In this document: piece by piece, positions 1 through 64,000 of the stretch | Layout: every line of letters starts with the position of its first letter | Position numbering within the stretch: position 1 is the first letter of the stretch | Virus record (IMG/VR): IMGVR_UViG_3300025418_001265 | Coordinates: 32,980 to 96,979 of that record | Reading direction: 5' to 3' (one strand) | Length of the DNA stretch: 64,000 nucleotides | Source of the DNA: a virus | Position numbers and translations under genes: made by a program | Notes under the pieces: model-generated | Seen by the model: the letters and a program-made list of their open reading frames with translations, nothing else | The model's database searches: none | What the model was told of the DNA's origin: nothing

Positions 1-1371
1 ATTAGGATCAATAGCCGATGCACCCTGAGCATATAAGAACTGATTGTAGTCTGTAGTGTTGGTTGGAAAGATTCTCTTTCTCTTAGCTGGACTGTTAATA
101 TCGTACTGATACAATACCGGTACAATTAGTCCCTGATTACTATAACCAGACAACACCCCTGTACTATTTGTTACATTAGCCGATAACAATAAACAGCTTG
201 TAAATGTTTTGTTAGTCTCATCGTACCAATTGCCACCGTAATATGGTTTAGCGAAATCTGCTACTGTAATACCTGTCAATGATAACGATGAAAGTAAACG
301 AGTTGAAACATTTTGGTGATAATCTAACTCAGTAAAGTCTACTTCAAAGTTATTAATATTAACAGTACTATAATCAAAAGTAATCTTTTCGAATAAAGTA
401 TAACCGTTCAGTTCTATTACTAAAGTATCAAAAAATACTTCAAAGTTTTTAATGCTGTTAGAAATTAACTGATTGTATATACTTGGCTCATTTATATGCT
501 TATTAAAAATAGCAGATAATGCAGAAGTTGCAGGTGTTACAGTACCATCTACTGTTTTTACCCATAACTCTCCAGCCGTATTGTTCATATTATATACTGT
601 ACGACCACTACCAGGTACTGCCTTGTATAAAGCATATTGATTACCATACACATCGCTATGCCAGGAATAAAGCTCTTTACCATTAGAAATAAGCAAACTC
701 TTTACCCTAGAATCAATATCAAAATACTTTAACCAATCTTCTTCTGTAAATTTATTTGTAGTTAACCAAATGTTTTTCTTGTCACCTGTCCAAAATTCGT
801 AATCATTACCTACTGTTATAACTCCGTTGTTATCAGTTTTAGTAGTTTCATAATTAGATTGATACGGGATAAATTTCTGATACGTACTGGTATCGATTAC
901 CTGTCCATCATAAGCTGTACCCGTGCTAGTGGCTTTTAACCAATTTAAATTCTGTAAATGAGTAATGACATCATCTTGATCATTCTTAGTTAAACCACGT
1001 CCTTTATTGAATATAGTAGGATCTATGTACTTGTATATTGCACCAGGTGCAATTGCATTTATGTTTATATATGGTGTTAAGTTTTTAGCTAGATAAACTG
1101 AAGCACCTACATTGTTAGGTGTAAAATAGCCTAATTCTGCTTTTGTTAATATGTTATCACCGCTTTGCGGTATTGTTGCAACAGTTGGATAGTAACGATT
1201 AGCTAAATTACCCCAGGGTGCCAATGGAGATACTTCTGCCCCTACATAACCTGTATTTGTACCAGATAATACATATTCTTTATTACCAAGATACTTTTCA
1301 GTTAAAGTTACAAGCTGAGCGTTTATTTGTTCAGCAGTAGTATTAGCATCGACTTGATTTGCTGATAACAT
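1..1371 (-). CDS. Large virion/baseplate-type structural protein, 3'-partial (runs off window start; not in ORF track)
   Basis: ATG at 1371-1369 overlaps the TAA of the upstream fibre gene (TAATG). Open frame MLSANQVDANTTAEQINAQLVTLTEKYLG... continues without a stop to position 1 (457 codons). Rich in N/T/Y. Confidence 0.8.
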   Translation of the reverse strand, partial: MLSANQVDANTTAEQINAQLVTLTEKYLGNKEYVLSGTNTGYVGAEVSPLAPWGNLANRYYPTVATIPQSGDNILTKAELGYFTPNNVGASVYLAKNLTPYININAIAPGAIYKYIDPTIFNKGRGLTKNDQDDVITHLQNLNWLKATSTGTAYDGQVIDTSTYQKFIPYQSNYETTKTDNNGVITVGNDYEFWTGDKKNIWLTTNKFTEEDWLKYFDIDSRVKSLLISNGKELYSWHSDVYGNQYALYKAVPGSGRTVYNMNNTAGELWVKTVDGTVTPATSALSAIFNKHINEPSIYNQLISNSIKNFEVFFDTLVIELNGYTLFEKITFDYSTVNINNFEVDFTELDYHQNVSTRLLSSLSLTGITVADFAKPYYGGNWYDETNKTFTSCLLLSANVTNSTGVLSGYSNQGLIVPVLYQYDINSPAKRKRIFPTNTTDYNQFLYAQGASAIDPN

Positions 1372-4253
1372 TATAATATAGATGATAAGGATTGCTTCAA
1401 TGTATATACTTCTGTTCTAAGTTCTTTTACAGCCTCAATAAGCACCGCTGTTAAGCGAGTATAATCAATACCTACGCATTCTTCTCCAACGCTTGTTGCA
1501 CTAGTTGATACTACATAAGGTAATATAGGTAATACATCTTCTGCAATAAGACCGATTTGATTAGTAGCACTAGTATCTATTGTACTATCATATGCTACAC
1601 CTGATAAAGAGTAAACCGTATTTAAAGAATTACCAATTAAACTGTTTAATGGTCGTATATTAGTTTTATATTTTCTAGATGATGTTGTATTGTACGATAC
1701 AGCTGTAACATTACCTGTACCGTCTACATAGAAGTTATTACCACCAGCATATACTGTGTGGCCGCCTATGCCTAGATAAACATCATTATAGAAACCTGCA
1801 ACAGCATTAGCTATAAGCCCGCCATTTAATGTAAATGCACCACCACCAATAGTACCTGACGAACCATTTATATAACCACTACCATCAATACCGTATCCAG
1901 TAGATGCAATTGCAAAACCTCCAGGATTAGCGTTTACCCCTGCAAAGTTTACATATGAATTAGTGTTTAAGGTTTGATTAGCACCGGGGCCAGCAGATCC
2001 TTGAGCGCCTTGAGCACCTTGGCTACCAGTACCACCAGAACCACCTGAAGAACCTTGAGCGCCTTGTGCACCGGTACCAGTAGCACCTTGTGCGCCTTGT
2101 GCACCGGTTGAACCTTTTGCACCTTGTGCTCCCTGAGCGCCAGATCCAGTAGCTCCTTGAGCGCCTTGTGGACCGGTACCACCAGTACCGCCTGTTGCAC
2201 CTTGAGCACCTTGCGGTCCAATACTACCGGTTGAACCTTTTGTACCTTGCGCACCTGTTGCACCTTGTGCGCCTTGCACTCCCGTAGAACCAGTTGCACC
2301 AGAGTAACCGGAATAACCTTGCGCTCCTGTGTTACCTGTTGAACCTTGAGCGCCGGTTGCACCTTGTGCACCGTTTATACCGGAATAACCGGATGGGCCT
2401 TGCGCTCCTGTGTTACCTGTTGAACCTTGAGCTCCAGTAGCTCCTTGCGCGCCTGTAGCTCCTTGTGCACCATTTACACCAGAATAACCGGAATAACCTT
2501 GTGAGCCTGCAGCACCCTGCGAACCCTGTGAACCTGTTGAACCTTGCGCTCCGGTAGCTCCTTGCGCGCCTGTCGAACCTTGACTACCGACCACTCCAGA
2601 GTAACCGGAATAACCTTGAGCGCCTTGTGCACCGGTAGAACCAGTTGCGCCTGTTGCTCCTTGAGAACCAGTAGCGCCTTGAGTACCGGCAGTACCTTGT
2701 GCGCCTTGAGGGCCTGTAAAACCGCTTATACCAGAAAAACCAGAATAACCAGAAGTGCCTTGATTACCAGTAAACCCTTGGTTACCTATAGAACCTTGTG
2801 CTCCTTGAGCACCTTGAGTACCAACAGTACCTGAGTAACCAGAATAGCCTTGAGAACCTGTAGCCCCTTGTGCGCCAGATGCACCTTGATAACCTATTAC
2901 ACCCTGAGCACCTAAACCACCCTGTGCACCGGTATTGCCTTGTGCACCAGTAGCGCCTTGAGCACCTTGAGCTCCTTGCGGGCCCGTGCCTTGCGGGCCG
3001 GTAGAGCCTTGAGCTCCTTGAGAACCTGTAGCTCCAGAATAACCAGAGTAACCTTGCGCGCCTTGTGGGCTGCCAGCTGCACCTTGCGGTCCTTGACCGC
3101 CTAAAATACCTTGTGCGCCTTGGGCGCCTTGAAAGCCTGAAAAACCAGATACGCCGCTGAAGCCGGTATAACCGCTTATACCGGTAGAGCCTTGAGCTCC
3201 CTGATTGCCTTGAAAACCATTAGAACCTTGTGCACCTTGTACGCCTGCAGAACCTGTAGAACCTTGTGCTCCTTGAGCACCCGTGGCCCCCTGAGCGCCT
3301 ATGCTACCAATACTACCTTGTGCACCTACTGATCCACTAAAACCAGAATAACCAGAAATACCAGAAGTACCTTGAGTACCAATAGCTCCCTGTGCACCTT
3401 GGGGTCCAGATGGACTACCTGCAGGTCCTTGGGGTCCTGGAGAACCACTATAACCACTATAACCAGAAATACCACTAAAACCACTAAAGCTACTATAGCC
3501 GCTATAACCAGAGATACCAGATTGACCGGATAAACCTATACCACTAAAACCTGATACACCACTAAAGCCCGATGCACCAGACAAGCCAGAATAACCTGAA
3601 GTACTAATACCACTATAACCGGATATACCACTAAAACCTGAACTACCGGTATCTCCTTTAATTTTACCTACATTAGTAAACCCATATAAACTACCAGGTG
3701 CAGATGAATTTGAATAAACCCATAAATCACCTGTATCCTCTGCAACAATACCGTCTCCTAAAGTAGGTGTTGGATCGATACCTGAGAAACCAGAAACTGA
3801 AGCTGTAGCAACAGAACCGATAATAGTTACTGATGTACCGTTTTTACCGGAAATACCAGACCAACCAGAAATACCGGACCAGCCTGAAGTACCTTGAGCG
3901 CCTTGCGCGCCATTTGAACCACTAAAACCAGAAAAACCTTGAGCGCCTTGAGCACCTGTTGCGCCTTGTGCTCCAGTACCACCCTGAGCACCTTGTGCAC
4001 CGTTAATACCATTGGTTCCGTTAGTACCATTAACCCCAGAGTAACCTGAATAACCTAAACCTTGAGGTCCTTGTGGTCCAGTAGCGCCACTATAGCCAGA
4101 ATAGCCTGAATAACCAGAATAACCTGACGTACCACCAGGAGCACCTTGTGAACCTGTAATACCTGGAAAACCAGAAAAACCACTAAAACCGGAATAACCT
4201 GAAGCAGCTGCTGCAGGTATCATTTGAATTTGATTGACAGTAGTTAGTGCCAT
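1371..4253 (-). CDS. Collagen-like (GAQ and SGY/SGF repeat) tail fibre with C-terminal S74 intramolecular chaperone
   Basis: Long Gly-X-Y runs; C-terminal YNTTSSRKYKTNI...QIGLIAEDV...IDYTRLTAVLIEAVKEL S74 signature. Confidence 0.85.
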   Translation of the reverse strand: MALTTVNQIQMIPAAAASGYSGFSGFSGFPGITGSQGAPGGTSGYSGYSGYSGYSGATGPQGPQGLGYSGYSGVNGTNGTNGINGAQGAQGGTGAQGATGAQGAQGFSGFSGSNGAQGAQGTSGWSGISGWSGISGKNGTSVTIIGSVATASVSGFSGIDPTPTLGDGIVAEDTGDLWVYSNSSAPGSLYGFTNVGKIKGDTGSSGFSGISGYSGISTSGYSGLSGASGFSGVSGFSGIGLSGQSGISGYSGYSSFSGFSGISGYSGYSGSPGPQGPAGSPSGPQGAQGAIGTQGTSGISGYSGFSGSVGAQGSIGSIGAQGATGAQGAQGSTGSAGVQGAQGSNGFQGNQGAQGSTGISGYTGFSGVSGFSGFQGAQGAQGILGGQGPQGAAGSPQGAQGYSGYSGATGSQGAQGSTGPQGTGPQGAQGAQGATGAQGNTGAQGGLGAQGVIGYQGASGAQGATGSQGYSGYSGTVGTQGAQGAQGSIGNQGFTGNQGTSGYSGFSGISGFTGPQGAQGTAGTQGATGSQGATGATGSTGAQGAQGYSGYSGVVGSQGSTGAQGATGAQGSTGSQGSQGAAGSQGYSGYSGVNGAQGATGAQGATGAQGSTGNTGAQGPSGYSGINGAQGATGAQGSTGNTGAQGYSGYSGATGSTGVQGAQGATGAQGTKGSTGSIGPQGAQGATGGTGGTGPQGAQGATGSGAQGAQGAKGSTGAQGAQGATGTGAQGAQGSSGGSGGTGSQGAQGAQGSAGPGANQTLNTNSYVNFAGVNANPGGFAIASTGYGIDGSGYINGSSGTIGGGAFTLNGGLIANAVAGFYNDVYLGIGGHTVYAGGNNFYVDGTGNVTAVSYNTTSSRKYKTNIRPLNSLIGNSLNTVYSLSGVAYDSTIDTSATNQIGLIAEDVLPILPYVVSTSATSVGEECVGIDYTRLTAVLIEAVKELRTEVYTLKQSLSSIL

Positions 4254-4254
4254 A

Positions 4255-5283
4255 TTATGAAGTTGGAGCTACAATGACTATTTCTGCACCAGCAGGCGGT
4301 ATACCTGAAAATTGTATTTGACTGTTTTGTACGCTAATTATATAAGCAGCTCCAGGTGTTTGTAACAAACCATCTATTGAAACTCTATACAAAGAGGCAT
4401 CAGTTTTGGTAATACCAGTTAAGGTAAATGTGGAACTAGCTCCATCTCCGGTATATACATATACATTGCTCATTGCTGTGTTATTACTTATAGTTGTGCC
4501 TACGAAACCAGAAACTCCGTAGCAAGGATTTAAGGTGTTTGCAGATTGCAAAGCACTTAATATTAAACCTAACAAATACTCAGAAGGCACTGCATATAAT
4601 GATGTTTCATAATCACTTGCACTAAAGCCTTCCGAAAACGTTGTGTATTGGTTAATATCTACGCTAGGGTCCCGATCAAAGTAATTAGCTGTATCGTACA
4701 GTTCTTCAATTTCTACACTAAAAGTATCCGTTATATCACTTAGTTTAGGAAGATACTGTAATAGATTACCGTTTGTAACAATTAAACCGGTATTGCCGGA
4801 ATCAGTTCTTTGGGTAAAAACACTGAGGATATAAGAGTAAAATAAACTCTCTAAATAACCATTAGTACCTAATAAGTTATATTTTAACTTGGAATAAACT
4901 ATGTTGCTCCTACGTTCAGCTAGGTAACGTGATACGTCTTTTAGTTTACGGGCATAGTATGTAACAGCTGCCTGTAAGTCTAAGTCATCGCTATAATTGA
5001 TAGCACTAAAAAATTGTTGTTCTTCAGGGTTACGAGTTGATAATCCAAGCTGTTTTAAGAAGTCTACATATAAACTCTTAACATACAAAAACATAGCGCC
5101 TGGAGTATTGGCCCTATTTTTATACCATTCTTTTAAGTACTTGTTATACTGCTCAATTTGAGCTTTATTATCTATATTAGTATTATTAGCTTTCCATTCC
5201 TGAAAACTGTACGGATTTCCTGTATCTGTTTCAGTAGTAAGAGTGGTGGGTTTAGCTAAAGACTGTATGTTGATAACAGGCAT
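4255..5283 (-). CDS. Virion structural protein with C-terminal TGDG...VSIDGLLQTPG beta-sandwich module
   Basis: 342-aa ORF; TAAGTA motif 6 nt upstream; C-terminal module typical of phage baseplate/fibre-attachment proteins. Confidence 0.6.
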   Translation of the reverse strand: MPVINIQSLAKPTTLTTETDTGNPYSFQEWKANNTNIDNKAQIEQYNKYLKEWYKNRANTPGAMFLYVKSLYVDFLKQLGLSTRNPEEQQFFSAINYSDDLDLQAAVTYYARKLKDVSRYLAERRSNIVYSKLKYNLLGTNGYLESLFYSYILSVFTQRTDSGNTGLIVTNGNLLQYLPKLSDITDTFSVEIEELYDTANYFDRDPSVDINQYTTFSEGFSASDYETSLYAVPSEYLLGLILSALQSANTLNPCYGVSGFVGTTISNNTAMSNVYVYTGDGASSTFTLTGITKTDASLYRVSIDGLLQTPGAAYIISVQNSQIQFSGIPPAGAEIVIVAPTS

Positions 5284-5311
5284 TAGTAATACTTACAGGC
5301 AGAGTATGATT

Positions 5312-5545
5312 TTACCATTTTCCTGCAGGGCATTTTGATGCTTCTAGTCTTACTTTTAGGTTCATCATACAACCGCATTTATTGCATATGCCGTGATCTG
5401 TAAGCTCTGGACAACCAGCACATATACCTATACGGCTTAATTGCTTGTTATCTTCAGCTAAAACAGCGCCTTGCTGTCTATACACTCTTACAGCATTGAT
5501 AATAGTTTCGGTAAGATTAAATGCGCTTGTTTTAAGTGTAGCCAC
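5312..5545 (-). CDS. Small Cys-rich metal-binding protein (DUF6171-like)
   Basis: RxxICxxC...CxxCGC...K...CPxGKW pattern; GTG start. Confidence 0.65.
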   Translation of the reverse strand: MATLKTSAFNLTETIINAVRVYRQQGAVLAEDNKQLSRIGICAGCPELTDHGICNKCGCMMNLKVRLEASKCPAGKW

Positions 5546-5558
5546 ACTTTAACTTACT

Positions 5559-6632
5559 TTACAGTCCTAATTTTGCATTAAGAGCAGCAACCTGAGCCTG
5601 TAATGTCTTTACAGCTTCAACAAGTACCACTACAACACGGCTGTAATCGATACTTCTTGGATTACCGTCTGCAATTTGTACAACTGAAGGTAATACTGGG
5701 TAAACGTCTTCAGCTAAGAAACCAATTTCATTAGTTAAACTTGGATATGTAATGCTATCGTAGGTTACACCTGATAATTGTGAAATTACCAATGAAGCAT
5801 TAATTGAATTGTTTAATGGCTGAATGTTGGTCTTAACTGCACGTGTTGAAGTCGAGTTAAACGATGTTGCGTCGAATTCACCGGCAGATGTTAAAAATGC
5901 TAATGTTGTACCAGGGACGTTAGCCTGGAAGAATGTAACAACAGCATTATTTGCTGTAGCACCACCTGTACCGCCCCAAACTACTAATGTATTAACTGCA
6001 GCTGAAAGAGCCTGTGTATTAGCAGTACCGTTCGGTCCTACCTGATGGCTTATTGCAGAAATGTTACCACCGTTAGTAATATTAACGTTACCAGCAACCT
6101 GTAAAGGAGCGTTAGAAGTACCGCCAGTATTAATACCGATATAACCGGTTGTTGGGTTCTGGAAAATATTAGCAGCACTTAATGAACTTGCACCTATAAA
6201 TACTGCTAAAGCTCCGGAAGTGCCTGTACCAGCAAATGCACCAGAGAAGCCTGAATAACCAGAAGCACCTTGCGCGCCTGTAGAACCAGTAGCACCTTGA
6301 GCGCCTGCTGTACCTGTTGCACCTTGATTACCTTGAAAACCTTGAGCACCTTGTGCACCAGTTGCACCTGTAGCACCCTGAGCGCCGTTAGTACCGTTTG
6401 TACCTGAAAAACCTGAAGTACCAGTTGCGCCTTGAGCGCCAGCTGCACCCTGCGCGCCTTGAGCACCATTTGAACCAGTAGATCCTTTAACACCAGAGTA
6501 ACCAGAAATACCTTGAGCTCCTTGTGTTCCGGTAGCGCCTTGTGCGCCAGTTAAACCTGTAGCGCCTTGAGCTCCCTGAGCGCCGTAGCCTGAATATCCT
6601 GAATATGCGTTTGCTGGATTAAAATATGCCAT
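5559..6632 (-). CDS. Short collagen-like fibre with S74 chaperone
   Basis: GAQGAT repeats; [13 protein letters not shown]...IGFLAEDV...[15 protein letters not shown]. Confidence 0.85.
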
Positions 6633-6715
6633 AGTAGTATTGGTTGTTAATTATTTAGTAAAAAATACTACAGTTTATATGGGTTTTGAGTTAAAAATAA
6701 ACGGATATGTCAAAA

Positions 6716-6848
6716 CTAAAAAACAGAAGCAAATCCACCTTCAAAACCGTGAGAATGTTGTTGCGCTCCAAACTTTCTAATATAACGTAAACCAAATTCA
6801 GCTTTTTCTGTTAACTCATATGCAAATCCAACTTTATAAGTTTTTCAT
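6716..6848 (-). pseudogene. Remnant of an outer-membrane beta-barrel (porin) gene: only the start and last ~3 strands remain
   Basis: ATG AAA AAC TTA TAA overlaps the permease TGA (ATGA). In the permease frame, 6844-6716 reads KTYKVGFAYELTEKAEFGLRYIRKFGAQQHSHGFEGGFASVF-TAG: alternating amphipathic strands with a terminal Phe. Confidence 0.6.
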
Positions 6849-7912
6849 TTAATAAAAGTAAAAATAGCTGCAGTTAATAAAAGTAAAAATGCCCAGGTAC
6901 CTAATGCTTTATAATATGTGGATAGAGGGGTACCAAAGTAACGTTTACCAATCATAACACATTCGTGCATTGGAGTTAAAAGATAACCACAATAATCTAA
7001 TGCAAAAAACCATAGTAGATACTGTCTACCGAATACTGTTGTAGCTAATACTGTTAGTGCAGCAAACTTACCGTCACTACCCATACTAAAGCTAGCAGCA
7101 AATAGTAACATACTAATAATGTACATACCACTAAACGTGTGCGGATTTAATCCCCAGCTTCTTATAGCGTATTCAATCCAGACTCTGTGCTCTTGCATAT
7201 AACCAGAAGTAAAAAATATAACACCGATTAATGCAATAGTAGTCCAGTTAACATAACTACTAATCTTTTTCCAACTATATGTCTTAGTAATATATAGATA
7301 ATAAGCTAGTAGAGCACCGAAGATAGGAAACACTAACTCTGGGCCTTCTCCTCCAAGTAGCATATACGTAAGAACAGCAGCAATAAACGGTATTACGTTT
7401 TTGATAAAATTACCAGCGCCAAGATTTTCTTGAGGTGTAATCTCTATTTCGTCTTCTTTAATAACAAAGAATAAATAGTAAAAAATAAATGCAGCACTAA
7501 CAGCTATCAACGGCCATAACATTTTTAACCATACTGCATATGTAATACCAAACGCAGCCATTGGTAGTATTACTGGTTTCTCAATAGGAGACCACATATA
7601 ATAGTGATGGGTGGTAAGGAAGTCGATAGGTCCAAGTTTTTGACGTGCTTTTACATCTTTCTCCTTTGAAGCTGTTGCTGTATCTAATATACCTGCACTA
7701 ACTGTACTTCTACCTTCTAGGGGCAATATACCACTAATAAGACTAATAACAGCAATAACTAACTTGTTACTTTTAAGTTTAAATTTTAACCATCCATACG
7801 TACACCCGAATAGGTTATGCTCTTTGGCAATACCCGCTACTACCATAATAGTAAAGAGTACAAAGAGATAGATTTCGTCTCCGAGATAAAAACGGTCTAA
7901 AAAGACACTCAT
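6845..7912 (-). CDS. Multi-pass inner-membrane permease (ion-transporter/CitMHS-like)
   Basis: About 10 hydrophobic segments; GILPLEGRSTVSAG and THHYYMWSPIEK motifs; C-terminal LTPMHEC. Confidence 0.65.
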   Translation of the reverse strand: MSVFLDRFYLGDEIYLFVLFTIMVVAGIAKEHNLFGCTYGWLKFKLKSNKLVIAVISLISGILPLEGRSTVSAGILDTATASKEKDVKARQKLGPIDFLTTHHYYMWSPIEKPVILPMAAFGITYAVWLKMLWPLIAVSAAFIFYYLFFVIKEDEIEITPQENLGAGNFIKNVIPFIAAVLTYMLLGGEGPELVFPIFGALLAYYLYITKTYSWKKISSYVNWTTIALIGVIFFTSGYMQEHRVWIEYAIRSWGLNPHTFSGMYIISMLLFAASFSMGSDGKFAALTVLATTVFGRQYLLWFFALDYCGYLLTPMHECVMIGKRYFGTPLSTYYKALGTWAFLLLLTAAIFTFIK

Positions 7913-7926
7913 AGCTATATTTTATA

Positions 7927-9561
7927 TTATTTCTTTACAATAGCCAGGTAAAAACCATTCCACCACATATCAGGATCTTCTAAATCATTTAATAATATCT
8001 TATCGTATATTACTTCTAAACTAGCATCAGCAATACCGCGTTTAGCACCATTAACTACCCCATCAAAATTTGCATCATCAAATATAAGAACAGCTTCATC
8101 TACTAGCTTATCTGCAAAGTACATTATAGCTTGATAGTTAGCTTCTTCACTATGATCTGCATCATAAAAGAAAAAGTCTATATTACCAATATCAGATTTT
8201 TCGACTTGTAAGAAGTGACTGTTAAATACCTTTAAAGTATTATTACCTTTATACTTTTTAGCATTCTCAATAAACTTTTCTTTCGAAGATTCAAGATCTA
8301 CCTTACCATTAGCAGATTTGGTTTGTTCTTGCCAATGATCGACTGCATATGCCTTGAGATTATTATCTTTAATGGTAGCGCAAAATGTACCACCATTTAA
8401 CACACCTACTTCGAGGTAACCTGTCGATATTTTACCAATACCGTTCAATAGCTGTTTCATTTTGTCTGAAGTAATACCCTCTACAGTATCACCTATCGGT
8501 TGGTTAACAGTGTCTATTAGTAACTGAGTTACCTTTTCAACTTTCTTATTGTTTTTATTACCCTTGGCTCTCCATACTTTTGTACAGTAATCACAATCCC
8601 AACAGTTAAACTTACACGTCTTAATCTTTTGACGCCAAGTGTTTATAGGTTTTTCTATTAAGTTCGTGTCTTCTATATAAGGCTCGAAACCACTGAACAG
8701 TATTTCTTCTTTATTGGCAAACCTACGAATAATGTCCATTGTCTCATTAAGACGGTTACTATTCTCTCTACCGTGCATTTTAATCGTATCAATACCTAGC
8801 TCTAAAAACTCTAACCAATCTTCTCTCCAAGGTGGAAAGTTAGCATTAGTTAACTGTACAGCTGAATCTTGAGTCTGCCATTTAGGGCAACTAACTCTAC
8901 TAATAGGATCTGTAAAGTACTGATTGCCTGTTGTTCTAGTATTATTAAAGTGGTAATGCTCATCCATTACAGGGCACCCGCCTACACAACCTTCATTAGC
9001 TAATAAAGATAGCTTGATACCGTATTTGTCTTTAACTCTTTTTATCTCTCTAAGTCTATCGTGATCTCTCATAAGAACACGATCAAGGTTAACATAGTTG
9101 AACCCGGCCTGAGCTAAAGCAGCTACTTCTCTTGGTTCTTTAACCGCTCTTAAAATAGTGTTCTTAACAAATAGTTCTGGAAAGTTATGTTTAACCTGTT
9201 TAGTTAACATCCAGTGTGTATGGGGTAGGGTACAAGACCTTATACCAGCATCATATAAAGGTTTAAAGTTTTTTATCCAAGTCTCTAAGTTCTTTTGACT
9301 AGCTCGTACTGATATATTATTAAATGTAGCAGATACAGTTATACCTGTTTCTTTTTGTACATATAAAGCTGTTTCAATAGCAAACTGATGTGCATCTTTT
9401 TGTACAAACACATCACCCATTGCATCTTGCAAGAAAGGATCAATACGACAAGTAAAATATATGTCGTATATATAATCTTTATACTCTTTACAGAACTCTA
9501 AAAACGTGTAGAACTGTTGTTCTGTAAGCTTAGGGTTAAGAGGTATACTAAATATCTTCAC
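7927..9561 (-). CDS. Peptidase U32-family Fe-S protein fused to a class I SAM methyltransferase (Methyltransf_24-like)
   Basis: LDRVLMRD, LLANEGCVGGCP, IKMHGRE and CKFNCWDCDYC in the N-terminal part; YLEVGVLNGGT, AVDHW, FFYDADH and LIFDD in the C-terminal part. Confidence 0.8.
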   Translation of the reverse strand: MKIFSIPLNPKLTEQQFYTFLEFCKEYKDYIYDIYFTCRIDPFLQDAMGDVFVQKDAHQFAIETALYVQKETGITVSATFNNISVRASQKNLETWIKNFKPLYDAGIRSCTLPHTHWMLTKQVKHNFPELFVKNTILRAVKEPREVAALAQAGFNYVNLDRVLMRDHDRLREIKRVKDKYGIKLSLLANEGCVGGCPVMDEHYHFNNTRTTGNQYFTDPISRVSCPKWQTQDSAVQLTNANFPPWREDWLEFLELGIDTIKMHGRENSNRLNETMDIIRRFANKEEILFSGFEPYIEDTNLIEKPINTWRQKIKTCKFNCWDCDYCTKVWRAKGNKNNKKVEKVTQLLIDTVNQPIGDTVEGITSDKMKQLLNGIGKISTGYLEVGVLNGGTFCATIKDNNLKAYAVDHWQEQTKSANGKVDLESSKEKFIENAKKYKGNNTLKVFNSHFLQVEKSDIGNIDFFFYDADHSEEANYQAIMYFADKLVDEAVLIFDDANFDGVVNGAKRGIADASLEVIYDKILLNDLEDPDMWWNGFYLAIVKK

Positions 9562-10258
9562 TCTTGGTCTTGGCTTCGATCTTTAACTGATCTTTAGCAA
9601 CATCATCAATATAAGCTAAATCGGTTCCTTTTGAACCTATTAACTGCTTCATTGTTGCTTGACCAATAGCATCGATACCTTTACCTAACACGCCGTTGTA
9701 TTTAATAGCTAACTGAAGTGTTTCTTTAACATCTGTTAAAGGCATCATTAAAATCGAATCTAAGTTACCTTGACCGATACGACCGATAGTATTTAAGTCC
9801 ATTGCAGCCTGTTTAGCCATTCTTGTAATCCAGTACTCGCGTTCTAGCTCTTCATTGTTGTCTTTATATTTCTCTAAACTCTGCATATCTGGACACATTG
9901 ATCTTACCATATCAGAAAACATATCAATTTCATTTTGACACATTTTCTCTTTCTTGTCATACATATGAATGTCCCAAACTGCTTGCTCTAAGTCTACCTG
10001 TAATATTTGTTTTTTAAGATCATCAAACTCATTATCGATATCTCTTTGTAACATTTGTTTTTCGATAATACGCTTTTTACGCTGACGTTGAACCTGTTTT
10101 AACATACCGTTACGATTGTCAATCTCTAATAAAGCTTGACGCACTCTGCGGTAATCTGTTACCTGAGAATTTACAACAAAATAACGAGCCTGAAAATCGG
10201 ACATACCGATAGAGTTTTCGTTTTCATCGACAAATTTAATAATATCTTCGTTTTCCAT
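9548..10258 (-). CDS. Coiled-coil hypothetical protein of the U32 module
   Basis: MSDFQARYFVVNSQVTDYRRVRQALLE...EREYWITRMAKQA; start moved to ATG 10258, adjacent to the upstream stop. Confidence 0.7.
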   Translation of the reverse strand: MENEDIIKFVDENENSIGMSDFQARYFVVNSQVTDYRRVRQALLEIDNRNGMLKQVQRQRKKRIIEKQMLQRDIDNEFDDLKKQILQVDLEQAVWDIHMYDKKEKMCQNEIDMFSDMVRSMCPDMQSLEKYKDNNEELEREYWITRMAKQAAMDLNTIGRIGQGNLDSILMMPLTDVKETLQLAIKYNGVLGKGIDAIGQATMKQLIGSKGTDLAYIDDVAKDQLKIEAKTKSEDI

Positions 10259-10259
10259 A

Positions 10260-10892
10260 TTAGAATTGGTATCCAAATTTTACTTTTTCTTTTCTAGCGT
10301 TTCTAGTATCATCCCAAAGTCCTTTTCTACTAGCAAGATCCTTTGTCATTTCGTGACCAAGTACCGTTTCTCGTGCTTCAACGTGATCATCAATAGAAGA
10401 TAAACTATCTGCCTGTGTTAACAATTCGGCGTGTTTATCTGCGTCATAAGCAGGTCTTTCAGTGCTATCAAGATTAGGTAAACCTAAACGTCTATCTTCC
10501 ATTTCTTGATCAATGTGTAACTTATGAGCTTTCTTCATTAGTGATATAGTAGCTGCTGTCATATCATCAGTCAAGTAAATTTTTGTTTTTCTGCTACCTT
10601 TTGCTAACTCATCAGCATCCGGTTCTAATCCTTCTAGATCGGAATATGCTTTACGGTAACCACGAGTTTCAGCATAAAACTTATGAGCAGACAGTGCTTC
10701 AACTTCAGTCAACTCTACCATAGGTATTGTCTTTGGTATGCCTTCAAAAGGATGTGCTTCGTAAGCACTTAATGTTGCAATAGCAGTATCGGTTGCAAGG
10801 CTGACAATATTAAAATTATCAATACCTGTTATAACGGTCATACCATCAATATTAGGTATGTATCGGAAAAATTTAGTAAGATAATAATTCAT
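10260..10892 (-). CDS. Hypothetical protein of the U32 module
   Basis: ORF track 10260..10931; non-overlapping ATG at 10892 (MNYYLTK) preferred. Confidence 0.65.
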   Translation of the reverse strand: MNYYLTKFFRYIPNIDGMTVITGIDNFNIVSLATDTAIATLSAYEAHPFEGIPKTIPMVELTEVEALSAHKFYAETRGYRKAYSDLEGLEPDADELAKGSRKTKIYLTDDMTAATISLMKKAHKLHIDQEMEDRRLGLPNLDSTERPAYDADKHAELLTQADSLSSIDDHVEARETVLGHEMTKDLASRKGLWDDTRNARKEKVKFGYQF

Positions 10893-10905
10893 ATTCGTTA
10901 AATAG

Positions 10906-11976
10906 TTACATTGATGTGCCTGGAAGTCCACCTAATAAAGAACAACTACCTGTACCGCAACCGCCAGAAGAAGCACCTCCGTGTCCTTTAGGTTGAGTAG
11001 TGGAACCCATTGATACACAAGAATCTGTTGTATAATATGTTTTAGTAGAGTTATTAGTTTGTGCACCACCGTTATAAGAACCTAACGTATAGCCCCAGTC
11101 TTGTCCTATTTCACAGTTTTCTTCCCCGCAAGATTCTGGACGGCTGAATGAGGAGATTTGAGATCTTGTTGTATCGTTAAATTTGTAATATGTTGAACTA
11201 CCATTATACGTACCTGAAGAGTTATACCCGTAACCTACTTTACTTGATAGACCTTTCGGTTGTCCGTCAGTACTAGAAGCAAAAGACCAGGTACCAGTAG
11301 TCCAGGTTTCATTTGAAAAGTTTAAAGAAGCTGATGAACTGTTTGCTCCAACTGTACCGTAAAACTGACCGAAGAACCCGCTAAGACCGCCTGCAGTACC
11401 ACCAGAACAACTTGATCCGCCAACATTACCGGAGTTAAGAGTTGTATCTGATACGGTATTAAGTTTATCAGTGCTAGAGTTACCACCACCGGTAATATAT
11501 ATGTAGGTTAATGTAGGGCTCATAAGCGTTTTACAATCTGTCCTGCTTACAGTCATATTTGCATTACCTGTATATCCTATTAACGACTCTGTAGTCATAT
11601 TCATTCTAGAAACAGTAGTTGAACTACCTTGAAATGAACCGCTATCGTTAAACACATAAGAATGATAATCACTAAACCCACAATCCATATAGTTTGCAAC
11701 GTTATCCATCATATCACCGAGATTGGTGGTAACGTCAGTACTATGTACAGTCCTGTTAGTGTTTCTCCAAAGTGAACTATTTTGATATCCACAGTGCATA
11801 TACCCACGAGTGTAAAGTGTACGGTATAAAAAGCTGGTAAACCAGGCTGATATAGCATTGGTAAACGTGTTTGGAGTCATTACCCATTCGTAGCCATCAA
11901 AAACATAAAGATAGCCATTGGCAAACCCTTCGTATATTGTACCTGCTGGATGTGTTGATGGAAAACTTAAAGGCAT
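10906..11976 (-). CDS. Kelch/beta-propeller-like virion protein, paralog 2
   Basis: N-terminal LSFP..P..G..Y....YVFDGYEW module; repeated GY/YITGG blades; clear paralog of 11989..13050; TAAATA 5 nt upstream. Confidence 0.6.
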   Translation of the reverse strand: MPLSFPSTHPAGTIYEGFANGYLYVFDGYEWVMTPNTFTNAISAWFTSFLYRTLYTRGYMHCGYQNSSLWRNTNRTVHSTDVTTNLGDMMDNVANYMDCGFSDYHSYVFNDSGSFQGSSTTVSRMNMTTESLIGYTGNANMTVSRTDCKTLMSPTLTYIYITGGGNSSTDKLNTVSDTTLNSGNVGGSSCSGGTAGGLSGFFGQFYGTVGANSSSASLNFSNETWTTGTWSFASSTDGQPKGLSSKVGYGYNSSGTYNGSSTYYKFNDTTRSQISSFSRPESCGEENCEIGQDWGYTLGSYNGGAQTNNSTKTYYTTDSCVSMGSTTQPKGHGGASSGGCGTGSCSLLGGLPGTSM

Positions 11977-11988
11977 AAAAATATTTAT

Positions 11989-13050
11989 TTAACCACCTAA
12001 TGAACCACCTAATAAAGTTACACTACCAGAACCGCAACTACCGGATGACATTCCACCGTGGCCTTTAGGTTGAGTAGTGGAACCCATACCTGAACAGGTA
12101 TCTGTGGTGTAGTATATCTTTTGAGTGTTATTTGTTTGGTTACTACCGTTATAGGAACCAAGGGCATATCCCCAATCTTGCCCTACTTGCATATTTTCTT
12201 CTCCGCAAGATTCAGGACGACTAAAACTTGATACTGAAGTACCGTTAGTATCGTTAAACTTATATAATGTTGACGAACCAGCATATGAACCGGTTGAGTT
12301 GTATCCAAATCCCCATTTACTAGATAAACCTTTCGGTTGACCGTCTGTATCTAAACTGTAGTTGATGACTGTTATATAAGTTTCAGTACTCCAAGCAAAA
12401 CAACTAGTGCCAGAGTTATTACTACTAACCCAGCCATAGTACTGACCCCAAAAACCGCTAAGACCACCTGCTGTTTGACCTGAGTTACCACCGCTAATAA
12501 GACTTAATGACAACATTGTATCTGTAATAGTGCAAAATTTATCTGTATTAGAAGAGTTACCACCAGTAATATATATTGAAGTGAGTCCTGCGTTCATTAA
12601 CGCTTTACAGTTTGCACGAGACTGTTTTAAATCTCTATTACTATTATGAGTTCTTAAAGATTCAGTCGTCATACTCATTGATGACGTGTAAGAAGAAGTA
12701 CCATTAACTGCACCAGAGTCATTAAACACATACGTGTTATAATCACTAAACCCACCGTCAATGTATGATGCACCATTATCCATCATATCACCTAAGTTAG
12801 TGGTTGTATCGGTTAAATGTATAGTTCTATTAGTATTACGCCAAGGACTACCACCTTGATAACCGCAATGTACATAACCACGAGTATACACGGTACGATA
12901 TAAAAATGAGTTTTCAGCTGTAAACCCAGCCATACCTAACCTACCTGTTGTATTCCAGGTATAACCGTCATAAGTGTACACCCACCCTATAGGAGAAATG
13001 TACCTTTGTGCACTTGAAGGTGAAGTTGGAAAACTTAGCTGGTTTGCCAT
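11989..13050 (-). CDS. Kelch/beta-propeller-like virion protein, paralog 1
   Basis: Shares RGYxHCGYQ, NLGDMMD, TDGQPKGLSSK, RPESCGEEN, GQDWGY and QPKGHGG with 10906..11976. Confidence 0.6.
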   Translation of the reverse strand: MANQLSFPTSPSSAQRYISPIGWVYTYDGYTWNTTGRLGMAGFTAENSFLYRTVYTRGYVHCGYQGGSPWRNTNRTIHLTDTTTNLGDMMDNGASYIDGGFSDYNTYVFNDSGAVNGTSSYTSSMSMTTESLRTHNSNRDLKQSRANCKALMNAGLTSIYITGGNSSNTDKFCTITDTMLSLSLISGGNSGQTAGGLSGFWGQYYGWVSSNNSGTSCFAWSTETYITVINYSLDTDGQPKGLSSKWGFGYNSTGSYAGSSTLYKFNDTNGTSVSSFSRPESCGEENMQVGQDWGYALGSYNGSNQTNNTQKIYYTTDTCSGMGSTTQPKGHGGMSSGSCGSGSVTLLGGSLGG

Positions 13051-13053
13051 ACT

Positions 13054-14235
13054 TTAGGCCTTTGCTTTAATGAGTGCTTTAAGTTCCTCTATCTGAGCTT
13101 GCTGTTCTTTTATGGCCTCAACAAGTAAAGGAATCATTCTTTCATATTGTATAGTTATATAGTTTTCACCGCTCTTAGAATATGTTGAACCATCTTCATT
13201 GGTTACAGTATCGAACGGTGCTAACTTAATAACTTCAGGTAAAACTACCTGTACTTCCTGAGCTATTAAACCTACTTCAGGAGTTTCAGATGAATAACCG
13301 TAACGTTGAGCAGTTTCATTAGCAGTGTAGTTCACACCATTAAGTAATAAAACTTTTGACAACGCATTTAAAATATTGCCTTTAATATCTTTAAGTCGTT
13401 TATCAGAATAATTAGCAGTAATACTACTAGTAGCTGTAATAGCACCTGTTACGTTTAACGCTCCAGATATACCAACGTTACCAGTTATGTTACCACCAGA
13501 AGTTTTAAATATAGTAGAAGGATCAACATATGGCACTGCAACTACCCAAGAACTAGAAGACGATATCCAAATGTTTAAGGCACCAGTATCTGTGTTCCAC
13601 CAAAGATTACCATTACCCGCGGCTGTAGGTACACCACTTACTGAACCACTTTGTACATACACAGTAGTGTTAGCGCCAAGCTGGCCTGAAAAACCAGAAG
13701 TACCGGTTGCGCCTTGAGCGCCTGATCCTGTAGCACCTTGTGCGCCAGTGGAACCTGTAGCACCTTGTGCGCCATTTGAACCGTTTGTTCCAGCAGCGCC
13801 TTGAGCGCCGGTTTGACCGTTTTGGCCAGCTGAACCTTGCGCGCCTTGAGCACCAGTAACACCCTGTGCTCCGTTTGAACCAGCTGCTCCTTGAGCGCCA
13901 GCTGCACCCTGAGCACCATTAGATCCAGCTGCACCCTGAGCACCATTAGATCCAGCTGCACCCTGAGCACCGGTTGCACCTTGAGCACCGTTTATGCCTG
14001 AATATCCTGAAGCTCCTTGCGCACCATTAGATCCAACAATACCGTTAGTGCCTTGAGCACCGGTTGCACCTTGTGCACCGTTTATACCTGAATACCCTGA
14101 AGTTCCTTGTGCGCCAGTAGCGCCCTGTGCACCTAGAGTGCCGTTTGTACCTTGAGCTCCCTGAGCTCCTTGTGCACCTAGAGCCCCAGAAAATCCTGAA
14201 GCTCCTTGCATACTATATGTAAACGGTGTTGCCAT
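13054..14235 (-). CDS. Collagen-like fibre with S74 chaperone
   Basis: GAQGAA repeats; GNLWWNTDTG module; ANYSDKRLK...VGLIAQEV...IQYERMIPLLVEAIKEQ. Confidence 0.85.
   Translation of the reverse strand: MATPFTYSMQGASGFSGALGAQGAQGAQGTNGTLGAQGATGAQGTSGYSGINGAQGATGAQGTNGIVGSNGAQGASGYSGINGAQGATGAQGAAGSNGAQGAAGSNGAQGAAGAQGAAGSNGAQGVTGAQGAQGSAGQNGQTGAQGAAGTNGSNGAQGATGSTGAQGATGSGAQGATGTSGFSGQLGANTTVYVQSGSVSGVPTAAGNGNLWWNTDTGALNIWISSSSSWVVAVPYVDPSTIFKTSGGNITGNVGISGALNVTGAITATSSITANYSDKRLKDIKGNILNALSKVLLLNGVNYTANETAQRYGYSSETPEVGLIAQEVQVVLPEVIKLAPFDTVTNEDGSTYSKSGENYITIQYERMIPLLVEAIKEQQAQIEELKALIKAKA
13898..13971. repeat. Perfect 27-bp tandem repeat (2.7 copies) inside fibre gene
   Basis: ccagctgcaccctgagcaccattagat x2 plus 20 nt. 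Confidence 0.85.
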
Positions 14236-14267
14236 TATTAATATTTACAATGTTTACTTAAAAACTA

Positions 14268-14546
14268 CTATGTATTAGGTGGATAAAATACATTATTAAC
14301 AGGGTCGTATGTACAACCAACTCCACCCCAAGTACCACGAAATGGTACGCCTCCATCAGGTTTACCATCAATACCGTAATGCACGCTATTAGTTGTATAA
14401 TAATCTGTCTTTATCCAGTTACCGCTTAAATTAAGAGTATTGTTTATATAAGCTTGACCGGATAAATCTGACGTAGCATATTCATCCGGTATGGATATTA
14501 ATCCAGTAACTACATTGTTTAAATCTATTTGAGAGTAGTATGTCAT
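14268..14546 (-). CDS. Small fibre-associated protein
   Basis: MTYYSQIDLNNVV...WIKT.Y...PFRG...G.TYDPVNNVFYPP pattern, typical of genes next to phage fibre genes. Confidence 0.6.
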   Translation of the reverse strand: MTYYSQIDLNNVVTGLISIPDEYATSDLSGQAYINNTLNLSGNWIKTDYYTTNSVHYGIDGKPDGGVPFRGTWGGVGCTYDPVNNVFYPPNT

Positions 14547-14553
14547 ATTGTTA

Positions 14554-15369
14554 CTATGCTATGAACGGTACAGTGGTAGATACAGAAATATTGCCATTGG
14601 TAGTTATAGTTATATTACCACTTCCGTCGGTAGTAGCGCTTGGATATCTACAAGCTAAAAGTGTTGTACCACTTATATTTGTTAGTTCGCTTGAAGGTGG
14701 TGTAAAATTGCTTGTATAAAGAGCATTAGTGTTACATCTCAAGTTTGATGCGTAACCGTTCAAAGCATTCGACGAAATATAATTTTGAAAACTGCAATAT
14801 GTTAAGTGCTGACTAGACTGTGTTATTGTATTACCACCGCCTGTAGATCTTTTTTGAGTACAAGCATTACCATTAATATACATTGTAATAGTGCCAGATT
14901 GAGCTACAAAAGCGACGTGTGTCCAGGTGTTTAAAGATACTGTTTCGTTAGATTCCCAATAATTATCACCACCTGCGTATGAAAACATAAACATTGAACC
15001 GTTCGGGCCAATAGCTAATGTCCAAGCTGTACCCGGTCCGGTTGGGTTTAAGTCTCCTACTACTGGCCAGTAGTCACCCCAAGTTTGATAACTGGTCATA
15101 TAGATAAAACATTCTGCTGTGAACGTCGCCCCGGTCGTGTAAGATACTGGAGAATTATTATACGTAAGCCAACCACCGCCAGTAGAGCTAGTGTATATAG
15201 AGTAATTACGAGCCTTATTATGACCGGAATTCATATCAATAGCTCCAGATTGTATACCGAATAGTTTACGCACATTGGCATCATTAAAACCGATCTGAGC
15301 AGTAGAGGTAAGAGACAGTTCAGTATTAACCTGACCCATATCAATTTGTCCTGATGCTGGTAAAGACAT
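14554..15369 (-). CDS. Virion protein with concanavalin A-like lectin/LamG domain
   Basis: FTAECFIY, LNTWTHVAFV, MYING, GYASNLR and YTSNFTPP motifs; N-terminal MSLPASGQI module. Confidence 0.75.
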   Translation of the reverse strand: MSLPASGQIDMGQVNTELSLTSTAQIGFNDANVRKLFGIQSGAIDMNSGHNKARNYSIYTSSTGGGWLTYNNSPVSYTTGATFTAECFIYMTSYQTWGDYWPVVGDLNPTGPGTAWTLAIGPNGSMFMFSYAGGDNYWESNETVSLNTWTHVAFVAQSGTITMYINGNACTQKRSTGGGNTITQSSQHLTYCSFQNYISSNALNGYASNLRCNTNALYTSNFTPPSSELTNISGTTLLACRYPSATTDGSGNITITTNGNISVSTTVPFIA

Positions 15370-15370
15370 A

Positions 15371-16660
15371 TTACTTTAAAGCTTTAATTTCAGCTCTCAG
15401 TTCTTTAATAGCTTCGATTAATAATGGAGCTAATCTTTCGTAACGCACTGTTAAATACTTTTCGTCAATAGGAGCAGGAGCTACTATTTCTGGTAATACT
15501 TTTTGTGTAGCTTGTGCAGAAATACCAACTTCTTTAACTGGTTTATAACCAAGAGCTTGTGCAGTTTCATTTGCTTCATAATAGAAGCCTTCTAGTGAAC
15601 AGATCTTGTCTAAAGCGTTTTCGATTTTACCTAACTTAGTCTTTAACCGGTCATCAGAGTAGTAAGCTGTAATGTTATTGGTAGCTCTGATTTCACCAGC
15701 TGTACCGGATGCCGAGGTATTAACACCTAATGAATTTACTTGAGCGTTAGAGCTTGTTGTAAATCCACCAGCTGCACCTTGCGAGCCTGCAGGTCCTGTT
15801 GAACCTTGAGCACCATTAGAACCGGTTGCACCTTGTGAACCAGTAGCGCCTTGAGCACCAGTAGCGCCTTGAGCTCCATTAGAACCAGCAGCTCCTTGTG
15901 CACCATTAGAACCGTTAGTACCAGCGGCGCCTTGTGCGCCTGTCGAACCTTTAGCACCCTGCGCACCAGTAGCGCCTTGAGCTCCGTTAGAACCAGCTGC
16001 ACCTTGTGCACCAGTAGCACCCTGCGCACCGTTAGAACCTACTGTACCGTTTGTACCTTGCGCACCAGCTGCACCTTGCGCGCCTGTAGAGCCATTCAAT
16101 CCGGAATAACCAGATGCAGCTGTAGCGCCTTGAGCACCTGTAGATCCTTTTAACCCAGAATAACCAGAATAACCAGAATTTGAACCAGCTGGTAGTATTT
16201 GAGAACCAGGATATTCAACAATTTGAGCTGCAGTGCTACCAATAGCAATTAAAACTGGTTTAATAATAGAACCAATTGCTGAAGGAGGTATTACCGTTAA
16301 TGCCCCTGCTACTGTGTCTGAAAGATAATAATTAGCCGCGTCTACTAAACCAGTAAACCCAGTTGCATAACCGTTTGCTACGTATGTAAACGTTGTACCA
16401 GTAGATGCTGTAACAACACCAAGTATATCTGAAGCAGAAGCAGCATTTGCTAATGCTAGAGCATAACCACCGGTAGTTTTGTATATAGCTTGTCCAGCAC
16501 TAAAGGAATTCGAGTATGTTACCGATACAGTGGTAGCATTAGCACCACTTGCACCGGTAGAACCATTTGCGCCTTGTGCACCCTGTGCTCCTGCAGGCCC
16601 TGTAGAACCTGAAAATCCAGAAGCACCTCTAAGCGCGTTGTATACAAATGTATTGCTCAT
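15371..16660 (-). CDS. Collagen-like fibre with FSAGQ globular module and S74 chaperone
   Basis: AYYSDDRLK...VGISAQ...[17 protein letters not shown]; TATAAATA upstream. Confidence 0.85.
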
Positions 16661-16676
16661 ATTTCATTAGCAATAA

Positions 16677-16684
16677 TATTTATA
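16677..16684 (-). promoter_or_regulatory. T4-type late promoter TATAAATA
   Basis: Exact T4 late consensus 16 nt upstream of ATG 16660. Confidence 0.7.
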
Positions 16685-16688
16685 TACA

Positions 16689-19600
16689 TTATATAATAAA
16701 CCAGTTATTACTTGCGCTGTATACTAATGTTACTGCTTCGTAGTTATAATTTAATACGTAAGTGGCTTGACCGTCGATTGTAACACCTGCACCGGATAGT
16801 GTAATGTTATTTGTCTTAGCTGCACCAGATTCGTCTTTAATTGTTACGAATAAGCCTGTTGAAGGTAGAGCTGGCAAGTAAATTGTAGCAGCACCGGCAA
16901 CGTTAACACCAATGTATTCATCTGTTGATTGTACTACATAAGGTGTAGTGCTTACTACTCTTGCACCTTGTACGTTTGGATATACAATTTGAGAGTTGTC
17001 AGAGTTTAAATAACCTCTTTCATTGACTACTACAGCTGTTGTAGATGTAATAGCTCTCATAATTGGTTTCGATACCGTACCGAAAGCACTTGGAGGTGTT
17101 GAAGTAACTGCACCAGCTACCGTAGGTGATAGGAAGTAACATTCACCTGGTGTTAAGCTTTGTAGGCCTGTAATTAAGCCCATATATATGATTTGGAACG
17201 CAGCAGCTGAAGCTGATTGAACAACGCCTGTTGCTTCTGCGTCAGTTACGTTATCAGCTATTGCTAAGAACCAACCACTTGAACCGTTATCAAGACGTAC
17301 TACTTGACCAGCGCTAAAGCTGTTTGTGTATGTAATGACCTGGCTTGAAATATTTGTTGTAGCACCAGATGTACCAGAGAAACCTGTATAACCTGAAATA
17401 CCACTGAAACCGCTAATACCAGTAAAGCCTGAGTAACCAGAAATACCTGTAAAGCCGCTATAACCTGAAATACCAGTGAAACCAGAGATACCTGTATAAC
17501 CTGATATACCAGTAAAGCCTGAGTAACCACTAATACCAGTGAAACCAGATATACCAGTATAACCACTAATACCAGAGAAGCCGGTGTAACCACTAATACC
17601 GCTCCAGCCTGAAATACCGCTGAAACCGCTTATACCAGTGAAACCAGAAATACCTGTATAACCCGAAATACCAGTGAAACCAGATATACCAGTATAACCA
17701 CTAATACCAGAGAAGCCGCTATAACCAGATATACCGGTAAAGCCTGAGAAACCAGTGTAACCGCTAATACCTGTAAAACCAGATATACCAGTGTAGCCTG
17801 AGTAACCACTAATACCAGTGAAACCGGATATACCAGTATAGCCAGAATAGCCTGACCAACCACTAATACCTGTGAAACCAGAAATACCACTGAAGCCACT
17901 ATAACCAGATATACCAGTGAAACCAGAAATACCGCTAAAGCCGCTATAACCCGATATACCAGTGAAACCACTTATACCTGTAAAGCCACTATAGCCTGAA
18001 ATACCGCTAAAGCCGCTATAACCCGATATACCAGTGAAACCACTAATACCGGTGTAACCACTAATACCTGTAAAGCCTGAATAACCGCTAATACCAGTAT
18101 AACCACTTATACCTGTAAAGCCTGAGTAACCTGAAATACCAGTGAAACCAGAGATACCTGTATAACCTGAAATACCTGTATAACCGCTATAACCGCTAAT
18201 ACCGGTGAAACCGCTAATACCACTAAAGCCGGAATAACCGCTTATACCAGTGAAACCAGAAATACCGGAATAACCAGAGGCACCGTAACCAGAATAACCA
18301 GATGTACCACTAACACCTTGACCGATTGGAGTACGTAAAGCGGAATATACTGAACTACCGTTATATTGGAAAGCAGCAGTAAGTGTTGTTGTACTTGTTG
18401 TGTAAGCTGCAACTTGTAATAAGATACGATCTGTTGCAGAAAGCTTTGTAATCGTGCTTGTAACGTAACCTAATTTTTGAAGAGTTGAAACTGTATCTGT
18501 GACAGGGCCTGAATCAGCACTTAAAATGAATGCGCTAGTAGCGCTCGTAGCCATTGAGTAGCTGTATACGCTAATAACAAAGTTTGCAGCGCTAGCAGAA
18601 ACGTTGCGATAGAAATCGAATTCCCACAAACCGGCTGGAATTTCAACTAGGCCTGGTTCACCGATTGGTGTTAAGTACCAACCGAAAGCACTTGGACTGC
18701 CTGGACCTGCTGTAGTAGAATTAAGAGCTAGTTGGTCGTCATTAACTGTCGTACCACCACCGCCTGGTACTAACGACATTACTTCAAATACTGTTGGGTT
18801 TTGATCACTTGTTACTTCTTGTAGGTAGTACGTTCTACCGTAAATGGATGCACCAGTAGGACCAGATACACCAGAGTAACCTGTATAACCTGAAATACCA
18901 GAGAAACCACTAATACCTGTAAAACCAGATATACCAGTAAAGCCGGAATAACCGCTAATACCAGTAAAGCCTGAGAAACCTGTATAACCCGAAATACCTG
19001 TAAAGCCGGAATAACCTGATATACCAGTATAACCACTTATACCTGTATAACCGCTAATACCTGTAAAGCCAGAGTAACCAGAAATACCTGTGAAACCGCT
19101 TATACCGGTAAAGCCTGAATAACCACTAATACCTGTAAAACCTGAAATACCAGTGAAGCCGGAGTAACCTGAAATACCGGTAAAACCACTGATACCAGTA
19201 TAACCTGAAATACCTGTAAAGCCTGAATAACCGCTTATACCAGTAAAGCCGCTAAAGCCTGAAATACCACTAAAGCCGCTATAACCAGAAATACCTGTAA
19301 AACCAGATATACCAGTAAAACCTGAAATACCGGTGAAACCTGAAATACCGCTAAAGCCGGAATAACCAGAAATACCACTAAAGCCGGAATAACCAGATAT
19401 ACCTGTAAAGCCACTAAAACCGCTTATACCGGTATAACCTGAAATACCTGACCAACCACTAATACCAGTGAAACCTGAAATACCTGTGTAACCAGAAATA
19501 CCTGTGAAACCGCTATAACCTGTAAAGCCGGAATAACCACTTATACCGCTAAAACCAGAATAACCTGAAATACCAGATGTACCAGAGTAACCAGAAATAC

Positions 19601-19919
19601 CTGTAAAGCCGCTAAAACCACTGATACCTGTAAAACCTGAAATACCAGTGTAACCAGAAATACCTGTAAAGCCGGAGTAGCCAGAAATACCACTGAAGCC
19701 ACTATAACCACTAATACCTGTAAAACCTGAAATACCAGTGTAACCGCTAATACCTGTATAACCACTTATACCAGAGGCACCGGTAAAGCCTGAATAGCCG
19801 GATATACCGGTTGCGCCAGAATAACCTGATATACCGGACGCACCGGAAAACCCGACGCCGCTATAACCAGAAAAACCTGATTGACCTCTTATTGCTTGGT
19901 AGACGAAGGAATTTGCCAT
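16689..19919 (-). CDS. Long G-[Y/F/I]-[S/T] repeat fibre with central and C-terminal globular domains
   Basis: Two blocks of roughly 110 proline-free triplets each; C-terminal FSAGQVVRLDNG module and LP...G..VTIKD...IDG...LVY...W module. Confidence 0.8.
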   Translation of the reverse strand: MANSFVYQAIRGQSGFSGYSGVGFSGASGISGYSGATGISGYSGFTGASGISGYTGISGYTGISGFTGISGYSGFSGISGYSGFTGISGYTGISGFTGISGFSGFTGISGYSGTSGISGYSGFSGISGYSGFTGYSGFTGISGYTGISGFTGISGWSGISGYTGISGFSGFTGISGYSGFSGISGYSGFSGISGFTGISGFTGISGFTGISGYSGFSGISGFSGFTGISGYSGFTGISGYTGISGFTGISGYSGFTGISGFTGISGYSGFTGISGFTGISGYSGFTGISGYTGISGYTGISGYSGFTGISGYTGFSGFTGISGYSGFTGISGFTGISGFSGISGYTGYSGVSGPTGASIYGRTYYLQEVTSDQNPTVFEVMSLVPGGGGTTVNDDQLALNSTTAGPGSPSAFGWYLTPIGEPGLVEIPAGLWEFDFYRNVSASAANFVISVYSYSMATSATSAFILSADSGPVTDTVSTLQKLGYVTSTITKLSATDRILLQVAAYTTSTTTLTAAFQYNGSSVYSALRTPIGQGVSGTSGYSGYGASGYSGISGFTGISGYSGFSGISGFTGISGYSGYTGISGYTGISGFTGISGYSGFTGISGYTGISGYSGFTGISGYTGISGFTGISGYSGFSGISGYSGFTGISGFTGISGYSGFSGISGFTGISGYSGFSGISGFTGISGWSGYSGYTGISGFTGISGYSGYTGISGFTGISGYTGFSGFTGISGYSGFSGISGYTGISGFTGISGYTGISGFTGISGFSGISGWSGISGYTGFSGISGYTGISGFTGISGYSGFTGISGYTGISGFTGISGYSGFTGISGYSGFTGISGFSGISGYTGFSGTSGATTNISSQVITYTNSFSAGQVVRLDNGSSGWFLAIADNVTDAEATGVVQSASAAAFQIIYMGLITGLQSLTPGECYFLSPTVAGAVTSTPPSAFGTVSKPIMRAITSTTAVVVNERGYLNSDNSQIVYPNVQGARVVSTTPYVVQSTDEYIGVNVAGAATIYLPALPSTGLFVTIKDESGAAKTNNITLSGAGVTIDGQATYVLNYNYEAVTLVYSASNNWFII

Positions 19920-19941
19920 AGTAGTATTTCTTTATTGTTAA

Positions 19942-19949
19942 TATTTATA
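19942..19949 (-). promoter_or_regulatory. T4-type late promoter TATAAATA
   Basis: Exact consensus upstream of ATG 19919. Confidence 0.7.
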
Positions 19950-19976
19950 TTTCTTTACGCATTTTTGAGTGTGTTA

Positions 19977-22900
19977 TTAAACTAAATTCCACACACCATT
20001 AATGTATATTACTGAAACCGTTTCAAACGGAGATGTAATTTGATCAAAAGTAGCACCGTCAATTAAATCCGGCGGGGTAGCGGATATTGTTATCGCAAAC
20101 GTTGTATTATTAGCGTATCCAAGCATATCTTTAATTGTAAACGTCTTGCCTGGAGTACCGACTGGCAATACAACTGTTGAAGTACCACTATACCTTACAC
20201 CAATAAAGTAATCTTGTGCAGAGGCAGCATAATAATTGTTTGTTATTTGAACTGCTGGCACTGTTGAGTTTAGAGCAGAATCGCTCGTGTTTAATATACC
20301 TCGTTCATTAACAACCACACCAACGTTTGAAGTAATGGCACGCATTACTGGTTTGGATACTGTTCCAAACGCACTTGGAGAATATGTCGCTAAGGCACCT
20401 GCAACAACTTCACTTAAGAAATAACATTCGCCTGGATTTAATGTAACGGTATTATCAAATGTAATTAAACCATTATATACTACGTAAAAGTTGTAAGGTG
20501 TAGCAGATTGTACAATACCGGTTGCTTCGGCATTAACAACATTATTAGCCTGAGCTAAGAACCAGCCGCTTGAACCATTATCAAGTCTTACTACCTGGCC
20601 AGCACTAAAAGTATTGCTATATGTTATTAGTTGACTGGAAATATTAACAGGTGAACCACTATAACCGCTAAAGCCAGAATAGCCTGACCAACCAGATTCA
20701 CCGGAATAACCTACAGCACCGCTAAAGCCAGAATAGCCTGACCAACCGCTTATACCGCTGTAGCCATCTAAACCGCTATAACCAGAAATACCGGAAGCAC
20801 CTGAAAAACCGCTATAGCCAGAATAACCTGTTATACCGCTAAAACCAGAAGTGCCTGAGGTACCACTAAAACCAGAGGTACCGGAGTCGCCTTTTACTTG
20901 GCCAACATTAGTCCAAACACCGCCTGCATATACCCATAAATCACCAGATGTTTCATCGATAACCCCGTTACCGTCAACTGCTAAAGGGAAAGCTGCACTT
21001 AATGTTACTTGTGGGTCGTTAGGCGGGTTAACATATGCATTAGGTACTGTACCAATAATAGTAACTGAGGAACCATTAACACCTGAATAACCAGATATAC
21101 CTACGTCGCCTTGTGCACCTTGCGCGCCGACATCTCCCTGTGCGCCTTGAGCGCCCTGGAAGCCTTGATCTCCTTGCGCACCTTGTGGACCAATGTCACC
21201 TTGGAAGCCTTGTGGACCAAAATCTCCCTGAGCGCCTTGTGGTCCGAAATCGCCTTGTGCACCTTGATAACCTTGAAAACCTTGAGGTCCTGTGTCACCT
21301 TGCGCGCCTTGAGGTCCTACATCGCCTTGGGAACCTTGTGCACCTCGTGGACCGAAACCTGAATAACCAGATACACCGGAACCACTAAAACCACTATAAC
21401 CAGATGTACCTGTAAAACCGCTATAACCAGAAATACCAGAATCTCCACTAAAGCCTGAAATGCCGCTAAAGCCGGAATAACCTGACTCACCGGAATAACC
21501 GCTTATACCAGAATAACCACTATAGCCGGAAATGCCACTATTGCCAGACCAGCCCGATATACCAGAATAACCAGATACACCAGTATAACCGCTTATACCT
21601 GAAAAACCAGATATACCACTATAACCAGAGTAACCAGAAATACCTGAATAACCGCTAGCGCCTGTATAACCGCTTATACCAGTATAACCGCTGTAGCCTG
21701 AAATACCAGACCAGCCAGATTCACCACTAAAGCCTGAATAACCGCTTAAACCAGAATAACCTGATATACCACTAAAGCCAGAGTAGCCCGATGTACCAGT
21801 AAAACCTGAATAGCCCGAAATACCGCTAAAGCCTGATATACCACTTGCACCACTGTAACCCGAGATACCAGAAAAACCGCTATAACCAGAAATACCTGTA
21901 AAGCCTGATACACCGCTAAAGCCAGAATAGCCCGATGTACCAGTAAAGCCTGAATAACCGCTTATACCTGTATAACCACTAATACCAGAGAAACCTGAAA
22001 TACCGGTATAGCCGCTTATGCCGCTAGCACCGGAATAGCCTGAAGTACCTTGTGCACCAGACCAACCAGAGGTACCAGAGTCACCTTTTATTTGACCAAC
22101 ATCAGTCCAAGTTGTGCCGCTATATACCCATAAATTACCAGTAGTTTCGTCTATAACACCATTACCAGCTACTGCACCAGGAAATGCTGCATTTAAAGTA
22201 GCTTGTGGGTTACCGCCAACAGTTGGTACCGTACCAATAATAGTAACTGAAGTACCGTTTTTACCAGAGTAACCTGATGTACCTACATAACCACTATAAC
22301 CAGAAATACCTGTAAAACCACTTATACCACTAAAACCAGATATACCGGTGTAGCCTGAAATACCACTAAAGCCGCTATAACCTGAAATACCAGTATAACC
22401 ACTTATACCGCTGAAACCAGATATACCTGTATAACCGCTAATGCCTGTAAAGCCTGAGTAACCAGATGTACCAGAATAACCTGATATACCAGTATAACCA
22501 GATGTACCCGTAAAGCCTGAATAACCGCTTATACCAGTAAAACCGCTAATGCCACTAAAACCAGATATACCACTAAAGCCAGAGTAACCAGAAATACCAC
22601 TAAAGCCAGATATACCACTATAGCCGGTGTAACCACTAATACCGGTGTAACCGCTCGCACCAGAGTAACCGCTAATACCAGTGAAGCCGGAATAACCACT
22701 AAAGCCTGAATAACCTGAAGTACCTGTAAAACCACTATAACCGGAAATACCAGAATCTCCACTAAAGCCGCTAATACCTGAGAAACCAGAATAGCTACTA
22801 TAACCGGAATAACCACTTATACCGCTAAAACCAGAAGCACCGGAATAGCCAGATACACCAGAACCACTAAAACCGGAATAACCTGAAATACCGCTATAAC

Positions 22901-24056
22901 CTATATAACCAGAGTAACCACTAAAACCTGTGAAACCGCTAATACCAGAATAACCAATTGGACCGCTATAACCTGAAATACCAGAGAAACCAGAATAACC
23001 AGAAGTACCTATACCACTGAAACCAGAATAACCTGAAGTACCAGAAGCACCGTCTTTACCAAAAGGTAGGTTAGTTACTATTCTACTATAGTGCTCGGTA
23101 CCGAGATAATAATATGCAACGTTTACACCACCACCAGCATTCGGATCAGACATATCAGTTGTCTGAGCATAAATGTCAATCTTAATTCTATCGTTAACAT
23201 CTAATGGTATAGGTTCACTAATATAATACTGTGTTCTACTAAACAGTATTTGTGCACCATAGGTTCTAGTTAATGGATCGCTAGTTACCGAAAATAATTG
23301 AGTAGCTGTAACATTATCAGCAGACAATTTGCTTACTACATATGTTAAATATGTATTTGCTGAAGCGCCTGGACCATAACAGCTATAATACGAATCAAAG
23401 TACCAACTACCTGAGTCAATTAATGACCTACCAGGAAAACCAGAAAGGGTAATTGTTTTGGTAATTGGTACTGGGTTTAATGGCTGATTAAAAAACCCTG
23501 AATCGTCTTCTGTTTCGTCTCCTATTTCTCCAGTAGGTTCAGAAAGTACTACATAACCAGGAAATTCAGAAGGTATATTAGTAGGGTAAAGAACTAAACC
23601 GATAACCGATTGACCAGAATAACCAGACTCCCCACTATAACCAGATAAACCAGAATCCCCACTAAAACCGCTTATACCTGACGCGCCAGATGTACCGCTA
23701 AAACCAGAATAACCAGAAATACCTGTATCGCCGGAATAACCACTAATGCCGCTAAAACCAGATTGACCATCAATACCAGAATAACCAGAATAACCTGAAG
23801 CAGCTGCAATACCAGGTAAACCAGAGTAACCAGACATACCGGTTGCACCACTATAACCAGATTGTCCTTGAGGGCCTACATCACCTTGCGCACCTTGAGG
23901 TCCTTGAGCGGATACAGCAGAAACTGCAACTGAATACGTAGAAAATGTACCGTCTGGGTTTTGTTGTTCAAGAAACAGCAGATCCTGAGGAAGTATCACG
24001 CCTGCTGCTGACAGCTCGTGTGGATAGACTATTGACGGGTAACTAGTATCAGCCAT
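19977..24056 (-). CDS. Long G-[Y/F/I]-[S/T] repeat fibre, paralog of 16689..19919
   Basis: Same central and C-terminal domains; two SVTIIGTVP...GVIDET.G.LWVY knob inserts; a GPQGAQGD segment. Confidence 0.8.
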   Translation of the reverse strand: MADTSYPSIVYPHELSAAGVILPQDLLFLEQQNPDGTFSTYSVAVSAVSAQGPQGAQGDVGPQGQSGYSGATGMSGYSGLPGIAAASGYSGYSGIDGQSGFSGISGYSGDTGISGYSGFSGTSGASGISGFSGDSGLSGYSGESGYSGQSVIGLVLYPTNIPSEFPGYVVLSEPTGEIGDETEDDSGFFNQPLNPVPITKTITLSGFPGRSLIDSGSWYFDSYYSCYGPGASANTYLTYVVSKLSADNVTATQLFSVTSDPLTRTYGAQILFSRTQYYISEPIPLDVNDRIKIDIYAQTTDMSDPNAGGGVNVAYYYLGTEHYSRIVTNLPFGKDGASGTSGYSGFSGIGTSGYSGFSGISGYSGPIGYSGISGFTGFSGYSGYIGYSGISGYSGFSGSGVSGYSGASGFSGISGYSGYSSYSGFSGISGFSGDSGISGYSGFTGTSGYSGFSGYSGFTGISGYSGASGYTGISGYTGYSGISGFSGISGYSGFSGISGFSGISGFTGISGYSGFTGTSGYTGISGYSGTSGYSGFTGISGYTGISGFSGISGYTGISGYSGFSGISGYTGISGFSGISGFTGISGYSGYVGTSGYSGKNGTSVTIIGTVPTVGGNPQATLNAAFPGAVAGNGVIDETTGNLWVYSGTTWTDVGQIKGDSGTSGWSGAQGTSGYSGASGISGYTGISGFSGISGYTGISGYSGFTGTSGYSGFSGVSGFTGISGYSGFSGISGYSGASGISGFSGISGYSGFTGTSGYSGFSGISGYSGLSGYSGFSGESGWSGISGYSGYTGISGYTGASGYSGISGYSGYSGISGFSGISGYTGVSGYSGISGWSGNSGISGYSGYSGISGYSGESGYSGFSGISGFSGDSGISGYSGFTGTSGYSGFSGSGVSGYSGFGPRGAQGSQGDVGPQGAQGDTGPQGFQGYQGAQGDFGPQGAQGDFGPQGFQGDIGPQGAQGDQGFQGAQGAQGDVGAQGAQGDVGISGYSGVNGSSVTIIGTVPNAYVNPPNDPQVTLSAAFPLAVDGNGVIDETSGDLWVYAGGVWTNVGQVKGDSGTSGFSGTSGTSGFSGITGYSGYSGFSGASGISGYSGLDGYSGISGWSGYSGFSGAVGYSGESGWSGYSGFSGYSGSPVNISSQLITYSNTFSAGQVVRLDNGSSGWFLAQANNVVNAEATGIVQSATPYNFYVVYNGLITFDNTVTLNPGECYFLSEVVAGALATYSPSAFGTVSKPVMRAITSNVGVVVNERGILNTSDSALNSTVPAVQITNNYYAASAQDYFIGVRYSGTSTVVLPVGTPGKTFTIKDMLGYANNTTFAITISATPPDLIDGATFDQITSPFETVSVIYINGVWNLV

Positions 24057-24066
24057 ATTCTATTAC

Positions 24067-25095
24067 TTAGTTGTTAGGGCTGCGAAGTCCGAAATAACCT
24101 AGATTTACTCCATTAGTTTCTGCAGCTAGTGCACTAGCGGTAGGTGTATGCATACCACCACCAGCATATAGATTTACTAAAGTTATATTGCTATCGTAAG
24201 CACCATATACTCCTGTGTCTGGGTTACCGGTTACCCCGCTGTAACCGCTATAACTTAAATATCCAGATAATGGTGCGTTATGATTAGCTGTATAATCGTA
24301 AACATTATTTCTAGTGTATTTGTCAACGTTCTGAAAATAATTCTTTTCGTTTCTATTTTCAATAACTCTAGCATTATTATTACCATTAATTGTAGCAGCA
24401 AGAGGTACTGGGCCGGCAACTTTATTGTCGAATACTTGTTGGCTGAGATTTTCTCTAGGAGATTGTGGTTCGTAGGTATAATCAAAGCGCTTACCTCTTA
24501 CCATCCATATATAATGACCGAGTAATTGATTGTTTTGCCCTGAACCAGATTGATCTACACGTTCTGTTATTTCATATATCTGTCCAGATCTACCGTTTGG
24601 ACGGGTAGTACCATATTCATATAACTCTATAAGATCACCTGCTTTAGGTTCAAATGTATATCTACTTGCAACTGAACTTAATGCAGAACTTGACATAGTA
24701 CTTGTAAATGTTTTAATAGCAACAATAGCTGTAAGATCTGCTGTACCTTGTATACCGAATTTACTTAATATAATACTGTCATTATTAAGAGTTACTGCCA
24801 TTACAATTGGTATGGGTGGTAAATACCCAGCTAAAGGCTGTTCACCATAGAAAAAGTCGTGACCGGAAAGAGTGTATTGATTAACGTAATAATTTACGTT
24901 CATTCCGTATTGGTTTATTTGTTCAGCCCACCAATTATTAAATAGTTGGATTTGACTAGCATTATTTGTAACATCTAAATAACGTATTGGTCCGATCGCG
25001 CACTCATAACCCCCGGGTACGTTTGTACCAACTGGATATGCTGTTCCTGGTGCAATATATGGACCGGTATCTACACAATACTGAGCTATTGACAT
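24067..25095 (-). CDS. gp14: Neck/head-completion protein (T4 gp14-like)
   Basis: EQINQYGMNVNYY...FYGEQP...LSKFGI...PKAGDLI...YEITE motifs; start moved to ATG 25095, which has TAAATA 5 nt upstream. Confidence 0.75.
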   Translation of the reverse strand: MSIAQYCVDTGPYIAPGTAYPVGTNVPGGYECAIGPIRYLDVTNNASQIQLFNNWWAEQINQYGMNVNYYVNQYTLSGHDFFYGEQPLAGYLPPIPIVMAVTLNNDSIILSKFGIQGTADLTAIVAIKTFTSTMSSSALSSVASRYTFEPKAGDLIELYEYGTTRPNGRSGQIYEITERVDQSGSGQNNQLLGHYIWMVRGKRFDYTYEPQSPRENLSQQVFDNKVAGPVPLAATINGNNNARVIENRNEKNYFQNVDKYTRNNVYDYTANHNAPLSGYLSYSGYSGVTGNPDTGVYGAYDSNITLVNLYAGGGMHTPTASALAAETNGVNLGYFGLRSPNN

Positions 25096-25150
25096 AAAAA
25101 TATTTACAATATCTATAGAATTAATCAGCATTATACTAAATAATATTACA

Positions 25151-26161
25151 ATGAGTAAGATAAAGAGTTTATCCGAGTTGGGTGATTTGTATGGCACGAT
25201 TCAAGAATCTGCTGTCAACCAGCCTGCAATTGATATGGGCAATAATATGCCTGATATCCTTTTAACAGATGCTACACAATATGTACCAGCTGGAAAAGCC
25301 CCTAAAACAGGTTCTGCTTTCGGTAAAGAAGACGGTATTGAAGAAGTAGCTAAAGGCACGGGTCCAGAAGCTGCGGATAACTTTGATAAGAAACTTGCTA
25401 AAGAAGCTGATCTTACAAAAGCTGGTGAAGCTACAAAGGGTGTAGCTAAAGAAACTAAAAAGGAAACTAAAGAAAAGAGGGAAGCTCTTCCTGATAAAGA
25501 AGAAAAAGTAGAAGAGACTGTAGATTCTGCTTCGAAAACTCCTAAATATAAGAAACAACAATTTATTATGCCTAAATCAAAATTCCAACAATTGTATGAG
25601 GACGCAATGCAAAAAGGTCCTTTCGTTAAAGAAGAAGAAGAAATGGCTCCTATCGCCCCTGCAGCAGATGATACTAGTGCAGAGATCGATGCTGAACCAA
25701 CTGGTACAGAAGAGAAGCCTTTGACCCACGAAGAGATTATCGAAATGCTTGAAAAAGCACTAGAAGCTCTTAAGAAGCACGCTGGTTATGAAGATACCCA
25801 CGGTGGTAAAGACATCAGCGCTGGTGGAGAAGAAGAAACAGCTCATATGGAAGACTCTTCCGAAGAAGAAGAGGAAGAAGAAGAATCAGCAATGGAAGAA
25901 GCTGTTGATGCTGAAGATCTAGGTCACCCACTTGAAGGTGCTAAATCAGAAGAGCTCAAAGATGGTCACAAGATTCATAAAGTCGGTGGTTCAGGTGTAA
26001 CTAAAGTTAAAGGCGCTGCTTCAGAGCAGGGCGCTAACTTTAAGAACGAGCCAGCTCCTAAGAAAGAAAAAGAATCAGCTCATCTTAAAGACGGACATAA
26101 ACTTCACACAGTCGGTAGCTTAAAGCCAACTAAGGGTGAAGAAAATATGTTCACACAATAA
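25151..26161 (+). CDS. Acidic, low-complexity late protein (possible prohead core/internal protein)
   Basis: E/K-rich; duplicated LKDGHK.H.VG motif; TAAATA at 25137-25142; terminator downstream. Confidence 0.55.
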   Translation: MSKIKSLSELGDLYGTIQESAVNQPAIDMGNNMPDILLTDATQYVPAGKAPKTGSAFGKEDGIEEVAKGTGPEAADNFDKKLAKEADLTKAGEATKGVAKETKKETKEKREALPDKEEKVEETVDSASKTPKYKKQQFIMPKSKFQQLYEDAMQKGPFVKEEEEMAPIAPAADDTSAEIDAEPTGTEEKPLTHEEIIEMLEKALEALKKHAGYEDTHGGKDISAGGEEETAHMEDSSEEEEEEEESAMEEAVDAEDLGHPLEGAKSEELKDGHKIHKVGGSGVTKVKGAASEQGANFKNEPAPKKEKESAHLKDGHKLHTVGSLKPTKGEENMFTQ

Positions 26162-26199
26162 GTTTTTAGGCATAACTTAATTCGGAGTTAAATTCTCCT

Positions 26200-26226
26200 A
26201 AAACCCGCTGCAAAGCGGGTTTTTTT
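26200..26226. terminator. Intrinsic terminator between convergent genes
   Basis: AAAACCCGCT-GCAA-AGCGGGTTTTTTT. Confidence 0.85.
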
Positions 26227-27997
26227 ATCTTAGAAACCTGTTACCTAAGATACTTGGTACGGTTGTACCAGGATAACGCCATCCCTGTTCGTGTAATTCA
26301 TCTAGGTCAGAGTTAACCTGATCATTTGGTTTATTACCAATAAAGACAGGATTGTACGGTACTATGTTTTCTTCTTTTTCTGTACCAAACTTTCTATACA
26401 TTTCAGATGGCTTTGGAAAACTCACTACAAAAGGGTCCCAGTTGTTAGGTAACATTTTTAACGGTCTACCATTAGCATCTTGCTGAGTTACTTCATAGAA
26501 TTGTTCTACTACTTTAGGTTCTAATATAAACATTGCCCATATAAGAGCTTCTACTCTATCGTCCAAATACTTATCTGATTGTTTCTTCCACACCCCGTTA
26601 TCTTGACGTATGTATGTTTTAAATTCGTTTATAGTTTCCTTATCGTATAGTTTAACGCAGCGCAATACGTTCATCCAATAACGAAAATTGGACATTGAAT
26701 TAAACTTACTATTAGTATGAGCGTAAACACCTAAGCGATTATCCTTTTCAGCTTTTTCAGTGAACGAACCCATACTTGGAGTATACTTTACTATATTAGG
26801 ATATTGATGAGTATTAACTAAAGCATCTATAACAGATGCACCGCAATTATTGCGTTCAATTAGCAACGGTGGGTTACCCCATTGACCGGCTATTTCTAAT
26901 AATTTCCCAGCAAAATTAAACGGGTCTAGTTTATTATTAGCATATGTAGCGACCTGTTCTATGTTAGTTAAATCTGTTACATCTACTACCTGTATAACAG
27001 AGTTAGCTCTACCAATACCTTCTCCAACGTCAACACCTATACTATAGAAGTGTCCGTCGATATGATCTTTGTATATTTTAAATGTATTTTCATCATCTAC
27101 AAACACAGGTTCCGGTGCATTAGCAGCGAGTTCATCTAACTGGTCTTTATCGAATATGTTTTCACCAGCCGCTCTAAACTCATTACCATATTCTTGATTA
27201 AAAGCTTCCACAGAACCTAGCGCTCTTGCAGTCATTTCTTTCCATTGTTCATCTCTACCAGGTACCTCCCACCAGTCTACTCTTTCACTATGCCAGCCGT
27301 TTTTATTTGCAACTGCATCTGTGTATGTGTTAAAAAATAAATTGCCTACACCGTTAGGGGTAGATAGCATAAAAATTTTTGATTTTTTAGAAGACGAAAT
27401 AACAGGAAATACCGATTCCCAAAAGTCGTCCATAAACTCTGGTGGAATAAAGGCGGCTTCGTCTATGAGTAGACAATTAATAGACTCACCTCTGGCAGCA
27501 TCAGATGTCGTAGTACTAATACCAATTGAACTACCATTAGCTAGTACTAAGCCTGTTTTAGCATATTCTATTACACCAGGCTTCATATAATTGGGTAACA
27601 TTTCATATGCTAAACGAATACGTTTAAATATATTAATAGCAGTGCCTTCTTTATTAGCAATTAATAGTACTCGAAAATCGTCTTGGAAGCAAACCATCCA
27701 CAAAGCAAATATAGTTAAAATGGTAGTTTTACCAATTTGACGGCTTGCTAACACAACGTTAAATCTATTTTCTACTAGGGCTTTTAATATACGTTTTTGG
27801 TAAGGGTAAAGTTTAATTGGTTGTTTGCCTTCGTCTAGATTAACAATATAAAAGAAACGAGAGAAGTGTAATATAGATTTGCGAGCTCTTTCTAGATCTT
27901 CCACCATTTCTGGTGTCCAGTTAAATTGTGTTTCTGGAACAGGTAAGTTCTTATTACCTAAGTAGAACGTTGTCTGATCTTTTTTTGCCCGTGGCAT
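26225..27997 (-). CDS. gp17: Terminase large subunit (T4 gp17-like)
   Basis: LYPYQ, ASRQIGKT Walker A, LLIDEAAF Walker B, STPNG, nuclease GVDVGEG and DDRV. Confidence 0.95.
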   Translation of the reverse strand: MPRAKKDQTTFYLGNKNLPVPETQFNWTPEMVEDLERARKSILHFSRFFYIVNLDEGKQPIKLYPYQKRILKALVENRFNVVLASRQIGKTTILTIFALWMVCFQDDFRVLLIANKEGTAINIFKRIRLAYEMLPNYMKPGVIEYAKTGLVLANGSSIGISTTTSDAARGESINCLLIDEAAFIPPEFMDDFWESVFPVISSSKKSKIFMLSTPNGVGNLFFNTYTDAVANKNGWHSERVDWWEVPGRDEQWKEMTARALGSVEAFNQEYGNEFRAAGENIFDKDQLDELAANAPEPVFVDDENTFKIYKDHIDGHFYSIGVDVGEGIGRANSVIQVVDVTDLTNIEQVATYANNKLDPFNFAGKLLEIAGQWGNPPLLIERNNCGASVIDALVNTHQYPNIVKYTPSMGSFTEKAEKDNRLGVYAHTNSKFNSMSNFRYWMNVLRCVKLYDKETINEFKTYIRQDNGVWKKQSDKYLDDRVEALIWAMFILEPKVVEQFYEVTQQDANGRPLKMLPNNWDPFVVSFPKPSEMYRKFGTEKEENIVPYNPVFIGNKPNDQVNSDLDELHEQGWRYPGTTVPSILGNRFLR

Positions 27998-28002
27998 ACT
28001 AA

Positions 28003-28008
28003 TACTTA
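28003..28008 (-). promoter_or_regulatory. Late-promoter motif TAAGTA
   Basis: TATAAGTA-ttagt-ATG of terminase. Confidence 0.6.
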
Positions 28009-28041
28009 TATGGATATTTTATAAATCCAATATAAATCACA

Positions 28042-28740
28042 GTGATGAATGGCTTATCACTTACCGGAAACAAGTTTAACACTGAAGGTTATTGGCGTAC
28101 GCCTTTATTAAATTATATTGATATTAGGTTTACACACGGCCCTAATCCAGTTTATCCTGGGCCAGAGTTCTTAGAATTATTTGATCAAGAAGGGTACGTA
28201 ATAACGAGACTAGAGCAAAACTATGCGGAAGTTAATGGTACCCAGCTAGACTTACATTATAAAGATCAGCATTGTATAAAGAGAAAATGGATGGTACAGG
28301 ATGAAGCGTATATTAAAAAAGAAGGCGTATTTACCGGGGCTTGTCTTAACCATAGTCTATTTCTTGAACGTAGAGGCTTTGCTGATAAAGCTTTAGAACA
28401 ACTTAAAGAGTGGGCTGTATGGAACACTCAAATGTATAAGCTTATTAATTTAAAACCAAAATGGGGTATAGACTTTTCAATAGACTACACTGATAAAGAA
28501 GGTAACGCTATTGAAGTAATACATTACGAGCACGATGAGTTTAGCCTTGATGCTATAGAAGAACGTAGAAATGAAGTAGAAGGTAAGTTTTTAAACACGG
28601 ATTGGAATGATTTTGCTATTGAAATCTTAAAACGAAAAGACGAATGGATAAATCTAGATTTATTTGCACAAGGTGACTGGAAGTGTGCGTATTTAGGCAT
28701 AAAAACAGACAGTCAGAAAATGATATCCTGGGCAGTTTAA
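28042..28740 (+). CDS. Hypothetical phage protein
   Basis: 232-aa ORF divergent from terminase; FDQEGY..T.LEQ and PKWGIDFSIDY motifs. Confidence 0.7.
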   Translation: MMNGLSLTGNKFNTEGYWRTPLLNYIDIRFTHGPNPVYPGPEFLELFDQEGYVITRLEQNYAEVNGTQLDLHYKDQHCIKRKWMVQDEAYIKKEGVFTGACLNHSLFLERRGFADKALEQLKEWAVWNTQMYKLINLKPKWGIDFSIDYTDKEGNAIEVIHYEHDEFSLDAIEERRNEVEGKFLNTDWNDFAIEILKRKDEWINLDLFAQGDWKCAYLGIKTDSQKMISWAV

Positions 28741-28769
28741 GTTGATTATTATGTAAATATCTACATAGT

Positions 28770-29837
28770 ATGTTACAAACCGATAGCAGTCTCACATTTC
28801 AGTATCACGACGAACTCAATCCGTTGATATGGGAACAGGGTGTACTTAAACCTGAAATAAAAGAAAAGCTGCTACAAACTGCAGAAGCATTTCTCGAAAC
28901 TGTAGAAATACCAGTTGACGTAGAAGATATAACCTTGACTGGTTCTTTGGCTAATTACAATTACACTAATTACAGCGATTTTGACTTACATATTATAACA
29001 GATTGTAGAGAGTACAATATTAATAAAGATATACTCAAAGATTATTTTAAAGCTAAAAAAACAGTCTGGAACAGCTCTCACGAAATAAAAATCAAAGGCT
29101 ACGATGTTGAGGTCTACATACAAGACATTTTAGAGCCTCATCATTCTTCAGGTGTATATTCTATTAAAAACAATGAATGGCTAGTTAAACCGGTTAAAGC
29201 TGAACACGTTGATAAAAAAGCTATACTTAAAAAAGTAGAAGCTATGAAACAAATGATCGATCACGCATTAAGCGATGATTGTGACTTAGAGTGTGCAGAA
29301 ATGGTGAAATCGAAGTTATTAAAAATGAGACAGGCCGGACTAGAAAAAGACGGAGAGTTCTCTGCGGAAAACTTAGCTTTTAAAGAGCTAAGAAGATCTA
29401 AAGATTTAGAAAGATTAATATTAGGTGTAATTGCTAAAAAAGATAAAGAACTGTCCTTAAACCAGGAGAGTACATTTAAAAACTATTTTAGTATGCCTGG
29501 TATACAAAAAAGCGGTAAGGGTAGTCGCGGTCCTAGACACCAAGGGGTGACGGCTGGTTTAAGTAAGCTTGCAAAAGCTAATACAAAATCAGTCAATGTA
29601 GTCGCTAAAGTACATAGCGGAATGGAGACGCCTTTTCACGAAATTGAGAATCTAAAAAAGAAACCTCAAGGTAAAACTTATATTACACCTCAACTAGCTC
29701 ATACTATTACCGGTCATTACAATATGAATATAGATAAGGTCAGTAACGGAGAACCACGCGGTTTAAGCACTAGTGGTATCAAGATCGGTTACGATCCTGT
29801 TGTAAAAAAATACTATTTAATTAAAAATAAAAAATAA
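28770..29837 (+). CDS. Nucleotidyltransferase-superfamily protein
   Basis: LTGSLANYNY...SDFDLH (hG[S]x9-13DxD) plus VEVYIQD; basic C-terminal extension. Confidence 0.75.
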   Translation: MLQTDSSLTFQYHDELNPLIWEQGVLKPEIKEKLLQTAEAFLETVEIPVDVEDITLTGSLANYNYTNYSDFDLHIITDCREYNINKDILKDYFKAKKTVWNSSHEIKIKGYDVEVYIQDILEPHHSSGVYSIKNNEWLVKPVKAEHVDKKAILKKVEAMKQMIDHALSDDCDLECAEMVKSKLLKMRQAGLEKDGEFSAENLAFKELRRSKDLERLILGVIAKKDKELSLNQESTFKNYFSMPGIQKSGKGSRGPRHQGVTAGLSKLAKANTKSVNVVAKVHSGMETPFHEIENLKKKPQGKTYITPQLAHTITGHYNMNIDKVSNGEPRGLSTSGIKIGYDPVVKKYYLIKNKK

Positions 29838-30457
29838 TGAGCGAAACTCCAAATTACCAACAAGCTATACTCAATAAAAGTAGAAAAGATAAATTTCTAT
29901 TAGTGTTGGATTTGCCTGATGTTCTTAAAAAAATTAACGCAGTAAGCCAGGAAGGTAGAGAAAGTAAGAGTGTGTTTCTAGATTCTTTACAATATTCAGT
30001 TTACGGTACTGTAGTGCCTCCAACTAATATTAACGCTGCAGCTCTATCATATGCAGGCCAAACTTTAAGTCTATCTACAGGTAAGAGAGAAAAATATGCA
30101 GATATAACAGTTAACTTTACAGTTGACAATGGATTCAATAACTGGTGGGTATTGTGGAAGTGGCTGGATTATATAAACGGAGCGCAAACCAGTATACAGG
30201 ATTCTGATAACTTAAACCCGGCAGCTACTGATTTTCAAGGCAGGCCATTTTATGCAAGTACCGGTAATTTACAACCTTACCAAACCACCATTAATGTGTT
30301 TGGTTTGGATGAATACAACAATAAGAAAATCCGTTGGACGTATTCAAAAGCATTTATTACCAATTTAACTGGAATAACTTATAGTTATAGAGATGCTGAA
30401 CAACTTGAGTCCTCGTTTACGTTCTCATTTAGTCAGTTAAATGCAGAATTACTTTAA
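29837..30457 (+). CDS. Tail completion/tube terminator (T4 gp3-like)
   Basis: ITVNFTVDNGFNNWWVLWKW...AFITNL tube-fold pattern; directly upstream of sheath. Confidence 0.6.
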   Translation: MSETPNYQQAILNKSRKDKFLLVLDLPDVLKKINAVSQEGRESKSVFLDSLQYSVYGTVVPPTNINAAALSYAGQTLSLSTGKREKYADITVNFTVDNGFNNWWVLWKWLDYINGAQTSIQDSDNLNPAATDFQGRPFYASTGNLQPYQTTINVFGLDEYNNKKIRWTYSKAFITNLTGITYSYRDAEQLESSFTFSFSQLNAELL

Positions 30458-30507
30458 ACTTACAGAGTTTCGTTTCGAAATAGCCTAAATAATAGTATAT
30501 CACTACT

Positions 30508-32823
30508 ATGGCAACTTTACGTACTATACAATCTCCTGGTGTACAAATTAGAGAAGTAGATCTAAGCCAAACAGCGACTTCCCCAAACGGAACAAGCGTG
30601 TTTATCGCAGGTTTTGCAGCTCAAGGACCAACGTCCGAAATTGTAACACTTACATCTGTTTCTGATTTCGCTAATATATACGGTACACCAACAAATGCCG
30701 CTGAACGTTATTTTTATTATTCTGTACAACAACAGTTTACAGGCGGTACAAACGCTCAAGTACAGGTTGCTCGCTTACCATACGGTCCTGCGTTAGGAGA
30801 TGGTTTTTCAGATAAATACAGTGCTTTAGTTTACCCAGTAGTACCTGTAACAAATTCAACCCCGCTTTCTGCTGCAGTACAAGCCGGATATACAGCATTA
30901 TTAAGTAATGCAACATCATATTATTTCGGTCAACCAACATTAATAACACTTTCAGAAACTGATTACATTAATTTAAAGCAAAATAACTTATTCTGGAGTG
31001 CAAGTGCAGGTGGTAATTATCCTACAATTGCCGGATTCGATAGCCTCTCTGGTACAGGTTACGGATTAAACGGTGTTGGTATGATTGTTGTAAATGAAGC
31101 ACAAACAACTATCAACGAAAAGTTCGAAGGCTTCTATTTTAATATTGCTGAAATCAACGCAATTAATCCAAGTACTCCTTATAAAGAAGTACAGGCTTTA
31201 CACACAATTAATGCTAATGGTACATTAGATATAACAAATTCTCCAGTAGTTGGCTTCCAACTTTCTGCTACAGCAGGTAGTAACATTGACAGCGTATCTC
31301 GTACGATTGAAAATATTCCTACATATGACCTAACAATTAGCTCAACAGTAGGTTCAACAAGCTATAGCGATATTGCTATTCTTTCATTAATAAAAGTTAA
31401 AACAACACCTTTTGCTGCTAACCCATTACAATTAACTTATGGTTTACAAGAAGGTCATTCAGTATCGTTCTATTCTAACCGTTTAATTCAGGACGTTAAC
31501 GGCGGTGCTCCTAAGAACGATTTTGCTGAAACAGTAATTAATAACAATTCAGCAAACATTTCCGTATATATTAATCCTTATATTGCTAATCAAACAGCCT
31601 GGATTGATAATAACGGTAATGCGGTAAAATCAGTAAGAGTAATAAAGACAAGTGACGTAACCACTTCACCATCTATACTTGCTGCAGGCTATCAAGCAGC
31701 TGATGCATTATTCCCATTAGGTAATTATGCTGAGTCTTTAAATTTAAGTAACTCTAGTACTAAGCGAATCGGTGACTTACCTAACAAATTAAACTACGTA
31801 TTAAATCAATTAGTAAATACTGATGTATATAACGTAGATGTAGTTGTTGATGCAGGTCTTTCTACTATCAATGCATTTGCCGGTGGAGACGGGTTTTTTG
31901 ATGATACCGCTTATACAGCAACTATTAATTCTGATTTAACTAACCTGTTTACTAACGACGGTACGTTTAGCTTCAGCGGTAACGGTACAGCTACAGGCTG
32001 GAAAGCAGTTACTGACATCTTCAGTCAATTTGCTGGCGATCAACGCAAAGATTGCGTGTATATCTCTGATCCATTACGTAGTATTTTTATACAGGGTGCA
32101 AACTTTAAGACCCTAGACGATAAGACAACAAACTTCTCGAACAACATTTACTGGCCTTTACGTAACTGTTACAATCCTTATAACACAAGCTATACAATTG
32201 CTTACGGTAACTGGGGTGCAGTACAAGACGTATTCACTAATAAATTAGTTTGGGTACCGTTCTCAGGCTATGCTGCAGCAACATTTACAAAGAATGATGC
32301 AGTAGCTTATCCTTGGGGTGCACCTGCTGGTTTAAATCGTGGTACTATTACAGGTCTTGTAGATATTGCGTTGAATCCAAATCAAAAACAACGCGATCTA
32401 CTTTATAAGATTTCTATTAACCCTGTAGTGAACTTCCCTAATGAAGGTCTATCAATCTACGGACAAAAGACAATGTTAAAAGCTCCAAGCGCTTTTGATC
32501 GTATTAACGTTCGTCGTTTATTCCTCTTCTTAGAAAAGTCAGTACTTAATACTTCAAAACTTTTCGTATTTGAACCTAATACAACATTTACACGTAGTAG
32601 ATTAGTTAATACTATTACTCCTGTATTTGAATTAGCTAAAAATACTCAAGGTCTTTACGATTACAAAATCATTTGCAATGATACCAACAACACTCCAGAT
32701 ACTATCGATCAAAATGAGCTTGTTGTAGATATCTACATTAAACCAGTTCGTACTGCTGAGTTTATCTTAGTGAACTTCTATTGCACTAAGACATCTCAAG
32801 ACTTTAACGAATTACTACAATAA
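30508..32823 (+). CDS. gp18: Tail sheath protein
   Basis: SPGVQIREVDLS, PWGAPAGLNRG, INPVV.FP, GQKT, FDRINVRRLF, FEPN, IKPVRTAEFI. Confidence 0.95.
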   Translation: MATLRTIQSPGVQIREVDLSQTATSPNGTSVFIAGFAAQGPTSEIVTLTSVSDFANIYGTPTNAAERYFYYSVQQQFTGGTNAQVQVARLPYGPALGDGFSDKYSALVYPVVPVTNSTPLSAAVQAGYTALLSNATSYYFGQPTLITLSETDYINLKQNNLFWSASAGGNYPTIAGFDSLSGTGYGLNGVGMIVVNEAQTTINEKFEGFYFNIAEINAINPSTPYKEVQALHTINANGTLDITNSPVVGFQLSATAGSNIDSVSRTIENIPTYDLTISSTVGSTSYSDIAILSLIKVKTTPFAANPLQLTYGLQEGHSVSFYSNRLIQDVNGGAPKNDFAETVINNNSANISVYINPYIANQTAWIDNNGNAVKSVRVIKTSDVTTSPSILAAGYQAADALFPLGNYAESLNLSNSSTKRIGDLPNKLNYVLNQLVNTDVYNVDVVVDAGLSTINAFAGGDGFFDDTAYTATINSDLTNLFTNDGTFSFSGNGTATGWKAVTDIFSQFAGDQRKDCVYISDPLRSIFIQGANFKTLDDKTTNFSNNIYWPLRNCYNPYNTSYTIAYGNWGAVQDVFTNKLVWVPFSGYAAATFTKNDAVAYPWGAPAGLNRGTITGLVDIALNPNQKQRDLLYKISINPVVNFPNEGLSIYGQKTMLKAPSAFDRINVRRLFLFLEKSVLNTSKLFVFEPNTTFTRSRLVNTITPVFELAKNTQGLYDYKIICNDTNNTPDTIDQNELVVDIYIKPVRTAEFILVNFYCTKTSQDFNELLQ

Positions 32824-32831
32824 CCTTTACA

Positions 32832-32837
32832 TAAGTA
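32832..32837 (+). promoter_or_regulatory. Late-promoter motif TAAGTA
   Basis: 6 nt before tube gene ATG; same motif at 33427, 34017, 37011 and 39215, each 5 nt before an ATG. Confidence 0.65.
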
Positions 32838-32843
32838 TTTAAT

Positions 32844-33365
32844 ATGTCACAAACAATACAAGACTTCTATAGAGTAGCACAGCAAAGAGACTTTGCTCGT
32901 GACTATATGTTGCGCGTAGTCTCTCTCGGTAATAATATTCTCAACGAAGATGATTTCGTTTATATTACTACAGCTACTCTACCTACTAGAGATATTCAAA
33001 ATCAAACCGCTACTTATATGGGTCTTGATTTTAATATTCCTGGTACAGTAAAGTATACAGGTAGTAATGCTTGGAACGTTGAATTCCGCGCTGATAAAGC
33101 TAGCTTGATTCGTCAAAAGCTTGAAGCTTGGCAAAGAGGCGAAATATTCAATGACCAAACAAGTACAGGTAATCTCGCAGTTCCTGGTCCTGGTTCAGTT
33201 ATTCAACTTCATCAAATTGATGATAAATTGAATGTACTTAACGTATATAACTTATTCGGATCTTACATTCAAAAGCTCGGTGATATTAAATATGATATTA
33301 CTGGTACAGGTGCTCCATTAAAGTTTACAGCTACATTAGCTTATCAGTATTGGTCACAAGGTTAA
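32844..33365 (+). CDS. gp19: Major tail tube protein (gp19-like)
   Basis: Follows sheath; TATLP...YMG...IPG...W.VEF...LAYQYW pattern; followed by terminator. Confidence 0.8.
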   Translation: MSQTIQDFYRVAQQRDFARDYMLRVVSLGNNILNEDDFVYITTATLPTRDIQNQTATYMGLDFNIPGTVKYTGSNAWNVEFRADKASLIRQKLEAWQRGEIFNDQTSTGNLAVPGPGSVIQLHQIDDKLNVLNVYNLFGSYIQKLGDIKYDITGTGAPLKFTATLAYQYWSQG

Positions 33366-33387
33366 GCCATATAAAGTATTAGTAAAT

Positions 33388-33413
33388 AACCCGGCTGCAA
33401 AGTCGGGTTTTTT
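33388..33413 (+). terminator. Intrinsic terminator after tube gene
   Basis: AACCCGGCT-GCAA-AGTCGGGTTTTTT. Confidence 0.85.
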
Positions 33414-33437
33414 ATTGTTTAAAGCTTAAGTATTAAT

Positions 33438-34019
33438 ATGTCAACACTGAACAGTGTAAAGGATTTTTATAATATTGCTCAAAAACAGGGCTTTAGTAAG
33501 AAGTATAATTTCAAGGTATCTAATATAGTTAATGCGCCTGTCACGTTTGAGGAGAAAGATCTGCTGTACTTGCAAACGGCCTCTTTACCTGCTCGTGGAA
33601 CTAATACCACTAATGTACCTTATAGAGCTTTCGAGTTTGTAGTGCCAACAAATGCTACATTTCCTTCTCAAAAACAATGGAGAGTAACGTTCTTTTCAGA
33701 TAACAAACAGTATATAAGAAGTCTGTTCGAGTCCTGGAGTGATGCAATGTACAATCCGTTTAACAATCAAAGCAAAGCTATTGCAGGAGATAATGCTTTT
33801 ATAAATTGTCGTTTAGATTTACAGCTATTCAATGAAGGAGTAGAGGTAGTAAATGACTTAGTAGCTAGTGAAAAAGTAGCGATTGCTAAAACATATCAAT
33901 TTTTTGGAGTGTTTCCTATACTCTTAGAAGGAGTAGAATATGATATATCCAACACAGGTACAGAGATTGCTAAGCTACCGGTAGTACTAGCATTCCAATA
34001 TTTTAAAATTAAGTCCTAA
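33438..34019 (+). CDS. Tail tube paralog 2 (gp19-like)
   Basis: DFY..AQ..GF, TASLP, W.VTF and LAFQYF align with 32844. Confidence 0.7.
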   Translation: MSTLNSVKDFYNIAQKQGFSKKYNFKVSNIVNAPVTFEEKDLLYLQTASLPARGTNTTNVPYRAFEFVVPTNATFPSQKQWRVTFFSDNKQYIRSLFESWSDAMYNPFNNQSKAIAGDNAFINCRLDLQLFNEGVEVVNDLVASEKVAIAKTYQFFGVFPILLEGVEYDISNTGTEIAKLPVVLAFQYFKIKS

Positions 34020-34027
34020 GTAATAGT

Positions 34028-34636
34028 ATGGCGCAAACAGAACAAACATTAAAGAGTTTTTACTCTGCAGCTCAGAAATACGGTTTTTTGAGAGATTATC
34101 AGGCTAGAGTTGAAAACCTAACTTTTGGAGATCAAACATTTCCGAAAGATTACTTGTTGTATATTAAAAATTTTAGTTTACCAAACGCTACCAAACAATT
34201 TGCATCGGTTAAGTATTTTGGTGTAGATGTACACGCACCAGGTCCAAGAGATTATGGTAATAGTAAGAGCTGGGATGTTACATTCTATATGGACCAGGCT
34301 TTAGAAATTAGACACTTTTTACAGAAAAGAATGTACGAGACTGCAGTTAATAGTGCAAACGTTATTAACCACAAGCAGGTACCAGGAGACGAAAATGTAA
34401 TACAAATTAACGTGTTAGATGACAAGCTAAATATTGTTGACATTTACAGAATATATGGATTGTTTGTTATTGACTTGCCCGCAGTATCATTTGATGTTTC
34501 GGGTAGTGGTAAAATACAGGAAGTAAAAGTTAAGTTCGGTTATCAATGGTGGTCGCGCGAAAGTGCAAGTAGTGTATTGGGTACTCCTACAACTGTACAA
34601 AACGGTACAGACTTACCCGCTCCATCTAATCAATAA
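34028..34636 (+). CDS. Tail tube paralog 3 (gp19-like)
   Basis: SFYSAAQKYGFLRDY, FSLP, WDVTF, IQINVLDDKLN, FGYQWW. Confidence 0.7.
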   Translation: MAQTEQTLKSFYSAAQKYGFLRDYQARVENLTFGDQTFPKDYLLYIKNFSLPNATKQFASVKYFGVDVHAPGPRDYGNSKSWDVTFYMDQALEIRHFLQKRMYETAVNSANVINHKQVPGDENVIQINVLDDKLNIVDIYRIYGLFVIDLPAVSFDVSGSGKIQEVKVKFGYQWWSRESASSVLGTPTTVQNGTDLPAPSNQ

Positions 34637-34638
34637 AA

Positions 34639-35331
34639 ATGGCAATCGTAACACAGGACACTTTACAGGGCTCTACACGCGGTATTGAAAAATTTACCGA
34701 TATTTTTTCTGATCCTAACTTTCATATACCAGTTGAGGCTAATTTTATAGTAAGTGTACAAAATTTAACTAGTATAATTGATAATTTAAATAATATCAAT
34801 AGCCAAGTTATAGATAACACAATTGATGTACAGAATACTAAGCAATACTGGAGTAAAGTTAATGGAGACGAGTTATTTTTAGCTAACGGTATAACCGTTC
34901 CTGGTGAAGCTGTAAAATCTGGAAGAGCGGGTTATACGGAATTATCTACTCTAGCGGGCGGGTTTCTCTCTAGCCCTGTACTACAAGGTCGTAGTTCGTT
35001 AAGAGATATAGAAATTTATTTTTTAGAAACAAATAAATCTTTTGTAGATTATGTGGTGAGGCCTTGGTTAATAGCTTCTTCTCATTTCGGTTTATTTGCA
35101 AGAAGTAGTACTACGGCTGCTCAAAAACAAAACTTTAAAACTGATATATCGGCATTCTTTTTGGATAGAACTGAAGCGGATAATTTTCCTAAAGTACGTA
35201 AAGAGATTATATTACATAATGCAGTACCGGTAAGTGTAGAGCCGCATACATTTAGATATGGCAATAATACAGATACTGGTGTACGCTCTATAAGAACTAC
35301 CTGGACATACTCTAATTATACAGTAAAGTAA
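34639..35331 (+). CDS. Tube-fold baseplate protein (gp54-like tube initiator)
   Basis: ITVPGE, IYFLETN...VRPW, LHNAVPVSV, WTYSNY; position in tail operon. Confidence 0.5.
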   Translation: MAIVTQDTLQGSTRGIEKFTDIFSDPNFHIPVEANFIVSVQNLTSIIDNLNNINSQVIDNTIDVQNTKQYWSKVNGDELFLANGITVPGEAVKSGRAGYTELSTLAGGFLSSPVLQGRSSLRDIEIYFLETNKSFVDYVVRPWLIASSHFGLFARSSTTAAQKQNFKTDISAFFLDRTEADNFPKVRKEIILHNAVPVSVEPHTFRYGNNTDTGVRSIRTTWTYSNYTVK

Positions 35332-35337
35332 TATGCA

Positions 35338-36261
35338 ATGCCATTTAAGCTAAATGCATATTTACCTAGTAAACAAACTGAGGTACAGATAAAAGAGCTC
35401 TCCTACAAACAATACAGAGAGCTTGTTAAGAGCCTGTATAATGTTAGTAAGAAAGAAACAATCCAGCAGTATAATTCTATATTAGAAGATTTGTGTCCGG
35501 ATATAGTAGGTAAAAATATAGCTTTTGAGGATAAATTATCCTTACTAATAACAGTACGAAACTATTGTGTAAGTCCTGATTTAAAGCTAAAAGGCACATT
35601 GTCATCAGGAGAAACGTTTAATCACGCATTAGAAGTGGATACTTTACAACAATTAGTTAACACTATAAATAAATCCAAAACTATAAGCTATAATGCATTT
35701 GAGGTAAGTTTTAGTTCATATAAAATAAAAGACGAGTATGTTTTCTCCAATAACAATTATAGTACTTTTGTTGTTTTAGCGTCTTACATAGATAACATTA
35801 AAGTAGATAATGAAGCTGTAGATTTTAAGGATTTAACATTAGAAGAACGTGTTAAAATAGTAGAGTATTTACCACAGGCATTAGTATCTTTATTACAAAC
35901 TGAGATTACTAATATAGAAGCTCAATACGATGTTAGGGATTTACTCGTAGTAAAGAATCCTTTGAACGGAAACATTATGCTACGTCTTTCTTGCAACATA
36001 ACATATAGTGTTATGCAAAAGTTAATCGAGTTGTTGTATTCGGAAAATTTAAACAACGTGTACCGAGCTTTTTATAATATAGTTAATTATGCCGGGTTTT
36101 CAGCTGAATATATAGACAGTATCACACCATCAGAAATGCAAGTATACTGGATGTACTTTATGCAGGATAGAGAGAAATCAAAAGAAGCTTCAGGGTCTAG
36201 AGAGCAATCTACCCCTGCAGGTAGTTTAGGTGCTTCTCCTAGCTCAGAATTTGGGTTTTAA
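35338..36261 (+). CDS. Baseplate hub assembly protein (gp26/gp51-like)
   Basis: AYLPS...IKEL...DKLSLLITVRNYC; C-terminal EYIDSITPSEMQVY. Confidence 0.5.
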   Translation: MPFKLNAYLPSKQTEVQIKELSYKQYRELVKSLYNVSKKETIQQYNSILEDLCPDIVGKNIAFEDKLSLLITVRNYCVSPDLKLKGTLSSGETFNHALEVDTLQQLVNTINKSKTISYNAFEVSFSSYKIKDEYVFSNNNYSTFVVLASYIDNIKVDNEAVDFKDLTLEERVKIVEYLPQALVSLLQTEITNIEAQYDVRDLLVVKNPLNGNIMLRLSCNITYSVMQKLIELLYSENLNNVYRAFYNIVNYAGFSAEYIDSITPSEMQVYWMYFMQDREKSKEASGSREQSTPAGSLGASPSSEFGF

Positions 36262-36263
36262 AT

Positions 36264-36989
36264 ATGAAAAACATAAACAATTTTTTAAGTGCAATATCTG
36301 CAGCGGAAACAGTAAAGGTGTATTTACCTTGTTTACAAAAAACGGTATTATTTAAGTCTCTTAGTGCTAAACAAATAAACACGTTTAGAAATATAAAAAA
36401 TGATGCTTCATATTATGATACTGGTTTTATTAAAGCTACCTATAAAATAATACAAGAGAATTGTATAGATGCTAGTATACTAGACAAAATAACAGTGGTA
36501 GATAAAAATATTATACTGTTAGAGCTAAGAAAACAGGCTCGAGGTTCATTAGTTGATGAAGGTGTTAATTACAGTAGTACTCTAAGAAATATTAAAGATA
36601 TAGTTTTACCTGAACAAGAATCAGTTACTGTTGATGTTATAACGCTTGACTTACAGGTACCTCTTGCAAAGGAACAATACGAGATAGAAGCAGAACTAAG
36701 AAACACGGCAATAATTGAAATTGAACAGGTTGCTCAGAATATTGTTACAAGTAACTTAATTAAATTTATTAAAGAGGTTAAGATTAATAATATTCCTCAA
36801 AATTATAAAACTTTAAGCTATAAAGACCGTATGCTTATAGTTGAACATTTACCATCAGCATTCTTAGCATTAGTACAAAAATACGCGGTAAAAGTTGATG
36901 AATTAAATGCATTTCTTACTCAAGTAAAATTAGACGATAATGAAACATATAGCTTTAATATTGACTCGGATTTCTTCTTAGGTTTATAA
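36264..36989 (+). CDS. Baseplate hub protein (gp26-like paralog)
   Basis: VYLPC...FKSLSAKQ...DKNIILLELR; C-terminal DFF. Confidence 0.5.
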   Translation: MKNINNFLSAISAAETVKVYLPCLQKTVLFKSLSAKQINTFRNIKNDASYYDTGFIKATYKIIQENCIDASILDKITVVDKNIILLELRKQARGSLVDEGVNYSSTLRNIKDIVLPEQESVTVDVITLDLQVPLAKEQYEIEAELRNTAIIEIEQVAQNIVTSNLIKFIKEVKINNIPQNYKTLSYKDRMLIVEHLPSAFLALVQKYAVKVDELNAFLTQVKLDDNETYSFNIDSDFFLGL

Positions 36990-37021
36990 CATAAACCCCG
37001 TTTCTATACCTAAGTATTTTT

Positions 37022-39217
37022 ATGGCGGATGCTGACTTAAAACAATCCATTGATGCTCTCAATATGAATATTGGAGGGTTATCAGATTCTGTAGCTAGGT
37101 TACCGTCTAGTATATCCGATGTCAATAAAAGCACATTGGGCGCGGTATTGCAAAATATGCAGGATAACGCTAATACGACGTTGTCTACTATACAAGGTCT
37201 AGGTTCTACTATAGCTTCAAGTATAGGTACGGCATTAAATCAAAATAATTTAATTAGTAGTATTAACGAGTTGGTTAATGCAGTCAACATACAGACTGTT
37301 GTTCAAGATGAGGCAAATAAAACAAAAAAGAGAGCTCCAGCAAATAATGACGATAGAGCTAGAGAAATTGAATTGCTAGAATCTATTGCTAGATCTGCAA
37401 GGGAAAATAATAGTAGACAGGCAAATAATGAAAAACAGGCTAAAGAGGAAAAAAACGTTAAAGAAGAATATGTTGAAAAAATGCAAACTGTTGAAGAGCA
37501 GCTTAAACAGCAGCAAGAAGATTTAGCTGAAAAAGGTTATAATTCGAAAAGAGAAGCGGTACGTAAAAAATACAGTACAGCTAAATATTCTGAAATTGCT
37601 CCTGAAAAAAGAGGTTTGCTTGGTAATATAAAATCATTTTCGGAGCGTTGGGATAAGAGATTGGCTGATTTAGAGAGTGCAGAACTTAAGGATATAGATA
37701 AAGAGTTTGAAGCGGAACTAAAGCAAGAAAAAGATTTAAAAGAACAGAAAAAAAAATTAAAGGAAGAAGAAAAACTTAAGCTCAAAGAAATTGAGAAAAG
37801 AACAGAATCTGAAAAAGAATTAGAAAGAAAGAAAAAAGCTGGAGAGGTAGTTGAAGAAGCTGGTGGACAGATTGCTATAAATACTGAAGCTGCAACTAAT
37901 GAAGCTCAGGAAAAAGCTAAAGAAGAGGCGGCAGTAAAAAAGCAAATATTAGAAAATAAGAAGGCTGCAGAAGAATTCTTAAAAGAACAGGGAGAAAAGC
38001 CTGAAGAATTATTTCCGGGAGAAATACTTGCTACTATAGCAGAATCAGAGCTTAAAAAGCAAGAACAACAAAAGAGTTTAAGAGAAAAAGCTGAAGAAGC
38101 AGCTGTATCGGGTTACTCTGGTACTTTACAGTTAAACGCTAACGGAGAAAGTGGAGCTGCTGCTTCTGGTACGCTTGCAAATCAAAAAGAAGGTGCACCC
38201 GGTGCTCCTATAGTCGTTAATATACAACCAGGGGTTAGTGGGGCGGGTATTGGTATTAATGTAGATGACTTAGCACCAAAAATAGCAGAAGCTATTGTTA
38301 ACTCTCCTTTAGCTGTAGAAATAGGTAAAGCAGTAGGGGAGGTAATCACCAAAAGCGAAGAAGAAGAAAACGAGCTTAAGCAAGAAGAAGCCCCTTCAGC
38401 GACTCCTGGTTCATCGGAAACTAGTGGGGAAGGTGTTGAAGGTGTACCGGTATTAGTTTCGGAAACACCAGCAACACCACCCTCTGTCAAGCCTGGCTAC
38501 AAAGTCGAGCAATACACAACTAAGACAGGTAAAACTAAATACAAATATAAAAGAATAAGTGATAACAAATATGTTAAAGAATCTGAAGCGTTAATTAAAC
38601 CTGCTAATATTTCCGGTACAGGTAGTGATCTTACCGAGTCTGTTGGGGGTGCACCCGAAAAACCAGTAACACCTGCAGGGTTACCACTACCAGAATTTGC
38701 TTCAGGCGGCTCTGTTGAAGAAGGTATGCCTGCAGTAGTAGGGGAAAAGGGACCGGAATTGTTTGTTCCCTCGACTAACGGTCAAATTATAACAAATGAT
38801 AGTTTTAAATCGGTAAGCGAGAAACAAACCGAGCTAATCAAAGGAGTATCTGCTATACAGAATACTGCAAATGCTATAAACACCACTACAAATAATAGTG
38901 CTAAAAATATAGATAATATAAGCAATATCGGCCCTTCTACCACTTCTAGTGTGCTAGAGACTATATCTAAGTCTACTCCTGTTAATCAAAAAGGAGACGA
39001 AACGGCTAATTTACTCGTAGCTATTAACAAAACTTTAATGGATTTAAGTAACAGATTAGTACAGACACCAAATCAAAAGCAACAAGGTACAAGCAGTAAT
39101 AACTCTGTAAGCACCACTTCAAATAATGTGTATTCTTTAAATGTACAAGGTAATCCAATTGCTAATGCCCGTCAAAGAACAGACAGTATGATGTATTTAA
39201 GAAGGGTTGCTAATTAA
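37022..39217 (+). CDS. Probable tape-measure/hub protein
   Basis: Long E/K coiled coil; FASGGSV...VVGEKGPELFVP motif common in tape-measure proteins; position in baseplate cluster. Confidence 0.55.
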   Translation: MADADLKQSIDALNMNIGGLSDSVARLPSSISDVNKSTLGAVLQNMQDNANTTLSTIQGLGSTIASSIGTALNQNNLISSINELVNAVNIQTVVQDEANKTKKRAPANNDDRAREIELLESIARSARENNSRQANNEKQAKEEKNVKEEYVEKMQTVEEQLKQQQEDLAEKGYNSKREAVRKKYSTAKYSEIAPEKRGLLGNIKSFSERWDKRLADLESAELKDIDKEFEAELKQEKDLKEQKKKLKEEEKLKLKEIEKRTESEKELERKKKAGEVVEEAGGQIAINTEAATNEAQEKAKEEAAVKKQILENKKAAEEFLKEQGEKPEELFPGEILATIAESELKKQEQQKSLREKAEEAAVSGYSGTLQLNANGESGAAASGTLANQKEGAPGAPIVVNIQPGVSGAGIGINVDDLAPKIAEAIVNSPLAVEIGKAVGEVITKSEEEENELKQEEAPSATPGSSETSGEGVEGVPVLVSETPATPPSVKPGYKVEQYTTKTGKTKYKYKRISDNKYVKESEALIKPANISGTGSDLTESVGGAPEKPVTPAGLPLPEFASGGSVEEGMPAVVGEKGPELFVPSTNGQIITNDSFKSVSEKQTELIKGVSAIQNTANAINTTTNNSAKNIDNISNIGPSTTSSVLETISKSTPVNQKGDETANLLVAINKTLMDLSNRLVQTPNQKQQGTSSNNSVSTTSNNVYSLNVQGNPIANARQRTDSMMYLRRVAN

Positions 39218-39225
39218 GTAATAAT

Positions 39226-40311
39226 ATGGACAGCCTGGAATTTACTACACTAGACGAAATAAATGGCGGAGCACCAACTCTACTTAAGAGGGGTAATGGC
39301 GCGTTTAGTGTGTATGAAGATTATCCTTGGGCTATAGGTGGTTCTGCTAGTTTAAAAAGTTACGTACCTTATATACAGTTATCTGAAATTAAAATTACTT
39401 CAAGTGCACAGTTACGTCAGCTTAAGTTATCCGTAGCTCAAAACACTACTTCTACTCTTGCTAGAGCGGTTGGCGGGGCAATTGCTGGTAACGGAATAGC
39501 GCCTGTTGTAGGCGGAGTTATTGGAGCAGCATTAGGTGCTGCAAGTGCGCCTACCTGGGTAGATCCTTATAACGGTTTATATGACGGAGAGAAGACTGGG
39601 TTTGTTTATACCTTACCTTATTTAAGTCCGGATAATATGGTAACTAGTAGCATAGGTACCTGGAGCAAGGTAGATGAAAATAAGACTGCTGAGCTTTTAA
39701 AGAAAGCAGGCGGTAGTATTATAAGTTTAGTAGGTGGGGAGCCTGCGCTGGCTGAAGCTACAAAACTTGGAGATACTCTCTCCGAAGCATATGATACAAC
39801 AAAAGCAATTAATCAATTGCAGGCAGAATTAGCTAATCCTGGTTCTTCAAAGGAATCTGTAAAGTATTTTGCACCTAGTGATGCTGGAGATACTATTAAT
39901 ACTTCTTTTTATCTGTTTAATACTACAAGTCAAAAAGAAATGCAAAAAAATTGGGAGTTTCTCTTTGCATTTAACTATCAGAATTTACCTAATAGAAAAT
40001 CTATAAACTTAATGGATCCGCCTAGCTTGTATGAGGTTACAGTTCCTGGTTTTAAGTATTTTCCTTGGGCATATGTATCAAATTTTAGGGTAGAAAATAT
40101 AGGTACTACCCGTATGGTAGACATAACAACTGGTGAAGTTGTAAGCGCGTATAGTGCACTTACTAATTCTAATGTAAAGATTATACCTGAAGCATATAAA
40201 GTAACTATATCGTTGCAAAGCTTGTTTATAAATGCTCGTAACTTATTCTACTATATGTATGACGGTAAAGAATTAAGTCCTAATAGTGTTATAGTTAACC
40301 GAGGAAAATAA
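39226..40311 (+). CDS. Baseplate tail-tube cap (gp48-like)
   Basis: FYLFNT...YQNLPNR...PPSLYEV.VPG...AYVSNF.V...IPEAYKVTI. Confidence 0.5.
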   Translation: MDSLEFTTLDEINGGAPTLLKRGNGAFSVYEDYPWAIGGSASLKSYVPYIQLSEIKITSSAQLRQLKLSVAQNTTSTLARAVGGAIAGNGIAPVVGGVIGAALGAASAPTWVDPYNGLYDGEKTGFVYTLPYLSPDNMVTSSIGTWSKVDENKTAELLKKAGGSIISLVGGEPALAEATKLGDTLSEAYDTTKAINQLQAELANPGSSKESVKYFAPSDAGDTINTSFYLFNTTSQKEMQKNWEFLFAFNYQNLPNRKSINLMDPPSLYEVTVPGFKYFPWAYVSNFRVENIGTTRMVDITTGEVVSAYSALTNSNVKIIPEAYKVTISLQSLFINARNLFYYMYDGKELSPNSVIVNRGK

Positions 40312-40312
40312 T

Positions 40313-40672
40313 ATGGACGGACAAAAGCAAAACAATATTTCAGCTCTACCCACGTTAAACACCCTAGCGTTAGAGAATTTATTTAACGTATATAATGATG
40401 GACAGAATTACTTTTATAATTTAATTGGTACTGTTAATATACCCGTAGATTTAGATCCTACTACATATGGTTATTATACAGTTACGTCTGATAATACACC
40501 TTGGACACTTGTATCTCAAAAAGCTTATAATACGCCTTCTTTATGGTGGTTAATATGCTGTACAAATAATATACAGAACCCAGTTCAATTTCCTAAAGCC
40601 GGCACCCAACTAAAGATATTAAAACCTAATTACGTATCAAGTATATTACAACAAATAACTACTAGTAGCTAA
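40313..40672 (+). CDS. Baseplate wedge protein (gp53/LysM-like)
   Basis: WTLVSQKAYNTPSLWWLICCTNNIQNP...GTQLKIL. Confidence 0.7.
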   Translation: MDGQKQNNISALPTLNTLALENLFNVYNDGQNYFYNLIGTVNIPVDLDPTTYGYYTVTSDNTPWTLVSQKAYNTPSLWWLICCTNNIQNPVQFPKAGTQLKILKPNYVSSILQQITTSS

Positions 40673-42246
40673 TGGCTATATCTAATACAACTGTTAATAG
40701 TGTGCCTTCTAGTGAGGTTAATACTAAGTTTTACAATCGGCAAAAATATCAAATTGATGTTATATTTGATAATTTGCAAGGTAATAAATTTCAGTTAAAC
40801 ATAGCTAGCTTAGTTTCTCTAGATATAGAAGAAGATAGTAGATCTTGGTTTAAGAAGGCTAGTCTTGTTATAAAAAATCCTGATAATATATTTGAGCAAA
40901 AAGTAACTGCAAGTGCTTCGTCAAATCAATACTATAAGTTTCGTAATGATGGTAGAGATTTAGTATATGTAACAGTTAAAATACTTAATGATAGTACTAT
41001 TAAAGAGGCTGATTTACAAATAGATTATAATGTCTGGGGTATGTCATATGTGTTTTCTATTTACGATAGAGAAGAAATACCAGGTGACACTACCAAACAA
41101 AAACAATTAAAGCTTTATTTGTGGGAATTTGAGCAGCAAATTCTTAGTGAAACTAACGTGCAATGGTCTACAAATGAATTGTTATCGAGTGGATTAGTAC
41201 CGGCTTATGCTACTGATGAACAGAAATTAGTACCTACAGGTAAAGCTATTAAGAGTTTATTAACTAAAACTTTAGAAAAGTATTTACCGCAGTCATTTAC
41301 AAAAGACTGGGATGATGGTTCTAGTAAAATATTTTATAGTGCTCCAGCGAATTATAAAGCAGCAGATGTACTCAATTATTTGTTAAAGAAGCAGGTTAGT
41401 TCTCAAATAGGCACGGACAGCGGCGCAGATCCTTGTATACTGACTCGTACTCGTTACACAAATCAATGGTCTTTAACTTCTTATTCCAACTTCTTTGCTA
41501 AAGCAATTGATAACAAGTCTACTACTAACAACACTAATCCAACACCACAAGCAGGTAGTTTACAAAGAGAGATCATACAACTGGCTTCTCAAACTGGTCA
41601 AGAACAGAATGAATTTTTATTCAATTTACCACAATCTCCGTTTAGTTCTTATATTAATAATACTAACTTCTTTGATCCTATAACTAGTGTAATTAAGAAT
41701 ATTAATTTTGTGGATATGGCGTCTATGGATAATACGGAGTTTATGGTAACGTCTCCTTGTTATAGTAATGACTTTAAAAATAAAACATTTAGTGTAGATT
41801 TTACTAATAATGATATTGCTAACGTGAAGGGGTTTATTGACAAGAATTATTCAAATAAACTTAAGCTATATGCAAAACCTGACACATTAGTCACGCTTAA
41901 TAAAAATAAAACAGATACCCACGCGGTTAATAACATATACTCATACAGCCCAGATAAAGTAAGTCGTTTTGCAGAGGGTAGAAATTCTTTGCTTACTGCT
42001 GCTTTATTCTACAATACTTCTGTAAGCTTTACCACTCTAGGTTCACCTATACGAGAAGCCAATACATTTATCAGTATAGAAAAAGCTAAAGGTGGTGTTT
42101 TGGATGAGTTTTACAACAAGTTACTAGGTCAGTGGATGGTATATAGTGTAATACACCGTTTTAGTGAAACTTCGTATACTAATGATATAGTAGCTCTTAG
42201 AGTACACGCAAACGACAACATTAACATTAACTCTAATATATCATAA
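40672..42246 (+). CDS. Baseplate hub protein (gp27-like)
   Basis: LDIEED; C-terminal GSPIREA...LGQWMVYSVIHRF...Y.N; lies between gp53-like and gp5-like genes. Confidence 0.55.
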   Translation: MAISNTTVNSVPSSEVNTKFYNRQKYQIDVIFDNLQGNKFQLNIASLVSLDIEEDSRSWFKKASLVIKNPDNIFEQKVTASASSNQYYKFRNDGRDLVYVTVKILNDSTIKEADLQIDYNVWGMSYVFSIYDREEIPGDTTKQKQLKLYLWEFEQQILSETNVQWSTNELLSSGLVPAYATDEQKLVPTGKAIKSLLTKTLEKYLPQSFTKDWDDGSSKIFYSAPANYKAADVLNYLLKKQVSSQIGTDSGADPCILTRTRYTNQWSLTSYSNFFAKAIDNKSTTNNTNPTPQAGSLQREIIQLASQTGQEQNEFLFNLPQSPFSSYINNTNFFDPITSVIKNINFVDMASMDNTEFMVTSPCYSNDFKNKTFSVDFTNNDIANVKGFIDKNYSNKLKLYAKPDTLVTLNKNKTDTHAVNNIYSYSPDKVSRFAEGRNSLLTAALFYNTSVSFTTLGSPIREANTFISIEKAKGGVLDEFYNKLLGQWMVYSVIHRFSETSYTNDIVALRVHANDNININSNIS

Positions 42247-43496
42247 TGGCTTTAAGTGCACAACAGGTAATCAAAACATACGACTATTATAACTCGTTAA
42301 CCTTGGTGCCTGGTTACGTTGCTACTGGTTACGAGCAAGAGCAGTATATTGCTAAAGCTCAGTATAGTACAGATTTTTCATCTAACCCGATTGGTTCTAA
42401 GGTAGACTTCTTTACTCATTTAAATGACCCTTGTATTAGTATAGTTGCACCGCACCCAGTGTTTACTATACCTAAACCTTTATCAGCTCTTGATCCACAA
42501 TGGTTTAACGGATATTGGGATGAAGCAATGTTCTATTCTCATCCACTGGTTAAGGAGCAAATAAGCGCAAACGCGCCCGACGTTTATCAAGACTTTTCTG
42601 ACTCAGTAGGTACACTGACATATACCCCTAATGATTTTGACCCAGGTAATCCCGGTGCGTATGGACACGATGCATTTAATTCAGGTTTATTAGGTAAAAT
42701 ACCGTCTCGTTTATCAAATCAGGTAAACAAATTAAATGGTGATATGTTTAAGTTGTACGAAAAGTTTTCTCCTGCCGGGCTAGGTTTAGATAAAAACACT
42801 TTTGTATCTCAGGTATTCGCACATCAATCTAGTACCTACACATTACAGGCTGGTATTGCAACAAGGTTTGGTTCGTTAAAAATAAAGCTACCATTTAATA
42901 CAAATATGACTGGTAACTTAATAGACCCTGTTGCTTGGACTCAAAAGAATGTTATTGAAGGGGTAAACACTGCAGTAGATAAAATAAATGGAGTAATTAA
43001 GACTCCAGGTAGATTGTTATCAGAAGGGTTAACAAAGTTAAAGTCTTTATTACCAAAGATAACATTACCTTCATTGAGTAAGTTACTTGGGTTAAATGTA
43101 CCAGATAGTAACATTAGCAATGTCTTGGCTTCTTTACAAACTTACGGTAACGCTGTTAAATCAATATTAAGTACTGCTCAAGGTGTAATTACAGCTGCTC
43201 AACAAACCCAACAAGCCATACAACAAGGTATTGGCAGTGTAGCTGGTACCATTAATCAAGAAACCGGTAAACTTGTAAATGTGGTAGATACTGTTAACCG
43301 TTTACCCGCTACTGTACAAGGTATTAATAGTGTAGTAAACGTAGGTGGTACTACCGCAGGAATGACCTATCAAACACCAAACGCTATAACTGGATTAAAC
43401 AAGAATAGCGTAGTAATTATACCTGGCAATACAATTAACTCTCAGGGTAACGACTCTGTAGTTAAAGTTGTCACCAATCAATATCCTGTAACCTAA
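42246..43496 (+). CDS. Hypothetical baseplate-associated protein
   Basis: 416-aa ORF coupled by TAATG overlaps on both sides. Confidence 0.65.
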   Translation: MALSAQQVIKTYDYYNSLTLVPGYVATGYEQEQYIAKAQYSTDFSSNPIGSKVDFFTHLNDPCISIVAPHPVFTIPKPLSALDPQWFNGYWDEAMFYSHPLVKEQISANAPDVYQDFSDSVGTLTYTPNDFDPGNPGAYGHDAFNSGLLGKIPSRLSNQVNKLNGDMFKLYEKFSPAGLGLDKNTFVSQVFAHQSSTYTLQAGIATRFGSLKIKLPFNTNMTGNLIDPVAWTQKNVIEGVNTAVDKINGVIKTPGRLLSEGLTKLKSLLPKITLPSLSKLLGLNVPDSNISNVLASLQTYGNAVKSILSTAQGVITAAQQTQQAIQQGIGSVAGTINQETGKLVNVVDTVNRLPATVQGINSVVNVGGTTAGMTYQTPNAITGLNKNSVVIIPGNTINSQGNDSVVKVVTNQYPVT

Positions 43497-45667
43497 TGAT
43501 CGAAAAATACAATAGCATTTATCTTGGTATAGTAGTACAAAACAATGACCCTGAATATAGAGGTCGTATTAAGGTTTGGGTACCGCATATATCTGTAAAC
43601 GTATATAATAAGTGGAATCAGTTAAAACAGGATCAAACGTTTGCATTTCCTGGTTCCCCGGGTGGAGAGAATTTAAGCTTAATACTAGGGGATTTAAAAG
43701 ATCAATTGCCCTGGGCTGAATTTTCTAGCCCTATAATGGGTGCTTCTACAGGCGGTTACTATAATGCTTATAGTGATACTAATTCAGTTTCAGATGCTCC
43801 TATAAATTATGGTCAGCCTGGTACCAATTTTTCTAACTCATCTTCTGCAACTCAAATAGACCCGGAAAATAAAGGTGGTAAGCCCGGGGCGTACTTTGAG
43901 TCTCATCCAGTAACTGATGCTTTTGGTAATACTGCTAAGATTAATGCTCAACAATTTAATCAATTCTCTAACACATATAAACCTGCTACATATTCAAATT
44001 CAGCTAAAGGTGTATTCTCAGTACCTAATGTAGGTGCGCACGTTTGGGTATTTTTTAGAGATGGTAGTCCTCTTTATCCTGTTTATTTCGGGGCAGCATT
44101 TGGTCAAGAAGATCTAAACAGTATTTTTAAGTCAGGAGATGGTTCATATCCAGATTATCCAGGTTCTTATGAAAATAAGAACCCTAGAGCTGGTGCACCT
44201 ACAGTAGACCATTCTACCTATCGTAACAAAATGGTTATTAATCAGCGCGGTGCAGCTATAGAAATAATTAACACGACTGATAGAGAGTCTTATAAGGTAA
44301 CTCACTTTAATGGTGGTTTTTACGAGCTCAATAACAAGTATACGTCTTTATTTAACCCTAAAAACTTTCAGTTACTAACTCTTAAAGATAAATTTGAAAC
44401 TATTAACGGTCATAGCAACCTATTTGTACAAAGAGATAGTGATAACATTATACAAGGAGATCATTGGCTTAAGGTCGGTAATTTTAATATTGATGCAGCT
44501 GCTGGTTGGACTGATCTTTATAAGCAATTAGCTTCTGCAGTTGATTCAGCTACTATTGCAGCTACATTACAGAGTTTAGTAAACCCGTTAGCTGATCAAG
44601 AAAAGACAATGGGATTCGGCGGTAATAGCTTTGAATTTATAGCTAAACATAAAGTTTCAACAATAGGCTTAGTAGCTAATACTTTACCGGGATATACCCA
44701 AGATCCTTTTGCTAAAACAATAACTACAGGTGTTTATCCAAACTTAGCAGCTGGTTATTTTGCTCCAATACAAACTCAAATTGCAGGGTTTAAGGAATTA
44801 TTTGTACCCGATATGCCTGGCGGTAATTATGATATATTTGCAATGAATCGCGTTAAGATTCAGGCAGGTACTGGTGGTGCAACATTACAGACTTCCGGTA
44901 ACTTAAAAATAAACGGCGGTACAGTTAATGTAAGAGGTGAGTACGTAGGTATTGGTGCAAAAGACGGGCAAGTAGACGTAAACGCTACAGTTGTTACTAT
45001 TAATGGTGACTCTGTAATACTTAAGAACAATATCGGTAAACAGGTAGTAGTGGATAGTACTTTAGGTGTAACTAAGAACGTTATTATCGGTGGAGGTGCT
45101 TATGTAGAAGGAGAGTTATTCGTTAATCATATAACAGCTCCAATTGAATACCAGGTAACCGAAAACACTCAAATTGTTGCAATTGGACCTCCAGTAAACC
45201 CAGGCGGTGCACCTGGAGTACCTGCAACAGGTTGGTCTATTGATGGTGCTTTAACTCAAGGTGTACTAAATGTAAGTCTTGTTGAAGGAGACCTAGCTAC
45301 TACAGGCAATACCGCGGTACTAACTGTTGATGTGGGTAGTTTGTTGAATTTACTCGGTGGGGTGCTAACAATTGCACAACCACACTCTCACGTGTTTAAA
45401 AACATACCTCTTACTCTTAAGAACAAGCCTGCAGTTGAGGGAGTGCCTATTCCAGGACCAAATGAATTTAACGAATACGCAACTAGTAAGATCGGTGTTT
45501 CAGACAATAAAGCTATTGGTTCTGAAGCAAGATTTGACGGTAGAGTTGCAACTGTTGGGGTACCACCACCTTCAGTGTATTCAGTAGGCACTGAAGGTTT
45601 ACCGACTAATTACCCGAACGGTCCTGGTTCTATAAACGCAGGACCGGCGGTTAAACCTGGTACTTAA
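43496..45667 (+). CDS. gp5: Central spike/puncturing protein (gp5/VgrG-like OB fold and beta-helix), no lysozyme domain
   Basis: YLGIVVQNNDPEYRGRIKVWVP...LPWA...VPNVGAHVWVFFRDG.P.YPVYFG; HSH motif near C-terminus. Confidence 0.8.
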   Translation: MIEKYNSIYLGIVVQNNDPEYRGRIKVWVPHISVNVYNKWNQLKQDQTFAFPGSPGGENLSLILGDLKDQLPWAEFSSPIMGASTGGYYNAYSDTNSVSDAPINYGQPGTNFSNSSSATQIDPENKGGKPGAYFESHPVTDAFGNTAKINAQQFNQFSNTYKPATYSNSAKGVFSVPNVGAHVWVFFRDGSPLYPVYFGAAFGQEDLNSIFKSGDGSYPDYPGSYENKNPRAGAPTVDHSTYRNKMVINQRGAAIEIINTTDRESYKVTHFNGGFYELNNKYTSLFNPKNFQLLTLKDKFETINGHSNLFVQRDSDNIIQGDHWLKVGNFNIDAAAGWTDLYKQLASAVDSATIAATLQSLVNPLADQEKTMGFGGNSFEFIAKHKVSTIGLVANTLPGYTQDPFAKTITTGVYPNLAAGYFAPIQTQIAGFKELFVPDMPGGNYDIFAMNRVKIQAGTGGATLQTSGNLKINGGTVNVRGEYVGIGAKDGQVDVNATVVTINGDSVILKNNIGKQVVVDSTLGVTKNVIIGGGAYVEGELFVNHITAPIEYQVTENTQIVAIGPPVNPGGAPGVPATGWSIDGALTQGVLNVSLVEGDLATTGNTAVLTVDVGSLLNLLGGVLTIAQPHSHVFKNIPLTLKNKPAVEGVPIPGPNEFNEYATSKIGVSDNKAIGSEARFDGRVATVGVPPPSVYSVGTEGLPTNYPNGPGSINAGPAVKPGT

Positions 45668-46155
45668 GAACGCGGTAATACGTTATTAGTAGTAATAATT
45701 TGAATAGGTTCTTTAGTCTTAATCTTTAGATTATTAGTCTTAAAGAACTTATTCGGTACGTTAGTAATAGCCTGGCCAATAGATGATACTGGATACTTTT
45801 GACCCTTCTTAGAGGCATTGAAGTTGTATGCGCCTGTCTTAATAGAATCAATAACAGTAGCTACATCATCATCTTCTGGAATCTGTAATACCCAGCCTAC
45901 CAAGTCTTTAGTAATAATACCAGTAGTATCTGATACAAGCATAACGAATTGTTGCTTTGGTTTTGGTTCGCCTTCTTCATCGTTGCCTGTTTCCTCAGCA
46001 GGATCAACACCTTCTTCTGCTTTAGCGACTTCATCAACAGCTACAGTGGCGTTGCTTAATAAATCAAGAATTTCGTTAATCTTTTCTTGATCGTCAATAG
46101 TTTCTTGTAAAGCTGCAACAACAGCTTGTAGTTTGATATATTCTTCCTTACTCAT
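45664..46155 (-). CDS. Hypothetical protein
   Basis: 163-aa ORF; possible sigma70-like TTGATA-N16-TAACAT upstream. Confidence 0.7.
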   Translation of the reverse strand: MSKEEYIKLQAVVAALQETIDDQEKINEILDLLSNATVAVDEVAKAEEGVDPAEETGNDEEGEPKPKQQFVMLVSDTTGIITKDLVGWVLQIPEDDDVATVIDSIKTGAYNFNASKKGQKYPVSSIGQAITNVPNKFFKTNNLKIKTKEPIQIITTNNVLPRS

Positions 46156-46254
46156 AGGTGTAATACTATGTTATAACATATTTTTACTTTATCAAGTATA
46201 ATCTTTGGATATTTCTTGTTTAAATAGGGTGTACGCATAAATATATTAACTAAT

Positions 46255-46479
46255 ATGAAGTTTCAAGAGCTATGCGAACAATATGGAATGTTAAAGAGAG
46301 AACAGCGTATGTTCTATCCTAAGAACTTTAACTTATCCGAAAAGTTCATTAGTGCTTTAAAAGAAGAAATTGCTTTACAAGAAAAAGCAGGTATTGATGC
46401 TAATAAGTTTGCACATAAACTTAATAGAGCGCTTCAGTTTCATATTGACGAACATAAAAAAACCCCTGCACCGAAGTGA
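46255..46479 (+). CDS. Small late protein (possible head-internal protein)
   Basis: ATAAATA upstream; N-terminus MKFQELCEQY. Confidence 0.6.
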   Translation: MKFQELCEQYGMLKREQRMFYPKNFNLSEKFISALKEEIALQEKAGIDANKFAHKLNRALQFHIDEHKKTPAPK

Positions 46480-46485
46480 GGGGTT
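46456..46485 (-). terminator. Intrinsic terminator with cUUCGg loop after the beta-barrel gene
   Basis: Minus strand AACCCCTCAC-TTCG-GTGCAGGGGTTTTTTT. Confidence 0.75.
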
Positions 46486-46516
46486 AGTTGTCTAAGGGTG
46501 TGAAAAGTTCTAGTTA

Positions 46517-47248
46517 TTAGAACTTGAATTTGTAACCAACGTTATAACCAGTGATTTGAGCAGCTGAGTCTGTTAATGAGGTGCGTTGTGCAAATAAGTT
46601 TGCATTGATACCGTGCCAATCAAGACCAATACCTGGTTGATAGTACTTCTTAACGTTCTTAAGAGCAGCAATTGTAGCAGCGCCTGGATCATTGAAACCA
46701 ACAACTAGTGCTGGAACAATTTTAAGAGCACCAAATGTATTGATTGGTGTGTTAACACCGAATTCAAAATTGTTGCTACGATTAACTGTATCGTTAAGAG
46801 CGCGGCCTTGCCAGTTAAGATGACCACCAAACCAGCTACCACTTAATTTAACAAATGGTAAGAAGTTGTGATTAGCTTGACCAGTAGCTTCTGCTGCATT
46901 TACGTGTCTTAATTCTGCACCGAGTGTTAAGTCAGCGAGAGGAGACGTGAATTTATAACCAGCATCAAGATAAACGCGCTTTAGACCAGATGCATCGGTT
47001 GTTGATACTGTTTTACCAGCTACAACTGATGTTGTGGTTGTGTCGCTAACTTTGTCAAATGCTGTTACAGCAAGATCAATGCCGTATACATTTGTACCAA
47101 CGCCAGCTGTTGCATAGTTAGTACCGACTAATAGACCTTGTTGGATTAGCTTTGAGGTAAATCCGACATCTAAGTCACCGCTAACTGGAGCAGCTTTTAC
47201 AACGATTGCGATTAATGACAATGCGAGGAATGTTAATAGTTTCTTCAT
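46517..47248 (-). CDS. Outer-membrane beta-barrel protein (porin-like)
   Basis: Sec signal MKKLLTFLALSLIAIVVKA; amphipathic strands; C-terminal YNVGYKFKF BAM-type signal; TATAAATA at 47255-47262. Confidence 0.8.
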   Translation of the reverse strand: MKKLLTFLALSLIAIVVKAAPVSGDLDVGFTSKLIQQGLLVGTNYATAGVGTNVYGIDLAVTAFDKVSDTTTTSVVAGKTVSTTDASGLKRVYLDAGYKFTSPLADLTLGAELRHVNAAEATGQANHNFLPFVKLSGSWFGGHLNWQGRALNDTVNRSNNFEFGVNTPINTFGALKIVPALVVGFNDPGAATIAALKNVKKYYQPGIGLDWHGINANLFAQRTSLTDSAAQITGYNVGYKFKF

Positions 47249-47314
47249 ACTCTATATTTATATATTATTACCAAATTTAATCAACTTTTATTAATATTTT
47301 TTTACAAAAGGATT

Positions 47315-47950
47315 TTATAAAAAACTCGGGCCCTTTTGTCCCTGCTTGATTCCCATAACTTTACGTACTAATAGTTTGAAGTAGAAATAAATTGTTAGTC
47401 CGATTGATGGTAATAAAAGTTTATTACAATCTCCCTTTATTTTACTGGAACCGATACGATATACTACGTTCAGTTTTCTACCGGTTTCGTGTTTAACGCT
47501 GTTAATGTTAACTGTACTACCGGTGTAATCTTGATCAGACCAATTATCTACTAGTATATCTGCATTCATTCTATTACCTGTACCTTTTAATGTACCAAGT
47601 ATAACAACATCACTACCGCCTTTAACACTAAAAATTTGATTACCGATACCGGGTGTTGAATTACCGAAAGTTCCGTGCACAACAGCAGATACTTTATTGT
47701 TTATATCTACAGAACACTCACTGCCCTGGTCTACTACTAAATTAGTTAACGTAATCTTAGCATTATCTGCAAGTTTTAAAATACTAGCAAATGAAGTAGG
47801 GTTGGGTGGGGTAAATGCTGTGCTGTTGTCGGTTGGAGCTGGTACCTGTACAATATAAGGACTACCCGCACTTAGGGACCAAGCACCTGTACCTTCAGCA
47901 TTGCAAGCGTAAGAAAGATAATTAACGTCTATAGATGTAGATTTGCTCAT
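47315..47950 (-). CDS. Hypothetical protein, beta-rich with C-terminal hydrophobic/basic segment
   Basis: 211-aa ORF; TAAATA 7 nt upstream. Confidence 0.65.
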   Translation of the reverse strand: MSKSTSIDVNYLSYACNAEGTGAWSLSAGSPYIVQVPAPTDNSTAFTPPNPTSFASILKLADNAKITLTNLVVDQGSECSVDINNKVSAVVHGTFGNSTPGIGNQIFSVKGGSDVVILGTLKGTGNRMNADILVDNWSDQDYTGSTVNINSVKHETGRKLNVVYRIGSSKIKGDCNKLLLPSIGLTIYFYFKLLVRKVMGIKQGQKGPSFL

Positions 47951-47985
47951 AATAAACTATTTACCTTAATGTCTTACTATTCAAT

Positions 47986-48020
47986 AAAAAGGAACCCGGC
48001 TCAGATTGCTCCAAGCCGGG
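47986..48020 (-). terminator. Intrinsic terminator
   Basis: Minus strand CCCGGCTTGGA-GCAA-TCTGAGCCGGGTTCCTTTTT. Confidence 0.8.
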
Positions 48021-48041
48021 CGTTGTTTTTCTAGTTAATAG

Positions 48042-48227
48042 TTAAAAAAGATGCTGGTGAGGAAAACCAACGTGATCGAAAAACCACTGTTTTACCTTTT
48101 GCCAACTTCCTTTTAGGTTTTCAACGAACTCTGACTTTACCTTGCGGCTACCCACCTTGTAATCATCGAGGGCGATTTTTACAAGACCAGCAACAGCAAG
48201 ATAACTTGTTATCATTAATGCTTGCAT
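48042..48227 (-). CDS. Small protein with hydrophobic N-terminus
   Basis: 61 aa; own TAAGTA motif (48299-48304), structured leader and terminator. Confidence 0.55.
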   Translation of the reverse strand: MQALMITSYLAVAGLVKIALDDYKVGSRKVKSEFVENLKGSWQKVKQWFFDHVGFPHQHLF

Positions 48228-48372
48228 AGTTGTTGTTGAGGTTAGAACCTCGGCCCGAGGGCTTCGGTTGTTATGCTGGATACTGTCACCAGCACAAATA
48301 CTTACTTGGGTTTCTTAAATAATATTAAGAAAATCCATAGGAATAAACTATCACTTCTATTTGGATTAAGAA

Positions 48373-48447
48373 TGGTACCCCTACGCGGAATCGAACCGCG
48401 ATTAGCGAAATGAAAATCCGATGTCCTAACCGTTAGACGATAGGGGC
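48373..48447 (-). tRNA. tRNA-Glu (UUC)
   Basis: GCCCCTA acceptor; anticodon loop TTTTCAT; T arm CGCGG-TTCGATT-CCGCG; encoded CCA. Confidence 0.9.
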
Positions 48448-48454
48448 AAAAAAA

Positions 48455-48837
48455 TGGTGGACCTGCCGGGTACTGCCCCCGGGTGTTCTGTAATGTTCTT
48501 ATCAGTTTCTACAAGCTTATCATTACTAATAAGATGTATACCCGTAATGCTAGTATACAAATTGTTTGGTAGTATTCCTGCTATTCTACTACCATTGAAT
48601 AGTCAGTCTCGCTGAATGACGGTTATAGTATATAGCGAGAATCTATATTATAACCGATCGAGCTTAAGCAGCTGCGAGTGCGAAGCTTTCGCCGAATGAA
48701 AGAGATTCTTTCACGGAAGCGACTGCGTTCTTGAGGCTTTGAATGATGCCGTTTGTTTTTGTAGTAATTTATAAAGGATTTACTAATCCTGCTTGCTTCT
48801 AATACATCTGCCACAGAGTCGAATCTGGTACAGGCCC
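48455..48837 (-). ncRNA. ssrA: tmRNA (one-piece)
   Basis: 5' GGGCCTG..GATTCGAC and 3' CAGGTCCACCA with G3-U70; PK1-like AGGAT/ATCCT plus TAGTAA/TTACTA; tag frame 48750-48664 ending FALAAA-stop. Confidence 0.9.
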
Positions 48838-48881
48838 ATTAAAATATGTTAAAGAACTATAAGTAATATAATATATTTACA

Positions 48882-49280
48882 ATGAATAGCAACTTAAAAG
48901 TTTTAGCGGAGCAATATCAAACAATACTCGAAAAACGTGTTCAACCTGAACCAGAAACAGAAGAGTCGTTTGAACAGTTCTTAACTAAAAGAGCTGCGGG
49001 TGCTGCTAAAATTGCTCATAGTTCAAAAGAAAAGGGTGGGTTTGCTACTTTAACAGCTATTCATTTTGCTGCTAAAGCTAAACCTTATAAAGAATCAGAG
49101 CAGTGGGCTACTAAAGAAGGTAAAGACGCACATTACAAAAAAATGGCAGAAGAAGTTTATGCTAAATTAGCAAATTTAGATAAACTATCTCAAAAAGAGT
49201 TTCAAGCTCTTATGGGTGAGCTGGAAGTTTGGGGCGAAGTATATATTCGCTCAACTAAGCCTGAAAGTTTAAAGATTTAA
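48882..49280 (+). CDS. Hypothetical late protein (possible head-internal protein)
   Basis: 132 aa; N-terminal LAEQYQTILE; sits antisense within the RNA-gene cluster. Confidence 0.65.
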   Translation: MNSNLKVLAEQYQTILEKRVQPEPETEESFEQFLTKRAAGAAKIAHSSKEKGGFATLTAIHFAAKAKPYKESEQWATKEGKDAHYKKMAEEVYAKLANLDKLSQKEFQALMGELEVWGEVYIRSTKPESLKI

Positions 49281-49282
49281 AT

Positions 49283-49357
49283 TGGAGCGGAGTGACGGGC
49301 TCGAACCGTCGACATCCTCGTTGGCAACGAGATATTCTACCACTGAATTAACCCCGC
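49283..49357 (-). tRNA. tRNA-Gly (GCC)
   Basis: GCGGGGT acceptor; TCTCG-TTGCCAA-CGAGG anticodon arm; GACGG-TTCGAGC-CCGTC T arm; TCCA end. Confidence 0.92.
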
Positions 49358-49380
49358 GTATAAAATATTTAGTTAAGATC

Positions 49381-50346
49381 TTACTTTTTCCAGCTGTCTC
49401 TATCGTAATTAAAGCGTTCAAACCATTCCTGCATATTCTCATAAACCATATCAGCTAATTCTTGAGTATAAAACGAACGCCAATCTTCGCTATATAAGGT
49501 ATACAAATCTATAAGCTTTACTTTTTCTTTAAACCCGTCAGGCACTATGAAAAAGTTTCTTAAAAAGGTTTTTAATTTATTGTCGGGTATTTCTTTAAGC
49601 TGTCCGTATAATTTTTTTAACTGTATCTGAGAATAACTTTTAGGGGTAGTTTTAAAAATAGCATTGTATATTTTCGGGTTATTTTCTATAAAACTAGTAA
49701 AATAATTTGTATTATAATTGTCAAATAAAGTTAAACATACAATTACATATTTTAATAAAGTACTGTTATACTGTGTAGTACAAGGATTAGTTGTATTAAG
49801 CTTAGTTACACCGGGTACTTTGAGTATATCTTCTTTATAGTTTTCTAAACGTACAATATAATCTATTTTTTCTGGTAGTTTTTTAGGTTTGTACAAAACT
49901 ACCTTACCGTCATCAACGTATTTTTGAGCTATCTTTTTATTTTTACTAATCTTCATCCAATCTTTAAATGAATCTAAGACTGGCGGATTCGATAGGTAAA
50001 CTTTTGTTGCAGTAGTACCATCCTCGCCGTTTTTTACTTCATCAAACCACAAAGGCATTTTATCTAATATGTCTAAATACGGACTGTATGGTCTGATAGC
50101 CAAGGATTGTGCTAACTTCCATTGAGAAAAAACTAAAGTATAAGGATTACGCACATTAACTATAACTGGGTATTTGGAGTACTCTTCTGGTATTTCAAGG
50201 GCGTGGGTGTAAGGTCTAGCACCGGCAAATGTATGGCCGTTTGTCTGGACTATATTGATACCATTAAGGTGCATAGTATCAAACGTTGCTCTAGATCCAG
50301 TACGAGGCGGTAAAAGCCAAATATGATCGTTAGATAAGAAATTCAT
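49381..50346 (-). CDS. Sulfotransferase-family protein (Sulfotransfer_2-like)
   Basis: 5'-PSB PPRTGS, 3'-PB VRNPY...S.W, VRLEN, C-terminal FYTQELAD.VY....FERFNY; start moved to ATG 50346 (TAAGTA 5 nt upstream). Confidence 0.75.
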   Translation of the reverse strand: MNFLSNDHIWLLPPRTGSRATFDTMHLNGINIVQTNGHTFAGARPYTHALEIPEEYSKYPVIVNVRNPYTLVFSQWKLAQSLAIRPYSPYLDILDKMPLWFDEVKNGEDGTTATKVYLSNPPVLDSFKDWMKISKNKKIAQKYVDDGKVVLYKPKKLPEKIDYIVRLENYKEDILKVPGVTKLNTTNPCTTQYNSTLLKYVIVCLTLFDNYNTNYFTSFIENNPKIYNAIFKTTPKSYSQIQLKKLYGQLKEIPDNKLKTFLRNFFIVPDGFKEKVKLIDLYTLYSEDWRSFYTQELADMVYENMQEWFERFNYDRDSWKK

Positions 50347-50399
50347 ACCGCTACTTACCCGTTGTGGTAAAAAATTAAATGTCATATAAGTAACAACGC

Positions 50400-51146
50400 G
50401 TGCAACAATTAGACCATAAAGATAAAAGTGTGTGGGCTAATGGCCTATACAAAAATATAGCTAATACTGAAGTAGAGTGGCTTAGAATGGATTCTAAGGA
50501 AAGATTTACAGAGCATTTAAAGACTCGTAAAGATAATTTGCAAAAGTATGGATGGTTAGATACTAAATTTACATATAAGTTTAATAAGGATGGGTTTAGA
50601 AGCATAGAGTTTATGCAAAACCCAGATATAATGTTTTTAGGTTGTAGTTACACGCTCGGTATCGGTCTACCAGTAGAATGTACCTGGCCCGATATAGTTA
50701 CTAAAGCATTAAATATAAAAAGCGTTAACTTAGGAATAGGTGGTGGAGCAATAGATACTTTTTTTAGGATTAGCTTACACTGGATAAATAAATTAAAACC
50801 TAAAACTGTAGTGCTTTATGTACCGTTCAAAGAGAGATTAGAAATCATAAGAAATAACGGGTATATATATCTGTCGTCCCATTATTTTGAACAATATAAT
50901 GTTTTTCTTGAAGATTGGTTTGCAAATCGAGAAAACTCTTATTTTAATTACTTAAAAAACGTTTTAGCTATAAAACAGGTATGCCAAGATAATAACACTA
51001 AGCTAATTGTGTTTGACGAGACTCCCGAACGTATAGATTTTGCTAGAGATTTGTCTCACCCGGGGGTAGAGACAAATAAACTTATTGCTCAAATTGCATT
51101 AAAGCATATTGAGAGTAATCAAGATTTCCAGCTATCTTTTGAATAA
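50400..51146 (+). CDS. SGNH/GDSL-like esterase or acyltransferase
   Basis: FNKDGFRS, FLGCSYTLGIGL, NLGIGGG, ARDLSHPG (DxxH); TAAGTA at 50387-50392 before GTG. Confidence 0.65.
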   Translation: MQQLDHKDKSVWANGLYKNIANTEVEWLRMDSKERFTEHLKTRKDNLQKYGWLDTKFTYKFNKDGFRSIEFMQNPDIMFLGCSYTLGIGLPVECTWPDIVTKALNIKSVNLGIGGGAIDTFFRISLHWINKLKPKTVVLYVPFKERLEIIRNNGYIYLSSHYFEQYNVFLEDWFANRENSYFNYLKNVLAIKQVCQDNNTKLIVFDETPERIDFARDLSHPGVETNKLIAQIALKHIESNQDFQLSFE

Positions 51147-51829
51147 CCAAATGCAGTAAAATCTGCTTGATAAGCTTTATACACTACGTCTGCTAAGACT
51201 TGTGAAGTATATGCGGCTTTCCAGGATAGGTTATTAATATTAATATGATGATATCTATCAGTGTAGATATTCATTCTGTAAGCCCAATTATTAACTATAC
51301 CCGGTATAACTGTACTTAACCCCGTTACACTCGCACTTAAACTTTCTAAACGTACGAAATTAACATTAGCTAAATCAATACCGGCTACGGCTAGTTGATC
51401 AGTGATTTGTCCGCGTGATACTCCTATCAAAGGTGAACCACTGGTTGGTGTAAAGTAAGTCCAACAACCCTTGTCTGCAGTAGGAGAAGCTGAAAGCGGT
51501 TGAGACCATATACCTGTAGCATCTCTATTGAGAATAAAAGAATCAAACGCAACAGTGGGTACTCCTTTAGCGGTTAAAAATTTATTAACGTGTAACCAAT
51601 CTGTAAACACAATGTCGTATGGGTTTCTTATAGTACAAACGATCGTTTTGTATGTAGTGCCAGCTGGAATAGCAAAATTACGAGTAAACTCTACAGGGGC
51701 TGCAGACACGCCTGTTGTTAATACGGATTGCTCATCGTTAATTTCACTTAAATATGAATAAAGAGATCTTGAACCTGTAAAAGAAGGCGCGAGTTGTACT
51801 GTAGATAAAGCTGGATAAAATATGGCCAT
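51119..51829 (-). CDS. Divergent sulfotransferase-like protein
   Basis: APSFTGSRS (degenerate PSB), IRNPY, VRLES, WKAAYTSQVLADVVY....DFTAFGY; start moved to 51829 (TAAATA 5 nt upstream). Confidence 0.65.
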   Translation of the reverse strand: MAIFYPALSTVQLAPSFTGSRSLYSYLSEINDEQSVLTTGVSAAPVEFTRNFAIPAGTTYKTIVCTIRNPYDIVFTDWLHVNKFLTAKGVPTVAFDSFILNRDATGIWSQPLSASPTADKGCWTYFTPTSGSPLIGVSRGQITDQLAVAGIDLANVNFVRLESLSASVTGLSTVIPGIVNNWAYRMNIYTDRYHHININNLSWKAAYTSQVLADVVYKAYQADFTAFGYSKDSWKS

Positions 51830-51844
51830 AACTATATTTATCAA

Positions 51845-52219
51845 TTATTGAACGCCTTTTAAATACGGACAAGAGAAGTTTTTACATATATTTGGACGTA
51901 TTTCATACACACTACAACATTTTAGCGTTGAATTATAAAATATACAAGGCTTTCTAACGTGTTTATTATCAACTCTTAGCGCAGGATAATGAGACGGATT
52001 CTGATAAAAAGATCTCTCCGGAAACAGTTTAGAACCTTCCTCATATTCTAAAAATACATCTTCTTTTTGTACATTAATACCAGAAAACTTTAACTTGAGT
52101 CTATTTAAAAATTGTTCTGAGTCGTCGATAGGACCTATTATAAAGTCTCTATCGTCAAGCTGACAGCAACCACCGTGGTTGCCTTCAAATCCTAAACATT
52201 TTTCACTACAATGGTTCAT
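51845..52219 (-). CDS. YkgJ/CxxCxxCC-type Fe-S or Zn cluster protein
   Basis: CxxxC...GGCC...PCIFY...CSVYEIRPNICKNFSC. Confidence 0.75.
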   Translation of the reverse strand: MNHCSEKCLGFEGNHGGCCQLDDRDFIIGPIDDSEQFLNRLKLKFSGINVQKEDVFLEYEEGSKLFPERSFYQNPSHYPALRVDNKHVRKPCIFYNSTLKCCSVYEIRPNICKNFSCPYLKGVQ

Positions 52220-52869
52220 CGCTTCCAGCTATTTTTTTCGTAGCCTAATTTTTCAAATTGATGTTTATATGCATCGTAAACTAAATCTGCAAGTCTAGAA
52301 TTATACATATAATAAGTTTTCCAATCAGCATAGTTACCAGTTCTTCTTAAATCGCCTCGAGGGTCATCTACCCCTTCGTATTTGTACTGATTGTTTAAAA
52401 TATTAGAAATAAAGTCCATTTGTACAAATGGTGAGTCTATTTCAACGAAAGGTATTTTTTTAATATCTTCTTGTAAATTCTCGTATCGTATAAAATGCTT
52501 CGGTTTAAACTTTTCTATAGAGTTTTCATAATGGTCCATTATACCTTCTGGGTTCTTTAGCACAAACTGTTCAAAATCGCATAATACTTTTAACTCTCCT
52601 TTTTGTTCTTTAAAACAAGATAAATGCCAAGATGAAACCGCCCTTGAGTACGGGTTTCGTATTTGCATTATAATAGGGTAACTAGTCTTGTCAGCGGGTA
52701 CGTCGTAAGAATGGGTATGCGCTACATATCTTATATTAGACTTATCGCTAAATTTTGAATCTAATTCGTAGTTATAAAAATCGTAATGTTTAAATATTTC
52801 ACTAACAGCTCTAGAACCACATCGCGGACTAGCCCACCATATATAACCTACTTTATCAGAAACGTTCAT
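52216..52869 (-). CDS. Sulfotransferase-family protein
   Basis: WWASPRCGSR, IRNPYSRAVSSW, IRYENL, WKTYY...LADLVY; ATGA overlaps on both sides. Confidence 0.8.
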   Translation of the reverse strand: MNVSDKVGYIWWASPRCGSRAVSEIFKHYDFYNYELDSKFSDKSNIRYVAHTHSYDVPADKTSYPIIMQIRNPYSRAVSSWHLSCFKEQKGELKVLCDFEQFVLKNPEGIMDHYENSIEKFKPKHFIRYENLQEDIKKIPFVEIDSPFVQMDFISNILNNQYKYEGVDDPRGDLRRTGNYADWKTYYMYNSRLADLVYDAYKHQFEKLGYEKNSWKR

Positions 52870-53447
52870 AACTTCTGATACACCCAGCAATACTCTCCTG
52901 ACACAACCTGTAAACCTGGCGAATATTGAAAAAATTCGTCTACAGCTTTTTTAACGCCTGGAAATTTATGTCCGTGTTCAGGGTCAGAAGGATCAAAATA
53001 ATCGTGTCCTGCAATAATACCACCTTTGCGTAGTTTCATATACCAGGCATCTAGATCAGCTTTTACATCCTCATATTCGTGACTGGCATCAATAAAAATA
53101 AAGTCTATAGATTTGTCAGGATAAGTTTTAGCAGCTTCTAAAGAAGCCATACGAATTGGATTGATAATGTGCTTTACCGGCTGCATATTCTCTAAAAACT
53201 GCATATATAGAGCATTCTGTTCATCTGGTTTTAAGTTATGCTCTACACTACCTTGCCAGGTATCTATAACGTCAAACTTAATATTTTTACCGGAATTAGC
53301 TATTTCTACGGCTGCAAATGCAGTAGATTGTCCCATCCAAGCGCCTACTTCAACCATATGAGAACCTTCTTGCATACAACCTATAACTGTCTTGTATAAA
53401 CTAGGGAATGTAAACCAACCCTGTATATTCCAGTAATAATGATCCAT
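52866..53447 (-). CDS. Class I SAM methyltransferase (Methyltransf_24-like)
   Basis: VEVGAWMGQS, VIDTW, FIFIDASHEY, GGIIAGHDY; TAAGTA at 53457-53462. Confidence 0.85.
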   Translation of the reverse strand: MDHYYWNIQGWFTFPSLYKTVIGCMQEGSHMVEVGAWMGQSTAFAAVEIANSGKNIKFDVIDTWQGSVEHNLKPDEQNALYMQFLENMQPVKHIINPIRMASLEAAKTYPDKSIDFIFIDASHEYEDVKADLDAWYMKLRKGGIIAGHDYFDPSDPEHGHKFPGVKKAVDEFFQYSPGLQVVSGEYCWVYQKL

Positions 53448-53475
53448 ATTATGATTTACTTATACTTGATATCAT

Positions 53476-53730
53476 TCAACTATATTTAAATTCAGTAACA
53501 CTAACCCCGGATCCAGACCACTCTACTCCAAACACTCTTGGCGGTTTGTCTAAAGTTTGAGCCAGACCTTTGGCTACATTAACAGCTTCCCCTGGTGTGA
53601 GGAAACTTTTTGCCTGTTTTGGGTCGGTACACCAAATATCTTTATCTAGATCTACTAAGAATAAGCCTTCCTGTAAGACATTCTTTGCAGACATTCTTAC
53701 TACAGATATGTCCATTATAATATGGTTCAT
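53476..53730 (-). CDS. Hypothetical protein
   Basis: 84-aa ORF in a coupled run. Confidence 0.55.
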   Translation of the reverse strand: MNHIIMDISVVRMSAKNVLQEGLFLVDLDKDIWCTDPKQAKSFLTPGEAVNVAKGLAQTLDKPPRVFGVEWSGSGVSVTEFKYS

Positions 53731-53915
53731 CGTATACGTTTTTTATCAAACATACCGTAAACTTCACTTCGGCCCGATTGATATCTAACTACTAAAGTAT
53801 CACTAGATAAGTTATAGTTTACTATTGGATCGCTTCCTTCTGGTATATTAAATACCGGTGTACCGTCTGTATTATACGCTATAATACCGTTATCAGTTTT
53901 CTCTACGTACCACAT
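53727..53915 (-). CDS. Hypothetical protein
   Basis: 62-aa ORF with ATGA overlap. Confidence 0.6.
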   Translation of the reverse strand: MWYVEKTDNGIIAYNTDGTPVFNIPEGSDPIVNYNLSSDTLVVRYQSGRSEVYGMFDKKRIR

Positions 53916-53916
53916 A

Positions 53917-54216
53917 TTATTTTAAACGTCGTAATTTGTTTTCAGCCTGTAAACATCTAATATTGTTAAGTGTTTTTTCAATGCCACGAGCTGTTTGTAT
54001 CTTCATTAACAAAGTATCAGTACGATTATCTACATAATCCTGAATATCTAAAGGCTTAATGTATTTCATACCTTCATTACTATTGAAGTCAATACCTCTA
54101 TCTTCACACTTCTCAGCAATAATATCTACTGCTTCCAGTAAAGCTGCCCATCGAGCAAATTCGTAAGAGGTAATACTACGACTACCGGTTGATGTATGTT
54201 CAATAATGTCTTCCAT
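53917..54216 (-). CDS. Hypothetical protein
   Basis: 99-aa ORF, tightly packed. Confidence 0.65.
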   Translation of the reverse strand: MEDIIEHTSTGSRSITSYEFARWAALLEAVDIIAEKCEDRGIDFNSNEGMKYIKPLDIQDYVDNRTDTLLMKIQTARGIEKTLNNIRCLQAENKLRRLK

Positions 54217-54221
54217 TTATA

Positions 54222-54623
54222 TTATAACGTTGTCTTACTTAAAGTGATTGGTTCGGTAACTACAGCTGCTTCTACATTTACATAAACTGAATTCTTAGCC
54301 TGGCAGCTTGTACAAACAAAACCTGTATCTTCATTTGCGTTAATGACTACTTGATTAGTAACTTTACAAGCAGCACAAGGTACATTGAAGGTTATTCTAG
54401 AGAGTATTTCAAGCTCTTTAAGGTTTTTATCAGTAATATCTTTAGCTGCACGATAATCAAGATATGCTCCGTAAAGATAAAATATAACAAATTGCGCAAC
54501 TAAGGTACTAAAGAACCATAGCGTAACAGATTGTTTGGTAAAAAATGCTATACCACCAAAGACAGCGCTAACAGCGGCCGCTTTTAATATAGCTCCTATT
54601 AAAGTTAATAATGTTTGTCTCAT
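54222..54623 (-). CDS. Two-TM membrane protein with zinc ribbon
   Basis: Two N-terminal hydrophobic helices; CAAC...CTSC. Confidence 0.7.
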   Translation of the reverse strand: MRQTLLTLIGAILKAAAVSAVFGGIAFFTKQSVTLWFFSTLVAQFVIFYLYGAYLDYRAAKDITDKNLKELEILSRITFNVPCAACKVTNQVVINANEDTGFVCTSCQAKNSVYVNVEAAVVTEPITLSKTTL

Positions 54624-54649
54624 ATGTTACTCGTATTAGAGTAACTTAT

Positions 54650-55045
54650 TCACTTAGGTGCAAGAGTAAATTTATTTAATTGGGCAGCTAATTCTTTATA
54701 TGCTACCATAATGCCTGCTAATTTGGCACGAAATCTTTTTAATTCAGCTTCTTTGCCTTTGAATAAAGGCATATTACCCGCAGTAGCTGCTTTGTTCTTT
54801 AAATCTAATGTTTGTAAATAAAGATTAGCTAATTGTACTACTGCATCTTGTAAAGGATATGGAAGTGCTTCTGGATTGACTCCACCCTGACCGTTATTTT
54901 TTAAATTGGCTAGCTTCTCTAAAGTAGGGACATCATCTCTGCTATACTCATAAGCAGACATAGTTTCAGGAGTGCGTGGTTGACCACCTACACCTGTATA
55001 GTATTCGGCTTCGCTAAGTAGTTTACTTGTTTTTCTTTTGCTCAC
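54650..55045 (-). CDS. Hypothetical protein
   Basis: 131-aa ORF, GTG start. Confidence 0.6.
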   Translation of the reverse strand: MSKRKTSKLLSEAEYYTGVGGQPRTPETMSAYEYSRDDVPTLEKLANLKNNGQGGVNPEALPYPLQDAVVQLANLYLQTLDLKNKAATAGNMPLFKGKEAELKRFRAKLAGIMVAYKELAAQLNKFTLAPK

Positions 55046-55217
55046 GGTCTTCTATACTTACTACTCCGACCTTGAATCTACCAGTACATTTTGGGCAAAT
55101 CCAATGAGCTTCATTAACAATTTGTGTACCTCTATTAACTCTTACAGCTCTAGGATGTACAGGTCCATATCCGCATATATGGCAGCTTTCTGGACGCGGA
55201 ACTACTTGTTCGTTCAT
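55023..55217 (-). CDS. Small zinc-ribbon protein
   Basis: CHIC...CPKC; start moved to ATG 55217 (TAAGTA 7 nt upstream). Confidence 0.65.
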   Translation of the reverse strand: MNEQVVPRPESCHICGYGPVHPRAVRVNRGTQIVNEAHWICPKCTGRFKVGVVSIEDREQKKNK

Positions 55218-55227
55218 AGACGAATAC

Positions 55228-56139
55228 TTATCCAAACATCTTACAGAAATCAACTAAAGCCTGGTTATTTGCTTGCTTATTAAAGACTTTCTTCCATTCG
55301 TCTATTTTATCTAGAATACTACTAAACTCTAATTCTTTACATTTTTCTTCAAAATTGTTAAAATCTGTTTTAACTGTATTTAGTATAGTGTACTGTTCAG
55401 TATATAATTCAGTTTCTTCAGGATGTACCGCTAAACCGTGCGTTAAGTCAACTAAAAGTCTATTAGTTTGTATTATACTATCGCATAATTCTAGAGCTTT
55501 AGGATCTTTAGCAGTCCATTGTTTAGCTAGTTTTTTACCTCTTACTTTACCTACTCCTTCAATACCTTGTACATTATCGGATTTATCTCCAGCGATACAC
55601 TTATAAATAACGAATTCTTCTGGTGTTAAACCGTAATGTTCTTCAAAGTTATTAACATCTACAAGAAGTTTTTTAATTGGGTTATAGAAAGAAACATCCG
55701 GGTTAACTAATTGTGCAAAGTCGTTATCTACACTTATGATAATTTTTTTGCCCTGTACTTCTTTACTTAACCAGCTAATAACATCATCCGCTTCTAGGTT
55801 ACCTGGAAATATATTCTTTATTCCAAGTGTTGTAGTAATTTCAACTATAGCATCAGCTTCTCCGTAAACAGCTTTGTTGCGTTCTTGATCTCTATTACCT
55901 TTATAAGTTCCTTCTGTAAGTGTTTTACGAAAGTTTTCTTTATTGCCTAACTTCTTGTCCCAGGCAATATAGATTCTATCTGCATTAAATTGAGCAGCAT
56001 TAGACTTAATGGTTTTAAGAAAAGCAAAAATGCTGCCAGTGTTAACTCCCTTCGAGTTCACTAGAGGCTTTCCTACGTTGTTTGCGATCCAGTACGCTCG
56101 ATGTAGCGTGTTGTTTCCGTCTATTAAGAGCGTCGTCAT
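55228..56139 (-). CDS. rnh: 5'-3' exonuclease / T4 RNase H (FEN-like PIN fold)
   Basis: LLIDGNN, AWD, YKGNR, EADDVI, SVDNDFAQL, GDKSDNVQGIEGVG. Confidence 0.9.
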   Translation of the reverse strand: MTTLLIDGNNTLHRAYWIANNVGKPLVNSKGVNTGSIFAFLKTIKSNAAQFNADRIYIAWDKKLGNKENFRKTLTEGTYKGNRDQERNKAVYGEADAIVEITTTLGIKNIFPGNLEADDVISWLSKEVQGKKIIISVDNDFAQLVNPDVSFYNPIKKLLVDVNNFEEHYGLTPEEFVIYKCIAGDKSDNVQGIEGVGKVRGKKLAKQWTAKDPKALELCDSIIQTNRLLVDLTHGLAVHPEETELYTEQYTILNTVKTDFNNFEEKCKELEFSSILDKIDEWKKVFNKQANNQALVDFCKMFG

Positions 56140-56425
56140 CTTGTTTTAATTTAAGGTTGTATTCTTTTATGCAGCTATTATAAACGCTTTTAGGTAAAAC
56201 GTCAACTAAATCTAGTATTTTATTTTTTAATCCCGATTCTATTTCGCTATTAGGTATAGTTCTTATATGTCTATCTGGCAAAGAAAAGAAAACAGTTACA
56301 CCAGGACCATAAGAAACTGGTACTAACCATTCTCCTTTATAAACACCTTGTAGAACTACGTAAATGCTTCTTTCTTTAGGAAAGAAAAAACTTTTAATCT
56401 TGTTCAGTATTGTCTTTAAAACCAT
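56042..56425 (-). CDS. Hypothetical protein
   Basis: 127-aa ORF; 3' end overlaps rnh. Confidence 0.55.
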   Translation of the reverse strand: MVLKTILNKIKSFFFPKERSIYVVLQGVYKGEWLVPVSYGPGVTVFFSLPDRHIRTIPNSEIESGLKNKILDLVDVLPKSVYNSCIKEYNLKLKQDDDALNRRKQHATSSVLDRKQRRKASSELEGS

Positions 56426-56834
56426 ACGGGTCCTGTCCGTTGCTGTTCATTATGTTTTGGTTTATTTTATACATTACACGACGAAAACGTTCAAGTAAAG
56501 CATCGTGTGCAGCAGGATCTTCAGCGGAAACTATTTCAACTGGCTGATTGTTTAAATCATAGCCAATAAGCATATAAGGCCCGAGAAACTCTTTAATTTG
56601 CATATCTAGAGAATCGATTTCCTTGCGTTTCTCGTTTACGATTTTGCCTTTTAAAGTTTTCATATACTCAAGCTTAGCAAGTTGTATCATTTCAGCGATT
56701 TTTGCTTGCTCTGCCTGAGTCATAGCAGCCGTATCTGCAGCTGCTACTGGTTTTAAAGCATTAGCTTGCTCAGAAGTTTGTGCTTGTTTTTTAGTCTGAG
56801 CCTTATTACCTTTCATTGGTTTTTTAGCGGCCAT
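56394..56834 (-). CDS. Hypothetical protein
   Basis: 146 aa; EFLGPYMLIGYD motif; TAAATA 6 nt upstream. Confidence 0.65.
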   Translation of the reverse strand: MAAKKPMKGNKAQTKKQAQTSEQANALKPVAAADTAAMTQAEQAKIAEMIQLAKLEYMKTLKGKIVNEKRKEIDSLDMQIKEFLGPYMLIGYDLNNQPVEIVSAEDPAAHDALLERFRRVMYKINQNIMNSNGQDPYGFKDNTEQD

Positions 56835-56851
56835 TAATATTATTTAGTGTC

Positions 56852-57499
56852 TCACTCAGCAGAAGCTACAAAGTCATAAAATTCTTTACGAGTTTGTGGT
56901 TCGTTCATAAAATCCCCGGATAGCTTAGAGGTAATCATAGCACATCCGTGATGTTTTACACCGCGGTGACAAGCGCAGGTATGAGCACACTTAAGAATAA
57001 CTGCTACACCTTGGTTACCAGTACATAACTGATCAATTGCTTGATGTATCTGAACAGTTAACCCTTCCTGGATTTGAGGGCGGCGTGCGTAATGCTCTAC
57101 AATACGATTAAGCTTTGATAAACCAATAACTTGACCGTTCTTATCAGGAATGTAGGCTACGTGAGCTACACCAGTAAATGCTAAGTGGTGATGAGAACAC
57201 ATAGACACAACAGGTATATTCATCTGACTCACAATACCATCATAGCCATCTGATGGAAAAGTAGTAATCTTTGGCGGACCTTCATAGCAACCTTTAATAA
57301 GGTCACATACATAAGCCTTAGCTACACGACGAGGGGTATCAGCACTATTGACGTCATTACGCCAATCAATGCGTAAAGCATCTAGAAATGTTGAATACGC
57401 TTCTGCTGCTTTATCAATAATTGCTTTCCTATCTTCTTCTGTAGTAAGCATACTACTATTAGCTGTAGGAAGTGTTGGGTGTTTAACTTCGTTTGACAT
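56852..57499 (-). CDS. folE: GTP cyclohydrolase I
   Basis: [40 protein letters not shown]; start moved to ATG 57499. Confidence 0.92.
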
Positions 57500-57518
57500 A
57501 TTAAAAGATTTTACGGAC

Positions 57519-57845
57519 TTAAACTTTTCGCCCGATGTATAACTCTGATTTGTTGTTGATTCCATATTTTACTAAATAGCTTATTATAACCTCAATTGAG
57601 TCGGTTTTCAACTTAAACTTTTCAGGAATAAATTGTCCACCATCATATAACTCAAAATAATTTTCACCAAAATTCTTATCGTTGTTGTAACAGGTGCAAA
57701 TAACTGATGCACCGTGTGGGTCTATCATAACCGTCCAACTGCGAGGATCTGCTTCACTATACTCATCAAATAACTTATAGACTACATAGCCCGAGTCTTT
57801 AAGCCTCTTAACAAAGTAGCTTTGTGTTGTTATCTTATTAGCCAT
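57519..57845 (-). CDS. Hypothetical protein
   Basis: 108-aa ORF coupled to the clamp gene. Confidence 0.65.
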
Positions 57846-58579
57846 TATTTAACTAATCCTGATATTACGAATGTGAAGTCTGTTTCGTCAGTAGGTTTTA
57901 CATAAAACGACATAACCTTAAACTTAAGATTAATACCTACACGTGCTTTATCAAATTTAACACCAGTCAATACACGAAATATATCAAGATTGAATGGTAT
58001 GCTTTGATTGAACGGCTGCCCTTCTACAGCATCAGATACTTTAAGACTAATATTATCAGTATTAGATTTTTCTTTATCACCTAATTCACAATATACACCG
58101 TCAGGTTGACCGTAAAGATAAATCTTATTGGTTTCAGTAGTAAATGAACTAGCCTTTAATATTTCCTGTAGTTTCTTACTATCTACATCGAAAAACGTAT
58201 CATTAGTAAGAGCTTCAATCTTTTCTCTTTTTAACGTAACTTTAGGTACTACTGAATCGTCTAGAAAATGATACTTAAATTGTAGTTTATCAGTTTTATA
58301 GTATAAATGATTTGATTCAATCTTGAATGTTAAGATTTCTTCATCAATACAGTCAATAACTCTTAATAGTTTCTTTACATCTCCGATATTAAGAGTGATC
58401 TCTTGTTCTACATCGAATGCTTTACTATACTTTGCTAATAGAATAATACTTGTATCTGGCTTATTACAGACAGCATATAAACCATCTTTATTGAGCTTAA
58501 TAGACACAATATCTACAGCTTTACCGACAATATTTAAAAAGTTATCGGCAAAATCTTTCTTAACGAGCTTAAGTTCCAT
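57845..58579 (-). CDS. gp45: Sliding clamp (gp45-like)
   Basis: 244 aa two-domain alpha/beta pattern (LNIGDVKKLL, FKYHFLD); replication cluster. Confidence 0.6.
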   Translation of the reverse strand: MELKLVKKDFADNFLNIVGKAVDIVSIKLNKDGLYAVCNKPDTSIILLAKYSKAFDVEQEITLNIGDVKKLLRVIDCIDEEILTFKIESNHLYYKTDKLQFKYHFLDDSVVPKVTLKREKIEALTNDTFFDVDSKKLQEILKASSFTTETNKIYLYGQPDGVYCELGDKEKSNTDNISLKVSDAVEGQPFNQSIPFNLDIFRVLTGVKFDKARVGINLKFKVMSFYVKPTDETDFTFVISGLVK

Positions 58580-59105
58580 TTGTTATCTTCGGTTTTTTTT
58601 TATTATTAGAGTCAATTAACTGATTTACTTTATCTGTTAATATGTTAACCTTATTCTCTAATTTATCAATAGCATTTATAATATCTTCATAACGAGTTTG
58701 TTTATTTAAATCAAACTCAAGCTGATTAGGATCAGAAGGCGGCTGTACAAATGCTTGTACTTGTTGTACGGGTGATGCTGCAAACTGAAAGTCAGGCTGC
58801 ATAACTGGTTGAGGTACTGGCTGCTGTAGTACAGGCTGAGCAGGAATAGATTGCGGCGGTACAGGGCGACCCATTGACTTCATTATATTTGAAGGCATCA
58901 CCTTGCTCATATCTATATCATTAAACTTAATACCATTGTTATCAACTGTTTGTTGCTTAAAGGTATTAAGATCGCCTTGAAGTTGTCTAGCCAGCAATGC
59001 TGCTACAACAAAGCTCTCATTACTAACATCACCAGTAGACTGAGCTAGACGTGCTAGCTCAGCCTCATTCAGTGTTCTTTTAGACTGGGCGATATTATCA
59101 GCCAT
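58569..59105 (-). CDS. Hypothetical protein, P/Q-rich linker and C-terminal coiled coil
   Basis: DPNQLEFDL motif followed by heptad repeats. Confidence 0.65.
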   Translation of the reverse strand: MADNIAQSKRTLNEAELARLAQSTGDVSNESFVVAALLARQLQGDLNTFKQQTVDNNGIKFNDIDMSKVMPSNIMKSMGRPVPPQSIPAQPVLQQPVPQPVMQPDFQFAASPVQQVQAFVQPPSDPNQLEFDLNKQTRYEDIINAIDKLENKVNILTDKVNQLIDSNNKKKPKITNGT

Positions 59106-59115
59106 TATCGATATA

Positions 59116-60012
59116 TTATAAGTTATCTAAACCGTTTAAGATATCTAATACTTTATCGTCGTTAGCTGTTGTAGCTTCTACTTTAGCTGCAGGTTTTGCT
59201 GTAGCTTTAGGTGCAGGAGTATCATAAGGAACATCTTCTTCCTCTTCTACTACAGAGGCAGCAGCTGGAGCATTACTACCATAATAATGTTGATCAATAA
59301 AAGCTTTAATTTCGTCGCTTGACTTACGTTCAATAAAAGCATTAAGATCAAAAGTATTATTATAGATTTCTGCAATCTTATCGTCATCTAAACCGTCAAT
59401 GGCAGATGCATTTAAGAACTTAGAAGCGGTATAAGTAGGGAACTTAGTAGCGCCTGGTCTATCTGATACTAGTTCGACTTTAATACGAAGACTACAGCCT
59501 TCAGGGCTTAAGTCGAAAATACGTGCGCCGAATTCTTGTGCATCATCTCCATTAATAGCAGATTGAATAATCTTATCTAATTGCTTACCGTAGCGTAGTA
59601 CCTTTACTGTACCATTATTTTCTGGGTTAACAGGATCATTAACTACATATACGTTAACGAACCAGTTCTCTTTACGGCGTAGATTTGCTTTAGCGCGTTC
59701 TTTATCAGCGTCACTACCTTCCCGTTGAATCTTAAAGTACAGTTCGCTTACAGGGCAACGATCACCCCAGGTAGATGGAGACGTAATACCGGTGTATTGA
59801 CCAGTAGCTACACTCTTCCAACCGTGATGATAATAATGAAGAATTGTCTCTTCTGGATTCTTAATATTAGGTAATAGTCTTACTGTATAAGGCTTATCGT
59901 TAGCCTCTAAAGATAGAATATTACGATATGCAGAACTACCACCGGTCTTGTTTTTAGTTTTATCAATAGCATTCTTAATGCTATCGAACATTGATGAATT
60001 ATAAGGTTTCAT
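59116..60012 (-). CDS. gp32: Single-stranded DNA-binding protein (gp32-like)
   Basis: VRLLP, HGW, CPV, NVYVVNDPVNPENNGTVK..RYGK, acidic tail. Confidence 0.9.
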   Translation of the reverse strand: MKPYNSSMFDSIKNAIDKTKNKTGGSSAYRNILSLEANDKPYTVRLLPNIKNPEETILHYYHHGWKSVATGQYTGITSPSTWGDRCPVSELYFKIQREGSDADKERAKANLRRKENWFVNVYVVNDPVNPENNGTVKVLRYGKQLDKIIQSAINGDDAQEFGARIFDLSPEGCSLRIKVELVSDRPGATKFPTYTASKFLNASAIDGLDDDKIAEIYNNTFDLNAFIERKSSDEIKAFIDQHYYGSNAPAAASVVEEEEDVPYDTPAPKATAKPAAKVEATTANDDKVLDILNGLDNL

Positions 60013-60044
60013 AATTAGTATGATAGATGTATATTAGTGTATTA

Positions 60045-60689
60045 TTATTTTTTATCAAGCGAAAGTTCATTTATTCTTTTTAATCCTTCTGTAATAATTT
60101 TTTTTGCTTTGGATGAATTATTCAACCGCATTTTAAATTTTACAATGTCATCTGCAACTGTTTTCAAGTAGATTTCTTTATCTTGGGATTGCATATTATT
60201 AAAAATAAATTCAAAATTGGGTAATGACAGTAAAACATAAAGATTTAAGTATTTGTTTCTATAATCCTCTAAACATCTCCAGGTATAACCGTCTTTAGAG
60301 TTACAGTACTGTTGTAGAGTTATTTTTTCATTGACACAGATACTTGCAATATGTTTTAATGATTCAAGAATATGTTTAATGTGGCCATCAGTATCGGGTA
60401 ATTCTTCGGCCCTCTGTTTCTGTAAGAGAGAGTAACAAGCGATGGCTTTTTGCGTGAGGTAGAAGTTGAGCGGGAAGTGTTCTTCGTCTTTGTAGATGAC
60501 ATAGGGTGCAAGTAAAAAGTCTTTAACATTTATTTGTGGAAAGCGCTTAAAAAACATATCTAAACGCGTGCAAAGGATTCCGTCTGGGGTTTTATCAAAC
60601 CCTTCGAAATCTTTACGTGCTTTCCAGGGCTTGTTCATATGCCCTCTAGAAACGCTTAAATATGTATTATAAACTTGTTCAATGCTCAT
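60045..60689 (-). CDS. Hypothetical protein (helicase-loader gp59-like by position only)
   Basis: 214 aa, adjacent to gp32 as in T4; no diagnostic motif recognised. Confidence 0.5.
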   Translation of the reverse strand: MSIEQVYNTYLSVSRGHMNKPWKARKDFEGFDKTPDGILCTRLDMFFKRFPQINVKDFLLAPYVIYKDEEHFPLNFYLTQKAIACYSLLQKQRAEELPDTDGHIKHILESLKHIASICVNEKITLQQYCNSKDGYTWRCLEDYRNKYLNLYVLLSLPNFEFIFNNMQSQDKEIYLKTVADDIVKFKMRLNNSSKAKKIITEGLKRINELSLDKK

Positions 60690-60695
60690 TAAGAG

Positions 60696-60992
60696 CTATG
60701 ATTTTAATATCTCTTTCACAACTTTGCTACGGCAAAGGTTGTTGTTATATTTTAAAAACAACAGTATTGCCTCTCTTTCACTATCAGTATCAGTCATTTC
60801 CATAAAAATTTTGCGGTATAATTTATTTTTAACAATAAGGGAAAAAATAGTAACATTGTTAAGCTTTTTGTTATGTATTACAGAACAAAACGAACCGAAT
60901 TTAATAAGTTCCAGTTCTAACTCGTCTCTAGCCATTTGACTGAGAGGGGTTTCTAAAACTGATTCTTGTAATGCGCCTACTATGCCAGACAT
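60696..60992 (-). CDS. Hypothetical protein
   Basis: 98-aa ORF in replication operon. Confidence 0.6.
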   Translation of the reverse strand: MSGIVGALQESVLETPLSQMARDELELELIKFGSFCSVIHNKKLNNVTIFSLIVKNKLYRKIFMEMTDTDSEREAILLFLKYNNNLCRSKVVKEILKS

Positions 60993-60993
60993 T

Positions 60994-61914
60994 TTATTCG
61001 ATTGGCGTGAGTAGTTTGGTGAAACTTAAAAACGATTCTGTTATTTTTCCACCCGCTGCATATTCGTGACCTCCCCCATCACATAATTTTGCAGCTAACT
61101 TTGATAAGTCTACTTCACATTTTTTATTTTTTCGGAATGATATGTGTGAGTTGTCCGAGTTGACAAAGAATACAATGTCAGCTGGGTGGGTGTTTAACAT
61201 ATAATCGCAAATTTCGTTAACAAATTTATTACCAGTAGTGCCGTATACACTTCGTTGTTTACCGCCTACAGAAACAGTTCCGCTAAAAATTTGTAATTCT
61301 GCTATAGCTTTATCTTTACGGTCTACGTATTCTTTTATAATTGCTTTTTCTTGAGTAGTAAAAGGTCTAAAACCGTTATAAAATTTTTCTATAAATATTT
61401 CTGCGCGGTGCTTAGTATTAGTTTTCTGAGTATTAGTATACAAACAGTTCAGTTCATATGTTTCGGGTAACTTGAACTGATAACAATCGTAATCATCTGC
61501 CAATGCAATAAAATATTTTTGTTGCTGAGTTAAACTATCTAACTTACCTAATGACTTAAAGTAGTTATAAGCTTTCTTTGCGCAAGAAGTGGTTTCGGTT
61601 ATACTGACTTCAGCATTCTTATAAACGTCTTTTGCATTGACGTGAGTTAAGTGATGATCTATAATGATAATATTTTTTCTATCAACTAGATCGGCGTGCT
61701 TAGCAACATCTAGATCTAAAATATAAATCTTGTCAAAGTCTTTGATATTATTTTGATCTAGCCAATTAAGAAAGTCTCTTCGAAAGTTAGTAACGGTGGT
61801 AGTTTTAAACGCAATTTGCCCTGGTTTTGCTCCTAGAGCCCAATGCAGGGTTAATATTGATGTAACTCCATCAATATCGAAGTCTGTAAAAACATATATC
61901 TTGTTAAAACTCAC
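60994..61914 (-). CDS. DHH/DHHA1 phosphoesterase
   Basis: DFDIDG, ILDL, IIDHH, SFR, GGGHEYAAG. Confidence 0.88.
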   Translation of the reverse strand: MSFNKIYVFTDFDIDGVTSILTLHWALGAKPGQIAFKTTTVTNFRRDFLNWLDQNNIKDFDKIYILDLDVAKHADLVDRKNIIIIDHHLTHVNAKDVYKNAEVSITETTSCAKKAYNYFKSLGKLDSLTQQQKYFIALADDYDCYQFKLPETYELNCLYTNTQKTNTKHRAEIFIEKFYNGFRPFTTQEKAIIKEYVDRKDKAIAELQIFSGTVSVGGKQRSVYGTTGNKFVNEICDYMLNTHPADIVFFVNSDNSHISFRKNKKCEVDLSKLAAKLCDGGGHEYAAGGKITESFLSFTKLLTPIE

Positions 61915-61929
61915 TATAATCTATTTAAA

Positions 61930-63282
61930 CTATAGGCTTATATTTTCAAGCTTATTTTCTAAGTCTAATATTGTATCTACACCACCACCGGATTTATTAC
62001 CTGTTAATCCTATATAACCTTTTTCTTCGGTTAATGAAAGTGTGGTATAATCAATACGCATTGCAGTTGCACCGTGTTTAGGTCCTAAACGATTTTTAAT
62101 ACCACCTACCTTAATAATACCTAAATCCTGATCACCTTCTTCTTGATAGATAGACCAAACAACATCTGCAGTGAAAGCTACCCCTAACGATTCACTTACG
62201 GTATCCAGACTTGGCTTCTCCATACCTTCCCGGTTAGTTTGAATAGCACTGACTACAGGCATATTAAAGAAATATGATAAAGCTCTCAATTCTTCAGCGG
62301 CTACCTTACCCTGTTCATAAGAGTTCTCACCTTGTGATGCCTTTATTAGTCCAAGATAGTCTATAACGAGTATATCCGGTTTTATCCCAGACTTTACTAA
62401 AGACTCAAGATAGGCCTTAATACCTGATACAGTAATGGATTTCGGTGGAAATTCCTTAATAATTAACTTACGTTTATGTGTATCAGTAACTCCTTTAAAG
62501 TATGCATCTAACGCGCCAATTTGACCCTGAATATTATTAATAGGGATTTTAGAAAGATGACTACTTAATCTTTTTGCATACATCATTTCAGGCATTTCTA
62601 AAGATATAAGCACTGTAGTTAAACCTTTGTTAGCCATATTAGCTGCTACATTACCTAAAAAGATAGATTTACCTACATTGGTCGGCCCTAAGAACAGATA
62701 AAGTGCTCTACCGTTCTTCATTAAACCACCACCAATCTTGTCGTCAATAAACCCCCAACCGGTAGGTAATACTTCGCTCTTTGTACCTAGTTCTGTAATA
62801 ATTTTTTCGTATTCACCGAAAAAGTCTAAACCAATATCACTAACTAGTGAGATATTACAAGCTTTTTCAAATAAAGATAAAAACTTAGGATAATCTGCCT
62901 TTTCTTTTGATACATCGTCTACTATCTTTAGTACTGCATTATATACAGCCTTCTCTTTAAAGAATTGCTCAGTATTAGCAATAAGCTCATCCATATTAAG
63001 AGCTGTATCGTATTGCTTATACGTTGTAACTGTATCTTTAAATAACTTTAGATCTTCTTCTTTACTGAGATAGGTTTTTATTTCAGTAATAGTAGGTAAA
63101 GCTTTACGCTTTACGTAAAAGTCTTTAATAATATTAATTACAAGCTTATTACCCGGGTTCTTAAAGTTCTCTGGTGATAAGTGATCTAATACTAAAGAAG
63201 TATAGTAAGCATTAGTTAAACATTGACAAGCTACAATGTTCTCAAAAAAATCGCTATTAACTTGAAGAGAGTTTTTCTTCAT
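61930..63282 (-). CDS. gp41: Replicative helicase (T4 gp41/DnaB-like)
   Basis: LPTGW, GPTNVGKS, ISLEM, IKEFP, VIDYLG, QTNR, SES, KNRLG. Confidence 0.93.
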   Translation of the reverse strand: MKKNSLQVNSDFFENIVACQCLTNAYYTSLVLDHLSPENFKNPGNKLVINIIKDFYVKRKALPTITEIKTYLSKEEDLKLFKDTVTTYKQYDTALNMDELIANTEQFFKEKAVYNAVLKIVDDVSKEKADYPKFLSLFEKACNISLVSDIGLDFFGEYEKIITELGTKSEVLPTGWGFIDDKIGGGLMKNGRALYLFLGPTNVGKSIFLGNVAANMANKGLTTVLISLEMPEMMYAKRLSSHLSKIPINNIQGQIGALDAYFKGVTDTHKRKLIIKEFPPKSITVSGIKAYLESLVKSGIKPDILVIDYLGLIKASQGENSYEQGKVAAEELRALSYFFNMPVVSAIQTNREGMEKPSLDTVSESLGVAFTADVVWSIYQEEGDQDLGIIKVGGIKNRLGPKHGATAMRIDYTTLSLTEEKGYIGLTGNKSGGGVDTILDLENKLENISL

Positions 63283-63305
63283 TCGTACATTATATATTAT
63301 AAAAT

Positions 63306-63334
63306 AAAAAAAGCTAAGGTTGCCCTTAGCTTTT
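63306..63334 (-). terminator. Intrinsic terminator after uvsX
   Basis: Minus strand AAAAGCTAAGG-GCAA-CCTTAGCTTTTTTT. Confidence 0.8.
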
Positions 63335-63338
63335 CTTT

Positions 63339-64000
63339 TTATTCTTTTGTAAGTTCTTCAGCTTCTTCTAGAACTGGGTTACTTGACCCGTACCCGACTT
63401 TTTCTTTAAGAGTCTGTTCGAGTACCGGTAGTACTTTCTTATCCCAAAACTCGGTATCGTTTTCCCAAGTCTTACGATAACCAATCTTCTCTCCATTAAA
63501 CTGGAATGTAGAACCGGTTTGTTGAATAACACCAAACGCTACTGCCATATCAGCTAAGCCAGCATAACGACTTAAACCAGTACGGAAGTTATTGTATAGC
63601 TCTGCTTTTAAGAAAGCAGGAACGAAACGGTTTTTAACCGTCATTGCTGACAATGTAACACCGCTCACGTTATGAGCTACTGCGATTGATTCTTCTCCTT
63701 CGTTTTTATCAATCTTTTCGTTTCGAGTCGCAAGCTGAACCAGCAAAGAAGCAAGATAAATAGGGCCAGAGCCACCGGACTGCTTTTTAACCAATTCAGG
63801 ATAGAGTGAAGTTGGGTTGTCATAAATATGATTAGTAAAAAGTATAGGCACACGAGCCTTAGCTGCTTTAAAAGTTAAAGCACGCATCATTGACTTCATT
63901 GCTTTAGCCTTAGTACCCATATCTGCTGCATCCTTACCTTCAGTAACGTCGCGAAGCTCTTTAGCACTTGCTAAGTTACCAAGACTATCAATAGCAATGA
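63339..64000 (-). CDS. uvsX: UvsX RecA-like recombinase, 5'-partial
   Basis: Frame extends upstream as IAIDSLGNLASAKE...DMGTKAK; also FTNHIY, SGGSG, KNRF. Confidence 0.9.
   Translation of the reverse strand, partial: IAIDSLGNLASAKELRDVTEGKDAADMGTKAKAMKSMMRALTFKAAKARVPILFTNHIYDNPTSLYPELVKKQSGGSGPIYLASLLVQLATRNEKIDKNEGEESIAVAHNVSGVTLSAMTVKNRFVPAFLKAELYNNFRTGLSRYAGLADMAVAFGVIQQTGSTFQFNGEKIGYRKTWENDTEFWDKKVLPVLEQTLKEKVGYGSSNPVLEEAEELTKE

Follow-up and report, generated by a model that had tools for sequence, protein, structure and literature searches.

Gene content and layout

The window, meaning the whole 64,000-nt stretch of DNA that was analysed (positions 32,980 to 96,979 of IMG/VR record IMGVR_UViG_3300025418_001265), derives from a T4-like cyanomyovirus, a virus of cyanobacteria. 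Positions 6716-13050 hold six intact genes and one gene remnant, all on the minus strand and tightly packed, with intergenic gaps or overlaps of 3-14 nt. This layout upholds an earlier sequence-only reading of the same DNA, made by a model, in which a co-directional module was placed within the fibre region. The S74 fibres that it reported on both sides were also recovered: upstream lies a collagen-like tail fibre of 393 aa with a C-terminal S74 intramolecular chaperone domain (13054-14235, minus strand; Pfam Collagen, E 6e-26, Peptidase_S74, E 2.2e-10, and many PHROG tail-fibre families), and downstream a second collagen-like S74 fibre of 357 aa (5559-6632, minus strand; Collagen, E 7.5e-18, Peptidase_S74, E 4.3e-7).

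Propellers and small proteins

The first two genes of the cassette encode propeller 1 (11989-13050, minus strand, 353 aa; T4-GC351 or phrog_1417 'sericin-like' family, E 6e-70) and propeller 2 (10906-11976, minus strand, 356 aa; phrog_1417, E 1e-65), and homologs of propeller 1 were found in 123 cyanophage records. The two proteins are 59% identical (E 4e-135) and are six-bladed Kelch-like beta-propellers according to a structure model of moderate confidence (pLDDT 68), which Foldseek matched to Keap1, KLHL and designed SAKe structures at E 1e-12 to 4e-14 with TM on target of 0.75-0.79; the earlier description of two propeller-like paralogs is thereby sustained. The propellers matched no Pfam family, Kelch repeat models included, and their sole sequence signal for Kelch was a weak PDB match to a designed Kelch protein (E 0.026). 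The paralogs had also been credited with shared His/Cys metal ligands. When conservation was checked across homologs, the cysteines of HCGY, ESCGEEN and the final CG varied freely, and the residues found invariant were GEEN, the His of KGH and other polar or aromatic positions; the proposed metal sites fail because the cysteines vary.

Two small proteins follow. The T4-GC352-like protein (10260-10931, minus strand, 223 aa as listed; phrog_1604, E 5.6e-6) probably starts at the ATG at 10892, and its Atlas record begins at residue 14. Iterative searching tied it to Syn33_043 and P-HM2_099, which group in turn with 209-229-aa genes of two bacterial MAG loci and with genes of locus L012 and the L054 lineage. 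The small charged T4-GC353 protein (9548-10276, minus strand, 242 aa as listed; phrog_1409, E 2e-56) probably starts at the ATG at 10258, and its Atlas record begins at residue 7. Its homologs adjoin the U32-like gene in cyanophages, in Ralstonia jumbo phage RP12 (ORF140) and in the MAG loci (L032 and L033).

Fusion enzyme

The fifth gene (7927-9561, minus strand; T4-GC354, phrog_1458) encodes a 544-aa protein with a U32-like TIM-barrel N-domain (residues 1-345, 8527-9561; stand-alone form phrog_36869) and an O-methyltransferase C-domain (residues about 346-544, 7927-8526). The best solved match to the N-domain model (pLDDT 92.8) was the U32 protein Mk0906 (PDB 5d88; Foldseek E 1.7e-8, TM on target 0.72), against TM of 0.54 or less for other barrels. 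A VIA comparison with 48,161 representative chains put 5d88 at the top, with 224 of 247 residues aligned at rmsd 3.1 (Z 17.0); the best 50 of those chains, down to Z 12.6, included no further TIM barrel. Against a thin U32 profile, hhalign gave a probability of 42% (E 2.6e-4) in local mode with three E. coli U32 proteins, and against a similarly thin profile of eight U32 proteins it gave 86% (E 6e-7, 287 columns) in global mode. The alignment was collinear with UbiU, UbiV, TrhP and five others and set the U32 KIEGR motif opposite the near-invariant K261, G264 and R265. Pfam PF01136 (Peptidase U32) matched neither the protein, the N-domain alone, 79 homologs nor a six-frame search of the phage record; the N-domain matched no other Pfam family, and NCBIfam likewise calls no U32 domain. 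The U32 assignment thus comes from fold and profile-profile evidence, not from a family HMM: the structure model makes the N-domain U32-like by fold, and it is probably a distant member of the U32 iron-sulfur TIM-barrel superfamily. The family comprises about 2000 clusters at 90% identity in public data, or 333 at 50%.

The motifs NEGCxxGC, SC and CxxxCxxCxxC noted earlier are present, and the conservation of the U32 cysteines, on which that reading had staked itself, holds: of 79 diverse homologs, 78-79 retain C192, C196, C225, C316, C320, C323 and C326. Near-invariant polar residues of the barrel are D33, N81, K133, R161, R165, E190, E201, H202, D258, K261 and R265. The CxxxC spacing differs from that of the three E. 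coli U32 proteins (Cx6C in UbiU and TrhP), and hhalign placed only C192 opposite a U32 cysteine; catalysis could therefore differ.

The C-domain is a cation-dependent class I SAM O-methyltransferase of Rossmann-type fold (Pfam Methyltransf_24, E 1.5e-9), with a conserved SAM-binding glycine motif and, fitting a metal site, a conserved acidic residue in a YD stretch and a DDxN motif. VIA gave Z of 15-17 against the cation-dependent O-methyltransferases TomG, COMT, SafC and Rv0187, and 14.5-14.9 against TrmR. The U32-methyltransferase fusion first read from the letters is thus retained, its N-terminal half as U32-like by fold with Mk0906 as best match and Pfam silent. Most members of the U32-like enzyme family lack the methyltransferase.

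Membrane protein and barrel remnant

A polytopic membrane protein (6845-7912, minus strand, 355 aa; phrog_14035) matched Pfam DUF401 (PF04165) at 31.1 bits against a cut-off of 24, over profile positions 62-384 of 393, and at 27.3 bits in the six-frame search of the phage record. It also gave a weak CitMHS hint in Pfam, and reached 36.5 bits against TIGR00529 (AF0261 family), far under the 378.4 cut-off. The permease motifs THHYY and PMHEC were correctly read, and T101, H102, H103, Y105, P314, H316 and C318 are invariant in 8 relatives. The gene adjoins a hydroxylase-type gene in several lineages and is rare among isolate cyanophages carrying the enzyme (12 records vs 126).

The porin remnant reported earlier is real, being a deleted copy of a gene for a putative signal-peptide-bearing outer-membrane beta-barrel (6716-6848, minus strand). 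Its start ATG overlaps the DUF401 stop and is followed after four codons by a stop, and the last 42 codons are open in another frame (6716-6844). They represent the 3' end of the gene, of which sister contig L007 has an intact copy (9065-9643), and DNA alignment of the two showed one internal deletion, about 446 bp by length difference, in a 192-aa barrel gene. The L007 translation has an N-terminal hydrophobic leader and a terminal Phe, with no Pfam match; the L010 copy scored 25.6 bits against OMP_b-brl (PF13505, E 1.6e-5), under the 28.7 cut-off. A barrel homolog lies directly 3' of DUF401 in 18 of 23 related viral loci, so that the membrane protein and barrel pair is real in relatives; the barrel gene was not found in marine isolate S-H25 or in RP12. 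In this phage it is destroyed and so dispensable.

Recurrence of the cassette

The four upstream families correspond to T4-GC351-354, cyanophage clusters labelled 'hypothetical' that occur in 123-126 isolate genomes, and P-HM2, Syn33 and S-H25 have the same gene order as here. As the sequence-only reading anticipated, homologs are co-located in other phages. A viral lineage (L052-L071) carries three propellers, GC353, GC352, a radical SAM gene, the U32-like gene, a separate methyltransferase, one uncharacterised gene and DUF401, and the unrelated giant phage RP12 carries, from ORF142 to ORF138, a propeller (identified by fold, TM on target 0.74), ORF141 (no known family), a GC353-like protein, a U32-like protein and DUF401. 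In the two MAG loci the propeller domain is C-terminal in proteins of roughly 1100 aa with lectin-like or beta-propeller domains, followed by GC353, GC352, U32-like and DUF401 genes, and the L033 cassette adjoins tail collar and sheath genes. In locus L012 the place of the U32-like gene, with GC352 on one side and DUF401 on the other, is taken by a 2OG-Fe(II) oxygenase; L010 and L011 have a 2OG oxygenase immediately 5' of DUF401 and the barrel; and in L014-L023 the fusion gene is separated from DUF401 by tryptophan halogenases and as many as five 2OG-Fe(II) oxygenases in tandem. A halogenase is also found near the U32-like gene in L005, L012 and L045, the last a divergent U32-like clade without propeller, GC352, GC353 or DUF401 genes. 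The cassette is a genuine unit whose genes are inherited together. Because unrelated cargo gathers in the hypervariable fibre regions of phages, adjacency alone overstates function.

Expression timing

The late timing that had been proposed agrees with published data, which place the P-HM2 homologs PHM2_098-101 among the late genes (PMC5082946, supplementary file 3). In the same table the auxiliary gene mazG is of mid class, and the cassette homologs share the late classes with neighbouring large or hypothetical genes (PMC5082946). The TAAATA motifs to which the cassette had been linked are present; as a 6-mer in AT-rich DNA they carry no statistical weight. The full late box TATAAATA was not enriched in the window (8 found vs 13 expected), and none fell within the cassette.

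Proposed function and alternatives

We tentatively read the locus, at a probability of about 0.4, as a conserved late phage cassette tied to the tail-fibre region that would carry out Fe-S-dependent hydroxylation and then O-methylation of a propeller or fibre-tip target. Its components are one to three Kelch-like propellers, the GC352 and GC353 accessory proteins, the U32-like enzyme and the DUF401 inner-membrane protein. To these, cyanophages add a catechol-type metal-dependent O-methyltransferase, fused to the U32-like domain or in an adjoining gene, while viruses of this clade have a small outer-membrane barrel as well, which the present phage has lost by deletion. In bacteria the propeller domain forms the C-terminal tip of the roughly 1100-aa protein, in one case among tail genes. 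The putative Fe-S enzyme may hydroxylate an sp2 (aromatic-type) carbon without O2, as proposed for RlhA, TrhP and UbiU/V, and the methyltransferase would then cap the new hydroxyl. The substrate could be the propeller, the fibre-tip protein or something bound to either; that it is a virion component is suggested by gene order. The two small proteins may act as adaptors or chaperones, and DUF401 and the barrel may serve in transport.

Characterised U32 proteins are proposed to be prephenate-dependent hydroxylases with 4Fe-4S clusters (PMC10990095). The 2OG oxygenase in the U32-like slot of L012 lends indirect support to a hydroxylase role. In Bacillus subtilis, trmR shares an operon with the U32 genes trhP1 and trhP2, and the set makes ho5U and then mo5U (PMC6599085); the fusion architecture echoes this order of hydroxylation and O-methylation. 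Annotation does not bear out the suggestion, also made in the earlier reading, that the propellers are virion proteins: structural-protein notes in GenBank based on S-SM1 do not extend to GC351-354, and RP12 ORF138-142 carry no virion-protein annotation. Also counting against the preferred reading are the missing PF01136 match and deviant cysteine spacing of the N-domain, the L045 clade that has the U32-like gene but none of its partners, the cargo-gathering nature of fibre regions and the scarcity of DUF401 among isolates. A more specific and rather improbable form of the same idea is that, in several unrelated phage lineages, a new U32 branch acts on protein, giving a Kelch-like propeller that binds the receptor its hydroxy- or methoxy-aromatic residues, or else a quinone-like cofactor, and is served by the two adaptors and the membrane protein and barrel pair.

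The strongest competitor, itself unlikely, is a small-molecule tailoring or trafficking island in which the enzymes make or modify a low-molecular-weight aromatic compound or lipid (e.g. a quinone), DUF401 and the barrel move the product or co-substrate through the envelope, and the propellers bind it or merely neighbour the other genes. The halogenases and tandem oxygenases of L014-L023, the further halogenases of L005, L012 and L045, the radical SAM gene of the L054 lineage, the weak citrate-transporter hint and the constant position of DUF401 immediately 3' of a hydroxylase-type gene would all suit such an island, as would the UbiU/V precedent, in which the substrate is a membrane-bound phenol and O-methylation comes next. 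However, the enzyme is accompanied by the propeller, GC352 and GC353 even in lineages that are very far apart, which is unexpected for an independent metabolic gene, and no core scaffold-building enzyme accompanies them; late expression, unlike that of the mid-class mazG, the loss of the barrel here and the absence of DUF401 from most isolates also count against it.

Dedicated chaperone genes commonly come after phage fibre genes, and the order seen here, with a fibre-like protein first and small proteins next, would fit non-catalytic assembly factors. The U32-like protein, GC352 and GC353 would then fold or attach the propeller fibre tip, and the cysteine clusters would be structural (Zn or Fe-S), the CxxxCxxCxxC tail being weakly zinc-finger-like. 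We regard this as very unlikely, since the near-invariant polar barrel residues resemble an active site, and the methyltransferase fusion or pairing and the replacement by a 2OG oxygenase argue for chemistry.

More doubtful still is RNA modification, in which the fusion would be a viral TrhP and TrmR analogue making 5-methoxyuridine, or a base related to it, in the tRNA or rRNA of host or phage and so tuning late translation. The two domains have their counterparts in the B. subtilis trmR-trhP2-trhP1 operon, the structural matches to the methyltransferase include TrmR, and JGI names one homolog 'O-methyltransferase YrrM'; but general catechol and sugar O-methyltransferases score equally or better, the methyltransferase is missing from most of the family, and an RNA enzyme would hardly be expected to be obligately linked with a membrane protein, a propeller and fibre genes. 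The window encodes no tRNAs other than Glu(UUC) and Gly(GCC), which we take not to be xo5U-type species.

Least probable is the original proposal that porin and permease import a metal or substrate late in infection for loading onto propeller His/Cys sites: the frequent DUF401 and barrel pair, the invariant His and Cys of DUF401 and the invariant His and GEEN of the propellers speak for it, but nothing shows import, the propeller cysteines vary, no metal-binding family was matched, the barrel is destroyed here and not found in S-H25 or RP12, and few isolates carry DUF401.

Exchange of the U32-like enzyme for a 2OG oxygenase suggests a function that is required regardless of which oxygen chemistry serves it. 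Should the receptor-binding tip be the target, the cassette would matter for host range in the most abundant phototroph-virus systems of oceans and lakes. To our knowledge, characterised U32 substrates are all RNA bases or a quinone precursor, with no proteins among them; if the phage branch does modify the propeller, it would provide the first U32 protein substrate and a new class of virion post-translational modification. T4-GC351-354, hypothetical since 2010, now have folds, an enzyme class and defined partners, and the reach of the U32 superfamily is extended to viruses and to a branch invisible to Pfam.

Comparison with known systems

The same families in the same order were described as T4-GC351-354 by Sullivan et al. 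2010 (PMC3037559) and are held as PHROGs 1417, 1604, 1409, 1458, 36869 and 14035, listed as hypothetical or 'sericin-like'; added here are the folds, the enzyme class, the DUF401 and barrel link and the link to jumbo phages and bacteria. The propellers share the six-bladed fold of Kelch-type beta-propellers, and some Kelch-like proteins of jumbo phages carry structural annotation, but the phage proteins here have no Pfam Kelch match, have invariant motifs of their own (GEEN, KGH and QPKGLSSK) and are always followed by GC352, GC353 and enzyme genes. The membrane protein passes the DUF401 threshold across nearly its full length but falls far short of TIGR00529, and its gene is flanked by a hydroxylase-type gene on the 5' side and by that of a small outer-membrane barrel on the 3' side. 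The C-domain resembles COMT/CCoAOMT, TomG, SafC and TrmR/YrrM in fold, SAM glycine motif and acidic and DDxN motifs, but falls in Pfam Methyltransf_24 rather than Methyltransf_3 and is fused to the U32-like domain, or is a separate gene in one lineage. With the U32 Fe-S proteins RlhA, TrhP/TrhP1-P2, UbiU-UbiV and Mk0906, the N-domain shares its sole outstanding fold match, a collinear alignment of thin profiles with the K..GR motif, a cysteine-rich loop after a late barrel strand and a coupling to O-methylation comparable to trmR-trhP and ubiquinone synthesis; it differs in its CxxxC and distal Cys, its extra invariant CxxxCxxCxxC tail and the lack of a PF01136 match, and in that the phage genes are late-expressed, lie amid fibre genes and are linked to a propeller, two small proteins and DUF401.

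Genomic setting and expression of the cassette

The window was assigned to a T4-like cyanomyovirus by ORF map, composition and family scans; its source record is a 97-kb IMG/VR fragment with a completeness estimate of 46%. All seven cassette elements lay where the sequence-only reading had placed them, on the minus strand at 6716-13050, in the order two propellers (family T4-GC351), a 223-aa GC352-like protein, a 242-aa GC353 protein, a 544-aa fusion protein (T4-GC354), a 355-aa DUF401 protein and a 42-codon remnant. Megablast of the cassette region against phages returned no match. By tblastn, the 544-aa protein matched 126 phage records, each at <60% identity (123 Synechococcus/Prochlorococcus phages and 3 Ralstonia phage records), and propeller homologs were found in 123 cyanophage records. 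The homologs in phages P-HM2 and Syn33 carry the annotation 'T4-LIKE GC 351-354', being listed as one 'sericin 1 precursor-like protein' and three hypothetical proteins; they keep the gene order of the window and adjoin tail-fibre genes. No function is given for these clusters in Sullivan et al. 2010 (PMC3037559). In Prochlorococcus phage P-HM2, genes PHM2_098 to PHM2_101 fall in the late class in light and dark infections alike (PMC5082946, supplementary file 3). The TAAATA motifs read as preceding the cassette genes were present but carried no statistical weight; promoter and terminator scans gave counts at chance, and the full late box, TATAAATA, was not enriched in the window.

Elsewhere in the window, tRNA-Glu(UUC) and tRNA-Gly(GCC) genes were located on the minus strand at 48373-48447 and 49283-49357. 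Positions 2001-4000 reached 51% GC, against about 35-41% in the rest, and overlap the long collagen-repeat part of a 960-aa S74 fibre. A 342-aa protein at 4255-5283 (minus strand), with no Pfam or PHROG match, is kept after the fibre in the related loci L005 and L007 (the latter a sister contig) and shows a domain that recurs in the N-terminal portion of the Syn33 tail fibre and in a 601-aa ORF of locus L021.

The fusion protein

Searches of sequence libraries with the fusion protein returned Methyltransf_24 alone (residues 383-496), and the N-domain drew neither U32 nor any other family from Pfam or NCBIfam, even with relaxed thresholds. In the PDB, searches by sequence and by profile went no further than designed TIM barrels and a zinc finger, at E >0.04. 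A library-wide phmmer search resolved the enzyme family into 333 clusters at 50% identity, mostly stand-alone proteins of 330-450 aa, with the methyltransferase restricted to the cyanophage branch; none of 79 diverse members matched Pfam U32.

A model of the fusion protein built on the 79-member alignment was very confident (pLDDT 92.8). The top Foldseek match of residues 1-271 was the U32 protein Mk0906 (PDB 5d88; E 1.7e-8, TM on target 0.72), the remaining TIM barrels reaching a TM on target of <=0.54. The same chain also ranked first of 48,161 representative chains in a comparison made without Foldseek (Z 17.0, rmsd 3.1 Å, 224/247 residues), and no second barrel fold occurred among the N-domain's top 50, the last of which scored Z 12.6. 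Profile-profile alignment to UbiU, UbiV and TrhP of E. coli and five PF01136 proteins was collinear over 287 columns (86%, E 6e-7) and brought the U32 KIEGR motif onto the near-invariant K261, G264 and R265; a local-mode comparison in which the U32 side comprised three sequences only was weaker (42%). C192, C196, C225 and the CxxxCxxCxxC block C316-C326 were retained in 78-79 of the 79 members, and a group of polar residues in the barrel was conserved as well. Because of the fold rank, the collinear profile alignment and the conserved cysteines, the N-domain is treated as a putative distant branch of the U32 superfamily that had not been modelled before. The U32 identity assigned from sequence alone held at the level of fold; the domain falls outside the Pfam U32 family as defined.

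Residues 349-544 matched the cation-dependent O-methyltransferases TomG, COMT, SafC, Rv0187 and TrmR (Z 15-17), with the SAM motif and the acidic/DDxN motifs conserved.

U32 proteins were formerly labelled collagenases, and the U32 protease label goes back to old, doubtful assignments. A collagenase role on the flanking collagen-like fibres was set aside, since relatives keep the propeller and small proteins with the enzyme and not the fibres.

Propellers and small proteins

The two propellers are 59% identical to one another. Their AlphaFold model was of moderate confidence (pLDDT 68) and was grouped by Foldseek with six-bladed Kelch domains; relaxed-threshold searches of Pfam and NCBIfam assigned the propellers to neither Kelch nor any other family, and the two small proteins to none. 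Alignment of 30 propeller family members showed GEEN, the His of KGH, QPKGLSSK and many aromatic residues to be invariant. A regex search for an N-terminal docking motif common to the propellers and other window proteins returned the two propellers only. The ESM Atlas gave no usable match to either small protein. Public records of the small proteins (9548-10276 and 10260-10931, minus strand) start at internal ATGs, at residue 7 and residue 14, and the TTG and GTG codons given as starts probably lie too far 5'; with the internal starts most of the apparent overlaps vanish.

Conservation of gene order

A synteny survey, proposed in the sequence-only reading as a check, found the cassette genes co-located in close relatives, in a second viral lineage, in Ralstonia jumbo phage RP12 and in two MAG loci. 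Gene order in the close relatives (L005, L007, L008 and L020) was that of the window. The second lineage (L052-L071) has three propellers, GC353, GC352, a radical SAM gene and a stand-alone U32-like gene, followed by a separate overlapping methyltransferase gene, one unknown gene and DUF401. The radical SAM gene encodes 333 aa and overlaps the start of the U32-like gene (L054:5997-6998 and 19 sister loci); in the L054 lineage the opposite strand nearby carries glycosyltransferase and epimerase genes. In RP12, ORF140 is GC353-like, ORF139 is U32-like (42% identity to the window N-domain, E 3e-77) and ORF138, which overlaps ORF139, is DUF401; a 292-aa RP12 protein, taken from its length to be ORF142, matched the propeller in structure (TM on target 0.74). 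The neighbours differ at L045, a locus of a divergent U32-like clade, where an S74 fibre, glycine-rich proteins and a halogenase were found.

The bacterial loci came from a Leptospirales MAG (L032, on a 6.4-Mb contig) and a Pseudomonadales MAG (L033). Both carry GC353-like, GC352-like, U32-like and DUF401 genes behind proteins of ~1100 aa whose C-terminal 300 residues show homology with the propeller (31% over 178 residues by BLASTP; 262 columns in a profile alignment; 270-280 bits with jackhmmer), and in L033 the set adjoins tail-collar and sheath genes. Among 401 genomes sampled from one bacterial phylum, the stand-alone enzyme occurred in the source MAG only, and owing to this rarity the bacterial copies are treated as borne by phages or tail-like elements and not as a cellular pathway. 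A partial second U32-like copy (L044, G002:C188:1704-1940), 84% identical across residues 259-337, lies on another contig of the Pseudomonadales MAG.

In the related locus L012 the order is two propellers, tryptophan halogenase, GC353, GC352, 2OG-Fe(II) oxygenase and DUF401, the oxygenase standing in the position of the U32-like gene; L010 and L011 have a 2OG oxygenase immediately ahead of DUF401 and the barrel. This apparent swap between two hydroxylase classes provides the best indirect support for the putative hydroxylase role. Tryptophan halogenases and up to five tandem 2OG-Fe(II) oxygenases occupy the slot between fusion and DUF401 genes, or stand beside the U32-like gene, in several viral lineages (L005:10390-12437; L012:1366-2742; L014-L023; L045:4777-6399). 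The fibre-region slot is suggestive of a variable 'tailoring enzyme' island.

DUF401 and the barrel remnant

The 355-aa protein scored above the Pfam DUF401 threshold, and its invariant motifs include THH.Y.WSP.EK and P.H.C. DUF401 was found in only 12 records of isolates, and in several loci it lay 5-8 kb from the enzyme or was not detected nearby. The 42-codon frame after its stop, read as a porin remnant, proved to be the 3' part of a predicted small-barrel gene that is intact in L007 (192 aa; the translation shows a hydrophobic leader at the N terminus, and its last residue is Phe). DNA alignment showed one internal deletion in the window, about 446 bp by length difference, leaving an ATG, four codons and a stop. 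A tblastn search of the remnant against phages gave no match, and L007 alone explains it. Small-barrel homologs lie directly 3' of DUF401 in 18 of 23 related viral loci, one scoring slightly under the OMP_b-brl threshold. Given the intact L007 gene, these 18 loci and the deletion, the alignments indicate a DUF401-barrel pair genuine in the clade and lost in the window phage.

The slot between DUF401 and the S74 fibre (window 6633-6844; L005:9069-12495; L007:9065-9708) is a swap site, holding the deleted barrel in the window, the intact gene in L007, and in L005 a glycine-rich 333-aa protein, a small ORF, a halogenase and a 2OG-oxygenase-like gene. Near the pair in L010 are genes for a full-length Hsp70/DnaK-type protein, a class I/II aminotransferase and a calcineurin-like phosphoesterase (11266-13203, 2628-3887 and 4373-5197, as listed).

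Proposed function and relation to known systems

That the cassette is real, conserved and, in its P-HM2 homologs, late-expressed is settled, as is its content of a U32-like, predicted Fe-S, enzyme coupled to an O-methyltransferase, on the strength of models and alignments. U32 proteins are proposed to be prephenate-dependent, O2-independent hydroxylases with 4Fe-4S clusters (PMC10990095). In B. subtilis the COMT-like TrmR, encoded in one operon with trhP1 and trhP2, both of them U32 genes, methylates the ho5U made by TrhP1/TrhP2 (PMC6599085). From this proposal and this operon comes the logic of the domain pair, and the best-supported inference is that the U32-like domain would hydroxylate an aromatic-type carbon, the same site then being O-methylated, on a target linked to the propeller or to the tip of the fibre; GC352 and GC353 may serve as adaptors.

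The main rival is small-molecule tailoring with envelope trafficking, which is favoured by neighbouring genes for halogenases, 2OG oxygenases and a radical SAM enzyme and by the DUF401-barrel pair. Metal loading is less likely; the propeller cysteines proposed as metal ligands were variable in the 30-member alignment. RNA modification and purely structural roles are likewise less likely than hydroxylation followed by O-methylation.

In line with the sequence-only reading, full-text searches returned no account of a U32-like enzyme, the U32-methyltransferase fusion or the cassette in phages. The component folds are already known; what is new is the U32-family branch, the fusion and the partnership of genes. 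In its pairing of a U32-type enzyme with a COMT-like methyltransferase, the fusion resembles the trmR/trhP1/trhP2 operon of B. subtilis.
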